DNA of 64,000 nucleotides from a bacterium (GTDB lineage Bacteria > UBA8248), in the NCBI GenBank assembly GCA_965199855.1, contig OZ241326.1, positions 2,528,001 through 2,592,000 on the forward strand, in the 5' to 3' direction. The notes under the pieces were generated by a model. The model made no database searches and had not been told where the DNA came from. It saw only the letters and a list, made by a program, of their open reading frames with translations. Numbering within the stretch: position 1 is the first letter of the stretch; the number at the start of each line of letters is the position of its first letter. The position numbers and the translations under genes are program-made. Below, in pieces: positions 1 through 64,000 of this stretch.

Positions 1-245
1 TCGAATCGTTCGTTTTCCAGAATTTCGTCCACCCCTCTTGCGAACGAGCGGATCTTCAAGAAGGAGAAAAGCCCCGAGACGCGCACGGGGTGAAACCGGA
101 TGGAAGGAGCAGGGAGCTCGGGGCATCTTCTTGCGATGACGTGAACCTCATGCCCCCGGGCGTCCATCTCTTTGGACAAGTGCCAGACGTAGCGCTCCAC
201 CCCGCCATGGCGATGCACGGCGGGGCAGATCATCGCGATTTTCAC
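1..245 (-). CDS. Glycosyltransferase family 4 (WaaG-like), N-terminal part; runs off the window
   Basis: Not in the ORF track. Manual translation from GTG at 245 gives MKIAMICPAVHRHGGVERYVWHLSKEMDARGHEVHVIA..., a typical GT4 N-terminus (GGxE, GHEVHV). GTGA overlap with the upstream stop. Confidence 0.85.
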   Translation of the reverse strand, partial: MKIAMICPAVHRHGGVERYVWHLSKEMDARGHEVHVIARRCPELPAPSIRFHPVRVSGLFSFLKIRSFARGVDEILENERF

Positions 246-1458
246 GAGAAGCGGGCCTCCGGCGAGGCGGAGGCGCGGCCTTTCGAGCGGATGACTTCAC
301 GGTAAATCTCCGCCATCCGGCGCGCCGCGACGCCCTGGTCGAACTCGCGCTCGGCGCGCGCGCGGGCGGAGCGGCCCATGGAGCGCGCCAGGTCGGGGTT
401 TGAAATGAGCCTCTCGACAGCGGCGGACAGCGCCTCCTCATCCCCCGGCGGAACAAGAAGGCCCTCCTTTTCGTGGCGGACGATTTCATCGACGCATCCC
501 ACGCGGCTGGCCACGACGGGCCTGCCCGCCGCGAGGTAGTCGAACAGCGTCCGGCTCGTCCCCTCCGAGCGGAGGGAGGGAAACGCCAGAACGTCGCAGG
601 CGGCGAGCGCGTCTGAAAGCGAGGGAAGAAACCCCGTGAACGCGACCCGCTTCTCCACGCCCAACTCCGCCGCCATTCGCCGCAGGGGGTCGGCGTCCTC
701 CCCCTCCCCGATCACGATCGCCCAGAGGGATTTTTCCCGAATCAGCCGCGCCGCCGCGCGCAGGAACACGTCCTGTCCCTTGATCCAGAACATGACGCTG
801 CCCGCCACGCCCACCAGGGGGACGCCGCGAGGAATGCCCCGGGAATCCCGAAACTCCGCCCCCGCGGCTTCGGGATCGTAGGCGGAAGCGTCCGCGCCGC
901 CCATCACCGTGAAAAACGAGCCGCCGGCGAACGCCCCGTCCCCGACGTATCCCTTCCGGATTTTCTCGGCCACCGCCACGGTCGCGTCCGTGGCCGAAGC
1001 GTAAAGCCACCGGTTCAGCAGGTGGCGGCTCACCGGCCGCAGGATGTGGCGGCTTCGCACCAGGGCGGGGCCGCGCCTTCCCGACAGGGCGGCGGCGGCG
1101 AGCCAGTGCTCGACGCCCCTGTGCGCGTGCGCGGCGTCCACCTCCCTTTCGCGCGCGATCCTCCTTATCTTGGCTATGTCCCTCAGATAGCTGGCGGGCC
1201 TGAAATTCCCGCTCGCCTCGATGAAGTCGATTTCCTCCACGCCCGCCGCGCGAATGCGCTCGGCGACTTCGCGTCCCCCCTCGACGCCGCGGCAGAGCAT
1301 CATCACGCGATGGCCTTCCGCCTGAAGCCCCAGCGTGAGGCGCATGGCCGCCCAGGCGTCCGAACTCCAGCCCCGGCAGGTCATGATCTGCAGCACGGAG
1401 AGCGGACGCCCGTCCTCCCCCGGCAGGCTGCGCGGCGGCGTTCGCAGGGCGCGGGCGG

Positions 1459-1462
<4 letters not shown>
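242..1462 (-). CDS. Glycosyltransferase family 4 (LPS core)
   Basis: GT-B fold motifs: GHRV, KGQDVFLRA, FPSLRSEGTSRTLFDYLAAGRPVVAS. Lies within an LPS operon. Confidence 0.85.
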
Positions 1463-3248
<1,786 letters not shown>

Positions 3249-3252
<4 letters not shown>

Positions 3253-4424
3253 CCGAAATCCTCTTCAAGATTCAGTTCCGGCTCCGTGCGCAGAGTCCGG
3301 GCATAGACCCGCTCCACGAGCTCGGCGCGCCGGGCGCGGTCGTAGAGCCTCTCGACCCGCTCCCGGCCCGCGCGCCCATACGCGGCGCGGAGCCGCTCAT
3401 CCGCCAGAAGCGCCCTGAACGCGGAGGCCATCAGGTCCGCAGCGTCGGGCGCGCCCAAAGGGACGACCCGCGCCGTCTCGCCCGCCTCGACGATTTCATC
3501 CAGGCCGTTCTTGTCCGTCACGACGCAGGGAAGGCCCGTTGCCATCGCTTCGAGCGCCGCGCGGCAAGTTCCCTCGGAACCCGGCGACATGAGCGCGAAC
3601 ACGTCCAGGGCGGCGAGCGCCTCCGCCAGATCGTCCCCGCGGTAGCCGTGAAAATCCACCCGATCCCGAATCCCCAGCTCCCGCGCCCTCTCCTTCAGGC
3701 GCGGCAGAAACTCGCCCCGGCCGATGACCGCGAGGCGAACGTCGGGCGCCTCTTCCGCGACCTTGCGAAACGCCGCCAGCAATTCGCAAAGTTCCCTGTC
3801 GGCGGCGAGGCGCGTCACCGTGCCGATCAGCAGGGCGTCGGCCGGGGCGTTCAGCAGCTCCCGCCCCGCGGCTCGGGCCTCCGCGTCGGCCGGCCGGAAC
3901 CTCCGCAAATCCACTCCCCCCGAGACCACGTGAACCATGTCGGGAGGGGGGGCAACGCGCTTCGAGAGCAGATTCGCCAGATAGCGGCTCACCGGTATCA
4001 AGGCGTCGGCCGCGCGGGCGAGCAGATACTTCGACGCCAAGCCCCCGCCTACCGCCCGGGGGTGGTGGACGCTGCGGATCAGCCGCGCATCCTGACGCGC
4101 GAATTCGAGGGCGAGATGCGCCAGCCAGTGATCCGCCGTCAGATGGACGTGAACGACGTCGGCGCTCACCCGCCTCGTCAGAGCCGCCAGGCCGGAGACG
4201 AAGCGCCACGCTTTTTTCGGGTTCACGCTTCGCGTCGGCGCCAGCCCCGGGACGGGGGGCAGGCCCTCCTCCGCCGCCTTTTCCTCCAGACGCCCTCCGG
4301 GAACGCAGACGAATTCGACGCGATGCCCCCTTTTCGCCAGATCGGACGCCAGAAGCAGCGCGGGCTCCCCCGCTCCCGACCACCAGGGAGTGCCGACCAC
4401 CTGCACGACGCTCAGCTTCCGCAC
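3249..4424 (-). CDS. Glycosyltransferase family 4
   Basis: SGAGEPA/GHRV N-terminus and SEGTCRAALEAMATGLPCV motif. Confidence 0.85.
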
Positions 4425-5521
4425 GTTGAAAGCACCTCTTCATACAGCGCCAGCGTATCGTCCACCATTTTATCGAGCGAAAACCACCTGCGCGCGTATT
4501 CGCGGCCCGAGCGGCCCATCTTCTCCCTGGCGGCCGGGTCGCGAAGCAGGCGCCGAACGCCGTCGGCGAGCGCGGAGGGGTCCCGGGCGGGCACGACTAC
4601 CCCGGCGCCGGAGGGCTTCAATGCTTCGGGCACGCCGCCGACGTCGGTGCCCACGATGGGAAGCCCCATCGCCATGCCCTGAAGGGCGACCTGGGGAATG
4701 CCCTCGGTTCTGGTGGAGGCGATCACCAGCACGTCGAGGCCGGCCATCACTTCGGGAACGTCCGTTCGGTATCCGATGAAGGAGACAGCGCCGTTCAGCA
4801 GGCCGAGGCGCGCGGCCTCCGCCTCATACGTCGCCCGCCCCTCCCCGCTCCCCCCGATAAAGAATTTCGCCTCGCACCCTTCGTCTTTCAGCAGGCGCGC
4901 CGCCGCCAGAAACTCCTCATGCCCCTTGCTGCCTCTGAGCTGCGCCATGATGCCCACGGCGAGCGCGTCCCCTTCCAGCCCCGCTTCCCTGCGGAAGCCC
5001 TCGCCCGTCACGCCCTCGTGAAAGCGCCTGAAGTCCACGCCCGTCGGCAGCACCTTCACCCGCCCGGGCGCGCACGCCTTCGAGTCGATCAGGAGGCTGC
5101 GGGTCAGATCGGCCGTCGTCATGATTCGGCGCGGAAAGCGATACACCCAGTTCAGCCCGTGCGAACTCACGGGGATGGAGACGTGACGGGTTCTGACCAC
5201 GGGCACGCCGAGCATCCTGCCCGCGACGCCTCCGAGCCAGGAGTCCTTGCTGCTGTGCGTGTGAATCAAATTCGGGCGGCGCCTGCGAATCAGCCCGGCG
5301 AGCCCGCGCAGCGCCAGCGCGTCCCAGGAAGTCCTCATGCGCATCGGCTCGAAAGGCACGCCCGCCTCGTCCGCCTCTTTCCTGAGCCTGCCGTCCGGCT
5401 GTCCGACGAGCAGAACCTCGTGCCCGCGCTCGATGAGGGAGGCGGCTTCCAGCAGGATTCTCTTCTCCTGACCGCCCAGTCCCCGGGAGGCTTCCGTATG
5501 AACGACGCTAAGGGCGCTCAC
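4412..5521 (-). CDS. Glycosyltransferase family 4
   Basis: HTEASRGLGGQE, KGHEEFL and TEGIPQVALQGMAMGLPIVGTDVGG. Start refined to GTG at 5521. Confidence 0.85.
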   Translation of the reverse strand: MSALSVVHTEASRGLGGQEKRILLEAASLIERGHEVLLVGQPDGRLRKEADEAGVPFEPMRMRTSWDALALRGLAGLIRRRRPNLIHTHSSKDSWLGGVAGRMLGVPVVRTRHVSIPVSSHGLNWVYRFPRRIMTTADLTRSLLIDSKACAPGRVKVLPTGVDFRRFHEGVTGEGFRREAGLEGDALAVGIMAQLRGSKGHEEFLAAARLLKDEGCEAKFFIGGSGEGRATYEAEAARLGLLNGAVSFIGYRTDVPEVMAGLDVLVIASTRTEGIPQVALQGMAMGLPIVGTDVGGVPEALKPSGAGVVVPARDPSALADGVRRLLRDPAAREKMGRSGREYARRWFSLDKMVDDTLALYEEVLSTCGS

Positions 5522-6332
5522 GTCTTCTGCACAGCTCCCACAAGAAGGCGGCGCGCATGAACACGTAGCAGGCGGAGCCGGCGGACGCCCACAACCCCTC
5601 GACACCGTCCCGAAAGCCCATCTTCAGGATATAGCTCCTGAAAAAGCGCCAAAGCGGGCGGATGAGAAAATCATCCATCCCGGGCCGCTCCTCCCTGGAG
5701 AACAGGTCTTCCGCCGACAAGCGGGCGTATTTCAGCTGTCTTTGGAAAAAATCCGGGAGATCGTCATAACTGCGGTGCTCCAGTGGGGCGGAAAGCGCTC
5801 CCACCCGCCCCCGCACCACGACGGATTCATGTACGCTCCGCTCGTTGAACGCTCCCGCGCCGCGCCGGAACAGGCGCATCTGATAATCCGGCCAAAGATC
5901 GCCATGACGGAGCCAGCGGCCGAAAAAGATGTTTTTCCGGGGCACGCGATACCCCGCCGCCGGAGCGTCGGCCGACAAAACGGCGAAGATCTCCTTTTCA
6001 AGCTCGGGACTCACGCATTCGTCCGCGTCCAGACTCAATATCCAGGAATGACTCGCTTGGGAGAGGGCGAAGTTTTTTTGAGCGGAATAGCCCCGCCAGG
6101 GATGATGAATGACGGCCGCGCCGCGTTCCCGGCATATTTCGCGGGTGTCGTCCACGCTGCCTGAATCCACGACGACAATCTCATCCGCCCAGGAAACGCT
6201 GTCGATGCACGCGCCGATGCGCGGCGCCTCGTTGTGAGCGACAATCGCGACGCTGAGCGGCCTTCTGACCGATCCGGACGCGGGCGTCATCCCCGCGTCG
6301 GCTTCGGCGGGCGCTTCCGCCAGGCCGGACAT
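5508..6332 (-). CDS. Glycosyltransferase family 2 (KdtX/WaaE-like)
   Basis: SVAIVAHNEA, DEIVVVDSGSVDDT, WILSLDADE, WPDYQMRLF and VHE motifs. Start uncertain. Confidence 0.85.
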   Translation of the reverse strand: MSGLAEAPAEADAGMTPASGSVRRPLSVAIVAHNEAPRIGACIDSVSWADEIVVVDSGSVDDTREICRERGAAVIHHPWRGYSAQKNFALSQASHSWILSLDADECVSPELEKEIFAVLSADAPAAGYRVPRKNIFFGRWLRHGDLWPDYQMRLFRRGAGAFNERSVHESVVVRGRVGALSAPLEHRSYDDLPDFFQRQLKYARLSAEDLFSREERPGMDDFLIRPLWRFFRSYILKMGFRDGVEGLWASAGSACYVFMRAAFLWELCRRRERP

Positions 6333-6334
6333 CC

Positions 6335-6535
6335 CTATCCGCCTTTCCCCTGGCTTTTCTCCCACTCCTCAAGCGGGATGGCCTCGTCCACGAGCATGAT
6401 GGGGATGTCGTCTTCGATTTTATAGACCAGCCCCGATTCCCGGGCGATCAGGAAATTCCCGTCCTCGCTCAGCTCGAGCGGGGTCTTGGTGACGGGACAC
6501 GCCAATATCTCCAGCAACTCCTTGTCCACGCTCAT
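6335..6535 (-). CDS. Trm112/YcaR-family small protein
   Basis: MSVDKELLEILACPVTK...YKIEDDIPIMLVDEA. Start refined to ATG at 6535. Confidence 0.9.
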   Translation of the reverse strand: MSVDKELLEILACPVTKTPLELSEDGNFLIARESGLVYKIEDDIPIMLVDEAIPLEEWEKSQGKGG

Positions 6536-6660
6536 CTTTCGCTCGTCTCCATTCTCTCGCCAAGGCGCCGATGCGGCGGCCGCGCATTCAAGCCGATGAC
6601 GGCGCTCGTCCCGAAATCCACAATCCCCCCGATTCGGAAAGCTCCGCCATTCTCGCATAT

Positions 6661-7725
6661 TCAGCCATGTTTTTCATCGCCCCGGAGCAGGCGGTTCATT
6701 CCGTCTATCGCCTCCTCGACCTTCACGCGATCCAGACACTCGACATCGGGACACTTCCTCGCGTAGCAGCCGCTGCAGGCGAGACGATGATGCAAAACGA
6801 AGCGTCCCCCCGGCCCCCAAGGGCCGTTTCTGACGGGTTCCGTGGGACCCATGATCGCCAGACATCGCACGCCCATCGCGGCGGCGAGGTGCATGGGGCC
6901 CGAGTCGCCGCCCGCGAAGCAGTCACCGCGCCGGATCAGCGCCATCATCTCCCGAACGCTCGTCGCGGGCGCGACGCGAGGACGCGCCCGCATGGCGCTC
7001 TCCACCTCCTCCGCGATCCTCCGCTCATCCGGCCCCCATATCAGGAGAACCCCTCCCGCCCCGCTTTCCATCCAATGATCGGCAAGCCCCGCGAACCGGG
7101 CGGGCGCCCAGCGCTTCGTCGCCCATCCGCCCCCCGGGTGAATCACCAGCAAGGGGCGATCGTCCGCGCAGCCCGCGCTCTCCAGATATTTTTCCGCCTG
7201 CTCCGCCTCCCGCCGCGTCTCGTGAAGGGGAAAGCGGAATTTCTCCTTCGGCGGAACGGGCAGGCCCAGGGGTCTCAGGAGAGACAGGTTTTTCTCGACC
7301 ACGTGATGCGGGTTCTCGGGAGGAAGCGCCTGATGCGTGGTGAAGAGGACGTTCATGCCCTCCCTGCAGGAGCGATGCTCGAAGCCCACGCGCATCGGGG
7401 CTCCCGACGCCCGCGTCACCAGGCCGCTCTTGACAAGCCCCTGGGCGTCGAGCGCCACGTCGGCGTTCACGCTCCTCACGGCGCGCAGATCCCGCCTCAA
7501 GGCGGAGAAGCCGCCGGCGGGCGGGCTCCTTCGCCACGCCCCGGGGTCTATGATCAAAACTTCGTCTATATCCGGATTTTCAAGAAGCACGTCCGCCGCG
7601 CCCGGCCCGACCGCCCACGCGATATGGGCGCCGGGCCGCGCGTCCCTGATGGCCGCCGCCAGGGGAAGGGCGTGAACCACGTCGCCCATGGCGCCCAGAC
7701 GAACTATCAGGAAGCGCTCACCCAT
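6661..7725 (-). CDS. waaC: LPS heptosyltransferase I (GT9)
   Basis: [35 protein letters not shown] and [10 protein letters not shown]. Start refined to 7725. Confidence 0.8.
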
Positions 7726-8224
7726 CAGCGCCCGCGTTCCCGACGCGCGCGGCGAGCTCCGTGGAGGAATGCGCCTTCGGGTCTCCGCAAATGACGATTT
7801 CTCCGCCGTAGCTGCGCACCGTCTCGCGTTCGGGAACCGTCTCCGCCGTATAGTCCGTCCCCTTGGCGTGCACGTCGGGCCTGAGAGCGAGCAGGAGGCT
7901 CGACGCGTCGGGTTCATCGAAGAGCAGGAGGTAGTCGACCGACTCCAGGGCGGAGAGCGTCTCCAGCCGCTCGTCCTGCGGCGCATACGGCCGTCCCTCC
8001 CCTTTCAGGGCGCGGGCCGAGGCGTCGCTGTTGACCGCCACCACGAGAACGTCGCCCTTTTCCTTCGCGGCGCGGAGATGCCGCACGTGCCCGACGTGCA
8101 GAATGTCGAAGCAGCCGTTGGCGAGGACGACGCGCTCGTCCGCCTCGCGGCGCTTCTCAAGCGCGCTTCGCAGCGCGTCCAGCCGCATCCGCTTCCCCCG
8201 GCACGCATCGTCCCGGACGCTCAC
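7718..8224 (-). CDS. rfaE2: D-glycero-D-manno-heptose-1-phosphate adenylyltransferase (HldE domain II, stand-alone)
   Basis: [23 protein letters not shown] and KGTDY motifs. Confidence 0.88.
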
Positions 8225-9213
8225 GCACCGTCCTCCCCGAACGCGGACAGAAGTTCATGCGGCTCCACCACCGCCGTTCCCGCCTTCATCACCGCCAGGC
8301 CCGCCGCGCGATTCGCTATTTCCGCCGCCTCGCGCATCGGCGCGCCCGAGGCGAGGGAGAGCGTGAACGCGGCGATCACCGTGTCCCCCGCGCCGGTCAC
8401 GTCGACCGCACGCTCCGAGCCGTGAATGGGAATATCCGCCCGGGGAGAATTCTCCTCGAAGAGGCTCATTCCCTTGTCGCCCCGGGTGAGCAGCACCCCC
8501 CGGGCGCCCGTTTTCCGAAGCAGGGCGGCGCCCGCCTCATCCAGAGAATCCTCGTCGATCCGGCAGCCGAGCAGCGCCTCCGCTTCCTCTTCGTTGGGCG
8601 TGACGGCGGTGGCGCCCGAAAAGGAATTTCCCCCATACCGGCTGTCCACCGTGACGATGAAGCCCTCGGGCAGCCCTCCAATGGCCGCCTTCACGCCCTT
8701 CGTAAGAACTCCCAGCCCATAGTCGGAGACGATGAGGGCGTCCAGGCCGCCGCTTCCCATTCGCTCGACCTCCCGGATCATCCGGGATTCGAGCGCTCCG
8801 CTCAACTCCCGCTTCCATTCGCGATCCACGCGAATCACCTGCTGGCGCGCGGTGTTCCGGCCTCCCGCCATCACGCGCGTTTTCGTGGGCGTGACGCGCC
8901 CGGAATCCTCCCACAAAAGGCCGGCGTCCACCCCGCGCCCCTCCAGCGCGCGGCGGAGCTCCCCGCCCGCCTCGTCGGCGCCCAGGACGCCCACGGCGCG
9001 CGCGCGCCCGCCCAGGGCCGCCGCGTTCATCGCCGCGTTGCCCCCGCCGCCGGGAACGACCTCGCGGCCGAGGAAATCCAGAACGAGAACGGGCGCCTCT
9101 CTGCTGATGCGCGAGGTGGCGCCGTGGATGAATTCATCCGCTATGAAGTCCCCGAGCACGGCCACGCGCGCGGAGGAAAATTTCCGGATGCGATCCGCCG
9201 GGTTCAAGCCCAT
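8221..9213 (-). CDS. rfaE1: Heptose-7-phosphate kinase (HldE domain I, PfkB family)
   Basis: [23 protein letters not shown] and DVTGAGDTV. Start refined to 9213. Confidence 0.88.
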
Positions 9214-9214
9214 G

Positions 9215-9799
9215 CTAGCGATTCCCGCGCGCGCCCAAAACGATCTCCACCGCGTGGTAGGCGTCCTCGGCCACGAAGTCCGGCTGCCGGGGCCACCGCG
9301 CGCCGCGAAGCTCCCGCTCCCCTCGCCCATACCCCGTGAGCAGAAGGCCCGCCCCGCAGCCCGCGCGCCAGCCGGCCTCCAGGTCGGAGTATTTGTCCCC
9401 CAGCATGACGGATTTCTCCAAATCGACGCCGCGCTCCTCCCCCGCCTTCAGAATCATGCCGGGATAGGGCTTTCGCATCCTGCAGTCAATCGCGTAGGCG
9501 GGGACGTCTCCGTTCGGGGCGTGCGGGCAATAGTAGATCGCGTCGAGCCGCGCGCCTTCGGCGCGGAGTTCGTCCCGAAGCTTGCCGTGCGCCGCCTCCA
9601 CCATGGATTCCGGAAAATAGCCTCTGGCGACGCCCGCCTGGTTCGTAACCAGAATGGCGAGCCAGCCCGCCTCGTTCACCCTCCGGACGGCCGCCGCCGC
9701 CCTCGGCAGGAGTTCATATGCGTCGAGGTGGGTGACGTAGCCCACGTCGCGGTTCAGGGTTCCGTCCCTGTCGAAGAATACCGCAGGCTTTCCGGGCAT
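9215..9799 (-). CDS. gmhB: Heptose-1,7-bisphosphate phosphatase (HAD family)
   Basis: AVFFDRDGTLN, VTNQAGVARG, YYCPH, RKPYPGM and GDKYSD. Confidence 0.88.
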   Translation of the reverse strand: MPGKPAVFFDRDGTLNRDVGYVTHLDAYELLPRAAAAVRRVNEAGWLAILVTNQAGVARGYFPESMVEAAHGKLRDELRAEGARLDAIYYCPHAPNGDVPAYAIDCRMRKPYPGMILKAGEERGVDLEKSVMLGDKYSDLEAGWRAGCGAGLLLTGYGRGERELRGARWPRQPDFVAEDAYHAVEIVLGARGNR

Positions 9800-9807
9800 G
9801 GCTTCCT

Positions 9808-10860
9808 CTATACCGGCGCTTTCGCATCCTCGGGCTTCCGGCGCAATAGCGCGACCGCCTCGCCCGCCACCTCCTCGGGCGCGATCTTCCTCATGCAGTC
9901 GTGGTGACGAAGCGGACACGTCCTCCTGAAGCACGGGCTGCAATCGAGATTCCTGCGAATGGTTCGGTGGCGGGGGCCTCTCGGCGCCGTTCGGCGATAA
10001 TCCGTGGGGCCGAACAGCGCAATCGTCGCCGTTCCCGCAAGCGCCGCAACGTGGAGCGGCCCCGTGTCGCCGGATATGAATACGTCAAGGCGGGACAGCA
10101 GGGCGGGCAGCGTCTCCAGAGTGTCCTTTCCGGCGAGGTTCGCCGCCCGCCCGCCGGAGATGGCGTCCAGCCGCGCCGCGAGCGGCGCCTCGTCCGGCCC
10201 GCCCAATATGAAAACCCGCGCCCCCGCGTCGTCCGAGAGCCGGTGAATGAGCTCCCCGAAATGCTCCAGCGGCCAGGTTTTCGACTCTCCGAAGAAGGCC
10301 CCGGGGTGAACCCCCACCAGGGGCGCGTCCCGCCCGCCGTGATGCGCCTTCAGAAGATTTTCCGCGAAATCCCGCGCCTTCGGCGCAACGCGGAAATCAT
10401 CCGCCTGCGCCCGGGCTTCATGCCCCTGCGCTTCGAGAAGGCCAAGATAGTAATCCACCAGATGAGGCGCGTCCGGCGGCGGCTCGACGCGGTGGCTCAG
10501 AAGCCAGCCGCGTCCGTCGGTCGCATACCCGACGCGGCGGCGCGCCCCGGCCCGCCTCGCCAGCAACGCCGCGCGAAAGCTGTTGGGCAGAATCCAGGCA
10601 TACTCCACCGTCTCGCCCTTCAGCATCCTCTTCAAGGCGAAGAGGCTTCGCCACTTCCCCTTATCGATTTCCAGCACCCGATCCACCCAGGGAAAGGCGC
10701 GGAGAAGCCCGGAAGTCCAGGGGGTCGCCGCCGCCACCACCCGCGCCCCAGGATGCGCCTTCCTCAGCGATGAAAAAAAGGGAGCGGCCATAGCCGTATC
10801 GCCTATCCACGAGGGCGCCACGACCAGGTGCAGCTCTCCTCCGCGCTCTTCGTCGCTCAC
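9808..10860 (-). CDS. waaF: LPS heptosyltransferase II (GT9)
   Basis: PSWIGD, LPNSFRAA, HPGAFFGESKTWP, DTGPLHVA and CSPCFRRTCPLRHHDCM. Start approximate. Confidence 0.88.
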   Translation of the reverse strand: MSDEERGGELHLVVAPSWIGDTAMAAPFFSSLRKAHPGARVVAAATPWTSGLLRAFPWVDRVLEIDKGKWRSLFALKRMLKGETVEYAWILPNSFRAALLARRAGARRRVGYATDGRGWLLSHRVEPPPDAPHLVDYYLGLLEAQGHEARAQADDFRVAPKARDFAENLLKAHHGGRDAPLVGVHPGAFFGESKTWPLEHFGELIHRLSDDAGARVFILGGPDEAPLAARLDAISGGRAANLAGKDTLETLPALLSRLDVFISGDTGPLHVAALAGTATIALFGPTDYRRTAPRGPRHRTIRRNLDCSPCFRRTCPLRHHDCMRKIAPEEVAGEAVALLRRKPEDAKAPV

Positions 10861-11045
10861 ATCCGATTCCTCACAGGCGCGGCCATGCACCGGGGAGGGG
10901 AGAACAGGCGAAACTCCACTTCTTTCAACGCTATCAATCGACGCCGGGAGCGTCAACGATCCTGAAGCCGCGCTTTGCAATCGAGGAGCCGCTCATATAG
11001 TGTGCCGGCCAGGGCGTTGAACCGCCGCCGCCCAGAGGATTCCCC

Positions 11046-12266
11046 TTGAGGATATTGAACCGATACATTCTGGGCGAGTTGGCGGCGTATCTCCTCATCG
11101 CCTTGTTTTTCCTCACGTTTCTCCTGTTGCTCAACAAAATTTTCCAGTTCACGGATCTGGTGGTGAACCGAGGCGTGCCGCTCTCGATTGTGGCGCGCTT
11201 CCTTGCCGCCGCCCTGCCCGTTCTTCTGCTGGCGACGCTGCCCATGGCCACCCTCATAGCCTGCGTCATGGCGTTCAGCCGCCTGTCGAGCGACAGCGAG
11301 TTCGTGGCGATGACCGCCTCCGGCATGAGCCTCTACTCCCAGCTCATCCCCGTGGGAGCGGTGGGCGCGGCCGCCGCCGTCCTGAGCGGGTTCCTCATGA
11401 TATTCTCTCTCCCCTGGAGCCAAAGCGCCACCGCGGAGCTGCGCCGGCAGATCCTTCACGGCCGGGCCGCCGGGTTCGAGGTGCGGGAGCGGATTTTCAA
11501 CGACCGCTTCGACGGCGTCATGATCTACGCGCGGGAAATCGAATCGCCGGGCAAGGTGATGAAGGGAATCATGATTTCAGACGCGAGAGAGGCGGGGAAA
11601 AGCCAGGTCATCTTCGCCGACCACGGCATGATCGTCAAATCCCCCGCCTCCCCGAGGATATGGCTACGCCTCGTCAAAGGCACCATCCACACGGTCGGCG
11701 AATCCGGGAAAGTTTCCGGCGAAAAAGGGGACGCGGGCGGCGGCGCCTCCGCGATCTGGAAGTCCCCTTACCGAATCGCGCGCTTCGAGACCTACGACCT
11801 CAATGTGGACCTCACGACCACCATCGGGAAAGCGAAGGCGCTCCAGGCCAGCCTGCGCTCCTACCCGTTGCGTGAACTCAGAAGAAAACTGAAGGAGGAA
11901 AAGCCGGGAACCAGCCGCTACAGAGCCATTCTCGTGGAGATGAACAAGAAATTCGCGGTTCCCGCAGCCTGCCTCATCCTCGCCTTCCTGGGCGCGCCCC
12001 TCGGCGTGCGGAACAGGCGATCGGGGCGCCACGGGGGCTTCGCCCTCAGCCTGGGCGTCCTGATTCTCTACTACATGCTCGTCACCTTCGCCGAAGGGAT
12101 GGCGGAAAGCGGACAAATCCGCGCTTCGCTCGCCGTCTGGGGCCCCAACATGCTGCTGGCCCTCGCCGCGGGATACATGGTCAGAACCGTGGGGCGGCGC
12201 GGCTCCTTCAGCGTCCCGGGGCTGCTCCTGAAGCCCGGCTTCCCCTTCATCCGAAGCAAAGCCTGA
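11046..12266 (+). CDS. lptF: LPS export ABC permease LptF
   Basis: ILNRYI N-terminus, RLSSDSEFVAMTASG, and a 3 TM + periplasmic + 3 TM layout. Adjacent to lptG. Confidence 0.9.
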   Translation: MRILNRYILGELAAYLLIALFFLTFLLLLNKIFQFTDLVVNRGVPLSIVARFLAAALPVLLLATLPMATLIACVMAFSRLSSDSEFVAMTASGMSLYSQLIPVGAVGAAAAVLSGFLMIFSLPWSQSATAELRRQILHGRAAGFEVRERIFNDRFDGVMIYAREIESPGKVMKGIMISDAREAGKSQVIFADHGMIVKSPASPRIWLRLVKGTIHTVGESGKVSGEKGDAGGGASAIWKSPYRIARFETYDLNVDLTTTIGKAKALQASLRSYPLRELRRKLKEEKPGTSRYRAILVEMNKKFAVPAACLILAFLGAPLGVRNRRSGRHGGFALSLGVLILYYMLVTFAEGMAESGQIRASLAVWGPNMLLALAAGYMVRTVGRRGSFSVPGLLLKPGFPFIRSKA

Positions 12267-12276
12267 ACTCGCGCCG

Positions 12277-13365
12277 ATGAGCATCCTGAGCCGCTACATC
12301 CTCGCGCAGTTTCTGAGAATGACGCTTCTCTGCCAGGCGGGGGCCATCACCCTGTTCCTGATCGCGGAGTTCATCGAGCGCGTGGACGACTTCATCGAAA
12401 AGAAGGCGACCCTGCTCGACAGCGCCCTGTATTTCCTCTACAAAGCGCCCCGCCTCGTTTTTCTCTCCGTTCCGCTCACCGTCCTGCTGGCGAGCGCGTT
12501 CACGCTGATTCTTCTCTCCAGAGGCAGCGAGGTGGTCGCCATGCGCGCCAACGGGATGAGCCTCTACCGGATCGCCGCGCCGATCCTCATCGCCAGCCTG
12601 GGAATCAGCTGCCTGGCCTTTCTGGCGAACGAATACGTCGTTCCGCTCGCCAACAGGCGCGGAGACTACGTCTGGCGCGTCAACATCAAAAAAGTCGGCC
12701 TGCGAACGCACATCCAGAGGGACAAAATCTGGCATCGCTCGCAAGACGACACCATCTGGCAGATCGCGCACTACGATCCGTATGCCGAAAAAATGCGAGG
12801 CGTCACGCTCTACCGGGTGGACGGGGAGCATCGCCTGACGCGGCGCATCGACGCGGAGACGGCGATCTGGTCGTCCGCCCGAAAGCATTGGACGCTCCAC
12901 CAGGGCGTCGTCCATCACCTCGCGGACGAGGGGCAAATCCGACGGGAGACTTTCGAGAAGAAAATCTTCGCGCTCAAGGCGGAGCCGGAGGACTTCAAAA
13001 GAACGGGCAGAGACCCGGAAGCGATGAACTATCAGGAGCTCGCCCGCTACATTCAAGGCTTAAGGAAGAGCGGCGCGGACCCCACCCGCTATCTCGTGGA
13101 CATGTGGGCCAAAATTTCCGCCCCCTTCATCAGCTTCATCCTGGCGCTGGTGAGCGTCCCCTTCGCCATTCGCGGCGGCAGAAGCGGCGGGGCCGCCCTG
13201 GGGGTCACAATCGCCGTAGCCGTCGGCGCCGCCTATCTCGTTCTTTTCTACGCGAGCCTTTCGTTCGGGCACGCCGGGCGCCTGCCGCCCGTGCTGGCGG
13301 CCTGGGCGCCCAGCGCTATTTTCCTGACGGGCGGCGCCTATATGCTCGCCTCCATGCGGGGATGA
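12277..13365 (+). CDS. lptG: LPS export ABC permease LptG
   Basis: ILSRYI, SEVVAMRANGMS and LPPVLAAWAP. Paralog following lptF. Confidence 0.9.
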   Translation: MSILSRYILAQFLRMTLLCQAGAITLFLIAEFIERVDDFIEKKATLLDSALYFLYKAPRLVFLSVPLTVLLASAFTLILLSRGSEVVAMRANGMSLYRIAAPILIASLGISCLAFLANEYVVPLANRRGDYVWRVNIKKVGLRTHIQRDKIWHRSQDDTIWQIAHYDPYAEKMRGVTLYRVDGEHRLTRRIDAETAIWSSARKHWTLHQGVVHHLADEGQIRRETFEKKIFALKAEPEDFKRTGRDPEAMNYQELARYIQGLRKSGADPTRYLVDMWAKISAPFISFILALVSVPFAIRGGRSGGAALGVTIAVAVGAAYLVLFYASLSFGHAGRLPPVLAAWAPSAIFLTGGAYMLASMRG

Positions 13366-13374
13366 CGTCCGCGC

Positions 13375-14460
13375 TCATGGAGAAAACAGCTTCTGCTCGA
13401 TCAGGGCGGCCAGCGCCGCGTCCTCGTCGATTCGCATCACCACCCGGAGGACGCGAAGCGGCGTCCCGCCCAGCAGCGGGGCGAGCTTCACCGCGTCCTT
13501 CTCGGTCGTCAGGATGAAGTCGGCCGACGCTTCCCTCAGCGACGAGGCGAGCAGCGCGCCGTCGGCCGGCGCGTAGCGGGCGTGATCCGCATACGCATGA
13601 TGCGCCAGAACCTCGACGCCCAGCGATTCCAGCGTTTTCTCGAAGCCGCGAGGATTCCCCAATCCGCTCACGGCGACGACCCTCGCGCCTTGCAGCGCGT
13701 CCGGCGATCCCGCTTTCTCCCCCCGCGCGTCCAGGACGGAATCGGGCGACAGCCTTCCGCCGAAAACGGGCGCGCCCCGCGCGAGAGACTGAATCCCGCT
13801 TCTCGCGCGCGCGGAGCATTCGCCCGTCACCAAAACGGCGTCCGCGCGCGCGAGGGCCGAAGCCGGCTCCCGCAGAGCTCCGGCGGGCGTCACCCGCCCG
13901 TTTCCGAAAGGCCGATCCCCGCGCAGAAGCACCAGGTCCATCTCCCGGGAAAGGGAGAGATGCTGAAACCCATCGTCGAGCACGACGGCGTCCGCGCCGA
14001 ACTCCTCCGCCGCCTTTCGGGCGGCGAGGGCGCGATGCGCGCCCGTCAGGACGGGAACCCCGGGGTATCGCCGGGCGAGCATCGCCGCCTCGTCCGCCGC
14101 CGGCGGCGACGCCGTCAGTCCGCCCTCGCCGTCGCTCACGACCATCGCGTCCCCGGGCCTTGCGCCATGGCCCCTGCTCACCACGGCGGGCCTTCGCCCC
14201 CCGGCGAGCAGCTTTTCCAGCGCCCAGGCGACGGTGGGCGTTTTGCCCGTCCCCCCGAGCGTGAGGTTGCCGACGGAAACGACGGGCGCGGCGATTTTCT
14301 CCGCGCGGGCCTTCCCGTCCTCATAGCGTCTGCGCCGACGCGCCATGGACGCGCCATAGACGGCTCCCAGGGGCGAGAGACTCCCCGCCAGCGCGCGCGA
14401 CCAGACCGGAGACGCGGGATCGCCCTCCCAGGCCGCCAGAACGCCCCGCCGAAGCCTCAC
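13375..14460 (-). CDS. lpxK: Tetraacyldisaccharide 4'-kinase
   Basis: VSVGNLTLGGTGKTP, LDDGFQH, PAGALRE and TTEKDAVK. Confidence 0.95.
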   Translation of the reverse strand: MRLRRGVLAAWEGDPASPVWSRALAGSLSPLGAVYGASMARRRRRYEDGKARAEKIAAPVVSVGNLTLGGTGKTPTVAWALEKLLAGGRRPAVVSRGHGARPGDAMVVSDGEGGLTASPPAADEAAMLARRYPGVPVLTGAHRALAARKAAEEFGADAVVLDDGFQHLSLSREMDLVLLRGDRPFGNGRVTPAGALREPASALARADAVLVTGECSARARSGIQSLARGAPVFGGRLSPDSVLDARGEKAGSPDALQGARVVAVSGLGNPRGFEKTLESLGVEVLAHHAYADHARYAPADGALLASSLREASADFILTTEKDAVKLAPLLGGTPLRVLRVVMRIDEDAALAALIEQKLFSP

Positions 14461-15728
14461 GAGGCTCGCCCGCCCGATTCCGCCAGGGTTTGAACGATGT
14501 ATTCCGCCGTTCGCTCGACGGCACCCTGGTTGCGCCGCACCACCTCGCGCGCCGCCTCGCCCGCGCGCTCACGCGCCGCCGGGTCGTTCAGCCATTTGAG
14601 GATGCCCGCCTCCAGGTCCTTCGGATCGCCCAGCCAAACCGCGCCGCCCTCCTCCGCCAGCTCGCGCGCGATTTCCGCGAAATTCTCCATGTGGGGGCCA
14701 TACAGGCAGGGCGCGGCCCAGCGCGCCGCCTCTATCGGGTTCTGGCCGCCGTGCGGGATGAAGCTCCCCCCGATAATCGCCACCGCCGCGCAGGCGTAGG
14801 CGTCCGCCAGTTCGCCCATCACGTCCAGGATGACGGTCTGGTGCTCGCCGCCCGCGTCCTTGACGAGGCTCCATCGCGCAGGAGAAACGCCCGCGTCCCG
14901 CAGCGCCTTTTCCGCCTGATCAACCCTCTCCAGATGGCGCGGGGCGAGGAGGAGGCCGACCCCGGGCGCCTCCCGGCGAATGGAGGCCACCGCCTCGCCT
15001 ATCAGCTTCTCCTCCCCCGGGTGGGTGCTGCCCGCTACGATGACCTCCCGGCGCGCGCCCAGGCCATACGACCGGGCCGAAGCCGCCCGAACCGGCAGAG
15101 GCGCATCGAATTTCATGTTCCCGCAGACCCGCGCGGAAATCGCCCCCAGGCCCGAAAAGCGCTCCGCATCCCCTTCTCCGCGCGCCAGCACGTCCTTCAG
15201 GCGCCCGAGAATCGGGGAGAAGAAAAAACGGAAGCGCCCGTAGCCGCGACAGGATCGCTCTGAAAGCCTTCCGTTCACGATGGAGACGGGAACGCCCCGC
15301 CTCGCGGCCTCGCTCACGAGGTTCGGCCATATCTCCGTTTCGATGAGCGCGATCATGGAAGGACGAATCCGCCCGAAGGCCGAGCGGACGATCGGGGAGA
15401 AGTCAAGGGGAAGGTATAGGAGCCGCTCGACCCCGGCTATTTTCTCCGCCGCGCTCCTTCCCGTCGGCGTCACCGTGGAAAGAACGATTCTCAGCCCCGG
15501 CCTTTTGCTCAAAAGCGCGGGGATCAGAAGGGCGGCCACGCCCACTTCCCCGACGGACACGGCGTGCAGCCAAAGCCGCTCCCCCGCCGCGTCCGGCGAT
15601 CGCGGCGGAAGCCCGAATCCGTCCCGAAGCGCCCGAAAGTCGAACCCGCGCCGCCGCAGCCGGAGCAGGAAAAAGACGAGCAGAACGGGCGAGGCGAGAA
15701 GGATGAGGACGTTGTAGAAGAACAGCAT
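14457..15728 (-). CDS. waaA: Kdo transferase
   Basis: WLHAVSVGE, ETEIWPN, GSTHPGEE, APRHLER and GGQNPIE. Confidence 0.95.
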   Translation of the reverse strand: MLFFYNVLILLASPVLLVFFLLRLRRRGFDFRALRDGFGLPPRSPDAAGERLWLHAVSVGEVGVAALLIPALLSKRPGLRIVLSTVTPTGRSAAEKIAGVERLLYLPLDFSPIVRSAFGRIRPSMIALIETEIWPNLVSEAARRGVPVSIVNGRLSERSCRGYGRFRFFFSPILGRLKDVLARGEGDAERFSGLGAISARVCGNMKFDAPLPVRAASARSYGLGARREVIVAGSTHPGEEKLIGEAVASIRREAPGVGLLLAPRHLERVDQAEKALRDAGVSPARWSLVKDAGGEHQTVILDVMGELADAYACAAVAIIGGSFIPHGGQNPIEAARWAAPCLYGPHMENFAEIARELAEEGGAVWLGDPKDLEAGILKWLNDPAARERAGEAAREVVRRNQGAVERTAEYIVQTLAESGGRAS

Positions 15729-15734
15729 GGCGGC

Positions 15735-16466
15735 TCAGATTCCCGCAGAACGCCCCAGGCAGGATTCCGCCTCCCGGTTCGCGCGAATGAGCCGCCTTTC
15801 GAGTTCCGCGCGCTTCGCCTCCAGCATCTCCGCGTCCCGGGTGCGCGGCACGGCCAGAGGCTCGCCCCAGCAAACGGAGATTTTCCCGAACGGCAGGGGA
15901 AGAATCGTCCCGTCCCACGTGGGGAGGGTGAGGAAGAGAGAAGCCGCGAAGGCGACCGGGCAAATTTTGCGGCCTGTGACGCCGGCCAGGGCGATCACCC
16001 CCATTTTGGCCTTGCCGGGCGGGCCCTTCGGGCCATCCGGCGTGATGCCGAGCTGGCTGCGTCCCGCCCTCGCTACGCCGATCATCCGCCGAAAGGCGGC
16101 GCCGCCGCCCTTGTCCGCGCCGCCCAGCGAGGAGGAAGAGCCTCTCACGCAATGCGTGCCGAGCCGGGTCAGCACCTGGACGAGGAGCTCCCCGTCCCGG
16201 CTTCTGCTCGCCATGCACGTGCGATGATAATCCTTCGGATAGAAAAAGGAGGCCAGCCCCACCTGACAATGCCAGAGCGCCCAGATATATTTTTCTCCGG
16301 GCCCCTGCGCGAGTTTTTCATAAAAATCCCCTTGCGGGGCGGCCCTCCTCGAAGTGGCGTAGACCGCCCTCAGGTAGCCCGCGACGGCCGCGCCGCCCAG
16401 CCGCGCCGAAAGCGCCGCGGCGGGGTCTCGCCCCCATTCGTCATAAGCAGTCGGGGACTCACTCAT
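15735..16466 (-). CDS. DUF374 lysophospholipid acyltransferase family (LpxJ-like)
   Basis: ALWH, SRSRDGE, RGSSS, ITPDGPKGP and TWDG..LPLPFG. Located between lpxB and waaA. Start uncertain (16466 or 16493). Confidence 0.8.
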   Translation of the reverse strand: MSESPTAYDEWGRDPAAALSARLGGAAVAGYLRAVYATSRRAAPQGDFYEKLAQGPGEKYIWALWHCQVGLASFFYPKDYHRTCMASRSRDGELLVQVLTRLGTHCVRGSSSSLGGADKGGGAAFRRMIGVARAGRSQLGITPDGPKGPPGKAKMGVIALAGVTGRKICPVAFAASLFLTLPTWDGTILPLPFGKISVCWGEPLAVPRTRDAEMLEAKRAELERRLIRANREAESCLGRSAGI

Positions 16467-17646
16467 CCCGCGCGTCTTCTCCATCGAAGCCAAGCTCCGC
16501 CGCTATGCGCGCCGCGGCGCGCGCGTAGGGGTTCTCGCCTTCCAGGGCACTTCGGATTCTCTCGAACGCCCTGATTTGCCGCGCCCTGACGTCATCGCTC
16601 CACAGCGCGCCCCGCAGCGCGTTCGCAATATGCCGCGGGCGCACCCGATTCTGATGCAGCTCGGGAACGGCCTCATGGCCGGACAGCAGATTGACGAGGC
16701 TGATGTAGTCCACCCGCAGCAGAAAATACTTGGCCAGCACGTATGTAAGCGCGTCCCCGGCGTATACGACAACCATCGGCGCGCCCAGAAGAGCCGTCTC
16801 CAGGGACGCCGTGCCGCTCGCCACGACGACGGCGTCGGCCGCGCGAATCACCCGGGAAGAATCGCCCCGGACGGGACGCGCCTCGACCTCCGAGAGCCTC
16901 AGCCGCTCCGAAACGTACCCCTCGGGCAGCGAATCCGCCTCCGATATCAGGAAGCGCAGCCCCGGCGCCTCCTCCCGAAGGATGCCGAGCGCGCCCACCA
17001 TGGCCTCCATGTGGGCGTCCACCTCCTTGAGGCGGCTGCCGGGGAGAAGGGCTATCACCCTCTCGTCCGCCGATATGTTCAGCGAGCGCCGGGCCGCCTC
17101 CCTTGACGGCGCGTCCCGAAGCGCATGGGCGATCGGATGGCCGACGAACTCGGCCCGTCCGCCCAGTTCCCGAAAAATGCGGGGCTCGAAGGGAAAGATG
17201 TTGAGCGCCAGATCGCAGACCTCCGCGATGACGCGGGCGCGTCCCTTCCACCAGGCCCACACCTGGGGGGTGATGAAATAGACGCTCTTCGGCGGCCGCG
17301 GCAGGGCGCGCACCGAGCGCGCCAGGGAGAGGTTGAAGCCGGGGTAGTCCACGAAAATCACCGCCCGCGGCTTCCGCTCCCTGATCCGCTCCAGCAAATC
17401 CCTCTTGATTCTTCGGAGCTTGGGATAGGCGCGGGGAACCCCGGCGAAGCCGACGATGGAGACGGCGCCGATGTCGTGGATGAGGCGGACGCCCGCCTCG
17501 GCCATCCATCGCCCGCCCATGCCGCACGCCCCGAGGCCGGGAATCCTGGCGGAGAGCGCCTTCACCAGACGCGCGGCGTGCAGGTCGCCCGACGATTCGC
17601 CGGCGACCACCATGACGCCGTGAGCCGGGCGCTCATCCCCGCTCAT
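16459..17646 (-). CDS. lpxB: Lipid A disaccharide synthase
   Basis: VAGESSGDLH, DYPGFN, PQVWAW, LLPGSR and SGTASLE. Confidence 0.95.
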   Translation of the reverse strand: MSGDERPAHGVMVVAGESSGDLHAARLVKALSARIPGLGACGMGGRWMAEAGVRLIHDIGAVSIVGFAGVPRAYPKLRRIKRDLLERIRERKPRAVIFVDYPGFNLSLARSVRALPRPPKSVYFITPQVWAWWKGRARVIAEVCDLALNIFPFEPRIFRELGGRAEFVGHPIAHALRDAPSREAARRSLNISADERVIALLPGSRLKEVDAHMEAMVGALGILREEAPGLRFLISEADSLPEGYVSERLRLSEVEARPVRGDSSRVIRAADAVVVASGTASLETALLGAPMVVVYAGDALTYVLAKYFLLRVDYISLVNLLSGHEAVPELHQNRVRPRHIANALRGALWSDDVRARQIRAFERIRSALEGENPYARAAARIAAELGFDGEDARDE

Positions 17647-18463
17647 TTTCCGACCAGCCGGCGACGACGACGCCCGCGGCGTCGGCCTCCCGCGTCAAGC
17701 GCTCGCGCTCGATGAGAAAAGTCCGGTCCGCCTCGAGAATCAGCGCCGACGCGCCGCCCGTCCGCAGCGCCTGAAGCGTCCGGGGCCCGACCGTGGGCAC
17801 GTCGTAGCGCATATCCTGCCCGGGGCGCGCCACCTTGCAGACGACGGCCCCGCCGCCGGCGAGGGCGCACCCCCTGCGAATCGTCTCGTCCGTTCCCTCC
17901 ACGCCCTCCACGGCGACCACCGTCCCCTTGTGGACGACGACGGTCTGTCCTATCTCGAGCTCCGCAACGCTTCGGGCGATCTGGAAGGCATACGCCGCGC
18001 TCCTGCGCTGGCTCTGACGCAGCTTCCTTTTCGTGATCGTCCCCTTCGGGGTGAGAAGATGCGCCAGATACTCCGTCTGGGAAACCACCCTCATGCCGTT
18101 CTCTTCCACGAAAGCGACGACGGCGTCCATGATCGTCGCGTCGGCCGTGTTCCTGGCGTTCTTCACGAAGCGCAGCGCCGTCAGATCGAAGCGCAGGGAT
18201 TGAAACAGGAGGCTTTTCTCGACCTTTCCGGCGAACCCTATTTCCCGAACGCCGTCGTCGCTGAAGAACCGGATGATCCGGTTCGGCTGGGCGGGCGGGA
18301 TGTGCGAGACGGAGTCGGCCTCTCCCGCCAGGGCGTCCCTGATTTCGGGGGACAGCGCCGCCACGGACACGCGCTTGCCCCGCTCCCTGGCGCGCGAGAC
18401 GAATTCGGAGGACAGCGACCCCGCGCCCGCGATCAGGCCGATTCTTTCCCCGGAATCCGGCAT
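17633..18463 (-). CDS. lpxI: UDP-2,3-diacylglucosamine pyrophosphatase LpxI
   Basis: IGLIAGAG, EIGQTVVV, AVEGVEGTD and QDMRYDVPTVG. Confidence 0.92.
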   Translation of the reverse strand: MPDSGERIGLIAGAGSLSSEFVSRARERGKRVSVAALSPEIRDALAGEADSVSHIPPAQPNRIIRFFSDDGVREIGFAGKVEKSLLFQSLRFDLTALRFVKNARNTADATIMDAVVAFVEENGMRVVSQTEYLAHLLTPKGTITKRKLRQSQRRSAAYAFQIARSVAELEIGQTVVVHKGTVVAVEGVEGTDETIRRGCALAGGGAVVCKVARPGQDMRYDVPTVGPRTLQALRTGGASALILEADRTFLIERERLTREADAAGVVVAGWSENERG

Positions 18464-18471
18464 GAGAGATA

Positions 18472-19443
18472 TCAGGGCGCCGAGGGGACGGAGCTCTTCA
18501 GCATCTCTACGACGCGAATGGCGACGTCCAGGGAGCGTAGCTCCCTTTCCGGCTCCCGAACGACCTCCGAGGCCCGCGCCGCCCGCAGGAAGTGGCGCAG
18601 CTCCAGCTTGAGCGGATTGTCCTTGTGGACGAACACCCGCTCTATCTGAAACTGCTCGCGATACTTGAATTCATCGCGGGTCAGATGGCGCTCGCTCATC
18701 GCCTGGCGATGAATCTTGAGCTCCTGGTCCGCGTAGTCGAGCGTAATGAACGCATCCGGCTGGGATATGGAAAGCGTCCTGATCTTGCTCTGCGTCACCC
18801 GGCTCGCGGTGAGATTCGCCACGCATCCGCCGGCGAAGCAAATCTGCACGTTCGCCACGTCTTCGCTATCGGAGAGGACGCTGGCGCCGGTCGCCGAGAG
18901 CAGGTCGATCTTCTCGTCCACCAGCCGCAGAACGATGTCGATATCGTGGATCATCAAGTCGAGCACGACCCCGTCCTCCCGCGTCCTTGACGCGAAGGGC
19001 CCCAGCCTGCGGCACTCGATCAGCGTGGGGCGCTCCACGATGCTTCCCAGCTCCTGAACCGCTCCGTTGAAGCGCTCCACGTGGCCGATCTGAAGCGCCG
19101 CGCCGTTTGCGGCCGCTATATCGAACAGCGCCAGGGCTTCTTCCATCGTCGGGCAGACGGGCTTCTCCACCAGGGCGTGAACGCCGCTTTCAAGAAACGC
19201 GCGGGCCACGTCGAAATGCCGCAGGGTGGGAACGGCGATGGTGACGGCGTCCACGCGGCCGATGAGGTCCGCCGGATCGGAAAACGCCTCCGCACCGTAT
19301 CTGTCGGCCAGTTCCCGGGCGCGATCGGCGTCGAGATCGCAGACGGCGACCAGGTTCGCTTCCGGCATTTCGGAAAACACCGCCACGTGGTAGCCGCCCA
19401 TGTGCCCCGCGCCGACAACGCCAACCCGCGAATGATCCGTCAT
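18472..19443 (-). CDS. Gfo/Idh/MocA oxidoreductase, probable UDP-GlcNAc 3-dehydrogenase (GnnA-like)
   Basis: GVVGAGHMG, LVEKP, GHVERFN and DLMIHDID. Sits between lpxA and lpxI. Confidence 0.8.
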   Translation of the reverse strand: MTDHSRVGVVGAGHMGGYHVAVFSEMPEANLVAVCDLDADRARELADRYGAEAFSDPADLIGRVDAVTIAVPTLRHFDVARAFLESGVHALVEKPVCPTMEEALALFDIAAANGAALQIGHVERFNGAVQELGSIVERPTLIECRRLGPFASRTREDGVVLDLMIHDIDIVLRLVDEKIDLLSATGASVLSDSEDVANVQICFAGGCVANLTASRVTQSKIRTLSISQPDAFITLDYADQELKIHRQAMSERHLTRDEFKYREQFQIERVFVHKDNPLKLELRHFLRAARASEVVREPERELRSLDVAIRVVEMLKSSVPSAP

Positions 19444-19466
19444 GGGCCTCGACCTCGACGGGACGC

Positions 19467-20249
19467 CTACACGCGCCCCTGGTAGATGCCGCGCTCTGAA
19501 TTGCGGACGAATTCGAGCACGGCGCGAACTTCCGCCCCCAGCGGCGCCTGCGCCTCTATCTGCTCTATTTTTCGCGCCATCTCGCCCGACGCGCCGAAAA
19601 GCGCCTTATACGCGCTCTTGATGCCGTCCCGCGCCTCTGCCGAAACGCCGCTTCTGCGCAGGCCGACCACGTTCAGGCCCGCCACGCGCGGCGGCTCGCC
19701 CAGGACCTTGACGAACGGCGGCGCGTCCTTCCTCACCGCCGAGGGACCCACGACAATCGAACCCTCTCCGATGCGGACGTATTGATGCGCGCCGACGAAG
19801 TGGGAGATGAAGCACCTGCTCCCGACCTCCACGTGCCCCGCCAGGGAGCAATGGTTCGTCAGGATCACCTCATCGCCCACGCGGCAGTCGTGCGCCACGT
19901 GCGCCCCGACCATGATGTAGCACTTCTCGCCCATCGTCGTGCTTCGGCCCGGGCGCATCGAGCGATGCACGGTCGCCATCTCGCGGATGACGGAGCGCGC
20001 CCCGATTTCCACGCCCCCCGACTCGGGCCCCAGCCCGACGACCTGCGCCTCTAGCCCGACGGCGGCGCCCGGAAAAATCCGGCAGCCCTCGCCGAGGGCC
20101 GCGGGGCCGTGCACGACCGCGTTCGGCCCGACCTCGCATCCGTCCCCGAGCGTCACGTTCGCGCCCACGAAGGCGCCCGGCCCGATCTTCAGGCGCTCGC
20201 CGAGCTCCGCCTTCGGGTCGATGGACGCGGTGGGGGCTATGTCGCTCAA
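19467..20249 (-). CDS. lpxA: UDP-GlcNAc(3N) acyltransferase
   Basis: Hexapeptide repeats, HVAHDC catalytic His, LAGHV, HQY and GLNVVGLRR. Confidence 0.93.
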   Translation of the reverse strand: MSDIAPTASIDPKAELGERLKIGPGAFVGANVTLGDGCEVGPNAVVHGPAALGEGCRIFPGAAVGLEAQVVGLGPESGGVEIGARSVIREMATVHRSMRPGRSTTMGEKCYIMVGAHVAHDCRVGDEVILTNHCSLAGHVEVGSRCFISHFVGAHQYVRIGEGSIVVGPSAVRKDAPPFVKVLGEPPRVAGLNVVGLRRSGVSAEARDGIKSAYKALFGASGEMARKIEQIEAQAPLGAEVRAVLEFVRNSERGIYQGRV

Positions 20250-20255
20250 TGCGCG

Positions 20256-20693
20256 TCAGGACTTCGGAATCGTATAGGCGGAGCACATGCCCTCGACGAC
20301 CGTCTGCCCCTCCACGAGCGCTTGCATTTCAAACTTCCACAGCGTTCTTCTGCTTTTGAGGAGCCTCGCGCGCAGCTGCAGCGAATCGCCGGGAACGACC
20401 GGCCGCCTGAATTTCGCCTTCTCGATGCCGGCGAAGAAGAACTCCGTCCCCCGCTCGACCAGGTTCAGCGCGAACATGCAGATCAGGCCGGTCTGCGCCA
20501 GCGCCTCCACGATCAACACGCCCGGCATGATGGGACGGCCGGGGAAGTGGCCCTCGAAATACGGCTCGTCCGGGGCGACGACCTTCCGGGCGACGATGGA
20601 GATTTCCTCCGGGTCCACCTCGAGCACCTCGTCAACCAGCAGGAACGGATGCCTGTGGGGGATGAGCTCCTGAATCCGCCGCGCGTCCATCAT
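20256..20693 (-). CDS. fabZ: 3-hydroxyacyl-ACP dehydratase
   Basis: [11 protein letters not shown] and [22 protein letters not shown]. Confidence 0.95.
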
Positions 20694-21697
20694 GACTCCA
20701 GCTCGCCGATCCGCTTTTCGAGCTCCTGAATCTTCTCCGATATTCGCGGCAGATTCCTGAGCACCGCGATTCGCCGGCGCGCCTCGCGAATCTCCGCCGC
20801 CGGAGAGTGCAGATAGACCCTGCCGCCCTCCAGGCTCTTGGGCGCGCCGGTTCTCGCCCCCAGCGTCGCGCCGTCGCCGATTTCGACGTGATCCGCCACC
20901 CCGACGCTCCCGCCCATCACGACGCCGCGGCCGATTCGCGCGCTGCCCGATATGCCCACCTGGCTCGCCAGGAGGCAGTCCTCCCCGATGGCGACGTTGT
21001 GCGCGATCTGCACCAGATTGTCGATTTTCGTGCCGCGGCCGATTCGCGTCTCCCTCAGCGCGGCGCGGTCGATGGTGGTGTTCGCCCCGATTTCCACGTC
21101 GTCCTCGATGACGACGACGCCCGTCTGCGGATACTTGAAGGCGCGGCCGTCCTCATCGGACACATAGCCGAAGCCGTCCGAGCCGACGACGACCCCCGCG
21201 TGGAGAATCACCCTCGCGCCCAGCTCCACGCCGGCGTACAGAACGCAATTCGGATGTATGAAGCACCCGGCGCCCATCCTGACGCTCTCGCCGACGCGCG
21301 CGCCCGCCCCGATATAACAGCCCTCGCCCACCACGGCGCCGGCGGCGACGGACGCGAACGGCCCCGCATAGACGCCCTCTCCGACGACGGCCGCCCCGGA
21401 AACGCTGGCGCCGGGGTCGATGCCCGGCCGGAATTTTCGCGGCGGCCGCAGCAGCGAGACCGCGCGGGCGAAGGAGAGGCGAGGGTTTTTCGAGGAGATG
21501 CCGGGGCGGTCGGCCTTCAGCCCCCGGGGGACGATGAGGGCGCCCGCGGCGGAGGGCGCGCTCAGCTTCTTCGCCGATTCCACGTAGCTCAAATCCTTCG
21601 GCGAGGCGCTTTCATACTCCGCCACGTCCCGGACGTCCAGGCTCCCGTCGCCGATCAACTCGCCGCCGACCAGATTCGCGATGTCCGCAAGGAGCAT
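20690..21697 (-). CDS. lpxD: UDP-3-O-acyl-glucosamine N-acyltransferase
   Basis: [18 protein letters not shown] and [13 protein letters not shown]. Confidence 0.95.
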
Positions 21698-21698
21698 T

Positions 21699-22289
21699 CT
21701 ATTTCTTCTTCTGGTCGTAGAGTTTGATCACCCTCTCGGTCAGATCCACCTTGGGGCTGGCGAACAAAACGCCGCCCGAGCCGCTGTCCACGATGACGTC
21801 CAGCCCCTCTTTCTTTCCGATTTCATGAACGACGCCGCGAACTTCCTTCAGGGCTTTCGTCAGGGCGGCCCTCTGGCGCTTCTGGAGATCCCGCTGGCTT
21901 TCCCGCACCAGCCGCTTCAGGTCGTCCTGCTCGCGCGCGAAGTCCCTCCTTTCGGACCTCAGCTCGAACGCCTTGCGCTCCCTTTCCTCCTCGCGCCAAA
22001 TCGCGCCCTTCTGCTCGATCTCCGACTGCAAATCCCGAATCTTGTCCGCGAGCCTGGTCAAATCGTCGCGCCTTTTCCTGATGACGCTCTCGAGCTTCTT
22101 CTTCTCCGCGTCCAGGGACGCGCTCGCCTCCCGTCCGCCCTTTGAAGTCCGCAGCACGCGCTGCACGTTCACCACGCCGTATTTCGCGTCCGCCGCTTCC
22201 GCCCCGCCCGCGCAGGCGAGAACGAAAGCCGCCGCGGGAAGCAAAATCAGGAATCCAGATCGCCTCACGACAGACGGCCTCCACGACAA
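21699..22289 (-). CDS. skp: Periplasmic chaperone Skp/OmpH
   Basis: Signal peptide, [11 protein letters not shown], coiled coil, VDLTERVI. Located between bamA and lpxD. Confidence 0.9.
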
Positions 22290-22313
22290 GGGCGGCGCGG
22301 AAAGACAAGCATC

Positions 22314-24629
22314 CTAAAACGCCGCGCCGATGCCCAGATGCGCTTCCCTTCTGCGCTCGCCGGTCTCCCGGTCGAGCTTGTATCCAATGTCGAAGCGCAT
22401 GGGGCCGATGGGCGTCACGATGCGCAGGCCCAGTCCGGCGCCGTAGCGCAAATCATTCACGTCGAACGCATTGCTCGTCTCCCAGACGTTTCCCGCGTCC
22501 AGGAAGGTCGCTATGTGGGTCGGGCCGATGAACGGGTGCCGCAGTTCGACGGAAACGAGGGCGGCGGAGCGCCCGCCTATCGAATTGTTCTGCGCGTCCT
22601 TGGGGCCGAGATCGTTGGAGCGAAAGCCCCGGATGGTGTGCCTGCTGCCGGCATACAGCCGGCGGAACGCGGGCAGATCGCCCTTGAACGCGTCCACGTA
22701 GCGCATGTTCCCCCTGAAGCTCGCGATGAGCTGCCGCAGCCCCCGAAGCCGGAAAGCCTCGCCTACGTTGTGATGCTGCCTGAAGTCGGCCTCGAAGGAG
22801 AACACGTCCACGTTGCCGCCCAGAACCCCGCCCGAAACAGTGGGGGAAAGGCTCCAGAGCGTTCCGCTCGTCGGGAAAATGCGGCTGTTCCGGCTGTCGT
22901 AGTAGAGCCGGGGGATGATTTTGCTTTCGGTGTAGGTTTGTCCGTCCTGCTCGCGAATCGTGGACGCCGCCGTGGCCGCGACGTTGCTGACGCGCGAGGA
23001 GGACAGCTCGTAGGCGACCGAGGCGTTCAGGAAATCGCCCAGCTCCCTGCCGACGGTGACGCGGCCGCCCTTCGTCTCGTTGTCGAAGGTCTCGAATTCC
23101 TGCTCGCCGAAAAACAGCCTGGTTCCGAGCGAGTATCCCGTGTCCCGGAAGTTGGGGTCGATGAACTCCCCGATCACGTCGAAGCGATCCTCGGAAATTC
23201 TGGAGAACAGCGAGCCGATGAAGCCCTTGCCCAGCAGATTCGACTCCCGTATCTCGCCCTGAAGATAGGCACCCTCGTCGCTGTTGACGCCGACGCCGCC
23301 CGTGATGGAGCCGGTCGGCTTCTCCTTCACCTCAATTTCGATATCGAGTATCTCGTCGCTGGCGGGCCGCCGCTTCTCGACGACCTTCACCGTCTCGAAA
23401 TACTCCGTCCGCCCGAGCCGCCGCCGCGTCAGCTCGAGGCCCTTCTTGCTGTATAAAGACCCCTCGACGACCCGGACGTTGCGGCGTATCACGTTCTCGC
23501 GGGTTCGGGTGTTGCCCTTGACCTCCACCCTGCCGATATAGACCCTCCGTCCCTCGCTGATCCGGATGGTGACGTCGACCGTCTTCTTCTCGTCGTTCGT
23601 CCTGGTGGCGGGACGAACCTCGGCGAAGGCGTAGCCGCGATTCGAGAACCGGGCGGCTATCTCCCGCACGTCGGCGATCAGGCGGCTTCTGTTGAAGACG
23701 TCGCCCTCGAAGAGAAGCATCTGCTCCCTGATCTCTTCCGTGGGGATGACGTCCTCTCCGCCGAGAATCTCGATTTTCGCGATGTCGTAGCGCAGGCCCT
23801 CGGTGATGGGTATCGTGATGTCAATCCGGCCCTTGTCGGGAGACTCGCGGACGACGGGCTGCCCGACCTGGATCCTGGCGTATCCGCGGCTCTCATATAG
23901 GAGGCGGATGCGCGCCAGGTCCCTCTGCAGCTCCTCCTCGTCGAATACGCCCGAGTTCGTAACGAAGGAGAAGAAGCCCACCTCGCTGGTCTGCATCGCC
24001 TTGAGCAGATCCCTTCGGGAGACGTTCTCGTTTCCCCGGAAGGAGATCGACTCGATGCGGACCTTCTCCCCCTCGTCGATCAGCAGGGTGACGGCCACGG
24101 CGTTTCGCCCGCTCTCCTTCAGCACGGCCTCCACGCGCGCGAAGTAGTAGCCCTGCTCCTGATACAGCTTGCGGATGTTCCGCACCGTCTCCTTGAGGAC
24201 GGATTCGTTGACGATGGTCTGGACCTTCGCCGTGACGCGCTCGCGGATTTTCTCGTCTTCCACGTTGTTGTTGCCGATGATTTCAATCTTGTTGATCGTG
24301 GGCTTCTCGGCGATCCGATAAACGACGCGGAGGCCGCCCTCGAGAGACTCCACCTGCACCCTGACGTCCCGGAAGAACCCCAGTCCGTATATGGTCCGCA
24401 CGTCCTCGCGTATCTGCCTGACCAGCTCCACGTTCGTGTAGCCCTGGCCTTCCTTCAGCCGGACGTAGAACAGAACCGTGGAGCGATCGACGCGGCGGTT
24501 TCCCTCGACCTCGATGGCCCGGACCGTGATGGCCGGCGAGGGCGCCTGCCCCATCGCCTCGTGAGAGGCGGCGGCGAGCGCCGAGAGGGCCACAAAGGCG
24601 CAGGCGAACGCCTTCACCGCGCAGCGCAT
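22314..24629 (-). CDS. bamA: Outer membrane protein assembly factor BamA
   Basis: POTRA repeats (IEVEGNRR, GNTRTRENVIRR), IRGF motif, TPIGPMRFD and C-terminal Phe. Confidence 0.95.
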   Translation of the reverse strand: MRCAVKAFACAFVALSALAAASHEAMGQAPSPAITVRAIEVEGNRRVDRSTVLFYVRLKEGQGYTNVELVRQIREDVRTIYGLGFFRDVRVQVESLEGGLRVVYRIAEKPTINKIEIIGNNNVEDEKIRERVTAKVQTIVNESVLKETVRNIRKLYQEQGYYFARVEAVLKESGRNAVAVTLLIDEGEKVRIESISFRGNENVSRRDLLKAMQTSEVGFFSFVTNSGVFDEEELQRDLARIRLLYESRGYARIQVGQPVVRESPDKGRIDITIPITEGLRYDIAKIEILGGEDVIPTEEIREQMLLFEGDVFNRSRLIADVREIAARFSNRGYAFAEVRPATRTNDEKKTVDVTIRISEGRRVYIGRVEVKGNTRTRENVIRRNVRVVEGSLYSKKGLELTRRRLGRTEYFETVKVVEKRRPASDEILDIEIEVKEKPTGSITGGVGVNSDEGAYLQGEIRESNLLGKGFIGSLFSRISEDRFDVIGEFIDPNFRDTGYSLGTRLFFGEQEFETFDNETKGGRVTVGRELGDFLNASVAYELSSSRVSNVAATAASTIREQDGQTYTESKIIPRLYYDSRNSRIFPTSGTLWSLSPTVSGGVLGGNVDVFSFEADFRQHHNVGEAFRLRGLRQLIASFRGNMRYVDAFKGDLPAFRRLYAGSRHTIRGFRSNDLGPKDAQNNSIGGRSAALVSVELRHPFIGPTHIATFLDAGNVWETSNAFDVNDLRYGAGLGLRIVTPIGPMRFDIGYKLDRETGERRREAHLGIGAAF

Positions 24630-24680
24630 CAGGACGCCTCGCGAGGGCGAAAAGGGGGCGGTTTCAGCAATTCGATGAAG

Positions 24681-27125
24681 CTACAGGTCCTGGACACTGA
24701 GCACTTCCGCGTCTTCCTTGAGCTCGAACACCAGCTCGTCCCCGGCCAGCTTCGCCAGAATCGTTCCGCCGTCCTGGAACTTGCCGTGCAAAACCTCTTC
24801 GCTGAGGGTGTCCTCGATGTGCCTCTGGATGACGCGCCGCAGCGGCCTCGCCCCGTAGGACGGCTCGAAGCCCTGCCGGGCGATCCAGTCCTTGGCCTCT
24901 TCGCTGAGCTCGACCCGCATCTCTTTTTCCAGCAGCGTCTCGTTGACCTTGGCGATTTCGATGTCCACGATCTTGAGGATGTCCTCGTGGGCCAGGGGAC
25001 GGAAGATGATCACGTCGTCGATGCGGTTCAGGAACTCGGGATTGAAGGTGCGCTTCAGCTCATCGCGGATGCTGTCCTTGATCCTGTCGAAGCCGAGGCC
25101 CGCGTCCGCCTTCTGGAAGCCCAGGGTCGTCCCCTTCTCGATGGAGCGCGCCGCCAGGTTCGAGGTCATGATGATGATGGTGTTCTTGAAGTCGATGTTG
25201 CGGCCGTAGCTGTCCGTCAGCAGGCCGTCGTCCATCACCTGCAGCAGAACGTGATAGACGTCGGGGTGGGCCTTCTCGATTTCATCGAGCAGCACGACGG
25301 AGTAGGGCTTTCTGCGGACGCGCTCGGTGAGCTGCCCCCCCTCTTCATACCCCACGTAGCCGGGGGGCGCCCCGGTGAGGCGGGAGACGTTGAACCTCTC
25401 CATGTATTCGCTCATGTCGATGCGGATGAGCGCGGTCGGATCGCCGAACATGAACTGGGCGAGCATTCTGGCCATCTCGGTCTTGCCCACGCCGGTCGGG
25501 CCCAGGAACAGGAAGCTGCCGATCGGCCTCTTCGGGCCCTTGAGGCCCGCCCGCGCCCGGCGAACCGCCTTCGTCAGGGCGCGCGTAGCCTCCTCCTGCC
25601 CGATGATGCGGCCGTTCAGCTCCTCCTCCATGCGGAGAAGGCGCTCGTTCTCCACCTCTCCGATGCGCTGGAGCGGGATGCCCGTCATGCGGCTCACCAC
25701 GTAGGCCACGTCGTCCTCGGTGACGAGCGGCTCCTCGTCCGTCTGGCCCGCTTCCCACTCCGCCTTCAGCTCGTCGAGCCTGCCCCTGTCCTGCTCCTCC
25801 TGGTCGCGCAGCTCGACGGCCTTCTCGAAGTCCTGCTTTTCGATCATGTCCTTCTTGACGCGCACCGTCTCCTCGATCTGGCGCTGGAGGTCGCGGATGT
25901 TGCTCGGGAAGGTCTCCTTCTCGAGACGAACCTTGCTGCACGCCTCGTCGATGACGTCTATCGCCTTGTCCGGCAGGAAGCGATCCGACACGTATTGCGA
26001 GGAGAGGCGAACGGCGGAGACGATCGCGTCCTCGGTCAGCTGCGCGCGGTGGTGCTTCTCGTATTTGTCCTTGAGTCCCTTGAGGATGCTCACGGTGTCG
26101 TCGGCGGAGGGCGGATCGACCATCACACTCTGGAAGCGGCGCTCCAGGGCGCCGTTCTTCTCGATGTATTTCCGGTATTCATCCAGCGTGGTGGCGCCGA
26201 TGCACTGAATCTCTCCGCGGCTGAGGGCGGGCTTCAGCATGTTGGAGGCGTCGATGGAGCCTTCCGCCGCGCCCGCGCCCACCAGGGTATGCAGCTCGTC
26301 GATGAAGACGATCACGTCCCGGCTCTGCGTGATCTCCTTCATGATGGCCTTCAGGCGCGCCTCGAACTGCCCGCGATACTTCGTCCCCGCCACCAGGGCG
26401 CCCAGATCGAGCTGAACCACGCGCTTGCCGTAGAGAATCTGGGGCACTTCCTTCGAGACGATGGACTGGGCCAGGCCCTCGACGATCGCCGTCTTCCCGA
26501 CGCCGGGCTCGCCTATCAGGACGGGGTTGTTCTTCGTTCTGCGCGCGAGAATCTGGATGACGCGCTCGATTTCCCCCTCCCGCCCGATGACGGGGTCCAG
26601 CTTCCCCTCGTCCGCGAACTCCGTGAGGTCGCGTCCGAACTCATCGAGCGCCGGCGTCTTGCTCTTCTCGCGCGAGCGCGCCGCCACCGGCTCCCTGAGC
26701 AGGTTGATGGTCTGCTCGCGCGTCTGCTGGAGCTTGACGCCGAAGCTGGCCAGAATCTTGGCCGCCAGGCCGTCCTTCTCGCGGACGATCCCCAGCAGGA
26801 GGTGCTCGGTTCCGATGTAGTTGTGCCCCATCAGCCGCGCCTCCTCCACGGCGTATTCGAGCACCTTCTTCGCCTTCGGGGTGAAGGGAATGTCCCCCTC
26901 CACGGGGCCGCTCAGACTCTTGGGGAGGTTGCGCTCAAGCTCCAGCCGGAGCTGCTTGGGATCGACGCCCAGCTTCTGGAGGACGGCGATGGCGATTCCG
27001 CCCCCGTCCTTCAGCACGCCGAGGAGAACGTGCTCGGTTCCCAGATACTCGTGCCGGTAGCGCTCCGCCTCCTCTCTCGCCAGAATGATGACTTTGCGGG
27101 CGCGCTCGGTGAATCGCTTGAACAT
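24681..27125 (-). CDS. clpC: ATP-dependent Clp protease ATPase subunit ClpC
   Basis: [11 protein letters not shown] Clp-N repeats, two AAA+ modules ([16 protein letters not shown]), a short UVR-like M domain and an LGF ClpP-docking loop. Confidence 0.92.
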
Positions 27126-27135
27126 ACGGCCCTCC

Positions 27136-27870
27136 TTACCTGGTCCGGGCTATTTTTCCGTCCACCACGACGACGACGCGATCCATTCTTTCCGCCATCG
27201 AACTGTTGTGCGTCGCCGCCAGAATCGTCTGCCCGCTCTCTTCGTTAATCTCCTGAAGCAGCTCGAATATCGTCTCCGCGGTCGATGAGTCCAGGTTCCC
27301 GGTGGGCTCGTCCGCGAGGACTACGGAAGGATTGTTCATCAACGCGCGGGCGATGGCAACCCTCTGCTGCTCTCCGCCGGAGAGCTCGCCCGGGCGATGG
27401 CGCCATCTGTCCGCCAGCCCCACCCGGCCCAGCAATTCCCGCGCCCGCTCCTCCGCTTCCTTTTTCCGGGCGCCGCGAATCAGCCCGGGCATCATAACAT
27501 TTTCCAGGCCGGAAAACTCCGGCAACAGGTGGTGAAACTGGAACACGAAGCCCACGCGCTCATTTCGCAGCCGCGCCAATTCCGCTTCCGAGCAGCCGGA
27601 GAGGCTTCTGCCCGCCAGAATCACCTCGCCTCTCGTCGGCCTGTCGAGGGCGCCCAGCAGGTGAAGCAGGGTGCTTTTCCCCGCTCCCGAAACGCCCATG
27701 ACGGCCACCATCTCGCCGCGGCCGACCGCGAGATCGACCCCGCTCAGAGCCGCCACCTCGCCGCCGCCCATCGCGTAGGTCTTCTCGAGTCCCCGGGCGG
27801 CGACGGCCTGCGGCGGCGCGTCTTCTTCCGCGGCGCGTTCCGCCGCCGCCGACGCGCCCGAATCAGCCAT
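27136..27870 (-). CDS. lolD: Lipoprotein-releasing ABC ATPase
   Basis: [29 protein letters not shown] and [10 protein letters not shown]. Start refined to 27870. Confidence 0.92.
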
Positions 27871-29131
27871 AGCGGAGGCTTTCCACCGGATCGACGCGAG
27901 AGGCGCGCCACGCGGGATAAAGCGTCGCCGCCAGGCAGATGAGAAAAGCGGCCGCCGCCGTAAGGGAGACGTCAAAAGGCGTCATCCGCACCGGCAATTC
28001 CTCGATATGATAGACGCTGGGGGGCAGGATGTCCAGACCGAACGCGCGCTCCAGGAAATCCTCAACCACGTGGAGGTTCCATCCCAGGACGAGGCCCCCG
28101 ACGACTCCCAGCGCGGCGCCCGTGAAGCCGATGAAGGCGCCCTGAACGAAGAAAATCCTCAGAACGGCGCCGCCCGTCGCCCCCATCGACTTCAATATCG
28201 CGATTTCGCGCCCCTTTTCCATCACCACCATGACGAGCGAGCCTATGATGTTGAAGGCGGCGACGACGACGACGAGAAGAAGAAGGATGGTCAGCGTGGT
28301 TTTTTCCGTTTTCAGCGCGGAGAACAGATGCCTGTTCATCTGCTGCCAGGAGCGCGACCAATACGCCCCCGAGAGCGCGCCCTGAATCCGGCGGGAAACG
28401 CGCTCGGCCGAGAAAATATCCTTAACGCGCAGATGCACGCCCGATACGGCGTCGCCGAACCCGAAGAATTTCTGGGCCTCCCGCATGGAGATGAAGGCGA
28501 GCCCGGCGTCGTATTGATAAAACCCGCTCTGGAAGACGCCCGCCACCCGGAACTTTTTCGTCCGGGGCACCAGGCCCATCGGGGTAACCGCCCCCACGGG
28601 GCTGACCATCGTCACCGAATCGCCCGCCCCGAGGCGCAGGCTCTTGGCGAGCTCGGCCCCCAGAATGACGCCGGGCGCGCCGCCCGCCCCGCCTTTTTCC
28701 GCGGCAAGCTCCTTCAGCGAGGCGTCCTCCATGTATCTCCTGATGTCCGTCACATGAACCTCGAGGGCGGGGTCGATTCCGCGCACCACCGAGCCCGTCA
28801 CCCGCCCCTCGGCCGAGAACATGGCCTGTCCATAGACGAAAGGACTCGCCGCCGACACCCCCGCCTGCCCGCGAACCCTCCGGAGGACGTCCCGCCATTC
28901 GTTCATCAGCGCGTCGCCCGACCTCACCACGACGACATGGCTTTGCGTCCCCAGAATTTTTTCCCGGAACTCGCGCTGGAACCCCGTCATCACCCCCACG
29001 ACGACGATGAGGGTGGCGACGCCCAGCGCGACTCCCAGCACCGATATCCAGGTAGTGAGCGAGATGAAGGCGAGCTTGCTCCGCGAACGCAGGTGTCTGA
29101 GACCGATGAACAGCTCCGTGGACAGCGGCAT
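27863..29131 (-). CDS. Lipoprotein-releasing ABC permease (single LolC/E, LolF-type)
   Basis: ELFIGLRHLRS, GVALGVATLIVVVGVMTGF, REIAILKSMGA and YPAWRASRVDP. Start refined to 29131. Confidence 0.9.
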   Translation of the reverse strand: MPLSTELFIGLRHLRSRSKLAFISLTTWISVLGVALGVATLIVVVGVMTGFQREFREKILGTQSHVVVVRSGDALMNEWRDVLRRVRGQAGVSAASPFVYGQAMFSAEGRVTGSVVRGIDPALEVHVTDIRRYMEDASLKELAAEKGGAGGAPGVILGAELAKSLRLGAGDSVTMVSPVGAVTPMGLVPRTKKFRVAGVFQSGFYQYDAGLAFISMREAQKFFGFGDAVSGVHLRVKDIFSAERVSRRIQGALSGAYWSRSWQQMNRHLFSALKTEKTTLTILLLLVVVVAAFNIIGSLVMVVMEKGREIAILKSMGATGGAVLRIFFVQGAFIGFTGAALGVVGGLVLGWNLHVVEDFLERAFGLDILPPSVYHIEELPVRMTPFDVSLTAAAAFLICLAATLYPAWRASRVDPVESLRYG

Positions 29132-29133
29132 CT

Positions 29134-30696
29134 TCAGCCCTGACGCCTCCGCATGAGGGGAAAAAGAATCACGTCCCGAATCGAATGCGAATTCGTCAGC
29201 AGCATCGCGAGCCGGTCGATTCCGATCCCCTCGCCCGCCGCGGGCGGCAGGCCGTATTCCAGGGCCTCGATATAGTCCCGATCCATCTCGTGGGCTTCCT
29301 CGTCGCCCGCGGCCCTCGCCGCCTCCTGCTCCTCGAAGCGCGCGCGCTGATCGTCCGGGTCGTTCAGTTCCGTATAGGCGTTGGCGATCTCGCGTCCGGC
29401 GATGATGAGCTCGAACCGCTCCGCCGTATCGGGGTCGTCCTCCCTGCTCTTCGCCAGCGGCGAAAGCGCCTTGGGAAAATCGTGAATGAAGGTGGGCTGC
29501 CTGAGCTTCGGCTCCACCAGCTCCTCGAACAGATACTCGAGGACGCGCGCGTGGCTCATCCCGTCCGGTATGGGGTAGCCCTTCGGAGCGGCGACCTCCC
29601 GCGCGAAAAGGCGCGCCCTCTCCTCGTCTTCGAGAACGTCGCCGGGGGCGCCGCCCACCTCCGCGATGGAGGCCCGCCACTCATGCCTCGCCCAGGGCGC
29701 GCGGAAGGAGATTTCCTCGTCCCCATACCGCAGCGCGTCCCCGCCCAGAATCTCCCGCGCCAGCGCGCCCAGCATCTCCTCCGTCAGGCGCATCAGGTCG
29801 CCGTAGTCGGCATACGCCATATAGAATTCGAGCATCGTGAATTCCGGGTTGTGCTGCGTGGATATGCCCTCGTTCCTGAAGTTGCGGCTGATCTCATAGA
29901 CGCGATCCATGCCGCCGACCACCAGGCGCTTGAGGTAGAGCTCGGGCGCCACGCGGAGATACAGCGGCATTTCCAGCGCGTTGTGGTAGGTCTCGAACGG
30001 CCGCGCCGCCGCGCCGCCGGCGACGGCCTGCATCATCGGGGTTTCGACCTCGAGAAAATCCATGTCGTCCAGAAAGCGGCGCATCGCCTGAATCATCCGC
30101 GCGCGCGCGCGAAACGCCTCGGCCGCGTCCGGATTCGCTATCAGGTCCACGTAGCGCCGCCGGTAGCGCGCCTCCACGCTCTGGAGGCCGTGCCATTTCT
30201 CGGGCAGCGGCCGCAGGCTCTTCGTCAGGAGGCTTATCCGGCGCGCCCGGATGGAGAGCTCCCCCGTCCGCGTGCGGAACACGCCGCCCTCCGCCCCTAC
30301 GATGTCGCCGATGTCGAGCTCCCTGGCGAAGCGAAAGGCCTCCTCGCCGACCTCGTTCATCCGGATGAACAGCTGGATGCGCCCCGTCCCGTCCCGCAGA
30401 TCGACGAAGGCGACTTTCCCCTGCACCCGCCTGGCGATGATTCTGCCCGCCGCCGCGAAGCGCGCCTCCCGCGCCTCGTCGAAGCCGTCCTCCGGAACGC
30501 CGCGAAACTCCCGAACGATGTCGCCGATCCGGTGCGTCGTCTCGAAGCGGTTCACGAAAGGGTTGACCCCCGAGGCGCGAAGCTCCCCGAGTTTCTTGCG
30601 CCGCCGCCGGATCAGGACGTTTTCGTCGTCCCGCTCGTCCGGCGCCGCCGCCTCGTCCGCCGCAGGGCCGCTCATCGCGCCTCCCCTTTCATTCAT
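29134..30696 (-). CDS. lysS: Lysine-tRNA ligase (class II)
   Basis: [31 protein letters not shown] and GEGIGIDRL. Confidence 0.97.
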
Positions 30697-30738
30697 CCGG
30701 AGAAATTCCCGTCTTTCCGCCCGCCCCGCGCCCGACGG

Positions 30739-31861
30739 TCAGGCGCGCGCGCCCGCCTTCGCCTCTATCAGGGAGAGGAGGTAGGCGTCGATAAACGGGT
30801 CGATGCTCCCGTCCAGCACGGCGTTCACGTCGGAGCGCTCCGCGCCGGTGCGGTGATCCTTCACCATCCGGTACGGGTGCAGTATGTAGGAGCGAATCTG
30901 GCTCCCGAATCCTATCGTCTTCTTCAGGGCGTGCTGCGCCTCCTTCTCCGCTTCGCGCTTCCGCTTCTCCCGCTCATACAGCTGAGCGCGGAGCAGCTTC
31001 ATGGCGGTGGCGCGGTTCTTGTGCTGGCTTCTCTCGTTCTGGCACGAGACCACGATGCTCGTCGGCAGGTGGGTAATCCGCACGGCGGAGTCCGTGGTGT
31101 TCACGTGCTGGCCGCCGGCGCCGGAGCTTCTGAACACGTCGATTCTCAGGTCGTTCTCGTCAATCTCGATTTCCACGTCATCCGACACTTCAGGGGCGAC
31201 GTCCACGGAAGCGAACGAGGTGTGCCGCTTCGAGCTGGCGTCGAAGGGCGAGATTCTTATCAGGCGATGCACGCCCACTTCCGCCCGAAGGTATCCGTAG
31301 GCGTAGTCTCCCCGGATGATCAGGGTGGCGTTCTTGACGCCCGCCTCCTCCCCCTCGAGAAGGGAGACGAGGCGCGCCTGGTAGCCCCTCTCCTCCGCCC
31401 ACCTCGCGTACATGCGAAAGAGCATCTCGGCCCAGTCCTGGCTCTCGACGCCGCCCGCGCCCGCGTTCACGGAGAGGATGGCGTTGGCCCTGTCCTCCCC
31501 GGAGTCCATGACGAGCTGAAACTCCAGCCGCTCCGTCCGCGCCAGAAGGGAGGCGAGGGCGCTCTCGACGTCGCCCAAGAGCTCCCTTTCGGACGCCTCC
31601 TCCATTTCGAGAAGCTGGAGAAGCTCCTTCTGCTCCCCGAGATCGCCGCTCAGGCTCTCCCAGCCGCGAATCGTCTTCTGAAGAGAGGCGCGCCGCCGCA
31701 GCGTCTTCTGCGCGGCCTCGGGGTCGCTCCAGAAGTCCGCCTCCCCGGCGCGCCTGTCCAGCCCGGCGCGCTCCGCTTCCAGGCGATCGAGGTCAAAGCC
31801 GCCCCCGCAGTTCGAGGAGGCGCGCCTCCAGCTGCTCGCATTTCCTGCGCAACTCTTCCAT
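30739..31861 (-). CDS. prfB: Peptide chain release factor 2 with programmed +1 frameshift
   Basis: A 22-codon leader [22 protein letters not shown] ends in CTT TGA C (31792-31798), preceded by a G-rich SD-like stretch. The +1 frame continues DLDRLEAE...[10 protein letters not shown] into the SPF and GGQ motifs. Confidence 0.97.
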
Positions 31862-31925
31862 GGTATCTCCCATCCTTCCGAAGCCGGCCTCTCGGCCTGG
31901 ACGCGCGGCGTCCGCCCGGGCGGTT

Positions 31926-33473
31926 CTATTCATCATACCACATCCGGGGGCCCGTCCTGGAGCGATACAGCAGAAGCGCCGCCCCGGAAAAGAAGACGCA
32001 CGCATACGCGAACAGGTCGCCCATTCGGGCGTATGCGCTCGGCGGGCCCTTTTTCAGCGAAACGGCGTCGGCGCGCGTCCACTCCTCGAACAGGGGGCTT
32101 CGCCGCCGAATCGCCCCGGTGGGCTCGATCAGCGCGCTGATCCCCGTATTGGCCGCGCGAACGATCGGCATCCGGAATTCCACCGCCCGGAACGCCACCA
32201 TCGCCAGATGCTGCTCGGAGGCCGCCGTTTTCCCGAACCAGGCGTCGTTCGTGATGTTGACGAGAAACTGCGCGTCCCGCATCCGCCTCGCCACGCGGGG
32301 GAAAATCGCCTCGAAGCAGATCAGGACGCCGAACCTGCCCGGAGCGGCGTCGAATATCGTGGGGTCGTCCCCGGGCCGGAACGTCCCGATCACCGGTGCC
32401 AGACTCCTCACGAAAAACAGCAGGTCGCCCAGCGGAACGTACTCGCCGAAGGGAAGCAGGTGCATCTTGTCGTATCGCCCCAGTTCCTCGCCGCCCGGGC
32501 CCGCGAGATACGCCGAATTCGTCAGCGCCGACGTCCCTCCCAGGTCGCGCTCCCCGAGGACGCCGAACAGCAGATAGGCGTTCGTCTCCCGCGCGAGGCG
32601 GCGAATATACTCCCTCCTGTCCGCCTGCCGCTCATAGACGAAGGGCGCCGCCGCCTCCGGCCAGACGATGAGGGGGGGAGCCGACGGCCCGTTTTTCGGA
32701 AAGCGGCTCCTGAGCTCCTTCGTCAGCCTTCCCATCTTCTCGACGATGGCCTTCTGCCACCGGGGAGACCACTTCACGGACTGATCCACGTTTCCCTGGA
32801 CGATGCCCACCGGGCGCGGCGCGGCCCGCGCCTCCAGAGGGACTTCGGCGATCCGCAGCCAGCCGTAGCCCAGCGCGCCCGCCGCCACGAGCGAAGCGGA
32901 TGCGATCACGGCCCAGGGCGCCCGCCGCGGATAGCGAAAGAAATGCCAAATCGCCGCGTTGACGAACACGACGAGGAACGAAACCCCGTATACGCCCGTC
33001 AGATCGGCGATTTGAATGACGTACAGGGAGCGGTACTGGCTGTAGCCCAGCAGCGCCCACGGGAAGCCGGACAGGGCGTAGGCGCGCGCCAGCTCCAGGG
33101 AGACCCAGAGAGGCGCCGCCGCGAAAAGCGCGAGAAGCGAGCCGCCCGCCCGCATCCGGACCATGAAAAACGCGAACAGCGCGGGATACAGCGCCAGATA
33201 CGCCGCGAGAACGCCGGTAATCGCCCACGCGAGCGGGGCGGACAGACCGCCGTAGGCGGCCATGGAAATCTTCACCCACCAGATGGTGATTCCGAAGGAA
33301 ACCAGCCCGGTCAGCAGCCCCAGCGCGAACGCCTCGTGCGCCTTTCGGCCCTCGAGCGCCCACAAAAGCGGAACGAGCGCGACCCAGGCGAGAACCTCGA
33401 ACCGAAACGGCGGAAACAGGGAGGCCAGCAGAAGCCCCGAAAATATGGCGTACTCCGCGCTTCTCGACTTCAA
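31926..33473 (-). CDS. lnt: Apolipoprotein N-acyltransferase
   Basis: GFPWALLGY, VQGNV, VWPEAA, YDKMHLLPFGEY, LICFE and NITNDAWFG. Start refined to TTG at 33473. Confidence 0.95.
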   Translation of the reverse strand: MKSRSAEYAIFSGLLLASLFPPFRFEVLAWVALVPLLWALEGRKAHEAFALGLLTGLVSFGITIWWVKISMAAYGGLSAPLAWAITGVLAAYLALYPALFAFFMVRMRAGGSLLALFAAAPLWVSLELARAYALSGFPWALLGYSQYRSLYVIQIADLTGVYGVSFLVVFVNAAIWHFFRYPRRAPWAVIASASLVAAGALGYGWLRIAEVPLEARAAPRPVGIVQGNVDQSVKWSPRWQKAIVEKMGRLTKELRSRFPKNGPSAPPLIVWPEAAAPFVYERQADRREYIRRLARETNAYLLFGVLGERDLGGTSALTNSAYLAGPGGEELGRYDKMHLLPFGEYVPLGDLLFFVRSLAPVIGTFRPGDDPTIFDAAPGRFGVLICFEAIFPRVARRMRDAQFLVNITNDAWFGKTAASEQHLAMVAFRAVEFRMPIVRAANTGISALIEPTGAIRRRSPLFEEWTRADAVSLKKGPPSAYARMGDLFAYACVFFSGAALLLYRSRTGPRMWYDE

Positions 33474-35383
33474 GGGCCGCTCGCCCCGCAGGCGCTTTTC
33501 TCCGCTTCTTCGGCGAGCGCGCCCTCTCCCCCGAGTTTTTCCCGCAAGGCGCTCACGATTCCGGGCGTGACGCCCTCCACCTCGAGGAGCGCCGCGTCGC
33601 TCGCCTCCAGCACCCCCCGCAGGCTTCCGAAAGCCCGCAGAAGCGCGCGCCTGCGCTTCGGGCCCAGCCCGGGCACGTCGTCGAGGCCGCTTCTGATGAC
33701 GGTCCGCCTGCGGCGCGCGCGGTGAAACGTCAGGACGAAGCGGTGCGCCTCGTCGCGAATCCTCTGAAGCATGAGCTTCGCCGCGCTCCCCTCCGCCAGC
33801 TGAACGGGGTCGGCGCGCCCGGGCAGGAAGATGACGTCCCGCGCTTCGGGGTTCTCGGCGCTTCTGCCCTTCGCAATCGCGCACAGCGCCACGTCCGCCG
33901 CGCCGAGCTCCTCGAGCGCCGAGGCGGCCGCGGAGAGCTGCCCCCGTCCCCCGTCGATCAGCAGCAGGTCGGGCATCTCGCCCCCCTCGTTCACCAGACG
34001 CTCCAGGCGCCTGAAAACGATCTCGCGCATGGCGGAGCAGTCGTCGGGCGACCCCGCCGCGCTCCTGATCTTGTAGCGGCGGTAGCCGTCCTTGAGCGGG
34101 CGCCCCTCCTGGAACATGACGCTGGCGCCGACGACGTGGCTGCCCTGGAGGTTCGACACGTCGAACGCCTCGATCCGCGCCGGCAGCTCCTCGAGCGCCA
34201 GCGCCCGGCGAATCTCATCGAGCGTCCTCTGCTCCTTCGCCGCCAGGACGCCTTCGCGCTCCTGGGCGCGCGCCGCGTTCTCGCTCGCCATCTCGACCAG
34301 GCGGCGCTTGTCCCCCCGGCGCGGATGAAAAACGGACACCTTCCTGCCCCGCCTCTCCGACAGCCACCGCGCGATGAGCGGGGCGTCCTCCACGGCGGAC
34401 GGCAAAAGCACCTCGTCGGGAAAAAACGTCTTGTCGCCGTAATACTGCTTCACGAACGCGGAGACGACCTCGCCGTCGGGAACGCCTTCGCGGGCGGCGA
34501 CCTGAAATCCCTGGTCGCCCAGCAGCCTCCCTCCCCGGATGAAAAACAGCCGAAACGCCGCCTTCCCCCCCTCCCGGCGGCAGCCGAGCGCGTCCTGGTC
34601 GCCCCCCTTCACGGACAGCATGGTCTGCCGCTCGGTGACGTGCTCGATTCCCCGAATCTGATCCCGCACCCTGGCGGCGGCTTCATACTCCAGGAGCCGG
34701 GAATGCTCCTCCATCTGCCCTTTGAGCCTTCGCGCCAGCTCCCGGTTCTTCCCCTTGAGAAAATCGAGGGCGTCGCCGACGCCCGTCCGATACGCCTCCC
34801 GGCTCTGAAGGTCGTCGCAGGGCCCCAGGCACTGGCCCATCTGGAAATAGATGCACCGCTTCGCCGTCTTGTCCTCGACGCCGCCCGCGCAGGGCCTGAT
34901 GTGAAACGTTTTCTGCAGAAAGCGAATGGTGCGCCTGAGGCCGCTCGCCGAGGGGAAGGGGCCCATGTAGGAATGGCCGTCTCCCGCGGGGCGGCGCACG
35001 ACGCTCAGGCGCGGATAGTCCTCGCCCGTGCTGAGCTTCAGGTAGGGGAAATGCTTGTCGTCGCGCAGCAGCACGTTGTGGCGGGGCTTGTGCTTCTTCA
35101 CGTAATTGCTTTCGAGGATGAGCGCCTCGACTTCATTGGCCGTCACGACGTGCTCGACCGTGGACAGCTCCTCCAGCATCTTCTGAATCCAGGGGCCCCG
35201 CCCGCTTCGCCCGGAGAAGTAGCTGCGCACCCGGCTCCTCAGGCGCAGCGCCTTGCCGACGTAGAGGACGGCTCCCGTCCGGCTCCTGAAGACGTAGATG
35301 CCCGGCTTCTCCGGCAAAGACTTCAGAAACGCGCGGTCCTCCCCCACGGGGATCGGGCCGGCGGAAAGCAGGGCATCGCTCAC
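33470..35383 (-). CDS. uvrC: Excinuclease ABC subunit C
   Basis: GIY-YIG region (PGIY, LYVGKA), RIEAFDVSN, LIDGGRGQ, RDEAHRF and HhH. Confidence 0.97.
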   Translation of the reverse strand: MSDALLSAGPIPVGEDRAFLKSLPEKPGIYVFRSRTGAVLYVGKALRLRSRVRSYFSGRSGRGPWIQKMLEELSTVEHVVTANEVEALILESNYVKKHKPRHNVLLRDDKHFPYLKLSTGEDYPRLSVVRRPAGDGHSYMGPFPSASGLRRTIRFLQKTFHIRPCAGGVEDKTAKRCIYFQMGQCLGPCDDLQSREAYRTGVGDALDFLKGKNRELARRLKGQMEEHSRLLEYEAAARVRDQIRGIEHVTERQTMLSVKGGDQDALGCRREGGKAAFRLFFIRGGRLLGDQGFQVAAREGVPDGEVVSAFVKQYYGDKTFFPDEVLLPSAVEDAPLIARWLSERRGRKVSVFHPRRGDKRRLVEMASENAARAQEREGVLAAKEQRTLDEIRRALALEELPARIEAFDVSNLQGSHVVGASVMFQEGRPLKDGYRRYKIRSAAGSPDDCSAMREIVFRRLERLVNEGGEMPDLLLIDGGRGQLSAAASALEELGAADVALCAIAKGRSAENPEARDVIFLPGRADPVQLAEGSAAKLMLQRIRDEAHRFVLTFHRARRRRTVIRSGLDDVPGLGPKRRRALLRAFGSLRGVLEASDAALLEVEGVTPGIVSALREKLGGEGALAEEAEKSACGASGP

Positions 35384-37389
35384 GTCGCGGCCTTGACCGT
35401 CTTGAGGCCGAGCTGGCGGCGCTCGATGGCGAGAATCCGGTCGCGTATCCCGGCCGCCTTCTCGAATTCGAGCCTCTGCGCCGCCTCGCGCATCCGGGCG
35501 CGAAGCTCCTCCAGGGCCGATGCGTCCGTCTCCGAAAGCGGGGGCGGCTCCGCGTCCTCCGGGCCGAGCAGCGCGTCGAAATCCGGATCGGCGGAGGCTT
35601 CGAGAAGATCGTCCATCCTGCGGCTGATGGAGCGGGGGACGATTCCGTTCGCCTCGTTGTAGGCGAGCTGCGCGCTCCTTCTTCTGCCCATCTCGTCGAG
35701 GGCGCGGCGCATGCTGTCGGTGACGCGATCCGCATACATGATGACGCGGCCGTTGACGTGTCTGGCCGCGCGGCCCGAGGTCTGAATCAGGGAGGTGTCC
35801 GAGCGCAGGAACCCCTCCTTGTCCGCGTCGAATACGGCCACCAGGGCGACTTCGGGCAAATCCAGTCCCTCGCGCAACAGGTTGATGCCGATCAGCGCGT
35901 CGAACGCGCCCGAGCGCAGATCGCGGATGATCCGCACCCGCTCGAGGGCGTCGATGTCGCTGTGCATATACCGGACCCGGACGCCCAGCTCCTCGTAGTA
36001 TTCCGTCAAATCCTCGGAAAACCTCTTCGTCAGCGTGGTGACGAGCGCCCGATCTCCCGCCGCCGCCGCCCGGCGCACCTCGGCCAGCAGGTCGTCCACC
36101 TGCCCCTGCACGGGCCGCACCTCCACCGGGGGATCGACCAGCCCGGTCGGCCTGAGCAGCTGCTCCACGACGACGCCCTCGCTTTTCTCGAGTTCGTAGG
36201 GGCCGGGGGTCGCCGAGACGTAGAGCGCGCTCCCCAGATTCGCCTCGAACTCCTCGAAGCGAAGCGGGCGGTTGTCCAGCGCCGAGGGCAGCCGGAAGCC
36301 GTAAGCCACCAGGTTCTCCTTGCGCGAGCGGTCTCCGCGATACATTCCCCGCAGCTGGGGGATGCTCTGGTGGCTCTCGTCTATCACCACCAGATGGTCG
36401 CGGGAGAAATAGGAGAACAGGGTCGCGGGCGGCTCGCCCCGCAGGCGCCCGTCAAGGTGGAGGCTGTAGTTCTCCACCCCGTGGCAGTAGCCGACTTCCC
36501 GGAGCATTTCGATATCCTGAAGGGTTCGCTGCTGAAGACGCTGGGCTTCATGGAGCTTGCCCCGCGCGCTCAGCTCCGCCGTCTGCTCCTCCAATTCCTT
36601 CTGGATGCCCTCGATGGCGGAGGAGAGCCTCTCCTCGGGCGTGATGTAGTGGCTGTTGGGGTAGAGCTCCGCCCGGTCGAGCTTTCTCGAAACGACTCCC
36701 CGCACCGGGTCGATTTCCGCGATGCCGTCGATCTCCTCCCCGAAAAACTCCACGCGAATCGCCTGCTCCTCCTCGTGGGCGGGCAGAATTTCGACGACGT
36801 CTCCGCGCGCGCGGAAGGAGGCGCGGCGCAGGCCCGCGTCCGAGCGGCGATACTGGATCCTCACCAGCTGCGCGAGCAGCTCCTCCCTGTCCATCTCCAT
36901 GCCGACGGAAATGTCGATGTGCAGATCGAAGTAGTCGGCCGGCGAGCCCAGCCCGTAGATGGAGCTCACGCTCGCCACGACGATGACGTCCTCGCGCATC
37001 AGGGCGGAGCGCGTCGCTGCGTGGCGCAGGCAGTCCAGCTCGTCGTTGATGGAGGCGTCCTTCTCGATGAACGTATCCGTCGTGGGCACGTAGGCTTCCG
37101 GCTGATAGTAGTCGTAGTAGCTGACGAAATACTCCACCGCGTTGTTCGGAAAAAATCCCTTGAACTCGTTGTAAAGCTGCGCGGCCAGGGTCTTGTTGTG
37201 GGCGATGACGAGCGTGGGCTTTCCGATCTTCTCGATGACGTTCGCCACCGTGAACGTTTTGCCGGAGCCGGTGACGCCCAGGAGAACCTGGTGGCTCCGG
37301 CCCTCCCGGAACTGCCGGACGAGGGCGTCGATCGCTTCGGGCTGATCGCCCGTGGGAGAGAATTTCGAGTGAAGCTCGAAGCTGCTCAT
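35380..37389 (-). CDS. uvrB: Excinuclease ABC subunit B
   Basis: LGVTGSGKT, YDYYQPEAY, IDESH and C-terminal UVR domain. Confidence 0.97.
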   Translation of the reverse strand: MSSFELHSKFSPTGDQPEAIDALVRQFREGRSHQVLLGVTGSGKTFTVANVIEKIGKPTLVIAHNKTLAAQLYNEFKGFFPNNAVEYFVSYYDYYQPEAYVPTTDTFIEKDASINDELDCLRHAATRSALMREDVIVVASVSSIYGLGSPADYFDLHIDISVGMEMDREELLAQLVRIQYRRSDAGLRRASFRARGDVVEILPAHEEEQAIRVEFFGEEIDGIAEIDPVRGVVSRKLDRAELYPNSHYITPEERLSSAIEGIQKELEEQTAELSARGKLHEAQRLQQRTLQDIEMLREVGYCHGVENYSLHLDGRLRGEPPATLFSYFSRDHLVVIDESHQSIPQLRGMYRGDRSRKENLVAYGFRLPSALDNRPLRFEEFEANLGSALYVSATPGPYELEKSEGVVVEQLLRPTGLVDPPVEVRPVQGQVDDLLAEVRRAAAAGDRALVTTLTKRFSEDLTEYYEELGVRVRYMHSDIDALERVRIIRDLRSGAFDALIGINLLREGLDLPEVALVAVFDADKEGFLRSDTSLIQTSGRAARHVNGRVIMYADRVTDSMRRALDEMGRRRSAQLAYNEANGIVPRSISRRMDDLLEASADPDFDALLGPEDAEPPPLSETDASALEELRARMREAAQRLEFEKAAGIRDRILAIERRQLGLKTVKAAT

Positions 37390-37662
37390 GGCGACCGGCT
37401 GCCTCCGCCTGGACGGCCCGAAAAACAAGCGGACGAGAGTCTAGCGAATAAGGAGGGCCGGAGAAACCCCGCGGCTCAGGCGAGCCGGGCGGGGGCGAGG
37501 GATTTGTCCCACGCGCGGCGCGGGGAAGGCGGCGGCTCAGCGGACGCGGCGCGAGCGGCCCCGGCCTCCGGGGCCGCGCCCGCAGCTCCGGGCCCGCCTC
37601 CTCGGGCGCGCGGTCTCCTTTTTTCGCGTTGCGTTTCCGGCAGCTGCAGACCGCGTCCCCCC

Positions 37663-37743
37663 TTTATGTTGGCCCCGTCCGCGCCTGTCAACGCGCGGGC
37701 GCCTTCCGCCGGCATTGCGAAAGCGGGCACCCGAAGCTATAAT
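37663..37743. promoter_or_regulatory. Back-to-back sigma70-type promoters (uvrB leftward, PBP1A rightward)
   Basis: Plus strand: TTGCGA(37715)-17 nt-TATAAT(37738). Minus strand: TTGACA(37691)-17 nt-CATAAA(37668). Confidence 0.65.
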
Positions 37744-37804
37744 CGGGCCGCTTCGCCGGACGCGAGACGCCGCCGCGCGCCGCCATCCCAAAGAGGACCC
37801 TTCG

Positions 37805-40027
37805 TTGCTACCCCGTTCCCGACGCGGAAAAGCGGCCATCCTGACGCTGGGCGTTCTCGCCGTCGTCTGCGGAGCGGGCGTCGGCGCGGGCTTCAGCTAT
37901 CTATACGATTTTCCCGAAATCGAACGTCTGCGGAACTACCGGCCCAGCGCCATCACGCGCATCTACGCCGGCGGGGGCGAACTGCTCGCGGAACTGTATG
38001 AGGAAAGAAGGAAGCCCATCCCCCTGGGCCGGATTCCCGCCGCGCTGCGCCAGGCGTTTCTCGCCGTCGAGGACAGCCGCTTCTACGATCACCCCGGCGT
38101 CAGCTACCCGGACATCATTCGGGCGTTCGTCAAGAACCTGCGGGCGGGCGACTTCGTGCAGGGGGGGAGCACCATCACCCAGCAGCTGGCGAAAGTCCTC
38201 TTCCTGACGCCGGAGAGAACGCTCAGGCGGAAAATCCGGGAGGCGCTTCTCGCCCTCGAAATCGAGCAGCGCTTCACGAAGGACGAGATTCTCGAGTTCT
38301 ACCTGAACCAGATCTACCTCGGCGGCGGGGCGCACGGCGTGCAGGCGGCCGCCCAAATCTACTTCGGCAAGACCGTCGCCCGGCTCACCCTGGCGGAATC
38401 CGCCATGATCGCCGCGCTGCCCAAGGCGCCCGCGCGCTTCAACCCGAGAATCCATCCGGAGAGGGCGCTGGGCCGCCGGAACCTGGTCATCAGGAGAATG
38501 CGGGAGGCCGGCTTCATCACCGCCGAGCAGGAGCGGACCGCCCGCGAGGAGCCGATTCGGCTCGCCGCCCGCGCGGCCAATCTCGCGCCCGAAGCCGCCT
38601 ATTTCGTCGAGAGGACGCGCATCGGCCTCAGCCGCAGGTTCGGGAGGTCCCTCTACAGGAGCGGCCTCCAGATTCATACGACCATCGACGCGGATCTGCA
38701 GAAAATCATCCATCGGGCGCTCGTCGGCGGAATCGAAAAGATAAACCGGGCGCGCGGATTCAGGGCGCCCGGAGAGGAGGCGGGGAGGCCGCCGCGCCTG
38801 GGGGACGGGTTTCAGTTTCGCGCCATAGACGTCGCGGGAAGCGCGGCGCGCGGCCTCATCGGAGACCACGAAGCCGAGATGGCGCTTCCCGACCGCATCG
38901 AACCCCAAAGGCTCCGGGAGGGAGACCTCCTCCTGGGGCGCGTGATCCGGGTGGACGGCGCGCGGAAGAAGCTCTTTCTGGAATGGCAGCCGACCGTCCA
39001 GGGCGCCGTCGTCGCGTTCGACCCCGGGACGGGAGCGCTCCGCGCCCTGACGGGCGGCGTCGACTTCCGCCGCTTCCCGTTCAACCGCGCCACCCAGGCG
39101 CGCCGCCAGCCCGGCTCGGCCTTCAAGCCCGTCATCATCGGAACGGCGCTCTCCCAGGGCTACACGCCCGCCCACATTCTCATGGACACCCCCTTCGTCC
39201 GCCGGATGCCCGGCACGCTCCGGGAATGGAAGCCCAGAAACTACACCGACAGGTTCTACGGCCCCGTCACGATGCGCAGGGCGCTGGAGGCGTCCCTGAA
39301 CCTCGCCACCATCAAGCTGCTGGATCAGCTCGGCCCGCGGAAGGCGATCACCTTCGCGCGCCGGATCGGCATCCGCTCGAACATGCGCCCCTACCTCTCG
39401 CTCGCCCTCGGCTCGATCGAGGTGACGCCCTACCAGTTCACGGCCTCGTACATCCCCTTCGCCGCGGGGGGCGTATACGCGCGGCCCTACGAAATCACGA
39501 AGGTCACGGACGGAAGCGGCCGCGTCCTGGAGGAGAACGTGCCCATGGCGCACCGCGCCATCCGGCCCGAGGCGGCGTATCAGGTGAAAATGATGCTGCG
39601 GGGCGTCATCGAGAACGGAACCGGGAAAAAGGCCGGGGAGCTCGCCGCCTTTCTCGCCGGAAAAACGGGGACGACGAACGAGTATCGGGACGCCTGGTTC
39701 ATCGGGTTCTCGGAGGATCTCGTCGTGGGCGTCTGGGTCGGCCGCGACGACAACAAGCACATGGGCTACAAGGCTTCGGGAGGCGCCGCCGCCCTGCCCA
39801 TCTGGATCGACGTGATGAAGGGCTGGCTCGCGGGCAGGGACGCGGACGCCCGCCCGCCCGATCCGCCGCCGGGCGTCACCCTGGTGGAGGTGGATTCGCG
39901 CTCCGGGCGCCTGCCCTCGGCCTGGTGCGAGGGAAAGCCGATACTCGAGGCCTTCGTGGCGGGAACGGAGCCCTCCGAGCCCTGTCCTGAAAAATCGAGC
40001 CTGCCGGGACTGCTGGGCGGCGGCTGA
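37805..40027 (+). CDS. mrcA: Class A penicillin-binding protein 1A
   Basis: EDSRFYDHPG, QGGSTITQQL, GSAFKP, SLN and GKTGT. The track start at 37715 coincides with the -35 box, so TTG at 37805 after GAGG is preferred. Confidence 0.92.
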   Translation: MLPRSRRGKAAILTLGVLAVVCGAGVGAGFSYLYDFPEIERLRNYRPSAITRIYAGGGELLAELYEERRKPIPLGRIPAALRQAFLAVEDSRFYDHPGVSYPDIIRAFVKNLRAGDFVQGGSTITQQLAKVLFLTPERTLRRKIREALLALEIEQRFTKDEILEFYLNQIYLGGGAHGVQAAAQIYFGKTVARLTLAESAMIAALPKAPARFNPRIHPERALGRRNLVIRRMREAGFITAEQERTAREEPIRLAARAANLAPEAAYFVERTRIGLSRRFGRSLYRSGLQIHTTIDADLQKIIHRALVGGIEKINRARGFRAPGEEAGRPPRLGDGFQFRAIDVAGSAARGLIGDHEAEMALPDRIEPQRLREGDLLLGRVIRVDGARKKLFLEWQPTVQGAVVAFDPGTGALRALTGGVDFRRFPFNRATQARRQPGSAFKPVIIGTALSQGYTPAHILMDTPFVRRMPGTLREWKPRNYTDRFYGPVTMRRALEASLNLATIKLLDQLGPRKAITFARRIGIRSNMRPYLSLALGSIEVTPYQFTASYIPFAAGGVYARPYEITKVTDGSGRVLEENVPMAHRAIRPEAAYQVKMMLRGVIENGTGKKAGELAAFLAGKTGTTNEYRDAWFIGFSEDLVVGVWVGRDDNKHMGYKASGGAAALPIWIDVMKGWLAGRDADARPPDPPPGVTLVEVDSRSGRLPSAWCEGKPILEAFVAGTEPSEPCPEKSSLPGLLGGG

Positions 40028-40029
40028 GC

Positions 40030-41001
40030 CTATTCGCCCTCCGGTTCCCGTTCGCCGAAAATCGCTTCGAGAAAAGCGTCCGCGTCGAAGTCGAGAAGGT
40101 CCTCCGCCGCTTCTCCCACGCCGACGTATCGCATCGGGATGCCGCTCTCGTAGGCGGCGCCCAGCGCCACGCCGCCCCTGGCCGTTCCATCCAGCTTGGC
40201 GAGGACGAGGCCCGTCACGCCCATCGCCGGGCCGAACTCCCGCACTTGCGAGAGGACGTTCTGCCCCGCCGCCGCGTCCAGGACGAGCAGCGCCTCGTGG
40301 GGCGCCCCCTCGATGAGCCGCCCCGCCACGCGCCCGAGCTTTTTCAGCTCCTCCATGAGATTCTTCTTCGCGTGCAGGCGCCCCGCCGTATCCACGAGCA
40401 GCGCGTCGGCACCGCGCGCCCGCGCCGCCCGGGCGGCGTCGTGCACCACGGCGGAGGAATCCGCGCCCTCCTGATGGCGGACGATCCCGCAGCCGCTCCG
40501 CTCCGCCCACGCCGCCAGCTGCTCGCCGGCCGCGGCGCGGAACGTATCCCCCGCCGCGAGCATGACCTTCTGCCCCCGAGCCGCGAGGCGCGAGGCGAGC
40601 TTTCCCGCCGTCGTCGTCTTGCCCGCGCCGTTGACCCCCACGAAAAAAACAACCCGGGGCGCGCCCTCGGGGGGCGTCCGCGGCGCGAACGGGGGCGGGC
40701 GCGAGGGATTCTCGAGGCATGAGCGCATGATCTCCTTCAGGCGCGCCCGCGCGTCCGCCCCGGCGCCCTCCCCCGCCTTGAGCCTCTCCATGAGCGTCCC
40801 GACGAGAGCGGGACCCAAATCCGCCATATAGAGCGCCTCTTCCAGCTCCTCGAGCGTCCCCTCGTCAAGGCTTCCGCCAAGCAGGCCGCTCACCCTGGAG
40901 AGGAAGCCTCCGCGCGTCCTCGCCAGCCCCCCGCGCAGGCGGCCGAACCAGCCCGCCCCGCCGGCCGCTTTCCCCGGTTTTTTTTCGGAATCAGGCGTCA
41001 A
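40030..41001 (-). CDS. ftsY: SRP receptor FtsY (NG domain only)
   Basis: GVNGAGKTT, DTFRAAA, DTAGRL and KLDGTARGG. Confidence 0.95.
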   Translation of the reverse strand: MTPDSEKKPGKAAGGAGWFGRLRGGLARTRGGFLSRVSGLLGGSLDEGTLEELEEALYMADLGPALVGTLMERLKAGEGAGADARARLKEIMRSCLENPSRPPPFAPRTPPEGAPRVVFFVGVNGAGKTTTAGKLASRLAARGQKVMLAAGDTFRAAAGEQLAAWAERSGCGIVRHQEGADSSAVVHDAARAARARGADALLVDTAGRLHAKKNLMEELKKLGRVAGRLIEGAPHEALLVLDAAAGQNVLSQVREFGPAMGVTGLVLAKLDGTARGGVALGAAYESGIPMRYVGVGEAAEDLLDFDADAFLEAIFGEREPEGE

Positions 41002-41034
41002 GGAGACGTCCCCCGGCCTCCGGCGCGCGCCGTG

Positions 41035-41070
41035 AAAAAACCGGCCCCGACGCCAGGGGCGCCGGGGCCG
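41035..41070 (-). terminator. Intrinsic terminator downstream of smc
   Basis: Minus strand hairpin CGGCCCCGGCGCC-CCT-GGCGTCGGGGCCG followed by a T6 run. Confidence 0.7.
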
Positions 41071-41106
41071 CGCGCGGCGAAATTTTCTCCGAACGGCAGG
41101 GCGGCG

Positions 41107-44100
41107 CTACGCCCGCGCTTCCAGCGCCGCTTCCTCCACGCCGTTCAAGCTCTCGTCTTCGCGGTTCAGCCGGACGGAAACGATTTCGGAAACGCCCTTT
41201 TCCCGCTGCGTTACCCCGTAGAGCTGATCCGCGCAGGACATGGTCTTCTTGTTGTGGGTGATGATGATGAACTGGCTGCGATCCTCCAGTTCGGCGAGCA
41301 CCTCCCGGAAGCGCCCGACATTGGCGTCGTCGAGGGTGGCGTCCACCTCGTCGAGAATGCAGAACGGACTCGGCCGGACGCTGAACACCGCGAACAGCAG
41401 GGAAAGCGCGGTGAGCGCCTTCTCCCCGGCGGAGAGGAGCATGATGTTCGAGGGGCGCTTGCCCGGCGGCCGCACCTCGATATCGACGCCCGTCTCCAGG
41501 GGGTCGTCCGGATCGAGCAGATACATGCGCGCCTCGCCTCCCTGGAAGAGGCGCCCGAAAATGTCCGAGAAGGCGGCGCCCACCTCCTCGAACGCCGCCA
41601 GGAAGCGCGCCTTCGTCGTCTTGTTGAGCTTCTCGATGGTCGCGTGCAGATCGGCGATGGAGCTTTCCAGGTCCTCCTGCTGCCCCTGCAGAAATGCGTA
41701 TTCCTGGTTGATCTCGTCATACTCTTCCGCGGCCAGGGGATTCACCGCCCCCATGCGGGAAAGCCTTTGCTCCAGCATCGCCAGGCGGCTCGCCGTCTCC
41801 TGATACCGGGGGAGCTCCTCCCGCCGGCCTTCGGCCGTCTCCTCGAGATTGACCCGGTGCTCCGCCTCGGCGGACTTCACCATGTCCTCGCGCCTCACCC
41901 GAAGCGTCGTCCGCCGCTCCGCCGCCGCGCTCACCTCGGCCTGAAGGCCGGACGCTCTCGACTTCATCTCGCGGACCGACTCGCCCAGCTCCTCATCGCG
42001 CGACTGCGCTTTCCGCAGGGCGGCGTGACGCTCGGCCTCCTCGGCCTCCGCCCCGGCTCTCTCCTCCCGAAGAGCGGCGATTTCCTCCCCGCTCGCCGCG
42101 AGGCTCTCCTGAAGATCTTTTCTCTTCTCCTTCGATTCGCGCCGCTCTTCTTCCCTGCGGGCCTTGCGGGCCGCGTTCCGGGATATTCCCTCCTCGAGCC
42201 GCCGCGCCTCGGCGCGGCCGCCCGCCGCCCGCCCGTCGATCTCCGTCAAGGCGACTTTCTTGTCCGTAACCCGCGCCTCCACTTCCGAATACCGCCGGCT
42301 GACGACGCCCGTCTCCCGCTCGATTTCCCGGATGCGCGCGGAGATCTCCAGCGCGCCTTCCTCCAGGCGCAGGCTCTCGTCCCTGGCCGCGCGCGCCTCC
42401 TCCTCAAGCCGCGCCTGATCAGCGCGCGCCCCCTCCCGCGCGGATTCGAGAGCGGCCAGCCGCTCCTCCAGCTCCCCGCGCCTCTCCTCCGCCTGCCGAA
42501 GAGCGCCCCCGGCCTCCACGCGCGCGACCTCCGCGCGCTGGCTCGCCTGAACCGCCCGGCCGCGCCCTTGCTCCGCCCGCGCGAGCCGCTCCTCCAGCTC
42601 CCGGGAGGTCGGGGCCAGCTCAAGAAGGCGAGCCTCGAGGCTCCGCGCCTCCAGGCGCGTCTCCTCGCACCTCCTCGAACGCTCCAGAAAGCCCTCGCCC
42701 CGGGCCAGCCCTCCTTCCGCCGCGCCGTTCGCGTGAATCATCTCGCCGCCCAGGGTCACGCAGGCGACGCCCCGGGGCCCGTTGCACCACGCCGCCTGCG
42801 CGGCGTCGATATCCTCCACCACCACGACGTTCCCGAGGAGCGACCGGACGAGACGGCGGTATTCCGCGCCGCATCGAACGAAATCCGCCGCCGCGCCCAG
42901 GACGCCCTCCCCCAGCGGGACGACGGCGACCGGCGGGTCGCCAACCTCCATCGGCAGCGCCACGCCCCGCCCGGCTTCCGGGCTCATCAGCGCGCGAACC
43001 GCGTCCACCGCGTCGCCCGGCGTCTTCACCACCACGCCCCGCAGCCTGTCGCCGAGGGCCGCCTCGACGGCTTTTTCAAACTTCGGCTCCACGCGAACGA
43101 CGTCGGACAGGGACGCCAGCACCCGCGCGCCGCGCGCCCTGAACGCCTCCGCGTCCGCCTCCGCGCCGGAGCCGAGGACGTCCTCCAGCACCGCGAGCGC
43201 GGACTTCGCCTCCATCAGGGATTCCTTCGTCCCGGCCGCTTCCTCTTCGTGGCGGCGCAGCGCTTCGGACGCTCCGGCGCGTTCGGCCTCCGCCCGCTCG
43301 AGCTCCTCCTTCGCGCGGCCTTCGGACGCCGCCAGCGACTCCGCCCGGCTTCTCGCGCCATTCGCGCCGGATCGGGCCGATTCGAGGCGCTCCCCGACCT
43401 CGGCGGCCTCGGCGGCCATCTTCTCCATGGAGCCGGCCAGCCCCTCGCGCCTCGACTCGGCGGAGGCGATGCGCTGACGCGCCGCGCTCAGGCGCTCCCT
43501 TTCCTCCCCCTGCGCGCGCCGCGCCTCCTCGAGCGTCCGCTCGAGCTCTCCCAGACTCTCGCGGACGGCGGCCAGCTCCGCCGCGCTGACGTCATGCTCC
43601 CGCCGCGCGAGGCCCGACTGCGCGGCGAGCGCCTCCAGCGTCGAGGAGAGCCCGCCCCGCTCGCTCTCCAGCGCCGCGGTTTCGGCGTCCAGCGCCCGGA
43701 TTTCCTCGGCGCGGCGCGCGTCCTCCGCGTCGAGCTCCGAGAGGCGGCTCTCGAGCATCTCGATTCGATTCTCCAGGCGCCGGAGGCCGCCCTCCGCCTC
43801 CACCGAGCGGCGGCGCGACTCCCCCAGCGCCTCCGAGCACTCGGCCAGCAGAATGCGCTCCTTCTCCCTTTCCGCCTCCAGGGAGGATATTCCGGCCAGA
43901 AGCGCCCGCTCCTCCTCCGCCGCGCGGTCATGCGCCCTCTCCGCGGGGGCGAGCTCATCCAGAAGCCTGAGGTAGTCGAGCGCGGCGAGCCTGCGGGAGA
44001 GGTCGGCGATCTCGGTCTGATACTCCCTGTGAAACGCGGCCTTCCTCGCCTGGCGCCGCAGGGAGCGCAGGCGCCCCTCCTTCTCGCGCATGATGTCCGC

Positions 44101-44685
44101 CACGCGCAACAGGTTCGCCTGGGCGAGCTCCAGCTTCCGCAGCGCCTCGCTTCGCCTGCTCTTGTATTTCATGATGCCGGCGGCCTCTTCTATCAGAATC
44201 CGCCTGTCCAGGGGCCGCGCGTTCACGAGGGTCTCGATCTTGCCCTGCTCCACGATGGAGAAGGTGTCGAGGGAGACGCCGGTGTCGAGAAACAGATCGA
44301 CGATGTCCTTCAGCCGGCAGGGGTTGCGGTTGATGAGGTATTCGCTTTCGCCGGAGCGATACAGCCGGCGGGTGACCACCACCTCGTCGAAGTCCCTGAA
44401 GGCGGGCGCGGTCACCGCGCCCCCGAGGTCGGCGATGGTGAGCGAGACCTCGGACATTCCGAGCTGCCTGCGCTCGGCGCTGCCGTTGAAAATCACGTCC
44501 TCCATCTTTTTCGAGCGCATGTTTTTCGGCGCCTGCTCGCCCAGAACCCACCGGACGGCGTCGCACACGTTGCTCTTGCCGCACCCGTTGGGCCCGACGA
44601 CGGCGGTAAGCCCCTCGCCGATTTCAAGGACGGTTCTGTCAACGAAGGACTTGAACCCCTGCATCGCCAGACGCTGGAATCGCAA
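41107..44685 (-). CDS. smc: Chromosome segregation protein SMC
   Basis: GFKSF, VGPNGCGKSN, long coiled coils with a hinge, LSAGEK and ILDEVDA. Confidence 0.96.
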   Translation of the reverse strand: MRFQRLAMQGFKSFVDRTVLEIGEGLTAVVGPNGCGKSNVCDAVRWVLGEQAPKNMRSKKMEDVIFNGSAERRQLGMSEVSLTIADLGGAVTAPAFRDFDEVVVTRRLYRSGESEYLINRNPCRLKDIVDLFLDTGVSLDTFSIVEQGKIETLVNARPLDRRILIEEAAGIMKYKSRRSEALRKLELAQANLLRVADIMREKEGRLRSLRRQARKAAFHREYQTEIADLSRRLAALDYLRLLDELAPAERAHDRAAEEERALLAGISSLEAEREKERILLAECSEALGESRRRSVEAEGGLRRLENRIEMLESRLSELDAEDARRAEEIRALDAETAALESERGGLSSTLEALAAQSGLARREHDVSAAELAAVRESLGELERTLEEARRAQGEERERLSAARQRIASAESRREGLAGSMEKMAAEAAEVGERLESARSGANGARSRAESLAASEGRAKEELERAEAERAGASEALRRHEEEAAGTKESLMEAKSALAVLEDVLGSGAEADAEAFRARGARVLASLSDVVRVEPKFEKAVEAALGDRLRGVVVKTPGDAVDAVRALMSPEAGRGVALPMEVGDPPVAVVPLGEGVLGAAADFVRCGAEYRRLVRSLLGNVVVVEDIDAAQAAWCNGPRGVACVTLGGEMIHANGAAEGGLARGEGFLERSRRCEETRLEARSLEARLLELAPTSRELEERLARAEQGRGRAVQASQRAEVARVEAGGALRQAEERRGELEERLAALESAREGARADQARLEEEARAARDESLRLEEGALEISARIREIERETGVVSRRYSEVEARVTDKKVALTEIDGRAAGGRAEARRLEEGISRNAARKARREEERRESKEKRKDLQESLAASGEEIAALREERAGAEAEEAERHAALRKAQSRDEELGESVREMKSRASGLQAEVSAAAERRTTLRVRREDMVKSAEAEHRVNLEETAEGRREELPRYQETASRLAMLEQRLSRMGAVNPLAAEEYDEINQEYAFLQGQQEDLESSIADLHATIEKLNKTTKARFLAAFEEVGAAFSDIFGRLFQGGEARMYLLDPDDPLETGVDIEVRPPGKRPSNIMLLSAGEKALTALSLLFAVFSVRPSPFCILDEVDATLDDANVGRFREVLAELEDRSQFIIITHNKKTMSCADQLYGVTQREKGVSEIVSVRLNREDESLNGVEEAALEARA

Positions 44686-44774
44686 ATCAAAACCTCGGCG
44701 GGCGAAGGAACTTCACGGTCGCGGGGCGAAAAAAGAAGAAGCGAGGGCGGCGGGAATCAATCACTTGACGGAAG

Positions 44775-44803
44775 AACCTATCACAGATTCTAAGGATTCG
44801 CAA
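44775..44803 (-). promoter_or_regulatory. Putative sigma70 promoter of smc
   Basis: TTGCGA-17 nt-TAGGTT, with TG at the extended -10 position. Confidence 0.5.
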
Positions 44804-44837
44804 AGCGAAAAACACCGCTTGTCCGGAAATCGCGCCG

Positions 44838-45650
44838 TCAGGCTTCGCCGAGCCTGTGAACCGCCTCCCTGGCGGCCGCCTGCTCGGCCGCCTTTTTGGC
44901 CGCTCCCTGCCCGCGCCCCACCACCCTGCGGCCGAGGCGCACCTCGACCTCGAACTCCTTTTCGTGCTCGGGGCCGCTCTCCCGAACCAGACGATAGCCG
45001 GGCGGCTTGTCCCCCTTCTTCTGCGCCAGGCACTGGAGCCTGCTCTTGAAGTCCTGCGAGAGGACGTCCTCCTCGGGCAGGCCCGGCGCCCAGACCCACG
45101 ATTCCGCCCACTGCGCGCAGCGGGCGTAGCCGCCGTCGAGATAGACGGCGCCGACAAGAGCCTCGAACGCCCCCGCCTGGATGGAGACCTTCTTTCGGCC
45201 GCCCGTCTTCTCCTCCCCCCTGCCCAGGCGAAGAAGCCCGTCGAACCCGTGCCGCCTGAAAACGCCCGCCAGGGAGCGGCCGTTCACCCGCTCGGAGCGC
45301 AGGTGGGTGAGGACGCCCTCGTCGGCCGCCGGCAAGCCCTTCCAGAGCCTTTCCGTCACGATGAGCTGGAGAACGGCGTCGCCCAGGAACTCCAGGCGCT
45401 CGTTGTCCGGGACGGCGGGCGAGCTTTCCTGGGAGAAGGAGCGGTGCGTCAGCGCCTGAACGAGAAGCCCCCGGCGCGAAAACGAATAGCCGATGCGGGC
45501 CTCGACCTCATCGAGGGAGACTTCTCCCTCGCCGAAGCCGGAGGGCTCCCCCTTTCCGGCGGCGCCCTTGTCAGGCCGCGCCGGCTTCCGCTCTTCTGAA
45601 GAGGAGCGAGGCGTTGGTTCCCCCGAAGCCGAAGGAGTTCGTGAGGGCAC
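44838..45650 (-). CDS. rnc: Ribonuclease III (start codon uncertain)
   Basis: ALTHRS, NERLEFLGDAVL, FEALVGAVYLDGG and a dsRBD (GPEH...KKAAEQAAA). Confidence 0.92.
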   Translation of the reverse strand: MPSRTPSASGEPTPRSSSEERKPARPDKGAAGKGEPSGFGEGEVSLDEVEARIGYSFSRRGLLVQALTHRSFSQESSPAVPDNERLEFLGDAVLQLIVTERLWKGLPAADEGVLTHLRSERVNGRSLAGVFRRHGFDGLLRLGRGEEKTGGRKKVSIQAGAFEALVGAVYLDGGYARCAQWAESWVWAPGLPEEDVLSQDFKSRLQCLAQKKGDKPPGYRLVRESGPEHEKEFEVEVRLGRRVVGRGQGAAKKAAEQAAAREAVHRLGEA

Positions 45651-46848
45651 AGCCGATGTCCGCTTCCCGGGCCGAATTGGGTACGTAGTCGAGGTCGCAT
45701 TCCGGGTCCGGGGTGTCCAGGTTGATGGTGGGAGGAATGCGCTGGTTCTTCACCGCCAGTATGGTGAACACCGATTCCACGCCTCCCGCCGCCCCCAGAA
45801 GATGCCCGGTCATCGATTTCGTGGAGCTCACGCTGAGCCCGTAGGCGTGATCGCCGAAGGTTCTCTTGATGGCCGTCGTCTCGAGCCTGTCGCCCGCTCC
45901 CGTGGACGTGCCGTGCGCGTTGATGTAGTCCACGTCCCCGGGCGCGAGCCCCGCGTCGTCGATCGCCATCTCCATGCAGCGCGCCGCCCCGTCGCCGCCC
46001 GGATCGGGGGAGGTGATGTGGTGGGCGTCGGAGGTCAGCCCGTAGCCGCCGAGCTCCGCGTAGATGTCCGCGCCGCGCGCCGCGGCGCGGTCGTAGCGCT
46101 CGAGGATGATGACGCCCGCCCCCTCGGCCATCACGAATCCGTCCCTGTCCGCGTCGAAGGGGCGGCTCGCGCGCTCGGGCTCCTCGTTGCGGGTGCTGAG
46201 CGCCCGCATGGCGCAGAACCCCGCCATGGCCAGCTCCGTGACGCAGGACTCGCTGCCGCCGGCCACCATGACGTCGGCCACCCCGCGCTGGATGCACTTC
46301 ATCGCGTCGCCGAGGGCGTGGTTGCCGGAGGCGCACGCCGTCACGGTGCAGGTGTTCGGCCCCTTCAGCCCCCAGCGCATCGAAACCTGGCCGGCGGCCA
46401 GGTTCGCCAGCAGCATGGGGATGAAGAAGGGGGTGATGCGTATGGGGCCCCGCTTCTGCATGACGTCCATGTTCGCCTCGATGGCGGGCAGGCCGCCCAG
46501 CCCCACGCCGATGATGGTGCCGAACCTCGGCGCCTCCTCCTTCTCCGGCGCCGCCAGCCCCGCGTCGTCGAAGGCCATCTGCGAGGCCGCGAGGACGTAC
46601 TGGATGAACAGATCCATCTTCTTGAGTTCTTTGCGGCTGATGTAGTTCTCGGGCTCGAAGCCCTTCACCTCGCCGACGATCTTGGACGGCAGGCGCTCCG
46701 GGGAGAAGCGCGATATCCCGCCGATGCCCGAGCGGCCCCGCATCAGGGCCTCCCAGTTCTCCTCCACCGACAGGCCCAGCGGCGTAATCAGCCCCAGCCC
46801 CGTAACGGCGACGCGGACGTCCGACCTCACCAAATCCCGGCTATCCAT
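45571..46848 (-). CDS. fabF: 3-oxoacyl-ACP synthase II
   Basis: TACASG, YINAHGTST, KSMTGHLLGAAG and NSFGFGGTN. Confidence 0.96.
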   Translation of the reverse strand: MDSRDLVRSDVRVAVTGLGLITPLGLSVEENWEALMRGRSGIGGISRFSPERLPSKIVGEVKGFEPENYISRKELKKMDLFIQYVLAASQMAFDDAGLAAPEKEEAPRFGTIIGVGLGGLPAIEANMDVMQKRGPIRITPFFIPMLLANLAAGQVSMRWGLKGPNTCTVTACASGNHALGDAMKCIQRGVADVMVAGGSESCVTELAMAGFCAMRALSTRNEEPERASRPFDADRDGFVMAEGAGVIILERYDRAAARGADIYAELGGYGLTSDAHHITSPDPGGDGAARCMEMAIDDAGLAPGDVDYINAHGTSTGAGDRLETTAIKRTFGDHAYGLSVSSTKSMTGHLLGAAGGVESVFTILAVKNQRIPPTINLDTPDPECDLDYVPNSAREADIGCALTNSFGFGGTNASLLFRRAEAGAA

Positions 46849-46883
46849 GCCTTCTCTTCATTCCGCCGCCCGACGAGGCTTCC

Positions 46884-47126
46884 TCAGTCTCCGGACACCT
46901 TGGCGATGTAGTCATACGCATCCTGAACCTTGGATATCTTCTCCGCTTCCTCGTCGGGTATCTCGAGGCCGAATTTCTCCTCGAAAGCCATGACGAGCTC
47001 CACGGTATCGAGCGAATCCGCTCCGAGATCATCGGTGAACGAAGCCTCCGGCACCACCTTTTCAGGATCCACGCTCAGCTGCTCGACGATGATCTCCCTG
47101 ATTTGCTCTTCGATGTTTTCCGTCAC
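46884..47126 (-). CDS. acpP: Acyl carrier protein
   Basis: [18 protein letters not shown], with an upstream GGAGG SD. Confidence 0.97.
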
Positions 47127-47308
47127 GCCGATTCCTCCGATTCAGAAATCTCTTTCCCATGCCTGCATTGGGCCGTCCGCGCGTCAGGGAAGCGGGGCAA
47201 TCCTCTTTTCGCGCCATCCGGGCGTTCGCTCCGCGGCCGGCCCCGCGCCGCCTCCCGTCGTCCTCCATCGTCGTCAAGCCCCGGCCGCATCATACACGGG
47301 CGGGAGGC

Positions 47309-48247
47309 TCATGCGAACCCGTCCAGGGCGGAGGCCGTCTTCTCCAGGCTGTCCGCGTCCTCCACGCCGTGCGTCGGGAGGTCCCGCAAAATCCGCCTGT
47401 TCAATCCCGAGAGCACCCTGCCGGGGCCCAGCTCGACCGCCGCGTCCGGCTTCTCCCCTCCCGCCGCGCGCACGGAATCCTCCCAGCGGACGGCGGAGCG
47501 AATCTGCCGCTTGAGCAGCTCCTTCACGCGGGCGGCCTCGCGCACGGGCTCGGCGGTCGCGTTCGCATAGACGGGAATCGAAGGGTCGGCGACGTCCGCC
47601 TCGTCGAGAACCCCGCTCATGCGCTCCGCCGCCTCGCTCAGGAGGGAGCAGTGAAAAGGCGCCCCCACCGGAAGCATGACGACCTTGCGCGCGCCCCTCT
47701 CCTTCGCCAGGCGCGCGGCGGACTCCACCGCGCCCTTCTCTCCCGATAGCACATACTGGCCGGGCGCGTTGTAATTTGCAACCTCCACCACGCCCTCCGC
47801 CTCCCCGCAAAGGGCTTCGGCGGCCTCCCGCTCCACCCCGAGCAGGGCCGCCATGGCGCCTCCCCCCATGGGGACGGCCTCGTGCATGAAGCGGCCCCGC
47901 TTCTTCACGAGTTCGACGGCGGTCGGGAAGTCAATCGCCCCGGCCGCCAGAAGGGCGGAATACTCCCCCAGGCTGTGCCCCAGGGCGAGGGCGGGGCGGA
48001 AGCCGCGCTCCCGGAGCAGGGCGCAGGCGACGTAGCTGTGCACCAGAATGGCGGGCTGGGTGTGGCAGGTGAGGGTCAGCTCCGAGCGGGGGCCCTCGAA
48101 GCTGAGCCTGGCGAGGTCCCACCCCAGAATGTCGCTCGCCTGCTCGTAGGCTTCCCGCGCGAGCGGAAACTCGTCGTGGAGCTGCTTTCCCATGCCGACA
48201 TACTGCGAGCCCTGGCCCGGGAACAAAAACGCGATTTTCGCGCCCAT
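47309..48247 (-). CDS. fabD: Malonyl-CoA:ACP transacylase
   Basis: FPGQGSQ, GHSLGEY and APFH. Confidence 0.96.
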   Translation of the reverse strand: MGAKIAFLFPGQGSQYVGMGKQLHDEFPLAREAYEQASDILGWDLARLSFEGPRSELTLTCHTQPAILVHSYVACALLRERGFRPALALGHSLGEYSALLAAGAIDFPTAVELVKKRGRFMHEAVPMGGGAMAALLGVEREAAEALCGEAEGVVEVANYNAPGQYVLSGEKGAVESAARLAKERGARKVVMLPVGAPFHCSLLSEAAERMSGVLDEADVADPSIPVYANATAEPVREAARVKELLKRQIRSAVRWEDSVRAAGGEKPDAAVELGPGRVLSGLNRRILRDLPTHGVEDADSLEKTASALDGFA

Positions 48248-48357
48248 CTTGCGATCCTTGCCTGCGGCGTGAGCGGCGGAGCCCTAATGGTCCATCAGGC
48301 TCGCGGATAGAGCCGGGACGGGCGCGAGGCGGATTCTCGTCGGGGGTTCATGCCGCG

Positions 48358-49347
48358 TCAATTCCATTCGACCAGCGCCGCGCCCCAGGTGAGGCCCCCG
48401 CCGAAGGCGGCCATGAGCACGTTGTCTCCGCTCCGGATTTTCCCCTCGCGCACCGATTCGTCCAGCGCGACCGGGATGGTGGCCGCAGACATGTTCCCGT
48501 ATTTGCCGATCGTGACGACCACCTTGTCCATCGACAGCTTGAGCCGCTTCGCCACCGCCTCGATGATGCGCAGATTCGCCTGATGCGGAATGAACACGTC
48601 CACGTCGTCCAGGGTGAGGCCGCCCCGCTCCAGGGTTTCGACGCACACGTCCGAGAAGCGGCGGACGGCCGTCTTGAACGTCTCCTGCCCCCGCATCTGA
48701 AGCAGGTGCTCCTTGTTCTGCACGTCGCCCGGCGTCATGGGAGCGAAGCGCGAGCCGCCGCCGGGAACCAGAATGAGCTCGCCCTCCTTCCCGTCGCTGT
48801 GAATCCTGGAGTCCATGACGCCCCTGCGCCCGTTCTCCGACGCTCCCAGCACGACGGCGCCCGCCCCGTCGCCCCACAGGACGCAGGTGCCCCTGTCCGC
48901 CCAGTCGACGACCCGCGTCATGACGTCGGCGGAAACCAGAAGCACCTTGCCCATGACGCCCGCGCGAATGTAGGCGTCCGCCGCCTGAAGGCCATAGACG
49001 AAGCCCGAGCAGGCCGCGTTCAGATCGAAGGCGGCCGCCCTCGTCGCGCCGATGTGGGACTGGAGCCAGCAGGCGGCGGCGGGGCACATCGTATCCGGCG
49101 TGATGGTGGTGACGATGATGAGGTCGATGTCCTCGGCGTCCACGCCGGCCGTCTCCAGCGCCTGGTTGGAGGCGTGAATCGAGAGGTGGGAGGTCGCCTC
49201 GTCGGGCTTCGCCACGCGCCGCTCGCTGATTCCCGTTCGCTCGAGAATCCACTCGTCGCTCGTATCGACCATCTTTTCCAGATCGGCGTTCGAGAGGATT
49301 CTCTCGGGGACATACGAGCCTGTCCCCAGGATGACGGAATGGGGCAC
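48358..49347 (-). CDS. fabH: 3-oxoacyl-ACP synthase III
   Basis: AACSGF, IPHQANLRI, YGNMSAA and FGGGLTWG. Confidence 0.96.
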   Translation of the reverse strand: MPHSVILGTGSYVPERILSNADLEKMVDTSDEWILERTGISERRVAKPDEATSHLSIHASNQALETAGVDAEDIDLIIVTTITPDTMCPAAACWLQSHIGATRAAAFDLNAACSGFVYGLQAADAYIRAGVMGKVLLVSADVMTRVVDWADRGTCVLWGDGAGAVVLGASENGRRGVMDSRIHSDGKEGELILVPGGGSRFAPMTPGDVQNKEHLLQMRGQETFKTAVRRFSDVCVETLERGGLTLDDVDVFIPHQANLRIIEAVAKRLKLSMDKVVVTIGKYGNMSAATIPVALDESVREGKIRSGDNVLMAAFGGGLTWGAALVEWN

Positions 49348-49413
49348 GTTGGGATTCCCTATTCGGACGAGAGGACTGCAGGGCGTGATGGTATGCGAAA
49401 AGCGGCCCGGATA

Positions 49414-50511
49414 TCAAGAGGGCTCTTTTTTTTCTTCCTCCCCCGACGCGCCCTCGCTGAAGATGCCGGTTCGTATCTGGTTCCACAGCCGCCAGCCGGC
49501 GTCGCCGCTGCGCTGTATGGAAGCGTGCCTGTCGATCTCCTTCTGCATCTTGGCGTTCAGGTCGGCCTTGACGAGACTCGCCGTCGTGCGGATGGCGTTC
49601 TTCACCGCCTTCGCGCTGCTGCGTCCGTGCCCGATGGCGCAGATTCCGCCCAGGCCCAGCAGCGGCGCCGCCCCGTATTCGGAATAATCGGTTCGCTGGC
49701 GCATGGACTTCAGGCCGTTCTGCAGGAACATGTAGCCGATCTTGCTGCGCACCGAATGGACGATTTCCTCCCGGAGCAGCGTCGTCAGCATCTCGCTGAG
49801 GCTCTCGCTCACCTTCAGGGCCACGTTGCCCGCGAATCCATCGCACACGATTACGTCCGTGCCGCCCTGGAAGATGGTGCTCCCCTCCACGTTGCCCACG
49901 AAGTTCAGGTCGCTTTTGGCGAAAATCTCGTGGACGGCCTTGAGCACCCCCGTCCCCTTGGAATCCTCGCCGCCCACGTTCAGCAGCCCCACGGTGGGGG
50001 CGGGCTTCCTGAACACCTCCTCGGTATAGACGGAGCCCATGACGCCGAACTGAAACAGGTGCTGCGGCCGCGGGGTGAGGTTCGCCCCCACGTCGAGCAT
50101 GACGGAAAATCCCTTCAGGGTGGGAATCAGGGCGGCGATGGCCGGGCGATGCACCCCGCGCATCCGCTTCAGAACGCTCAGCCCCGCGGCGAACGCGCCT
50201 CCGGTGTCGCCCGCGCTGAACACCCCCTGCGCCTCGCCTTCGCGGACCAGCTCCAGGGCGACGCGCATGGAGGAGTCCGGCTTCGCCTTCACCGACTTCG
50301 TGGGCGATTCGCCCATCTCGATGACCTGGCTCGCGGCGCGAATCTCGAAGCGGCTCTCGCTCGCGCCCAGGCGGGCGAGCTCCGCGCTGATTCGCTCCGG
50401 CGCGCCCACCAGGACGGACTCGATGCCCTCCTCCCGGTGAGCGTCCACCGCCCCTTCGATGACCGCCGAAGGCGCGTGGTCTCCCCCCATGGCGTCTATC
50501 GCTATTTTCAC
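49414..50511 (-). CDS. plsX: Phosphate acyltransferase PlsX
   Basis: IAIDAMGGDHAP, LDVGAN, CDGFAGNVALK and GHGRS. Confidence 0.96.
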   Translation of the reverse strand: MKIAIDAMGGDHAPSAVIEGAVDAHREEGIESVLVGAPERISAELARLGASESRFEIRAASQVIEMGESPTKSVKAKPDSSMRVALELVREGEAQGVFSAGDTGGAFAAGLSVLKRMRGVHRPAIAALIPTLKGFSVMLDVGANLTPRPQHLFQFGVMGSVYTEEVFRKPAPTVGLLNVGGEDSKGTGVLKAVHEIFAKSDLNFVGNVEGSTIFQGGTDVIVCDGFAGNVALKVSESLSEMLTTLLREEIVHSVRSKIGYMFLQNGLKSMRQRTDYSEYGAAPLLGLGGICAIGHGRSSAKAVKNAIRTTASLVKADLNAKMQKEIDRHASIQRSGDAGWRLWNQIRTGIFSEGASGEEEKKEPS

Positions 50512-50532
50512 GGCTTCGCTCCGGCGGCGGAG

Positions 50533-50712
50533 CTATTCCTTGACTTCCAGGACTTTCCGTCCCTTGTAGTACCCGCAGACGAGGCATACCCGGTGGGGCA
50601 GCGTCGGATTGCCGCAGTTCGGGCAAACGGCGATCGACGGCTTCGCCGCCTTGTAGTGCGTTCTTCTCTTGCGGCCCCGCGTCTGCGAGTGCCTGCGCTT
50701 GGGAAGTCCCAC
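50533..50712 (-). CDS. rpmF: 50S ribosomal protein L32 (59 aa, zinc-ribbon type)
   Basis: Not in the ORF track. Manual translation gives MGLPKRRHSQTRGRKRRTHYKAAKPSIAVCPNCGNPTLPHRVCLVCGYYKGRKVLEVKE. Canonical yceD-rpmF-plsX order. Confidence 0.96.
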   Translation of the reverse strand: MGLPKRRHSQTRGRKRRTHYKAAKPSIAVCPNCGNPTLPHRVCLVCGYYKGRKVLEVKE

Positions 50713-50860
50713 GGTCTCCGCGCTCCCTTCAAAACGATGCGTTCAAAGCGGTCGTTCCCGCTTCACGGCCCCTGAGTCCCGCTCCCGGGAAAGAATCGCC
50801 ATATCCTACCACATATCAGGCGTTCCGGGCCCGTCATTTCCCGGAAGTCCCGCGAACCCC

Positions 50861-51397
50861 TCACGCGGAAGCCTTCGGCTCCCAGCCTCCGAGCGCGCCC
50901 CACCTCGGGTCCGGCTCCGCTTCCGCGCCGACGGATTCCCCCGCCTCGAGCCTGCGGCACGTCCCGGGCGCCTCTCCCAGGCATTTTTCAGGGCATCTCG
51001 GCTGGATGGGAATCGCCAGACCGATTTGGTCCCGGACGGGCGCGGCGAGATTCGCCGCTCCGTTCTCGACGTATGCGACCTCGATATCCTCTTCCTTCAG
51101 TTCTATCTCGCCGCCCGCGTCGAGACCCCGCGGCGCCCGGGAAAAATAGACGGCCAGAGGCTCATCGAACGGATGGGGAAACTCCGCCAGCCCGAGCGAG
51201 CATTCCAGCAGAAGCCGGCCGCTCACGCGGCCCCGGAAGGCCGCCTCGTCGGCGCCGGCTTTCTCCAGCCTGCCGACGAGCCTGAGGCGCGAATCGCTGA
51301 ACCAGGCCTCCCCCAGATCATCCGCTTCCAAATCCAGGCTTACGTCGATTCCGCCATCCGGAATCCGGGAGAGAGGAAACTGAAGGGTCTTCCCCAT
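50861..51397 (-). CDS. yceD: YceD/DUF177 family protein
   Basis: LAAPVRDQIGLAIPIQPRCPEKCLG and DPRWGAL. Lies upstream of rpmF. Confidence 0.85.
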   Translation of the reverse strand: MGKTLQFPLSRIPDGGIDVSLDLEADDLGEAWFSDSRLRLVGRLEKAGADEAAFRGRVSGRLLLECSLGLAEFPHPFDEPLAVYFSRAPRGLDAGGEIELKEEDIEVAYVENGAANLAAPVRDQIGLAIPIQPRCPEKCLGEAPGTCRRLEAGESVGAEAEPDPRWGALGGWEPKASA

Positions 51398-51462
51398 GCC
51401 GCTTCTCCAGGGACGGCGCGCCGGCGGATGAGCGCGCGCGCCGACCCGCATCGCCCGGGTGA

Positions 51463-51491
51463 AATATAAGGAGGCGGGAAGGGCCTGTCAA
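51463..51491 (-). promoter_or_regulatory. Sigma70 promoter of the yceD-rpmF-plsX-fab operon
   Basis: TTGACA-17 nt-TATATT. Confidence 0.75.
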
Positions 51492-51537
51492 ACAACGAAG
51501 CGCGGGGACGGATTCGGGGGGGCGCACTTCGCCGACC

Positions 51538-52494
51538 TCACGGGGGCGGCGAAATCCCCCTCAGCAACTCCAGAAGCCTCCCCTCCCGGACGCCGCCGGT
51601 GGACACGTCGAACGCGCCCTTGCCTCCCCATCGCAGCAGGGCGCGCACGACGATCAGGCCGGCGAGCGCCACGTCCTCGCGCCCCGGCTCGAAGCCCGGA
51701 AGCCCGCGCCTTTCCTCGCGGGACATTCCGGCGAACCGACCGATCCACTCATCGAGAAGCGGGGCGGACAGCGAGAGGCCGTTCACGCCGCCCGGCGGCG
51801 CGCCTTCGGTCAGAAACCACGCCAGCGCCACCACGCCCCCGCACCCGATGAAGGGGAGCCCAGCCGGCTCCATATCGCCGAAATCCGCCTCCGCCAGCAT
51901 CGCGTCCACCGCCTCCGCGCAAGCCAGAACCTCCTCCTCCGCCGTGGGCATTCCCTTCAGGAAGCGCTCCGTCAGATACACCACGCCGGCGGGCAGGCTC
52001 GCCATCTTCCGCACCTCGCCGCCCTCGGCGCGTATCAGCTCGAGGCTTCCCCCGCCGACGTCGAACACCAGGGCGCGCCCGGGCGCGGCGTCCCGGCCGG
52101 CGAGGACGCCCGCCAGCGCGAGCCGCGCCTCCTCTTCCGCCGGAATGACGCGAAGCGCCACGCCCAGCCGCGCGGCGCGCTCGATGAACGCCTCCGCGTT
52201 CCGCGCCTCGCGCAGCGCGCTCGTCGCCACGCCGTCCACGACGCCGACGCGATGCGCCCGAATGACCTCCGAGAAGCGCGCGAGGCAGGCGAGCCCCCTT
52301 TCCATGGCGCGCCCGGAGAGCAGGCCCGTTTCGTGGACGCCCTCGCCCAGGCGTATCAGCTCGCGCCAGCGGCCGCGCGATTCCAGCCGCCCCGCCCCAT
52401 CGAGCGCGGCGATCGCCAGGCGCGCCGCGTTCGCGCCCAGGTCCACCACCGCGGCGAGCGGGGCCGACGCGGCGGCGCGGGACTCCTCAGGCAT
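51538..52494 (-). CDS. Ppx/GppA-family phosphatase (short form)
   Basis: DLGANA, RLGEG, ATSALREARN, EEEARL, DVGGGSLE and GVREG. Confidence 0.88.
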   Translation of the reverse strand: MPEESRAAASAPLAAVVDLGANAARLAIAALDGAGRLESRGRWRELIRLGEGVHETGLLSGRAMERGLACLARFSEVIRAHRVGVVDGVATSALREARNAEAFIERAARLGVALRVIPAEEEARLALAGVLAGRDAAPGRALVFDVGGGSLELIRAEGGEVRKMASLPAGVVYLTERFLKGMPTAEEEVLACAEAVDAMLAEADFGDMEPAGLPFIGCGGVVALAWFLTEGAPPGGVNGLSLSAPLLDEWIGRFAGMSREERRGLPGFEPGREDVALAGLIVVRALLRWGGKGAFDVSTGGVREGRLLELLRGISPPP

Positions 52495-52518
52495 GGAAAA
52501 GCGGGACCTGCGGCGGGT

Positions 52519-53028
52519 TCATGAATTCCTGAAGCGTTCCTTGTTGTTCACGTAGGAGACGGCGGTGTTCCTGAAGCGCTCTCTTTCCTCGTCGTCCAGG
52601 TCGCGGACGTATCTCGCGGGCGCGCCCAGCCAGAGGGTTCCCGGCTCGATCACCCTGTTCTCGGGCACGACCGCGCCCGCGCCGACGACGGCGCCCTCGC
52701 CCACCCTGACGTTGTTCAGCACGATGGCGCCCATGGCGATGAGCGCGCCGTCCTCCACCCGGCAGCCGTGCACGACGGCCATGTGGCCCACCGAAACGTC
52801 ATCGCCCAGCGCGCAGTCGTATTTCCCGCCCTCGATGTGCAGGACGGAGCCGTCCTGTATGTTCGCGCGCCTGCCCACGCGAATGGGCATGTTGTCGCCG
52901 CGCAGGACGCAGTTGTACCAGACGCTGCTGTGCTCGCCGATCTCCACGTCGCCGATGACGACGGCGGTTTCCGCCAGCCAGGCGGTTTCATGGACTCTGG
53001 GCATGGTTCCCTCGAAGGGAATCAGCAT
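52519..53028 (-). CDS. Gamma-class carbonic anhydrase family (YrdA/PaaY-like)
   Basis: IGDV, SVWYNCVLRGD, NIQDGSVLH and VGHMAVVHGC. Start refined to ATG at 53028. Confidence 0.92.
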   Translation of the reverse strand: MLIPFEGTMPRVHETAWLAETAVVIGDVEIGEHSSVWYNCVLRGDNMPIRVGRRANIQDGSVLHIEGGKYDCALGDDVSVGHMAVVHGCRVEDGALIAMGAIVLNNVRVGEGAVVGAGAVVPENRVIEPGTLWLGAPARYVRDLDDEERERFRNTAVSYVNNKERFRNS

Positions 53029-53224
53029 GACGCCTCTCCCTGTTCGCTTTCGGGTCAAAAGCGCGATTCCCGGCCGCGGCGACGGACGGCCCTTCGCCGC
53101 CGCGGGGGAAGCCCGAGAGTCCTTCAAGGGGGGCGGGTTGTCAAACGTCGTTCGTCTCCGGGGCGTCTTCGCCCGAAATCCGGCGCCCGTTCCGGCTTCC
53201 GATCCCGTGCGGGGCCGCGTCCGG

Positions 53225-53312
53225 CGATTCCTGCGAATTTCTGCAAATTCAGACAAATTCACGGCCATTTGGCAACCATTTGCAGGCCGTTTCCCGGCCA
53301 TTTGAAGGCCAT
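53225..53312. repeat. Degenerate tandem repeats with 10-11 bp period
   Basis: gcgaatttct|gcaaattcag|acaaattcac|ggccatttggc|aaccatttgca|ggccgtttccc|ggccatttgaa|ggccat. Confidence 0.65.
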
Positions 53313-53386
53313 CCCCCCCTTTCATCATCCTTTGTCAGCCTCCGATTCGCCTGCCCGCCTCCTTGCGGGGCTTCTTCCGCGTCAGG

Positions 53387-53446
53387 AATATAACCCGATC
53401 CGGCCCGCTCCGGCAGCCGCAAATGCGGGCAGATTCGCGCAAATGC
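53387..53446 (-). promoter_or_regulatory. Inverted copy of the 21-bp motif (19/21 match) with -10-like TATATT 24 nt downstream
   Basis: ccgcaaatgcgggcagattcg at 53417-53437, followed by a third cgcaaatgcg unit. AATATA at 53387-53392. Confidence 0.5.
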
Positions 53447-53768
53447 GCGCGGCCTCACGAAAATCGCTCAGGCGGCGCGATTTTCACGGGAAACATCCGA
53501 CTCCCGGGGCGTGAGGAGGCCGCCGAGATTCCGGCGGAGGGCGGACGAGCCGCGGGAACATCCGGCTTCCGGGGGGAAGAGGCGGCCTCGCCGAGCGGAA
53601 AGAGTTGAAAACGCAAGGGTTTCCCAGCCCGATTCCGTCATGCTCCGCTTCGCGGCCTCTTCCGTTCGCCGGCGACGGGAAGCCGCGCGTCCGGGCCCCA
53701 AAACATGGTTTCAGCCTCCCCGTCCTCGGCCGAATGCGATGTTTTTTCAGAAAATCGGCGTCCACCCG

Positions 53769-53820
53769 CGCATTTGCCCGCATTTGCGGGACGAACAGCC
53801 GCGCCTCGCTTCCATATAGT
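53769..53820 (+). promoter_or_regulatory. 21-bp motif CGCATTTGCCCGCATTTGCGG with -10-like TATAGT 25 nt downstream
   Basis: Exact copy of 60896-60916. Precedes the tail-like operon. Confidence 0.6.
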
Positions 53821-53915
53821 CCCCCGACGCCGCCCGCTTTCGCGCTGAAGCGGCGGCCGGGACGCGACGGGACAAATTCGCCCTCCCGAAACGGAGGCTT
53901 CATCCCGGAGGTGAG

Positions 53916-54995
53916 ATGGGACATCGCTTCATGTATCGAAACTTCATCGACGACGCGGCGGCCATCAGCGCCTCTTCCGCAGAAAAGGGCTTCGTCGGCG
54001 CGGGCGCGCCCCGCGTCGCCAACGGGAGCGGGACGATGATTTTCTCGGGCGCCTACGCCGGAGACGACAGCGAAGTCTATACCGTGGAAATCGACGCCCC
54101 GGGCGACGCGGGCGGCGCCCGCTTCAGGTGGCGAAAAACCTCGACCTCCGGGGACGACTGGGAAGCCTCGAGCGTTCTCACCGCGCTGCGGGACGTCGCC
54201 CTGGATTCGGGCGTGAAGGTGCGCTTCGTCAACGGCGCGGATTCGCCGGCGTTTCCTCTGGGAGATCGCTGGCAGGCCGCGGCGAGCCGCCCGCGCTCGC
54301 CGAAAGGAATTTACGACCTCGACCCCGGCGCCGGGGTGAGGAGCGCCTCGCCGCCCGAGGACCCCTGGTCGCTCGCCGTCGATTTCGGCGCGGCGAAATC
54401 TCCCGACGTCCTCATCGTTCATCGCCACAATTTCTCGTCGGTAGCGAGGCTCAAGATTCAGGCGAACGCCTCGGCGAGCTGGCGCGCGCCCGCGCTGGAG
54501 GAAGCGGTCGCCTGGCGAAGCGGCGCGCTCGTCCACTATCTCGCCGCGAAGCCCCGCTCCCATCGCCATTGGCGTCTTCTCGTGGAAGGCGACGCCGCCA
54601 ACCCGGACGCCTATCTGGAGGCCTCGGAAATCTATCTGGGCGGCTTTTTCGAGCCCGCCGAGCACTTCTGGCTCGAAAACGTGGTGGGGGAGGAGGCCTT
54701 CGAGGAGCCGGGCCGCAAGGGGAGCGGGGCGGGACGCCCGACGCTCCTGAACCGCGGCCGCGCGGCCATCCTCCCCTACCGGCGCGTCTCCGGCCGGCAG
54801 CGCGCCGAGTTTCTCGCCATGTACCGGGCGGTGAAGGACATTGAGGCGGGACGCGCCAAGCCGCTGTTCGCCCATCTGGACGTGGACGACCCCGCCTCGC
54901 TCATGCTCGCCGACCTCGTGGGCGGCTTCCTGCCGCGCCAGGAGGGGCCGGATGATTTCTCCTTCGATCTCGAACTCAGGGAAAGGCTGCCATGA
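53916..54995 (+). CDS. Hypothetical phage tail-tip (distal-tail-like) protein with a beta-sandwich/discoidin-like segment
   Basis: SD GGAGGTG. WSLAVDFG...HRHNFS and RHWRLLVEGDAANPDAYLEASEIYLG recall uncharacterised phage tail proteins. First gene of a coupled operon. Confidence 0.55.
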   Translation: MGHRFMYRNFIDDAAAISASSAEKGFVGAGAPRVANGSGTMIFSGAYAGDDSEVYTVEIDAPGDAGGARFRWRKTSTSGDDWEASSVLTALRDVALDSGVKVRFVNGADSPAFPLGDRWQAAASRPRSPKGIYDLDPGAGVRSASPPEDPWSLAVDFGAAKSPDVLIVHRHNFSSVARLKIQANASASWRAPALEEAVAWRSGALVHYLAAKPRSHRHWRLLVEGDAANPDAYLEASEIYLGGFFEPAEHFWLENVVGEEAFEEPGRKGSGAGRPTLLNRGRAAILPYRRVSGRQRAEFLAMYRAVKDIEAGRAKPLFAHLDVDDPASLMLADLVGGFLPRQEGPDDFSFDLELRERLP

Positions 54996-55521
54996 GAGAG
55001 GCCACGGAGCGGGCCATCGCGGACATCGCCCGGCACGAGGGGAGAAACGCCTTCGTCCTCTACCATCTGTCCACCGGCGGCGGAAAGCGCGTGTTTTGCG
55101 CGAAGCGCCCCCCCGACTCCCTGATCGGACAGGGCGGAGGAGTCCATTTTCTGGAGGGAGCGCGGGTTCTCGACGGCTCCCTTCCTCTCGGCGAGGGAGC
55201 GGAAGTCCTGCTCGGCGTTCACGACTGGGTGGAGGACGGCGGCCGCTTCTCCCTCGGCGCGCTCCGGGGGACTTCCGCCCTCGAAGCCTTTCGGGAAAAG
55301 GAACTCTCCGGCCTCTCGATATCCATCAGCAACGCGCCCGACGCGGACGGACGCGCCCGCATGAGCCGCATCCTCGCCTCGGAGCCGCTCCTGGGCGGGC
55401 GGCTGGACGTCCGCGTCGGGTTCTCGGGCGGAACCATAGCCGACGTTCGCTCGCGAGCTTCGCCGTCCGCCGAATCATCGAACGCGCCGACCGGGTAATC
55501 ATCGAGTGCGAGGGCAGCTAG
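54992..55521 (+). CDS. Hypothetical phage tail-associated protein, probably frameshifted near 55445
   Basis: ATGA overlap with the previous gene. The annotated frame stops at 55498, while the -1 frame gives SLASFAVRRIIERADRVIIECEGS ending in TAG directly before the next ATG at 55522. Confidence 0.55.
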
Positions 55522-56733
55522 ATGGCCGACCTGACGAAGGATCGCCTCTCGGATTCCTTTCAAATGCGGCGCGCCTCGACATACGACGCGCCCGAATTCG
55601 AGGATCAGAGCCTCCCCGTCATCTACGGCGATCTGACCATCCCGCCCTGCGAGCGCGCGGGCGTCTATGCGCTCCCGAAAATCGACGAGAGGGGCGCGGG
55701 AGCCTACTGCGTCGCCGCGCACGAAATAGAAGGGGAAGTCAGCCTCTTCGACGACGACGGTCGCATCGGGACGGGCGATTACGCTCTGGCGCTCTCCCAG
55801 GACTACCAGGGTAAGGGCGTCATCGCGGTCGCCGCCTTCTCCGCGGAACCCAGAGGCCGCGTAACCGCGGTATGCAGAGGCAGGAAGGACGCGGCGGGGA
55901 GGCTGATCGAAAACCCCGCCGACGTCGTTCGGGACCTGATGACGAACGTCTGGGGGTTCGGCGAGCGGGACATCGACATGCCGGCCCTCTCGCGCGCGGC
56001 GGCGCGCGCGGACGCGCTCGGCTACCGGGCGGGCGGGATGCTCCTCGACGACCACGCGCCCGCCGACGTTCTCACTGCGCTTCTGGGCGATTTTCTGGGC
56101 CGCTACGAAATCGACCCCTTCGGCCGCCTGGCGATCCGCATCGCCGGCGCGGAGCCGTCCTCCAGGCTCCCCGCAAAGGTTCTCCCCCGCTTCGGCGAGG
56201 CGCGCGTCGAGGCGGAAGTCTCGCGCGACTCCATCATCAATCAGGCGCCCGCGCTCTACGCGAGAGACTACCTCCACGGGCGCTATCTCAAGCACGACGA
56301 CGGAGAGGCGGCCAAAAGCGTCTCCTCCCAGAGGCTCTACGGCGTCAGGAGGCCTCCGCAAGGCCCGCTCAGGCTCGAATGGGTTCGGCGCGAGAGCGTG
56401 GCCGCCGCAATCCAGGCGCGCATCGTGGAGCGCTGCCGCAGACCCGCCCGGATGATCACCTTCGAGAACGCCACCCTGCGGACGCTCGAAGTCGAACCCG
56501 ACGACTACGTGGCCTTCAGCGTTCCCTGGATGCGATCCGAGAATCTCGAACCCCTCCTCAACCGGATCGGAGAGGTGATCGAGGTGAACTACGACCTGGA
56601 CGAGCAGGCCATGGAGCTCAAAATCCGGGACGCCGAATTCTTCCTGACGACCGCCTCTCCCCTGGGAGGCGTCAAAACCCTGGAAGGCGGCTGGCTGCTG
56701 GGAGCCGAGCGCGACGCCGCCGCCTACGCATAA
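55522..56733 (+). CDS. Putative phage tail hub/Tal-like protein
   Basis: LPVIYGD and LIENPADVVRDLM motifs typical of tail-tip proteins, and a C-terminal LEVEPDDYV...IEVNYDL beta segment. Confidence 0.6.
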   Translation: MADLTKDRLSDSFQMRRASTYDAPEFEDQSLPVIYGDLTIPPCERAGVYALPKIDERGAGAYCVAAHEIEGEVSLFDDDGRIGTGDYALALSQDYQGKGVIAVAAFSAEPRGRVTAVCRGRKDAAGRLIENPADVVRDLMTNVWGFGERDIDMPALSRAAARADALGYRAGGMLLDDHAPADVLTALLGDFLGRYEIDPFGRLAIRIAGAEPSSRLPAKVLPRFGEARVEAEVSRDSIINQAPALYARDYLHGRYLKHDDGEAAKSVSSQRLYGVRRPPQGPLRLEWVRRESVAAAIQARIVERCRRPARMITFENATLRTLEVEPDDYVAFSVPWMRSENLEPLLNRIGEVIEVNYDLDEQAMELKIRDAEFFLTTASPLGGVKTLEGGWLLGAERDAAAYA

Positions 56734-56746
56734 AGGAGAGAGGACG

Positions 56747-57688
56747 ATGCCCATCGGCGCTGATCTGTCCGCCCGCTACACCGAGGAAGCCGTCGGCGGC
56801 GACCACCCGACGAAAGCCCGCGTCATCGACCGTCTGGCGCTCGCCGCCCTGTTCCCGGACGGGAAAATCAGGGCCGGCAGGCTGCCCATCGAATGCGCGG
56901 GCAGGCTCGACTACGTGAACGCCACCACCCTGGCGTTCAAGCCGGCGCTCAATTCCGTCCATCATCCCGCCATTCCGAATCCCGTGGCGGGCCGCCACGC
57001 GCCCTTCATCGACGGGAGCTCGGGCGAGGTCTATTACGAGGACCTGCCCTGGGCGGGAATCACGGCGACGAACGCGGGCCTTGCGGCGGGCCGCGTCTAT
57101 GCGGTTTTCGTCCGGGACGACAAGGGCGCGCTCAAGCTCGAATTCGACGGCTCGGGGACGTGGACGCTCGATTCCGCCACGGGACTCGCGCACAAGACGG
57201 GCGACGCGAGCCGCACCCTCGTCGGCATCGCGAGGACGAACGACTCCTCGCAGTTCGTTCTCGCCGACGACGTGTTCGTCAGAAGCTTCTGGAACCGGGC
57301 GGAATACGCCGCCGAATCCAGGGGCGTCCTCGCCGTCACCACCTCGACGACCTGGGCCTCGATCGCCACGCACGCGGTTCTGCTGTGGCCGGGCTATGAC
57401 GTCGTGCACCAGGCGGCGGGCGGACAGGGCTGGGTGAATTCGGCGATCGCGCCGGGGCGGCTGGGGCTGGACATGGGCCTCGACCTCTACAACAAAACGA
57501 CGCAGGCCTACCCGGAAGTCGAAGTCATCGGCTCGGCGAGCGGCGAGAAGGACAATTTCGGGGTGGTGAGAACGCGAACCTACAAGGGAAGGCTCGCCCG
57601 GTCGTACTCCGCGCTCGTCTTTCGCGCCGCGCGCCCGGCCACGCTGAGCGTAGGCGACTATTCCTTTCAAAGCGTCTTGTGGATTTAG
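56747..57688 (+). CDS. Putative tail fibre/receptor-binding protein
   Basis: SD AAGGAG. Thr/Ser/Gly/Ala-rich beta-type sequence positioned after the hub-like gene. Confidence 0.5.
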   Translation: MPIGADLSARYTEEAVGGDHPTKARVIDRLALAALFPDGKIRAGRLPIECAGRLDYVNATTLAFKPALNSVHHPAIPNPVAGRHAPFIDGSSGEVYYEDLPWAGITATNAGLAAGRVYAVFVRDDKGALKLEFDGSGTWTLDSATGLAHKTGDASRTLVGIARTNDSSQFVLADDVFVRSFWNRAEYAAESRGVLAVTTSTTWASIATHAVLLWPGYDVVHQAAGGQGWVNSAIAPGRLGLDMGLDLYNKTTQAYPEVEVIGSASGEKDNFGVVRTRTYKGRLARSYSALVFRAARPATLSVGDYSFQSVLWI

Positions 57689-57697
57689 GAGGGCGAC

Positions 57698-58393
57698 ATG
57701 GAAATCGAGGTGACCAAAGGCGTCGGCGCGCATTTTCAGGGAGAACTGGAGGCGGCCGGACTCGCGCATCTCTGCCTGGGCTGCGCGCACAGGCGCAAGG
57801 CGAACAGGATTCCCGACCCCGACTGGCGGCCCGCCCCCGGCGAGGCGGAATCCGCCCGTCCCGAAACCGAGGGGCCCGGGGCGGATTCGTGGATTCTCCA
57901 TCTCGCCGACGAGAGTACAGAAGCGGAGCGCGAAGCCGTTCTCGCCGTTCACGAGGCGCACGAGCCCGACGGCCTCGCGCGAATCCACAGGGATGAGGCG
58001 AAGAAGAAGCTCGGCCTGCTGCTCAACGCCGCGAAGGAGCGCGCCGCGGACGCGACGCCCGGCGCGCTGGGCGGCAAGCTGGCCGAGTATGAGGAAAAAG
58101 CCAGGCTCATCGAAGCCTGGGTGAGGGATGCGGATCCGGCGAAGCTCGAAAAGCCCGCCTTCGCGCTCGTCAAGAACAGAAAAGACGCCCACCCGGCGCG
58201 CTACGCGACGGGTCAGAGCGTGGTGGACGAATGGAAGGCCATGAGAGCGGCGCTGCTCGGCAAATTCGCCTCGCTCGTGAAAATCTACGACGAGGGCGTG
58301 CGCGACGCCCGGGACGCGGGCGCGACCCCCACCCGCGCCGCCCTCGACGCCAGGATCGAGGAGGCCGCCGCCTCTTTCGACGCCGCGCGCTGA
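57698..58393 (+). CDS. Hypothetical protein, possible tail fibre assembly chaperone
   Basis: SD AGGAGG. Helical C-terminal half (EYEEKARLIEAW...VVDEWKA), directly after the fibre-like gene. Confidence 0.45.
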   Translation: MEIEVTKGVGAHFQGELEAAGLAHLCLGCAHRRKANRIPDPDWRPAPGEAESARPETEGPGADSWILHLADESTEAEREAVLAVHEAHEPDGLARIHRDEAKKKLGLLLNAAKERAADATPGALGGKLAEYEEKARLIEAWVRDADPAKLEKPAFALVKNRKDAHPARYATGQSVVDEWKAMRAALLGKFASLVKIYDEGVRDARDAGATPTRAALDARIEEAAASFDAAR

Positions 58394-58761
58394 TGTCCTC
58401 GGAATCGAACGGAAAAGGGCTTCAGATTTTTCTGGCCATCCTGAGCATCGCGGGCCTCGGGGTCGCCGCCTACACCCCGCTCTACAATCAAATCGTGAAC
58501 GTGGAGGCGCGCCTGGCGGCCCACATGCGCGAGCGCGGCCACCCCTGGCTGCTGGAGAAAAACGCGGGCGCGCGGGTGCGCTTCCAGGAGGTGGAAACCC
58601 GGCTGCGGGAAGCGAAGACGATAGCCGACCTCAGATTCCACGAACTCAAGGAAGCGTCGATGAAGAAAACGCGCGCGGACGCGCGGGCGTTCGAGCGGAT
58701 GCTCCGCCGTCTGCGCGAGGTCGAACTCGCGCTCGCCAGACTGAGCGAGCGCCTCGAATAA
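58393..58761 (+). CDS. Single-TM coiled-coil membrane protein (holin/antiholin-like position)
   Basis: TGATG coupling. Hydrophobic LQIFLAILSIAGLGVAAY segment followed by a coiled coil. Confidence 0.6.
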   Translation: MSSESNGKGLQIFLAILSIAGLGVAAYTPLYNQIVNVEARLAAHMRERGHPWLLEKNAGARVRFQEVETRLREAKTIADLRFHELKEASMKKTRADARAFERMLRRLREVELALARLSERLE

Positions 58762-58772
58762 GGAGAGCGTCC

Positions 58773-58895
58773 ATGATTCCCCACCTTCTCGCCGCGCTGT
58801 TCGCGGTCGCCGTCCCCGTTTGCGTCATCGCGGCGGTCGATCCGCGCCTCATCACGAATCATCTGTGGCATTTCATCAACCCCTGGGCGGACTAG
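58773..58895 (+). CDS. 40-aa hydrophobic small protein
   Basis: Not in the ORF track. SD AAGGAG then ATG; translates as MIPHLLAALFAVAVPVCVIAAVDPRLITNHLWHFINPWAD. Confidence 0.55.
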   Translation: MIPHLLAALFAVAVPVCVIAAVDPRLITNHLWHFINPWAD

Positions 58896-59050
58896 GTGGT
58901 ACCAACTCCAGGGGTGCGCAGGCTGGCGAGGACGCCCGCGCCGAAGCCGGGCCGGCGCTTCATGCCGGGGGATGCCTCTCCTTGCTTCACGCGGGAATAT
59001 GATGCAAGTTTCCCGCGAGCGAATCATTCCCCGCCTGCCCGGAGACGAGA

Positions 59051-59605
59051 ATGCCTTTCGCGTCTCGAGGCCGCGCCTACAGAGTCGTCTTCAGCCTCGC
59101 CCTGCCGTGCTTCCTGATTGCAGCCTGCGCGCCTCTGGAGTTGGGACCACGGGGAACAGACACGCGGACGTACGGAAGGTGCGGCGTCATCACCTTGATA
59201 GATCACCTGAAGGGCGAAACGAACCATACGCTCACCTGCCTCGGCTTCGCCGATGGCTCTCCGGGATCAGAACGCCCGGCAGCGGGACTGAATTGCCTCC
59301 CCGATAATTCGCTCGTTCTCGTTCTATATCCAGGCAAGGCGCAGTCGCATTCCGGGCAGCTCATCAACGTTCGCTATCGCTTCAATCAACGCGCGACTGT
59401 GGAAAAAGCCTGGTTTTGGGGGCAAGAAAAACAAATGGCGGGTACCCTATCCGACGTTCTCATAAAAGATTTTCTACGCGGCATGGCGGGGGGGGAACGC
59501 CTCACCTTTGAAGTCGGAGACAGATGGGCGATCATTTCCTTCACCGGAGACACCACAGGCGCCATCAACGATTTCCGGAGCCGCTGCGCCGCGCTGAAAA
59601 AATAA
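59051..59605 (+). CDS. Putative lipoprotein, copy 1
   Basis: Basic N-region, hydrophobic stretch, lipobox IAAC, and four further Cys in the mature part. Confidence 0.75.
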   Translation: MPFASRGRAYRVVFSLALPCFLIAACAPLELGPRGTDTRTYGRCGVITLIDHLKGETNHTLTCLGFADGSPGSERPAAGLNCLPDNSLVLVLYPGKAQSHSGQLINVRYRFNQRATVEKAWFWGQEKQMAGTLSDVLIKDFLRGMAGGERLTFEVGDRWAIISFTGDTTGAINDFRSRCAALKK

Positions 59606-59659
59606 ACGCGCCCAACCGACCGGGGCGAGAGCGGACGAACGCCGCTCAAGGAGACGAGA

Positions 59660-60214
59660 ATGAATCCGGCGTCCCGGAGCCGCATCCACAGAGTCGTCTT
59701 CAGCCTCGCCCTGCCGTGCTTCCTGATTGTAGCCTGCGCGCCTCTGGAGTTGGGACCACGGGGAACAGACACGCGGACGTACGGAAGGTGCGGCGTCATC
59801 ACGTTGGAAGGCGGATCGCCCGATAAGACGAGACATTCCCTCACATGCCTCGGCGTCGCCGATGAATCTCCGGGAGACGACAGACCGGCCGTAATAATCG
59901 GCTGCTATACCGAGACCCCAGCCATCGGCATGTTGCGCTCAGGCAAGGCGAAGTTTCATTCCGGGTCGCTCATCGAGGTACGCTATCGCTTCAATCAACG
60001 TCCACTCATAGAACAAATTTGGGTTTGGGTACAGAAAGAGCAAATGGCGGGGACTCCCTCTCGGACCGTCATAGATGACTTGTTGCGCGGCATAGCGGCG
60101 CGGGAGCGCCTTATTTTTGAAATTGGGGAAGATTGGGCTATAATTTCCTTTACTGGAGACACCACAGGCGCCATCAACGACTTCCGGAGCCGTTGCGCCG
60201 CTCTGAAAAAATAA
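59660..60214 (+). CDS. Putative lipoprotein, copy 2 (divergent core)
   Basis: Lipobox IVAC. Same ends as copies 1 and 3 but a substituted core. Confidence 0.75.
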   Translation: MNPASRSRIHRVVFSLALPCFLIVACAPLELGPRGTDTRTYGRCGVITLEGGSPDKTRHSLTCLGVADESPGDDRPAVIIGCYTETPAIGMLRSGKAKFHSGSLIEVRYRFNQRPLIEQIWVWVQKEQMAGTPSRTVIDDLLRGIAARERLIFEIGEDWAIISFTGDTTGAINDFRSRCAALKK

Positions 60215-60271
60215 AGCCGCGCCCAACCGACCGGGGCGAGAGCGGACGAACGCCGCTCAAGGGAGACGAGA

Positions 60272-60828
60272 ATGAACCCGGCGTCCCGGAGCCGCATCCA
60301 CAGAGGCGTCTTCAGCCTCGCCCTGCCGTGCTTCCTGATTACAGCCTGCGCGCCTCTGGAGTTGGGACCACGGGGAACAGACACGCGGACGTACGGAAGG
60401 TGCGGCGTCATCACCTTGATAGATCACCTGAAGGGCGAAACGAGCCATACGCTCACCTGCCTCGGCTTCGCCGATGGCTCTCCGGGATCAGAACGCCCGG
60501 CAGCGGGACTGAATTGCCTCCCCGATGCTTCGCTCGGACTTACTCTATATCCAGGCAAGGCGCAGTCGCATTCCGGGCAGCTCATCAACGTTCGCTATCG
60601 CTTCAATCAACGCGCGACTGTGGAAAAAGCCTGGTTTTGGGTCCCAGAGAAGCAAATGGCGGGCACTCTGTCCGACGTTCTCATAAAAGATTTTCTACGC
60701 GGCATGGCGGCGCGGGAGCGCCTCACCTTCGAGGCCGGGGAGACAGATGGGCGACCATTCCCTTCACCGGGGACACCACAGGCGCCATCAACGACTTCCG
60801 GAGCCGCTGCGCCGCGCTGAAAAAATAA
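60272..60828 (+). pseudogene. Putative lipoprotein, copy 3, frameshifted
   Basis: Two extra G at 60737-60740 relative to copy 1 (GCCGGGGAGAC versus GTCGGAGAC) move the conserved C-terminus FTGDTTGAINDFRSRCAALKK out of frame. Confidence 0.75.
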
Positions 60829-60895
60829 AGCCGCGCCCAACCGACCGGAGCGTTTCCTCCCTCCAAAGCCCCTGAACGCGGAAAATACAAGACGC

Positions 60896-60947
60896 CGCAT
60901 TTGCCCGCATTTGCGGTTTTTTCTCCTCCTAGCGGCTCCAATACACT
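60896..60947 (+). promoter_or_regulatory. 21-bp motif with -10-like TACACT 25 nt downstream
   Basis: Exact copy of 53769-53789 with identical spacing to the hexamer. Precedes the tape-measure-like gene. Confidence 0.6.
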
Positions 60948-61031
60948 GCGCCCTTCCCCGCCGCGGGGAGCGACGGGGCGCGGGCCCGCGCCGCGTGTTG
61001 TTCAGGCATTGCATTTCAAAGGGAGAGCCCT

Positions 61032-64000: not shown

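Follow-up and report, generated by a model that had tools for sequence, protein, structure and literature searches.

The promoters of phage Mu that respond to Mor or C are the closest described counterparts of those reported here; they are described as having a consensus -10 and a non-optimal -35 with the activator site just upstream of the -35, and Mu C is reported to bind as a tetramer across nearly three helical turns (10.1101/2025.05.02.651988). At the level of gene organisation, the nearest models are the alphaproteobacterial GTAs (RcGTA, CcGTA), in which phage genes lie at multiple loci under a dedicated activator (PMC11841831, PMC11150451). The CcGTA promoter is described as dependent on a -35, with IHF placed between it and a distant upstream GafY (PMC11841831, PMC11150451), and the GTA small terminase as being without a DNA-binding domain (PMC11841831). 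In SPP1/SF6, promoters, direct repeats and intrinsically bent DNA are described within one pac site, recognised by the HTH ring of the small terminase (PMC4737164).

We analysed 64,000 nt (the window) of contig OZ241326.1, positions 2,528,001-2,592,000 of the forward strand, from assembly GCA_965199855.1 (UBA8248 lineage). As in RcGTA and CcGTA, structural and packaging genes are found at several loci, some of one or two genes; when the window (tail) is combined with the relative L024 (lysis, terminase), structural, packaging and lysis genes are spread over multiple loci, and no replication or integration genes were identified among the scanned ORFs of the window. The system differs from the alphaproteobacterial GTAs in its phylum and probably in its phage ancestor, in a small terminase that keeps its N-terminal region, and in dispersed promoter-plus-array elements. 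It differs from Mu in that no Mor/C gene was found among the scanned neighbours, in the scattering of its modules in host core regions and in a tail hub of siphophage type.

Results

A repeated motif at a fixed distance from a -10 box

Three copies of the motif were found in the window, each followed by a -10-like hexamer:

53769-53789, + strand: site 1, activator-type motif, exact 21-mer of two 10-bp units
53815-53820, + strand: -10-like hexamer TATAGT, 25 nt past site 1
60896-60916, + strand: site 2, 21-mer identical to that of site 1
60942-60947, + strand: -10-like hexamer TACACT, 25 nt past site 2
53417-53446, - strand: site 3, three-unit inverted motif, 19/21 identical to the 21-mer at 53417-53437
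53387-53392, - strand: -10-like hexamer TATATT, 24 nt past site 3

The initial annotation had reported the two exact copies, the inverted one, the distances of 25, 25 and 24 nt and the lack of a good -35, all of which we confirm. Allowing up to 3 mismatches, the 21-mer matches 3 times in 64 kb (shuffle mean 0.01; 3 or more in 0/100 shuffles). Sites 1-3 account for every one of the 6 exact GCATTTGC octamers in the window, an additional one at 53439-53446 forming the third unit of site 3, and a weight-matrix scan of the window gave nothing beyond these sites except that overlapping third unit. The octamer is itself an interrupted palindrome (GCA-TT-TGC), while the 21-mer is mainly a direct repeat, self-complementary at 15/21 positions. 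At a spacing of 16-18 nt the best -35 matches 3/6 at each of the three sites; a sigma-70 consensus scan of the window recovered none of them, as expected for sites without a -35. The first ATG downstream of TATAGT, with GGAGG ahead of it, is 95 nt away, and the ATG of a tape-measure-like gene is 84 nt downstream of TACACT. Searches of the window for tRNA, tmRNA and Rfam families found none.

With a -10, a poor -35 and the motif just upstream of the -35, these promoters resemble those of Mu Mor/C, from which they differ in that the motif repeats a 10-bp unit in tandem and has a dyad symmetry that is partial (15/21). Phage lambda CII reads a TTGC-N6-TTGC repeat that straddles the -35. The window motif also contains TTGC-N6-TTGC, but lies about 14 nt farther from the -10 than the CII repeat does.

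A genome collection was scanned with the exact motif pattern, leaving the -10 out of the pattern. Of 77 matches, 46 were in 15 genomes of one Nitrospinota-labelled lineage. TANNNT stands at offset 24/25 at 20/31 lineage sites outside the genome OZ251456, with no other offset within 60 nt, at 7/15 sites in OZ251456 (8/15 copies are without it), at 0/7 VGDZ sites and at 0/24 unrelated matches. When related sites were collapsed into 21 independent groups, 12/21 retained TANNNT at 24/25 against 0/1113 at other offsets (shuffle mean 0.27, maximum 3 in 2000), and at 27/27 TANNNT sites the -35 matches only 1-3 of 6. Ten positions are shared between genomes, with a neighbour gene 84-99% identical, and several of them combine an unchanged -10 offset with a spacer that has diverged to 6-10 of 24. 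A further 34 degenerate motif copies are intergenic in 34/34 cases. The motif gave 6 chance-level matches in phage records (E ~6), the orientation of the sites showed no bias with respect to GC skew (19 vs 21 of 40 loci), and no tRNA, tmRNA or Rfam family was found in 53 site regions.

The motif does occur at many intergenic sites, which the initial annotation had expected to count against a promoter if the -10 spacing varied, yet in the collapsed lineage groups TANNNT stands at no offset other than 24/25. This makes an activator-dependent promoter, as first proposed from the window alone, very likely, rather than a recombination repeat.

Late phage genes behind the motif

The genes beside the window sites are the following:

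53916-54995, + strand: g1, 359 aa, CBM32/discoidin-like domain (model pLDDT 86.9)
54992-55498, + strand: g2, 168 aa, N-terminal portion of the tail hub; some homologs have it as a fusion with g3
55522-56733, + strand: g3, 403 aa, siphophage (non-contractile) tail-tip hub (model pLDDT 91)
56747-57688, + strand: g4, 313 aa, without family (no match in Pfam or PHROG)
57698-58393, + strand: g5, 231 aa, without family
58393-58761, + strand: g6, 122 aa, N-terminal hydrophobic segment, weak PHROG matches only (E ~1e-3)
59051-60828, + strand: three lipoprotein-like genes in tandem (period 609-612 bp), lying between the promoter units
61032-62855, + strand: tape-measure-like protein, 607 aa, with its own promoter copy (site 2)

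The g3 model matched tail hubs by Foldseek (E 8e-12 to DT57C, E 2e-11 to T5) and by VIA (Z 18.1 to Chi, rmsd 4.1 over 301 aa; 17.4 to JBD30; 16.6 to RcGTA 6tba), and P0123 and P0137 each match both g2 and g3. The structure of g1 matches CBM32 (Z 14.7, rmsd 2.3 over 128 aa) and its sequence phrog_8610 (E 1.2e-8); it has 39 homologs, of which 31 are 348-369 aa and some carry extra LamG domains. From its position g1 is probably a distal tail protein; its fold comparison returned no distal-tail fold, the CBM domain filling the list and residues 246-359 being barely covered. Judging only by position, g4 may be tail fibre-like. The tape-measure-like protein matches phrog_1535 (E 2.1e-12) and further tape-measure PHROGs and has 47 homologs besides itself. 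Searches of phage records with g1 and g3 by tblastn found no match, and sequence searches of solved structures with hub or small-terminase alignments gave nothing useful.

The phage-like units are flanked by core genes, a gamma-carbonic-anhydrase-like gene and cinA, and no integrase or replication family was found among the scanned ORFs of the window. GC content is lower at 58-62 kb of the window.

Four gene-driving motif copies were found, and all of them stand ahead of phage late genes: sites 1 and 2 of the window and two copies in L024. The tail hub and tape measure are thus known from the window and the lysis and small-terminase modules from L024, where one motif promoter precedes a lysozyme (PF00959, E 1.5e-12) accompanied by a holin of the family GTA_holin_3TM (PF11351, E 1.3e-11), named for gene-transfer release. 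A PF11351 holin is also a feature of the alphaproteobacterial GTAs, and the hub fold of g3 is shared with RcGTA. The other L024 copy precedes a Mu gp27-like small terminase (PF11985; phrog_426 E 2e-8) with 33 homologs, 49-97% identical and most of them full-length at 83-95% identity. For g1, the tape measure and this terminase alike, full-length homologs are present in many related MAGs. PF11985 was found in 25/25 aligned homologs, in which the N-terminal ~55 aa are retained, and a weak HTH_32 match in 3/25 (best E 4.8e-4). Residues 44-54, a stretch picked after the alignment had been inspected, are the most variable among 17 close homologs (entropy 0.92 vs 0.24-0.37) and are presumed to be the recognition helix. 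As in BalMu-1 (pairwise E only 0.052), the gp27-like gene is preceded by an ORF of ~110 aa, for which Atlas gave no family; the motif is absent from the first 26.9 kb of BalMu-1.

A scan with PHROGs of the window and of 300/413 neighbour representatives found no capsid, portal, large terminase, tail tube or activator, and one lytic-transglycosylase match among the representatives; no Mor/C family activator gene was found among the scanned neighbours. The window thus yielded no regulator, in line with the first note. Relatives' genomes were viewed as 20-kb pieces, and their head genes may lie elsewhere. Homologs of the window tail or tape-measure genes are absent from all 77 motif loci, so that at the tail promoters of relatives the motif would be variant or absent.

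These genes could also build a particle without a head, that is, a split non-contractile tailocin of the F type, released by holin and lysozyme from the same activator promoters, with the gp27-like protein repurposed and the orphan elements serving as decoys or being relics. F-type tailocins are usually encoded in one cluster without terminase genes. The likeness lies in a non-contractile tail and lysis genes under one activator, and the scanned set holds tail, tape-measure and lysis genes plus one small terminase but no head genes; moreover, no large terminase follows the L024 small terminase, unlike in BalMu-1, and g1 has a sugar-binding domain to which some homologs add LamG domains. Against a tailocin, a small-terminase-like gene stands in L024 under its own copy of the same promoter and is full-length and 83-95% identical in most homologs, the holin belongs to PF11351, and the apparent lack of head genes comes from 20-kb pieces of genomes. 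We consider a tailocin improbable.

Promoter-plus-array elements away from phage genes

Only 1/46 lineage sites matched by the exact pattern has a same-strand gene within 200 nt, indicating that the motif marks more than phage genes. The regulon proposed in the initial annotation is extended by late phage genes beyond the window (lysis and small terminase in L024), but most copies, site 3 included, drive no gene. The remaining lineage sites are non-coding promoter-plus-array elements (class II) amid metabolic genes, in which a motif promoter heads a helically phased AT-rich array that is often closed by a second, facing promoter. The window has one:

53227-53306, - strand: phased A/T-tract array behind site 3, class II element of the window, no phage gene

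In this array A-tract autocorrelation reaches 6 at lag 10 and 7 at lag 11, and is 0-2 at lags 8, 9 and 12-19; class II arrays peak in periodicity at lags 10, 20 and 30. Gene-driving copies are without an array. The array unit varies by genome and the promoter motif is invariant. An inverted motif copy lies at the far end of at least 8 elements, 222-300 bp off, and none was found for most others; in 4 genomes the facing promoters are 127-129 nt apart. A convergent gene is faced by 30/45 sites, and in L030 an integrase pair lies behind the array. An IHF consensus is present in 15/15 OZ251456 copies and 0/31 other lineage sites, and an IHF site was rejected as a general class II feature. No match to class II elements was found in phage and plasmid records or, for 3 loci, in Rfam.

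Dispersal of this kind might reflect a mobile repeat, non-autonomous and MITE- or att-end-like, that is bounded by the motif and mostly inert. Its built-in promoter would have been captured by the phage remnant, or the repeat would share a common ancestry with that remnant. In OZ251456, 13 copies are 86-98% identical, with strong shared homology beginning at the motif, the pattern expected of a recently spread repeat, and an unrelated alphaproteobacterial MAG has 7 repeat copies without a -10. The inverted far-end copies, the convergent genes, the L030 integrase pair and the IHF consensus in all OZ251456 copies fit this reading too. That consensus, however, is missing from the other lineage sites, the motif and its -10 offset are kept at orthologous positions despite spacer divergence, the array-less gene-driving copies all stand ahead of phage genes, and phage and plasmid records gave no match. 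A mobile repeat is accordingly unlikely to account for the motif.

Class II elements have a promoter architecture with no ORF behind and, in the 4 genomes above, a near-constant length between facing promoters, and might serve as promoters for a family of structured small RNAs that this activator controls as well. Their consensus fold, however, is weak (-5.22 kcal/mol, covariation term +1.12, compensated pairs 1/15), single-sequence z-scores range from +0.83 to -1.80 in 4/4 elements, with -0.53 for window site 3, Rfam gave no match in the window or at the 3 loci, and the conserved part is a periodic repeat of DNA type; a structured RNA is not supported and a small RNA family seems very improbable. 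It is just as hard to uphold that sites 1 and 2 are att-like repeats bounding an excisable 7.1-kb segment, as the initial annotation had offered as its alternative, or neutral leftovers of a decaying prophage, since two exact direct copies in one window, the lower GC at 58-62 kb and a frame change close to the end of the third lipoprotein-like copy are outweighed by a tape measure gene outside the segment (53769-60916), the absence of any identified integrase in or beside it, a -10 spacing kept at dozens of sites, unrelated ones included, and genes on either side of site 2 that are kept at full length in homologs and, in one MAG (OXL41_15545 and OXL41_15510), are separated by 7 locus-tag steps.

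Discussion

We propose that a transcription activator specific to the lineage binds at the motif. With a 17-bp spacer, the motif stops 2 nt short of a would-be -35 on its upstream side (25 nt = 2 + 6 + 17) and may stand in for the -35, so that host RNA polymerase would use the -10 only with the activator present. The late modules that the activator would co-ordinate lie scattered and would stem from a domesticated phage with a non-contractile tail; they are the tail tip and tape measure of the window and the lysozyme-holin pair and small terminase of L024. That the phage genes form a domesticated late regulon is likely. Judging from these genes, the product would be a DNA-packaging, lysis-released GTA-like particle, which is the most likely product because the conserved small terminase belongs to the regulon; that the particle packages DNA is slightly favoured. 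Taken as a whole, the account we prefer on balance is a GTA-like system of siphophage type that has been split and domesticated, with these genes in its late regulon; it suggests that a virus system has been tamed and may package DNA of the cell itself.

The weakest step concerns the class II elements. Turned on by the activator of the phage genes, they could serve to load a protein, with packaging starts as the likeliest role. Like the SPP1 pac site, they combine promoter, repeats and phased AT DNA (periodicity only); in SPP1, however, a single pac site overlaps the terminase gene, whereas here many chromosomal arrays lie away from phage genes. Packaging starts are a tentative assignment for these arrays. 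The motif is invariant while the array unit and terminase residues 44-54 vary. The boldest reading is a GTA-like system descended from a Mu-like siphophage. It would have retained a small terminase able to recognise DNA, and copies of its packaging-start site would have become dispersed along the chromosome; the elements would then be switched on with the particle genes and set which parts of the genome get packaged. We regard this fuller scenario as rather doubtful.

GTAs are described as difficult to detect, since their genes are divided among distant loci, and their choice of DNA to package as an open question (PMC11841831). A search of the literature at the level of titles found no GTA described in the Nitrospinota phylum. 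The sharp promoter signature offers a way to gather every component of such a system, including the activator. The packaging-start reading predicts coverage steps in the DNA of virus-like particles at known coordinates. Should that prediction fail, what is left is a phage regulon that is split but conserved, together with a dispersed element not described before; should it hold, the system would be GTA-like, with start sites both defined and regulated.

Motif copies and their setting

The initial annotation had described a 21-bp motif, made of two 10-bp units, in three copies ahead of a −10-like hexamer and with only a weak −35. We found all three copies at the same coordinates and with the same spacing to the hexamer (24 or 25 nt, here called the offset), and the best −35 match at the three sites is indeed 3/6:

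53769-53789, + strand: site 1, followed by six genes (g1-g6)
60896-60916, + strand: site 2, followed by a tape-measure-like gene
53417-53437, − strand: site 3, inverted, with an additional third unit at 53439-53446

None of 100 shuffles of the window reached this three-match count, which excludes chance, and all six exact octamers in the 64 kb fall within the three sites. Sites 3 and 1 stand back to back, and between them a short imperfect direct repeat (about 53488-53509 and 53554-53576) can be seen by eye.

A scan of 41 chosen ORFs identifies the window as a core chromosomal region, with bamA, clpC, lysS, prfB, uvrBC, ftsY, smc, rnc, fab genes, yceD, ppx, a gamma-carbonic-anhydrase-like gene and then cinA. 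Among the genes downstream of site 1, g3 is predicted to fold like the tail-tip hub of siphophages (Foldseek E 8e-12; VIA Z of 18.1 against Chi and 16.6 against RcGTA), g2 is the N-terminal part of g3 split off as its own gene, and g1, which carries a CBM32-like domain, would be a distal-tail protein. Related MAGs, some of which their sources call Nitrospinae or Nitrospinota, contain 39 homologs of g1 (348-369 aa in 31, with an insert in four and partial in four) and 47 of the tape-measure-like gene. In the distant homologs P0025, P0027, P0028 and P0034, g1 is interrupted by an additional domain (LamG in P0025 and P0028), and in P0122 a LamG domain is appended to g3; such domains would make the sugar-binding decoration at the tail tip variable.

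Between the two units lie three tandem lipoprotein-like genes (59051-60828; DNA identity 75-93%), the third with a frame change close to its 3' end; they may serve in exclusion or immunity. Immediately before the first gene, a 30-nt stretch (58896-58925) has 90% complementarity to the part of each of the three that encodes the lipobox, and could possibly provide antisense or hairpin control or be the relic of an inverted copy.

Conservation of the spacing to the −10-like hexamer

A genome collection was scanned once with a 20-letter pattern that fits all three window copies and does not include the −10. The scan returned 77 loci, none overlapping the window, whose own genome is therefore apparently not in the collection. 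A single lineage accounts for 46 of the loci, spread over 15 genomes; an alphaproteobacterial MAG has 7, and the remaining 24 come one each from other genomes. Four lineage members carry Nitrospinota or Nitrospinaceae in their titles, another ten were assigned through a neighbour gene 84-99% identical to that of another member, and OZ253442 by its array alone; two genomes (3 loci) were placed in the lineage after inspection of their sequences.

Outside OZ251456 (a relative with 15 sites), 20 of the 31 lineage sites have TANNNT at offset 24 or 25, and none has it elsewhere within 60 nt. OZ251456 has it there at 7/15 sites, the other eight being without TANNNT; the alphaproteobacterial sites (0/7) and the unrelated matches (0/24) never do. 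When orthologous and near-identical copies were collapsed into 21 groups, 12 were positive versus 0/1113 at other offsets, against a shuffle maximum of 3. At several TANNNT-negative sites, CAGAAT or GAGAAT takes a comparable position. Ten motif positions are common to more than one genome, and in several the spacer is scrambled while its length is constant. A matrix scan of the 46 lineage loci, with a matrix trained partly on its own new hits but not on the −10, gave 34 further copies, all intergenic, with TANNNT at 24/25 in 9 and NANNNT at 24-26 in 22. If the spacer is taken as 17 bp, the motif stops 2 nt above where a −35 would be, the same place that Mu Mor/C sites occupy (bioRxiv 10.1101/2025.05.02.651988).

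The fixed −10 spacing across the lineage and the missing −35 support the activator-type promoter proposed initially; the promoter reading is well supported. The initial interpretation was borne out in part: the −10 spacing recurs, but only a few copies have a phage gene downstream and most drive none.

Gene-driving copies and promoter-plus-array elements

A same-strand gene within 200 nt was found at one of the 46 primary lineage sites (L024). Behind the motif and its TATATT hexamer come a 110-aa ORF and a Mu gp27-like small terminase, whose best phage match is BalMu-1 (27%). The terminase has 33 homologs, the majority at 83-95% identity. At 1.8 kb upstream, a variant copy keeps the 25-nt spacing to its hexamer (TAAACT) and is followed by a small membrane ORF, a DUF1508 ORF, a lysozyme and a holin of PF11351. 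All four gene-driving copies seen (class I) head phage late functions, with roles in the tail tip, the tape measure, lysis and packaging.

Most other sites (class II) drive no gene and are followed by an AT-rich array with A-tracts peaking at lags 10, 20 and 30, whose unit varies between genome groups. The array behind site 3 is periodic in the same way, which puts site 3 in class II. At least eight elements also have, 222-300 bp away, a second motif in inverted orientation that is followed by a hexamer of its own. Among 106 neighbour proteins, from genes called with a simple ORF scorer, most have metabolic or transport functions, and a PHROG scan of 300/413 neighbour representatives (E <= 1e-12) found no head gene and one transglycosylase match. 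A search of these elements for a conserved RNA fold found none, nor did they match phage or plasmid records.

Nested forward promoters, two or three copies spaced 85-155 bp apart, are frequent in class II elements (L049, L058, L061, L062, L074, L047). In L030 (7161-9513 and 2146-4983) the element is directly followed by two tandem tyrosine integrases and an ORF read from its sequence as relaxase-like, and the array may be an integration hotspot. In OZ251456, seven of the near-identical copies (L003, L013, L016, L020, L022, L031, L035), with REP-like palindromes upstream, sit just behind paralogous autotransporter-like genes, a label we inferred (the single gene tested had no Pfam match). Another copy (L067, 3080-4845) is found roughly 5 kb away from parAB, probably close to the origin of replication.

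Evidence against the proposed regulon

Tail or tape-measure orthologs of the window are absent from all 77 loci, and our data suggest that several scanned genomes encode them. Since no scan locus contains these orthologs, their promoters in the relatives would be variant or motif-less; variant copies are common (34 in the locus flanks), but we still count this gap as real. Neither head genes, large terminase nor activator were seen in the window or the scanned neighbour genes. Among the OZ251456 copies, 13 share 86-98% identity, so the element is able to spread as repeats do.

The motif repeat also occurs, without a −10, in one unrelated alphaproteobacterial MAG. Its seven dispersed copies (L018, L032, L036, L038, L042, L059, L070) have 2-3 repeat units each and mostly share an upstream core, some beside toxin-antitoxin or other cargo-like genes; the element resembles integrase att ends.

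Proposed mechanism

Direct observation covers the motif, its fixed spacing, the missing −35, the tie to four phage late modules, the conserved module genes and the periodic arrays. One activator would bind the 10-bp units and recruit host polymerase, and the late modules would yield a non-contractile particle freed by lysis. Because the small terminase is retained in the regulon, the particle would package DNA.

More speculatively, the arrays might be packaging starts. Three points count in its favour: promoters, repeats and bent DNA are likewise joined in the SPP1/SF6 pac region, as described in PMC4737164; the small terminase retains its N-terminal region, which known GTA small terminases do not (PMC11841831); and its presumed recognition helix, a stretch picked post hoc, is its most variable.

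GTAs are defined in PMC8987985 as domesticated phages. The CcGTA promoter, as described in PMC11150451, requires a −35 and has its activator site far upstream, whereas the motif promoter has no −35. The feature appears to work like the phage late or GTA regulon initially proposed, but membership among the GTAs is not established. A literature search, with subscription papers mostly outside its reach, returned no description of such a system. What is new is the addition of many non-coding promoter-plus-array elements to a phage late/GTA-like regulon.
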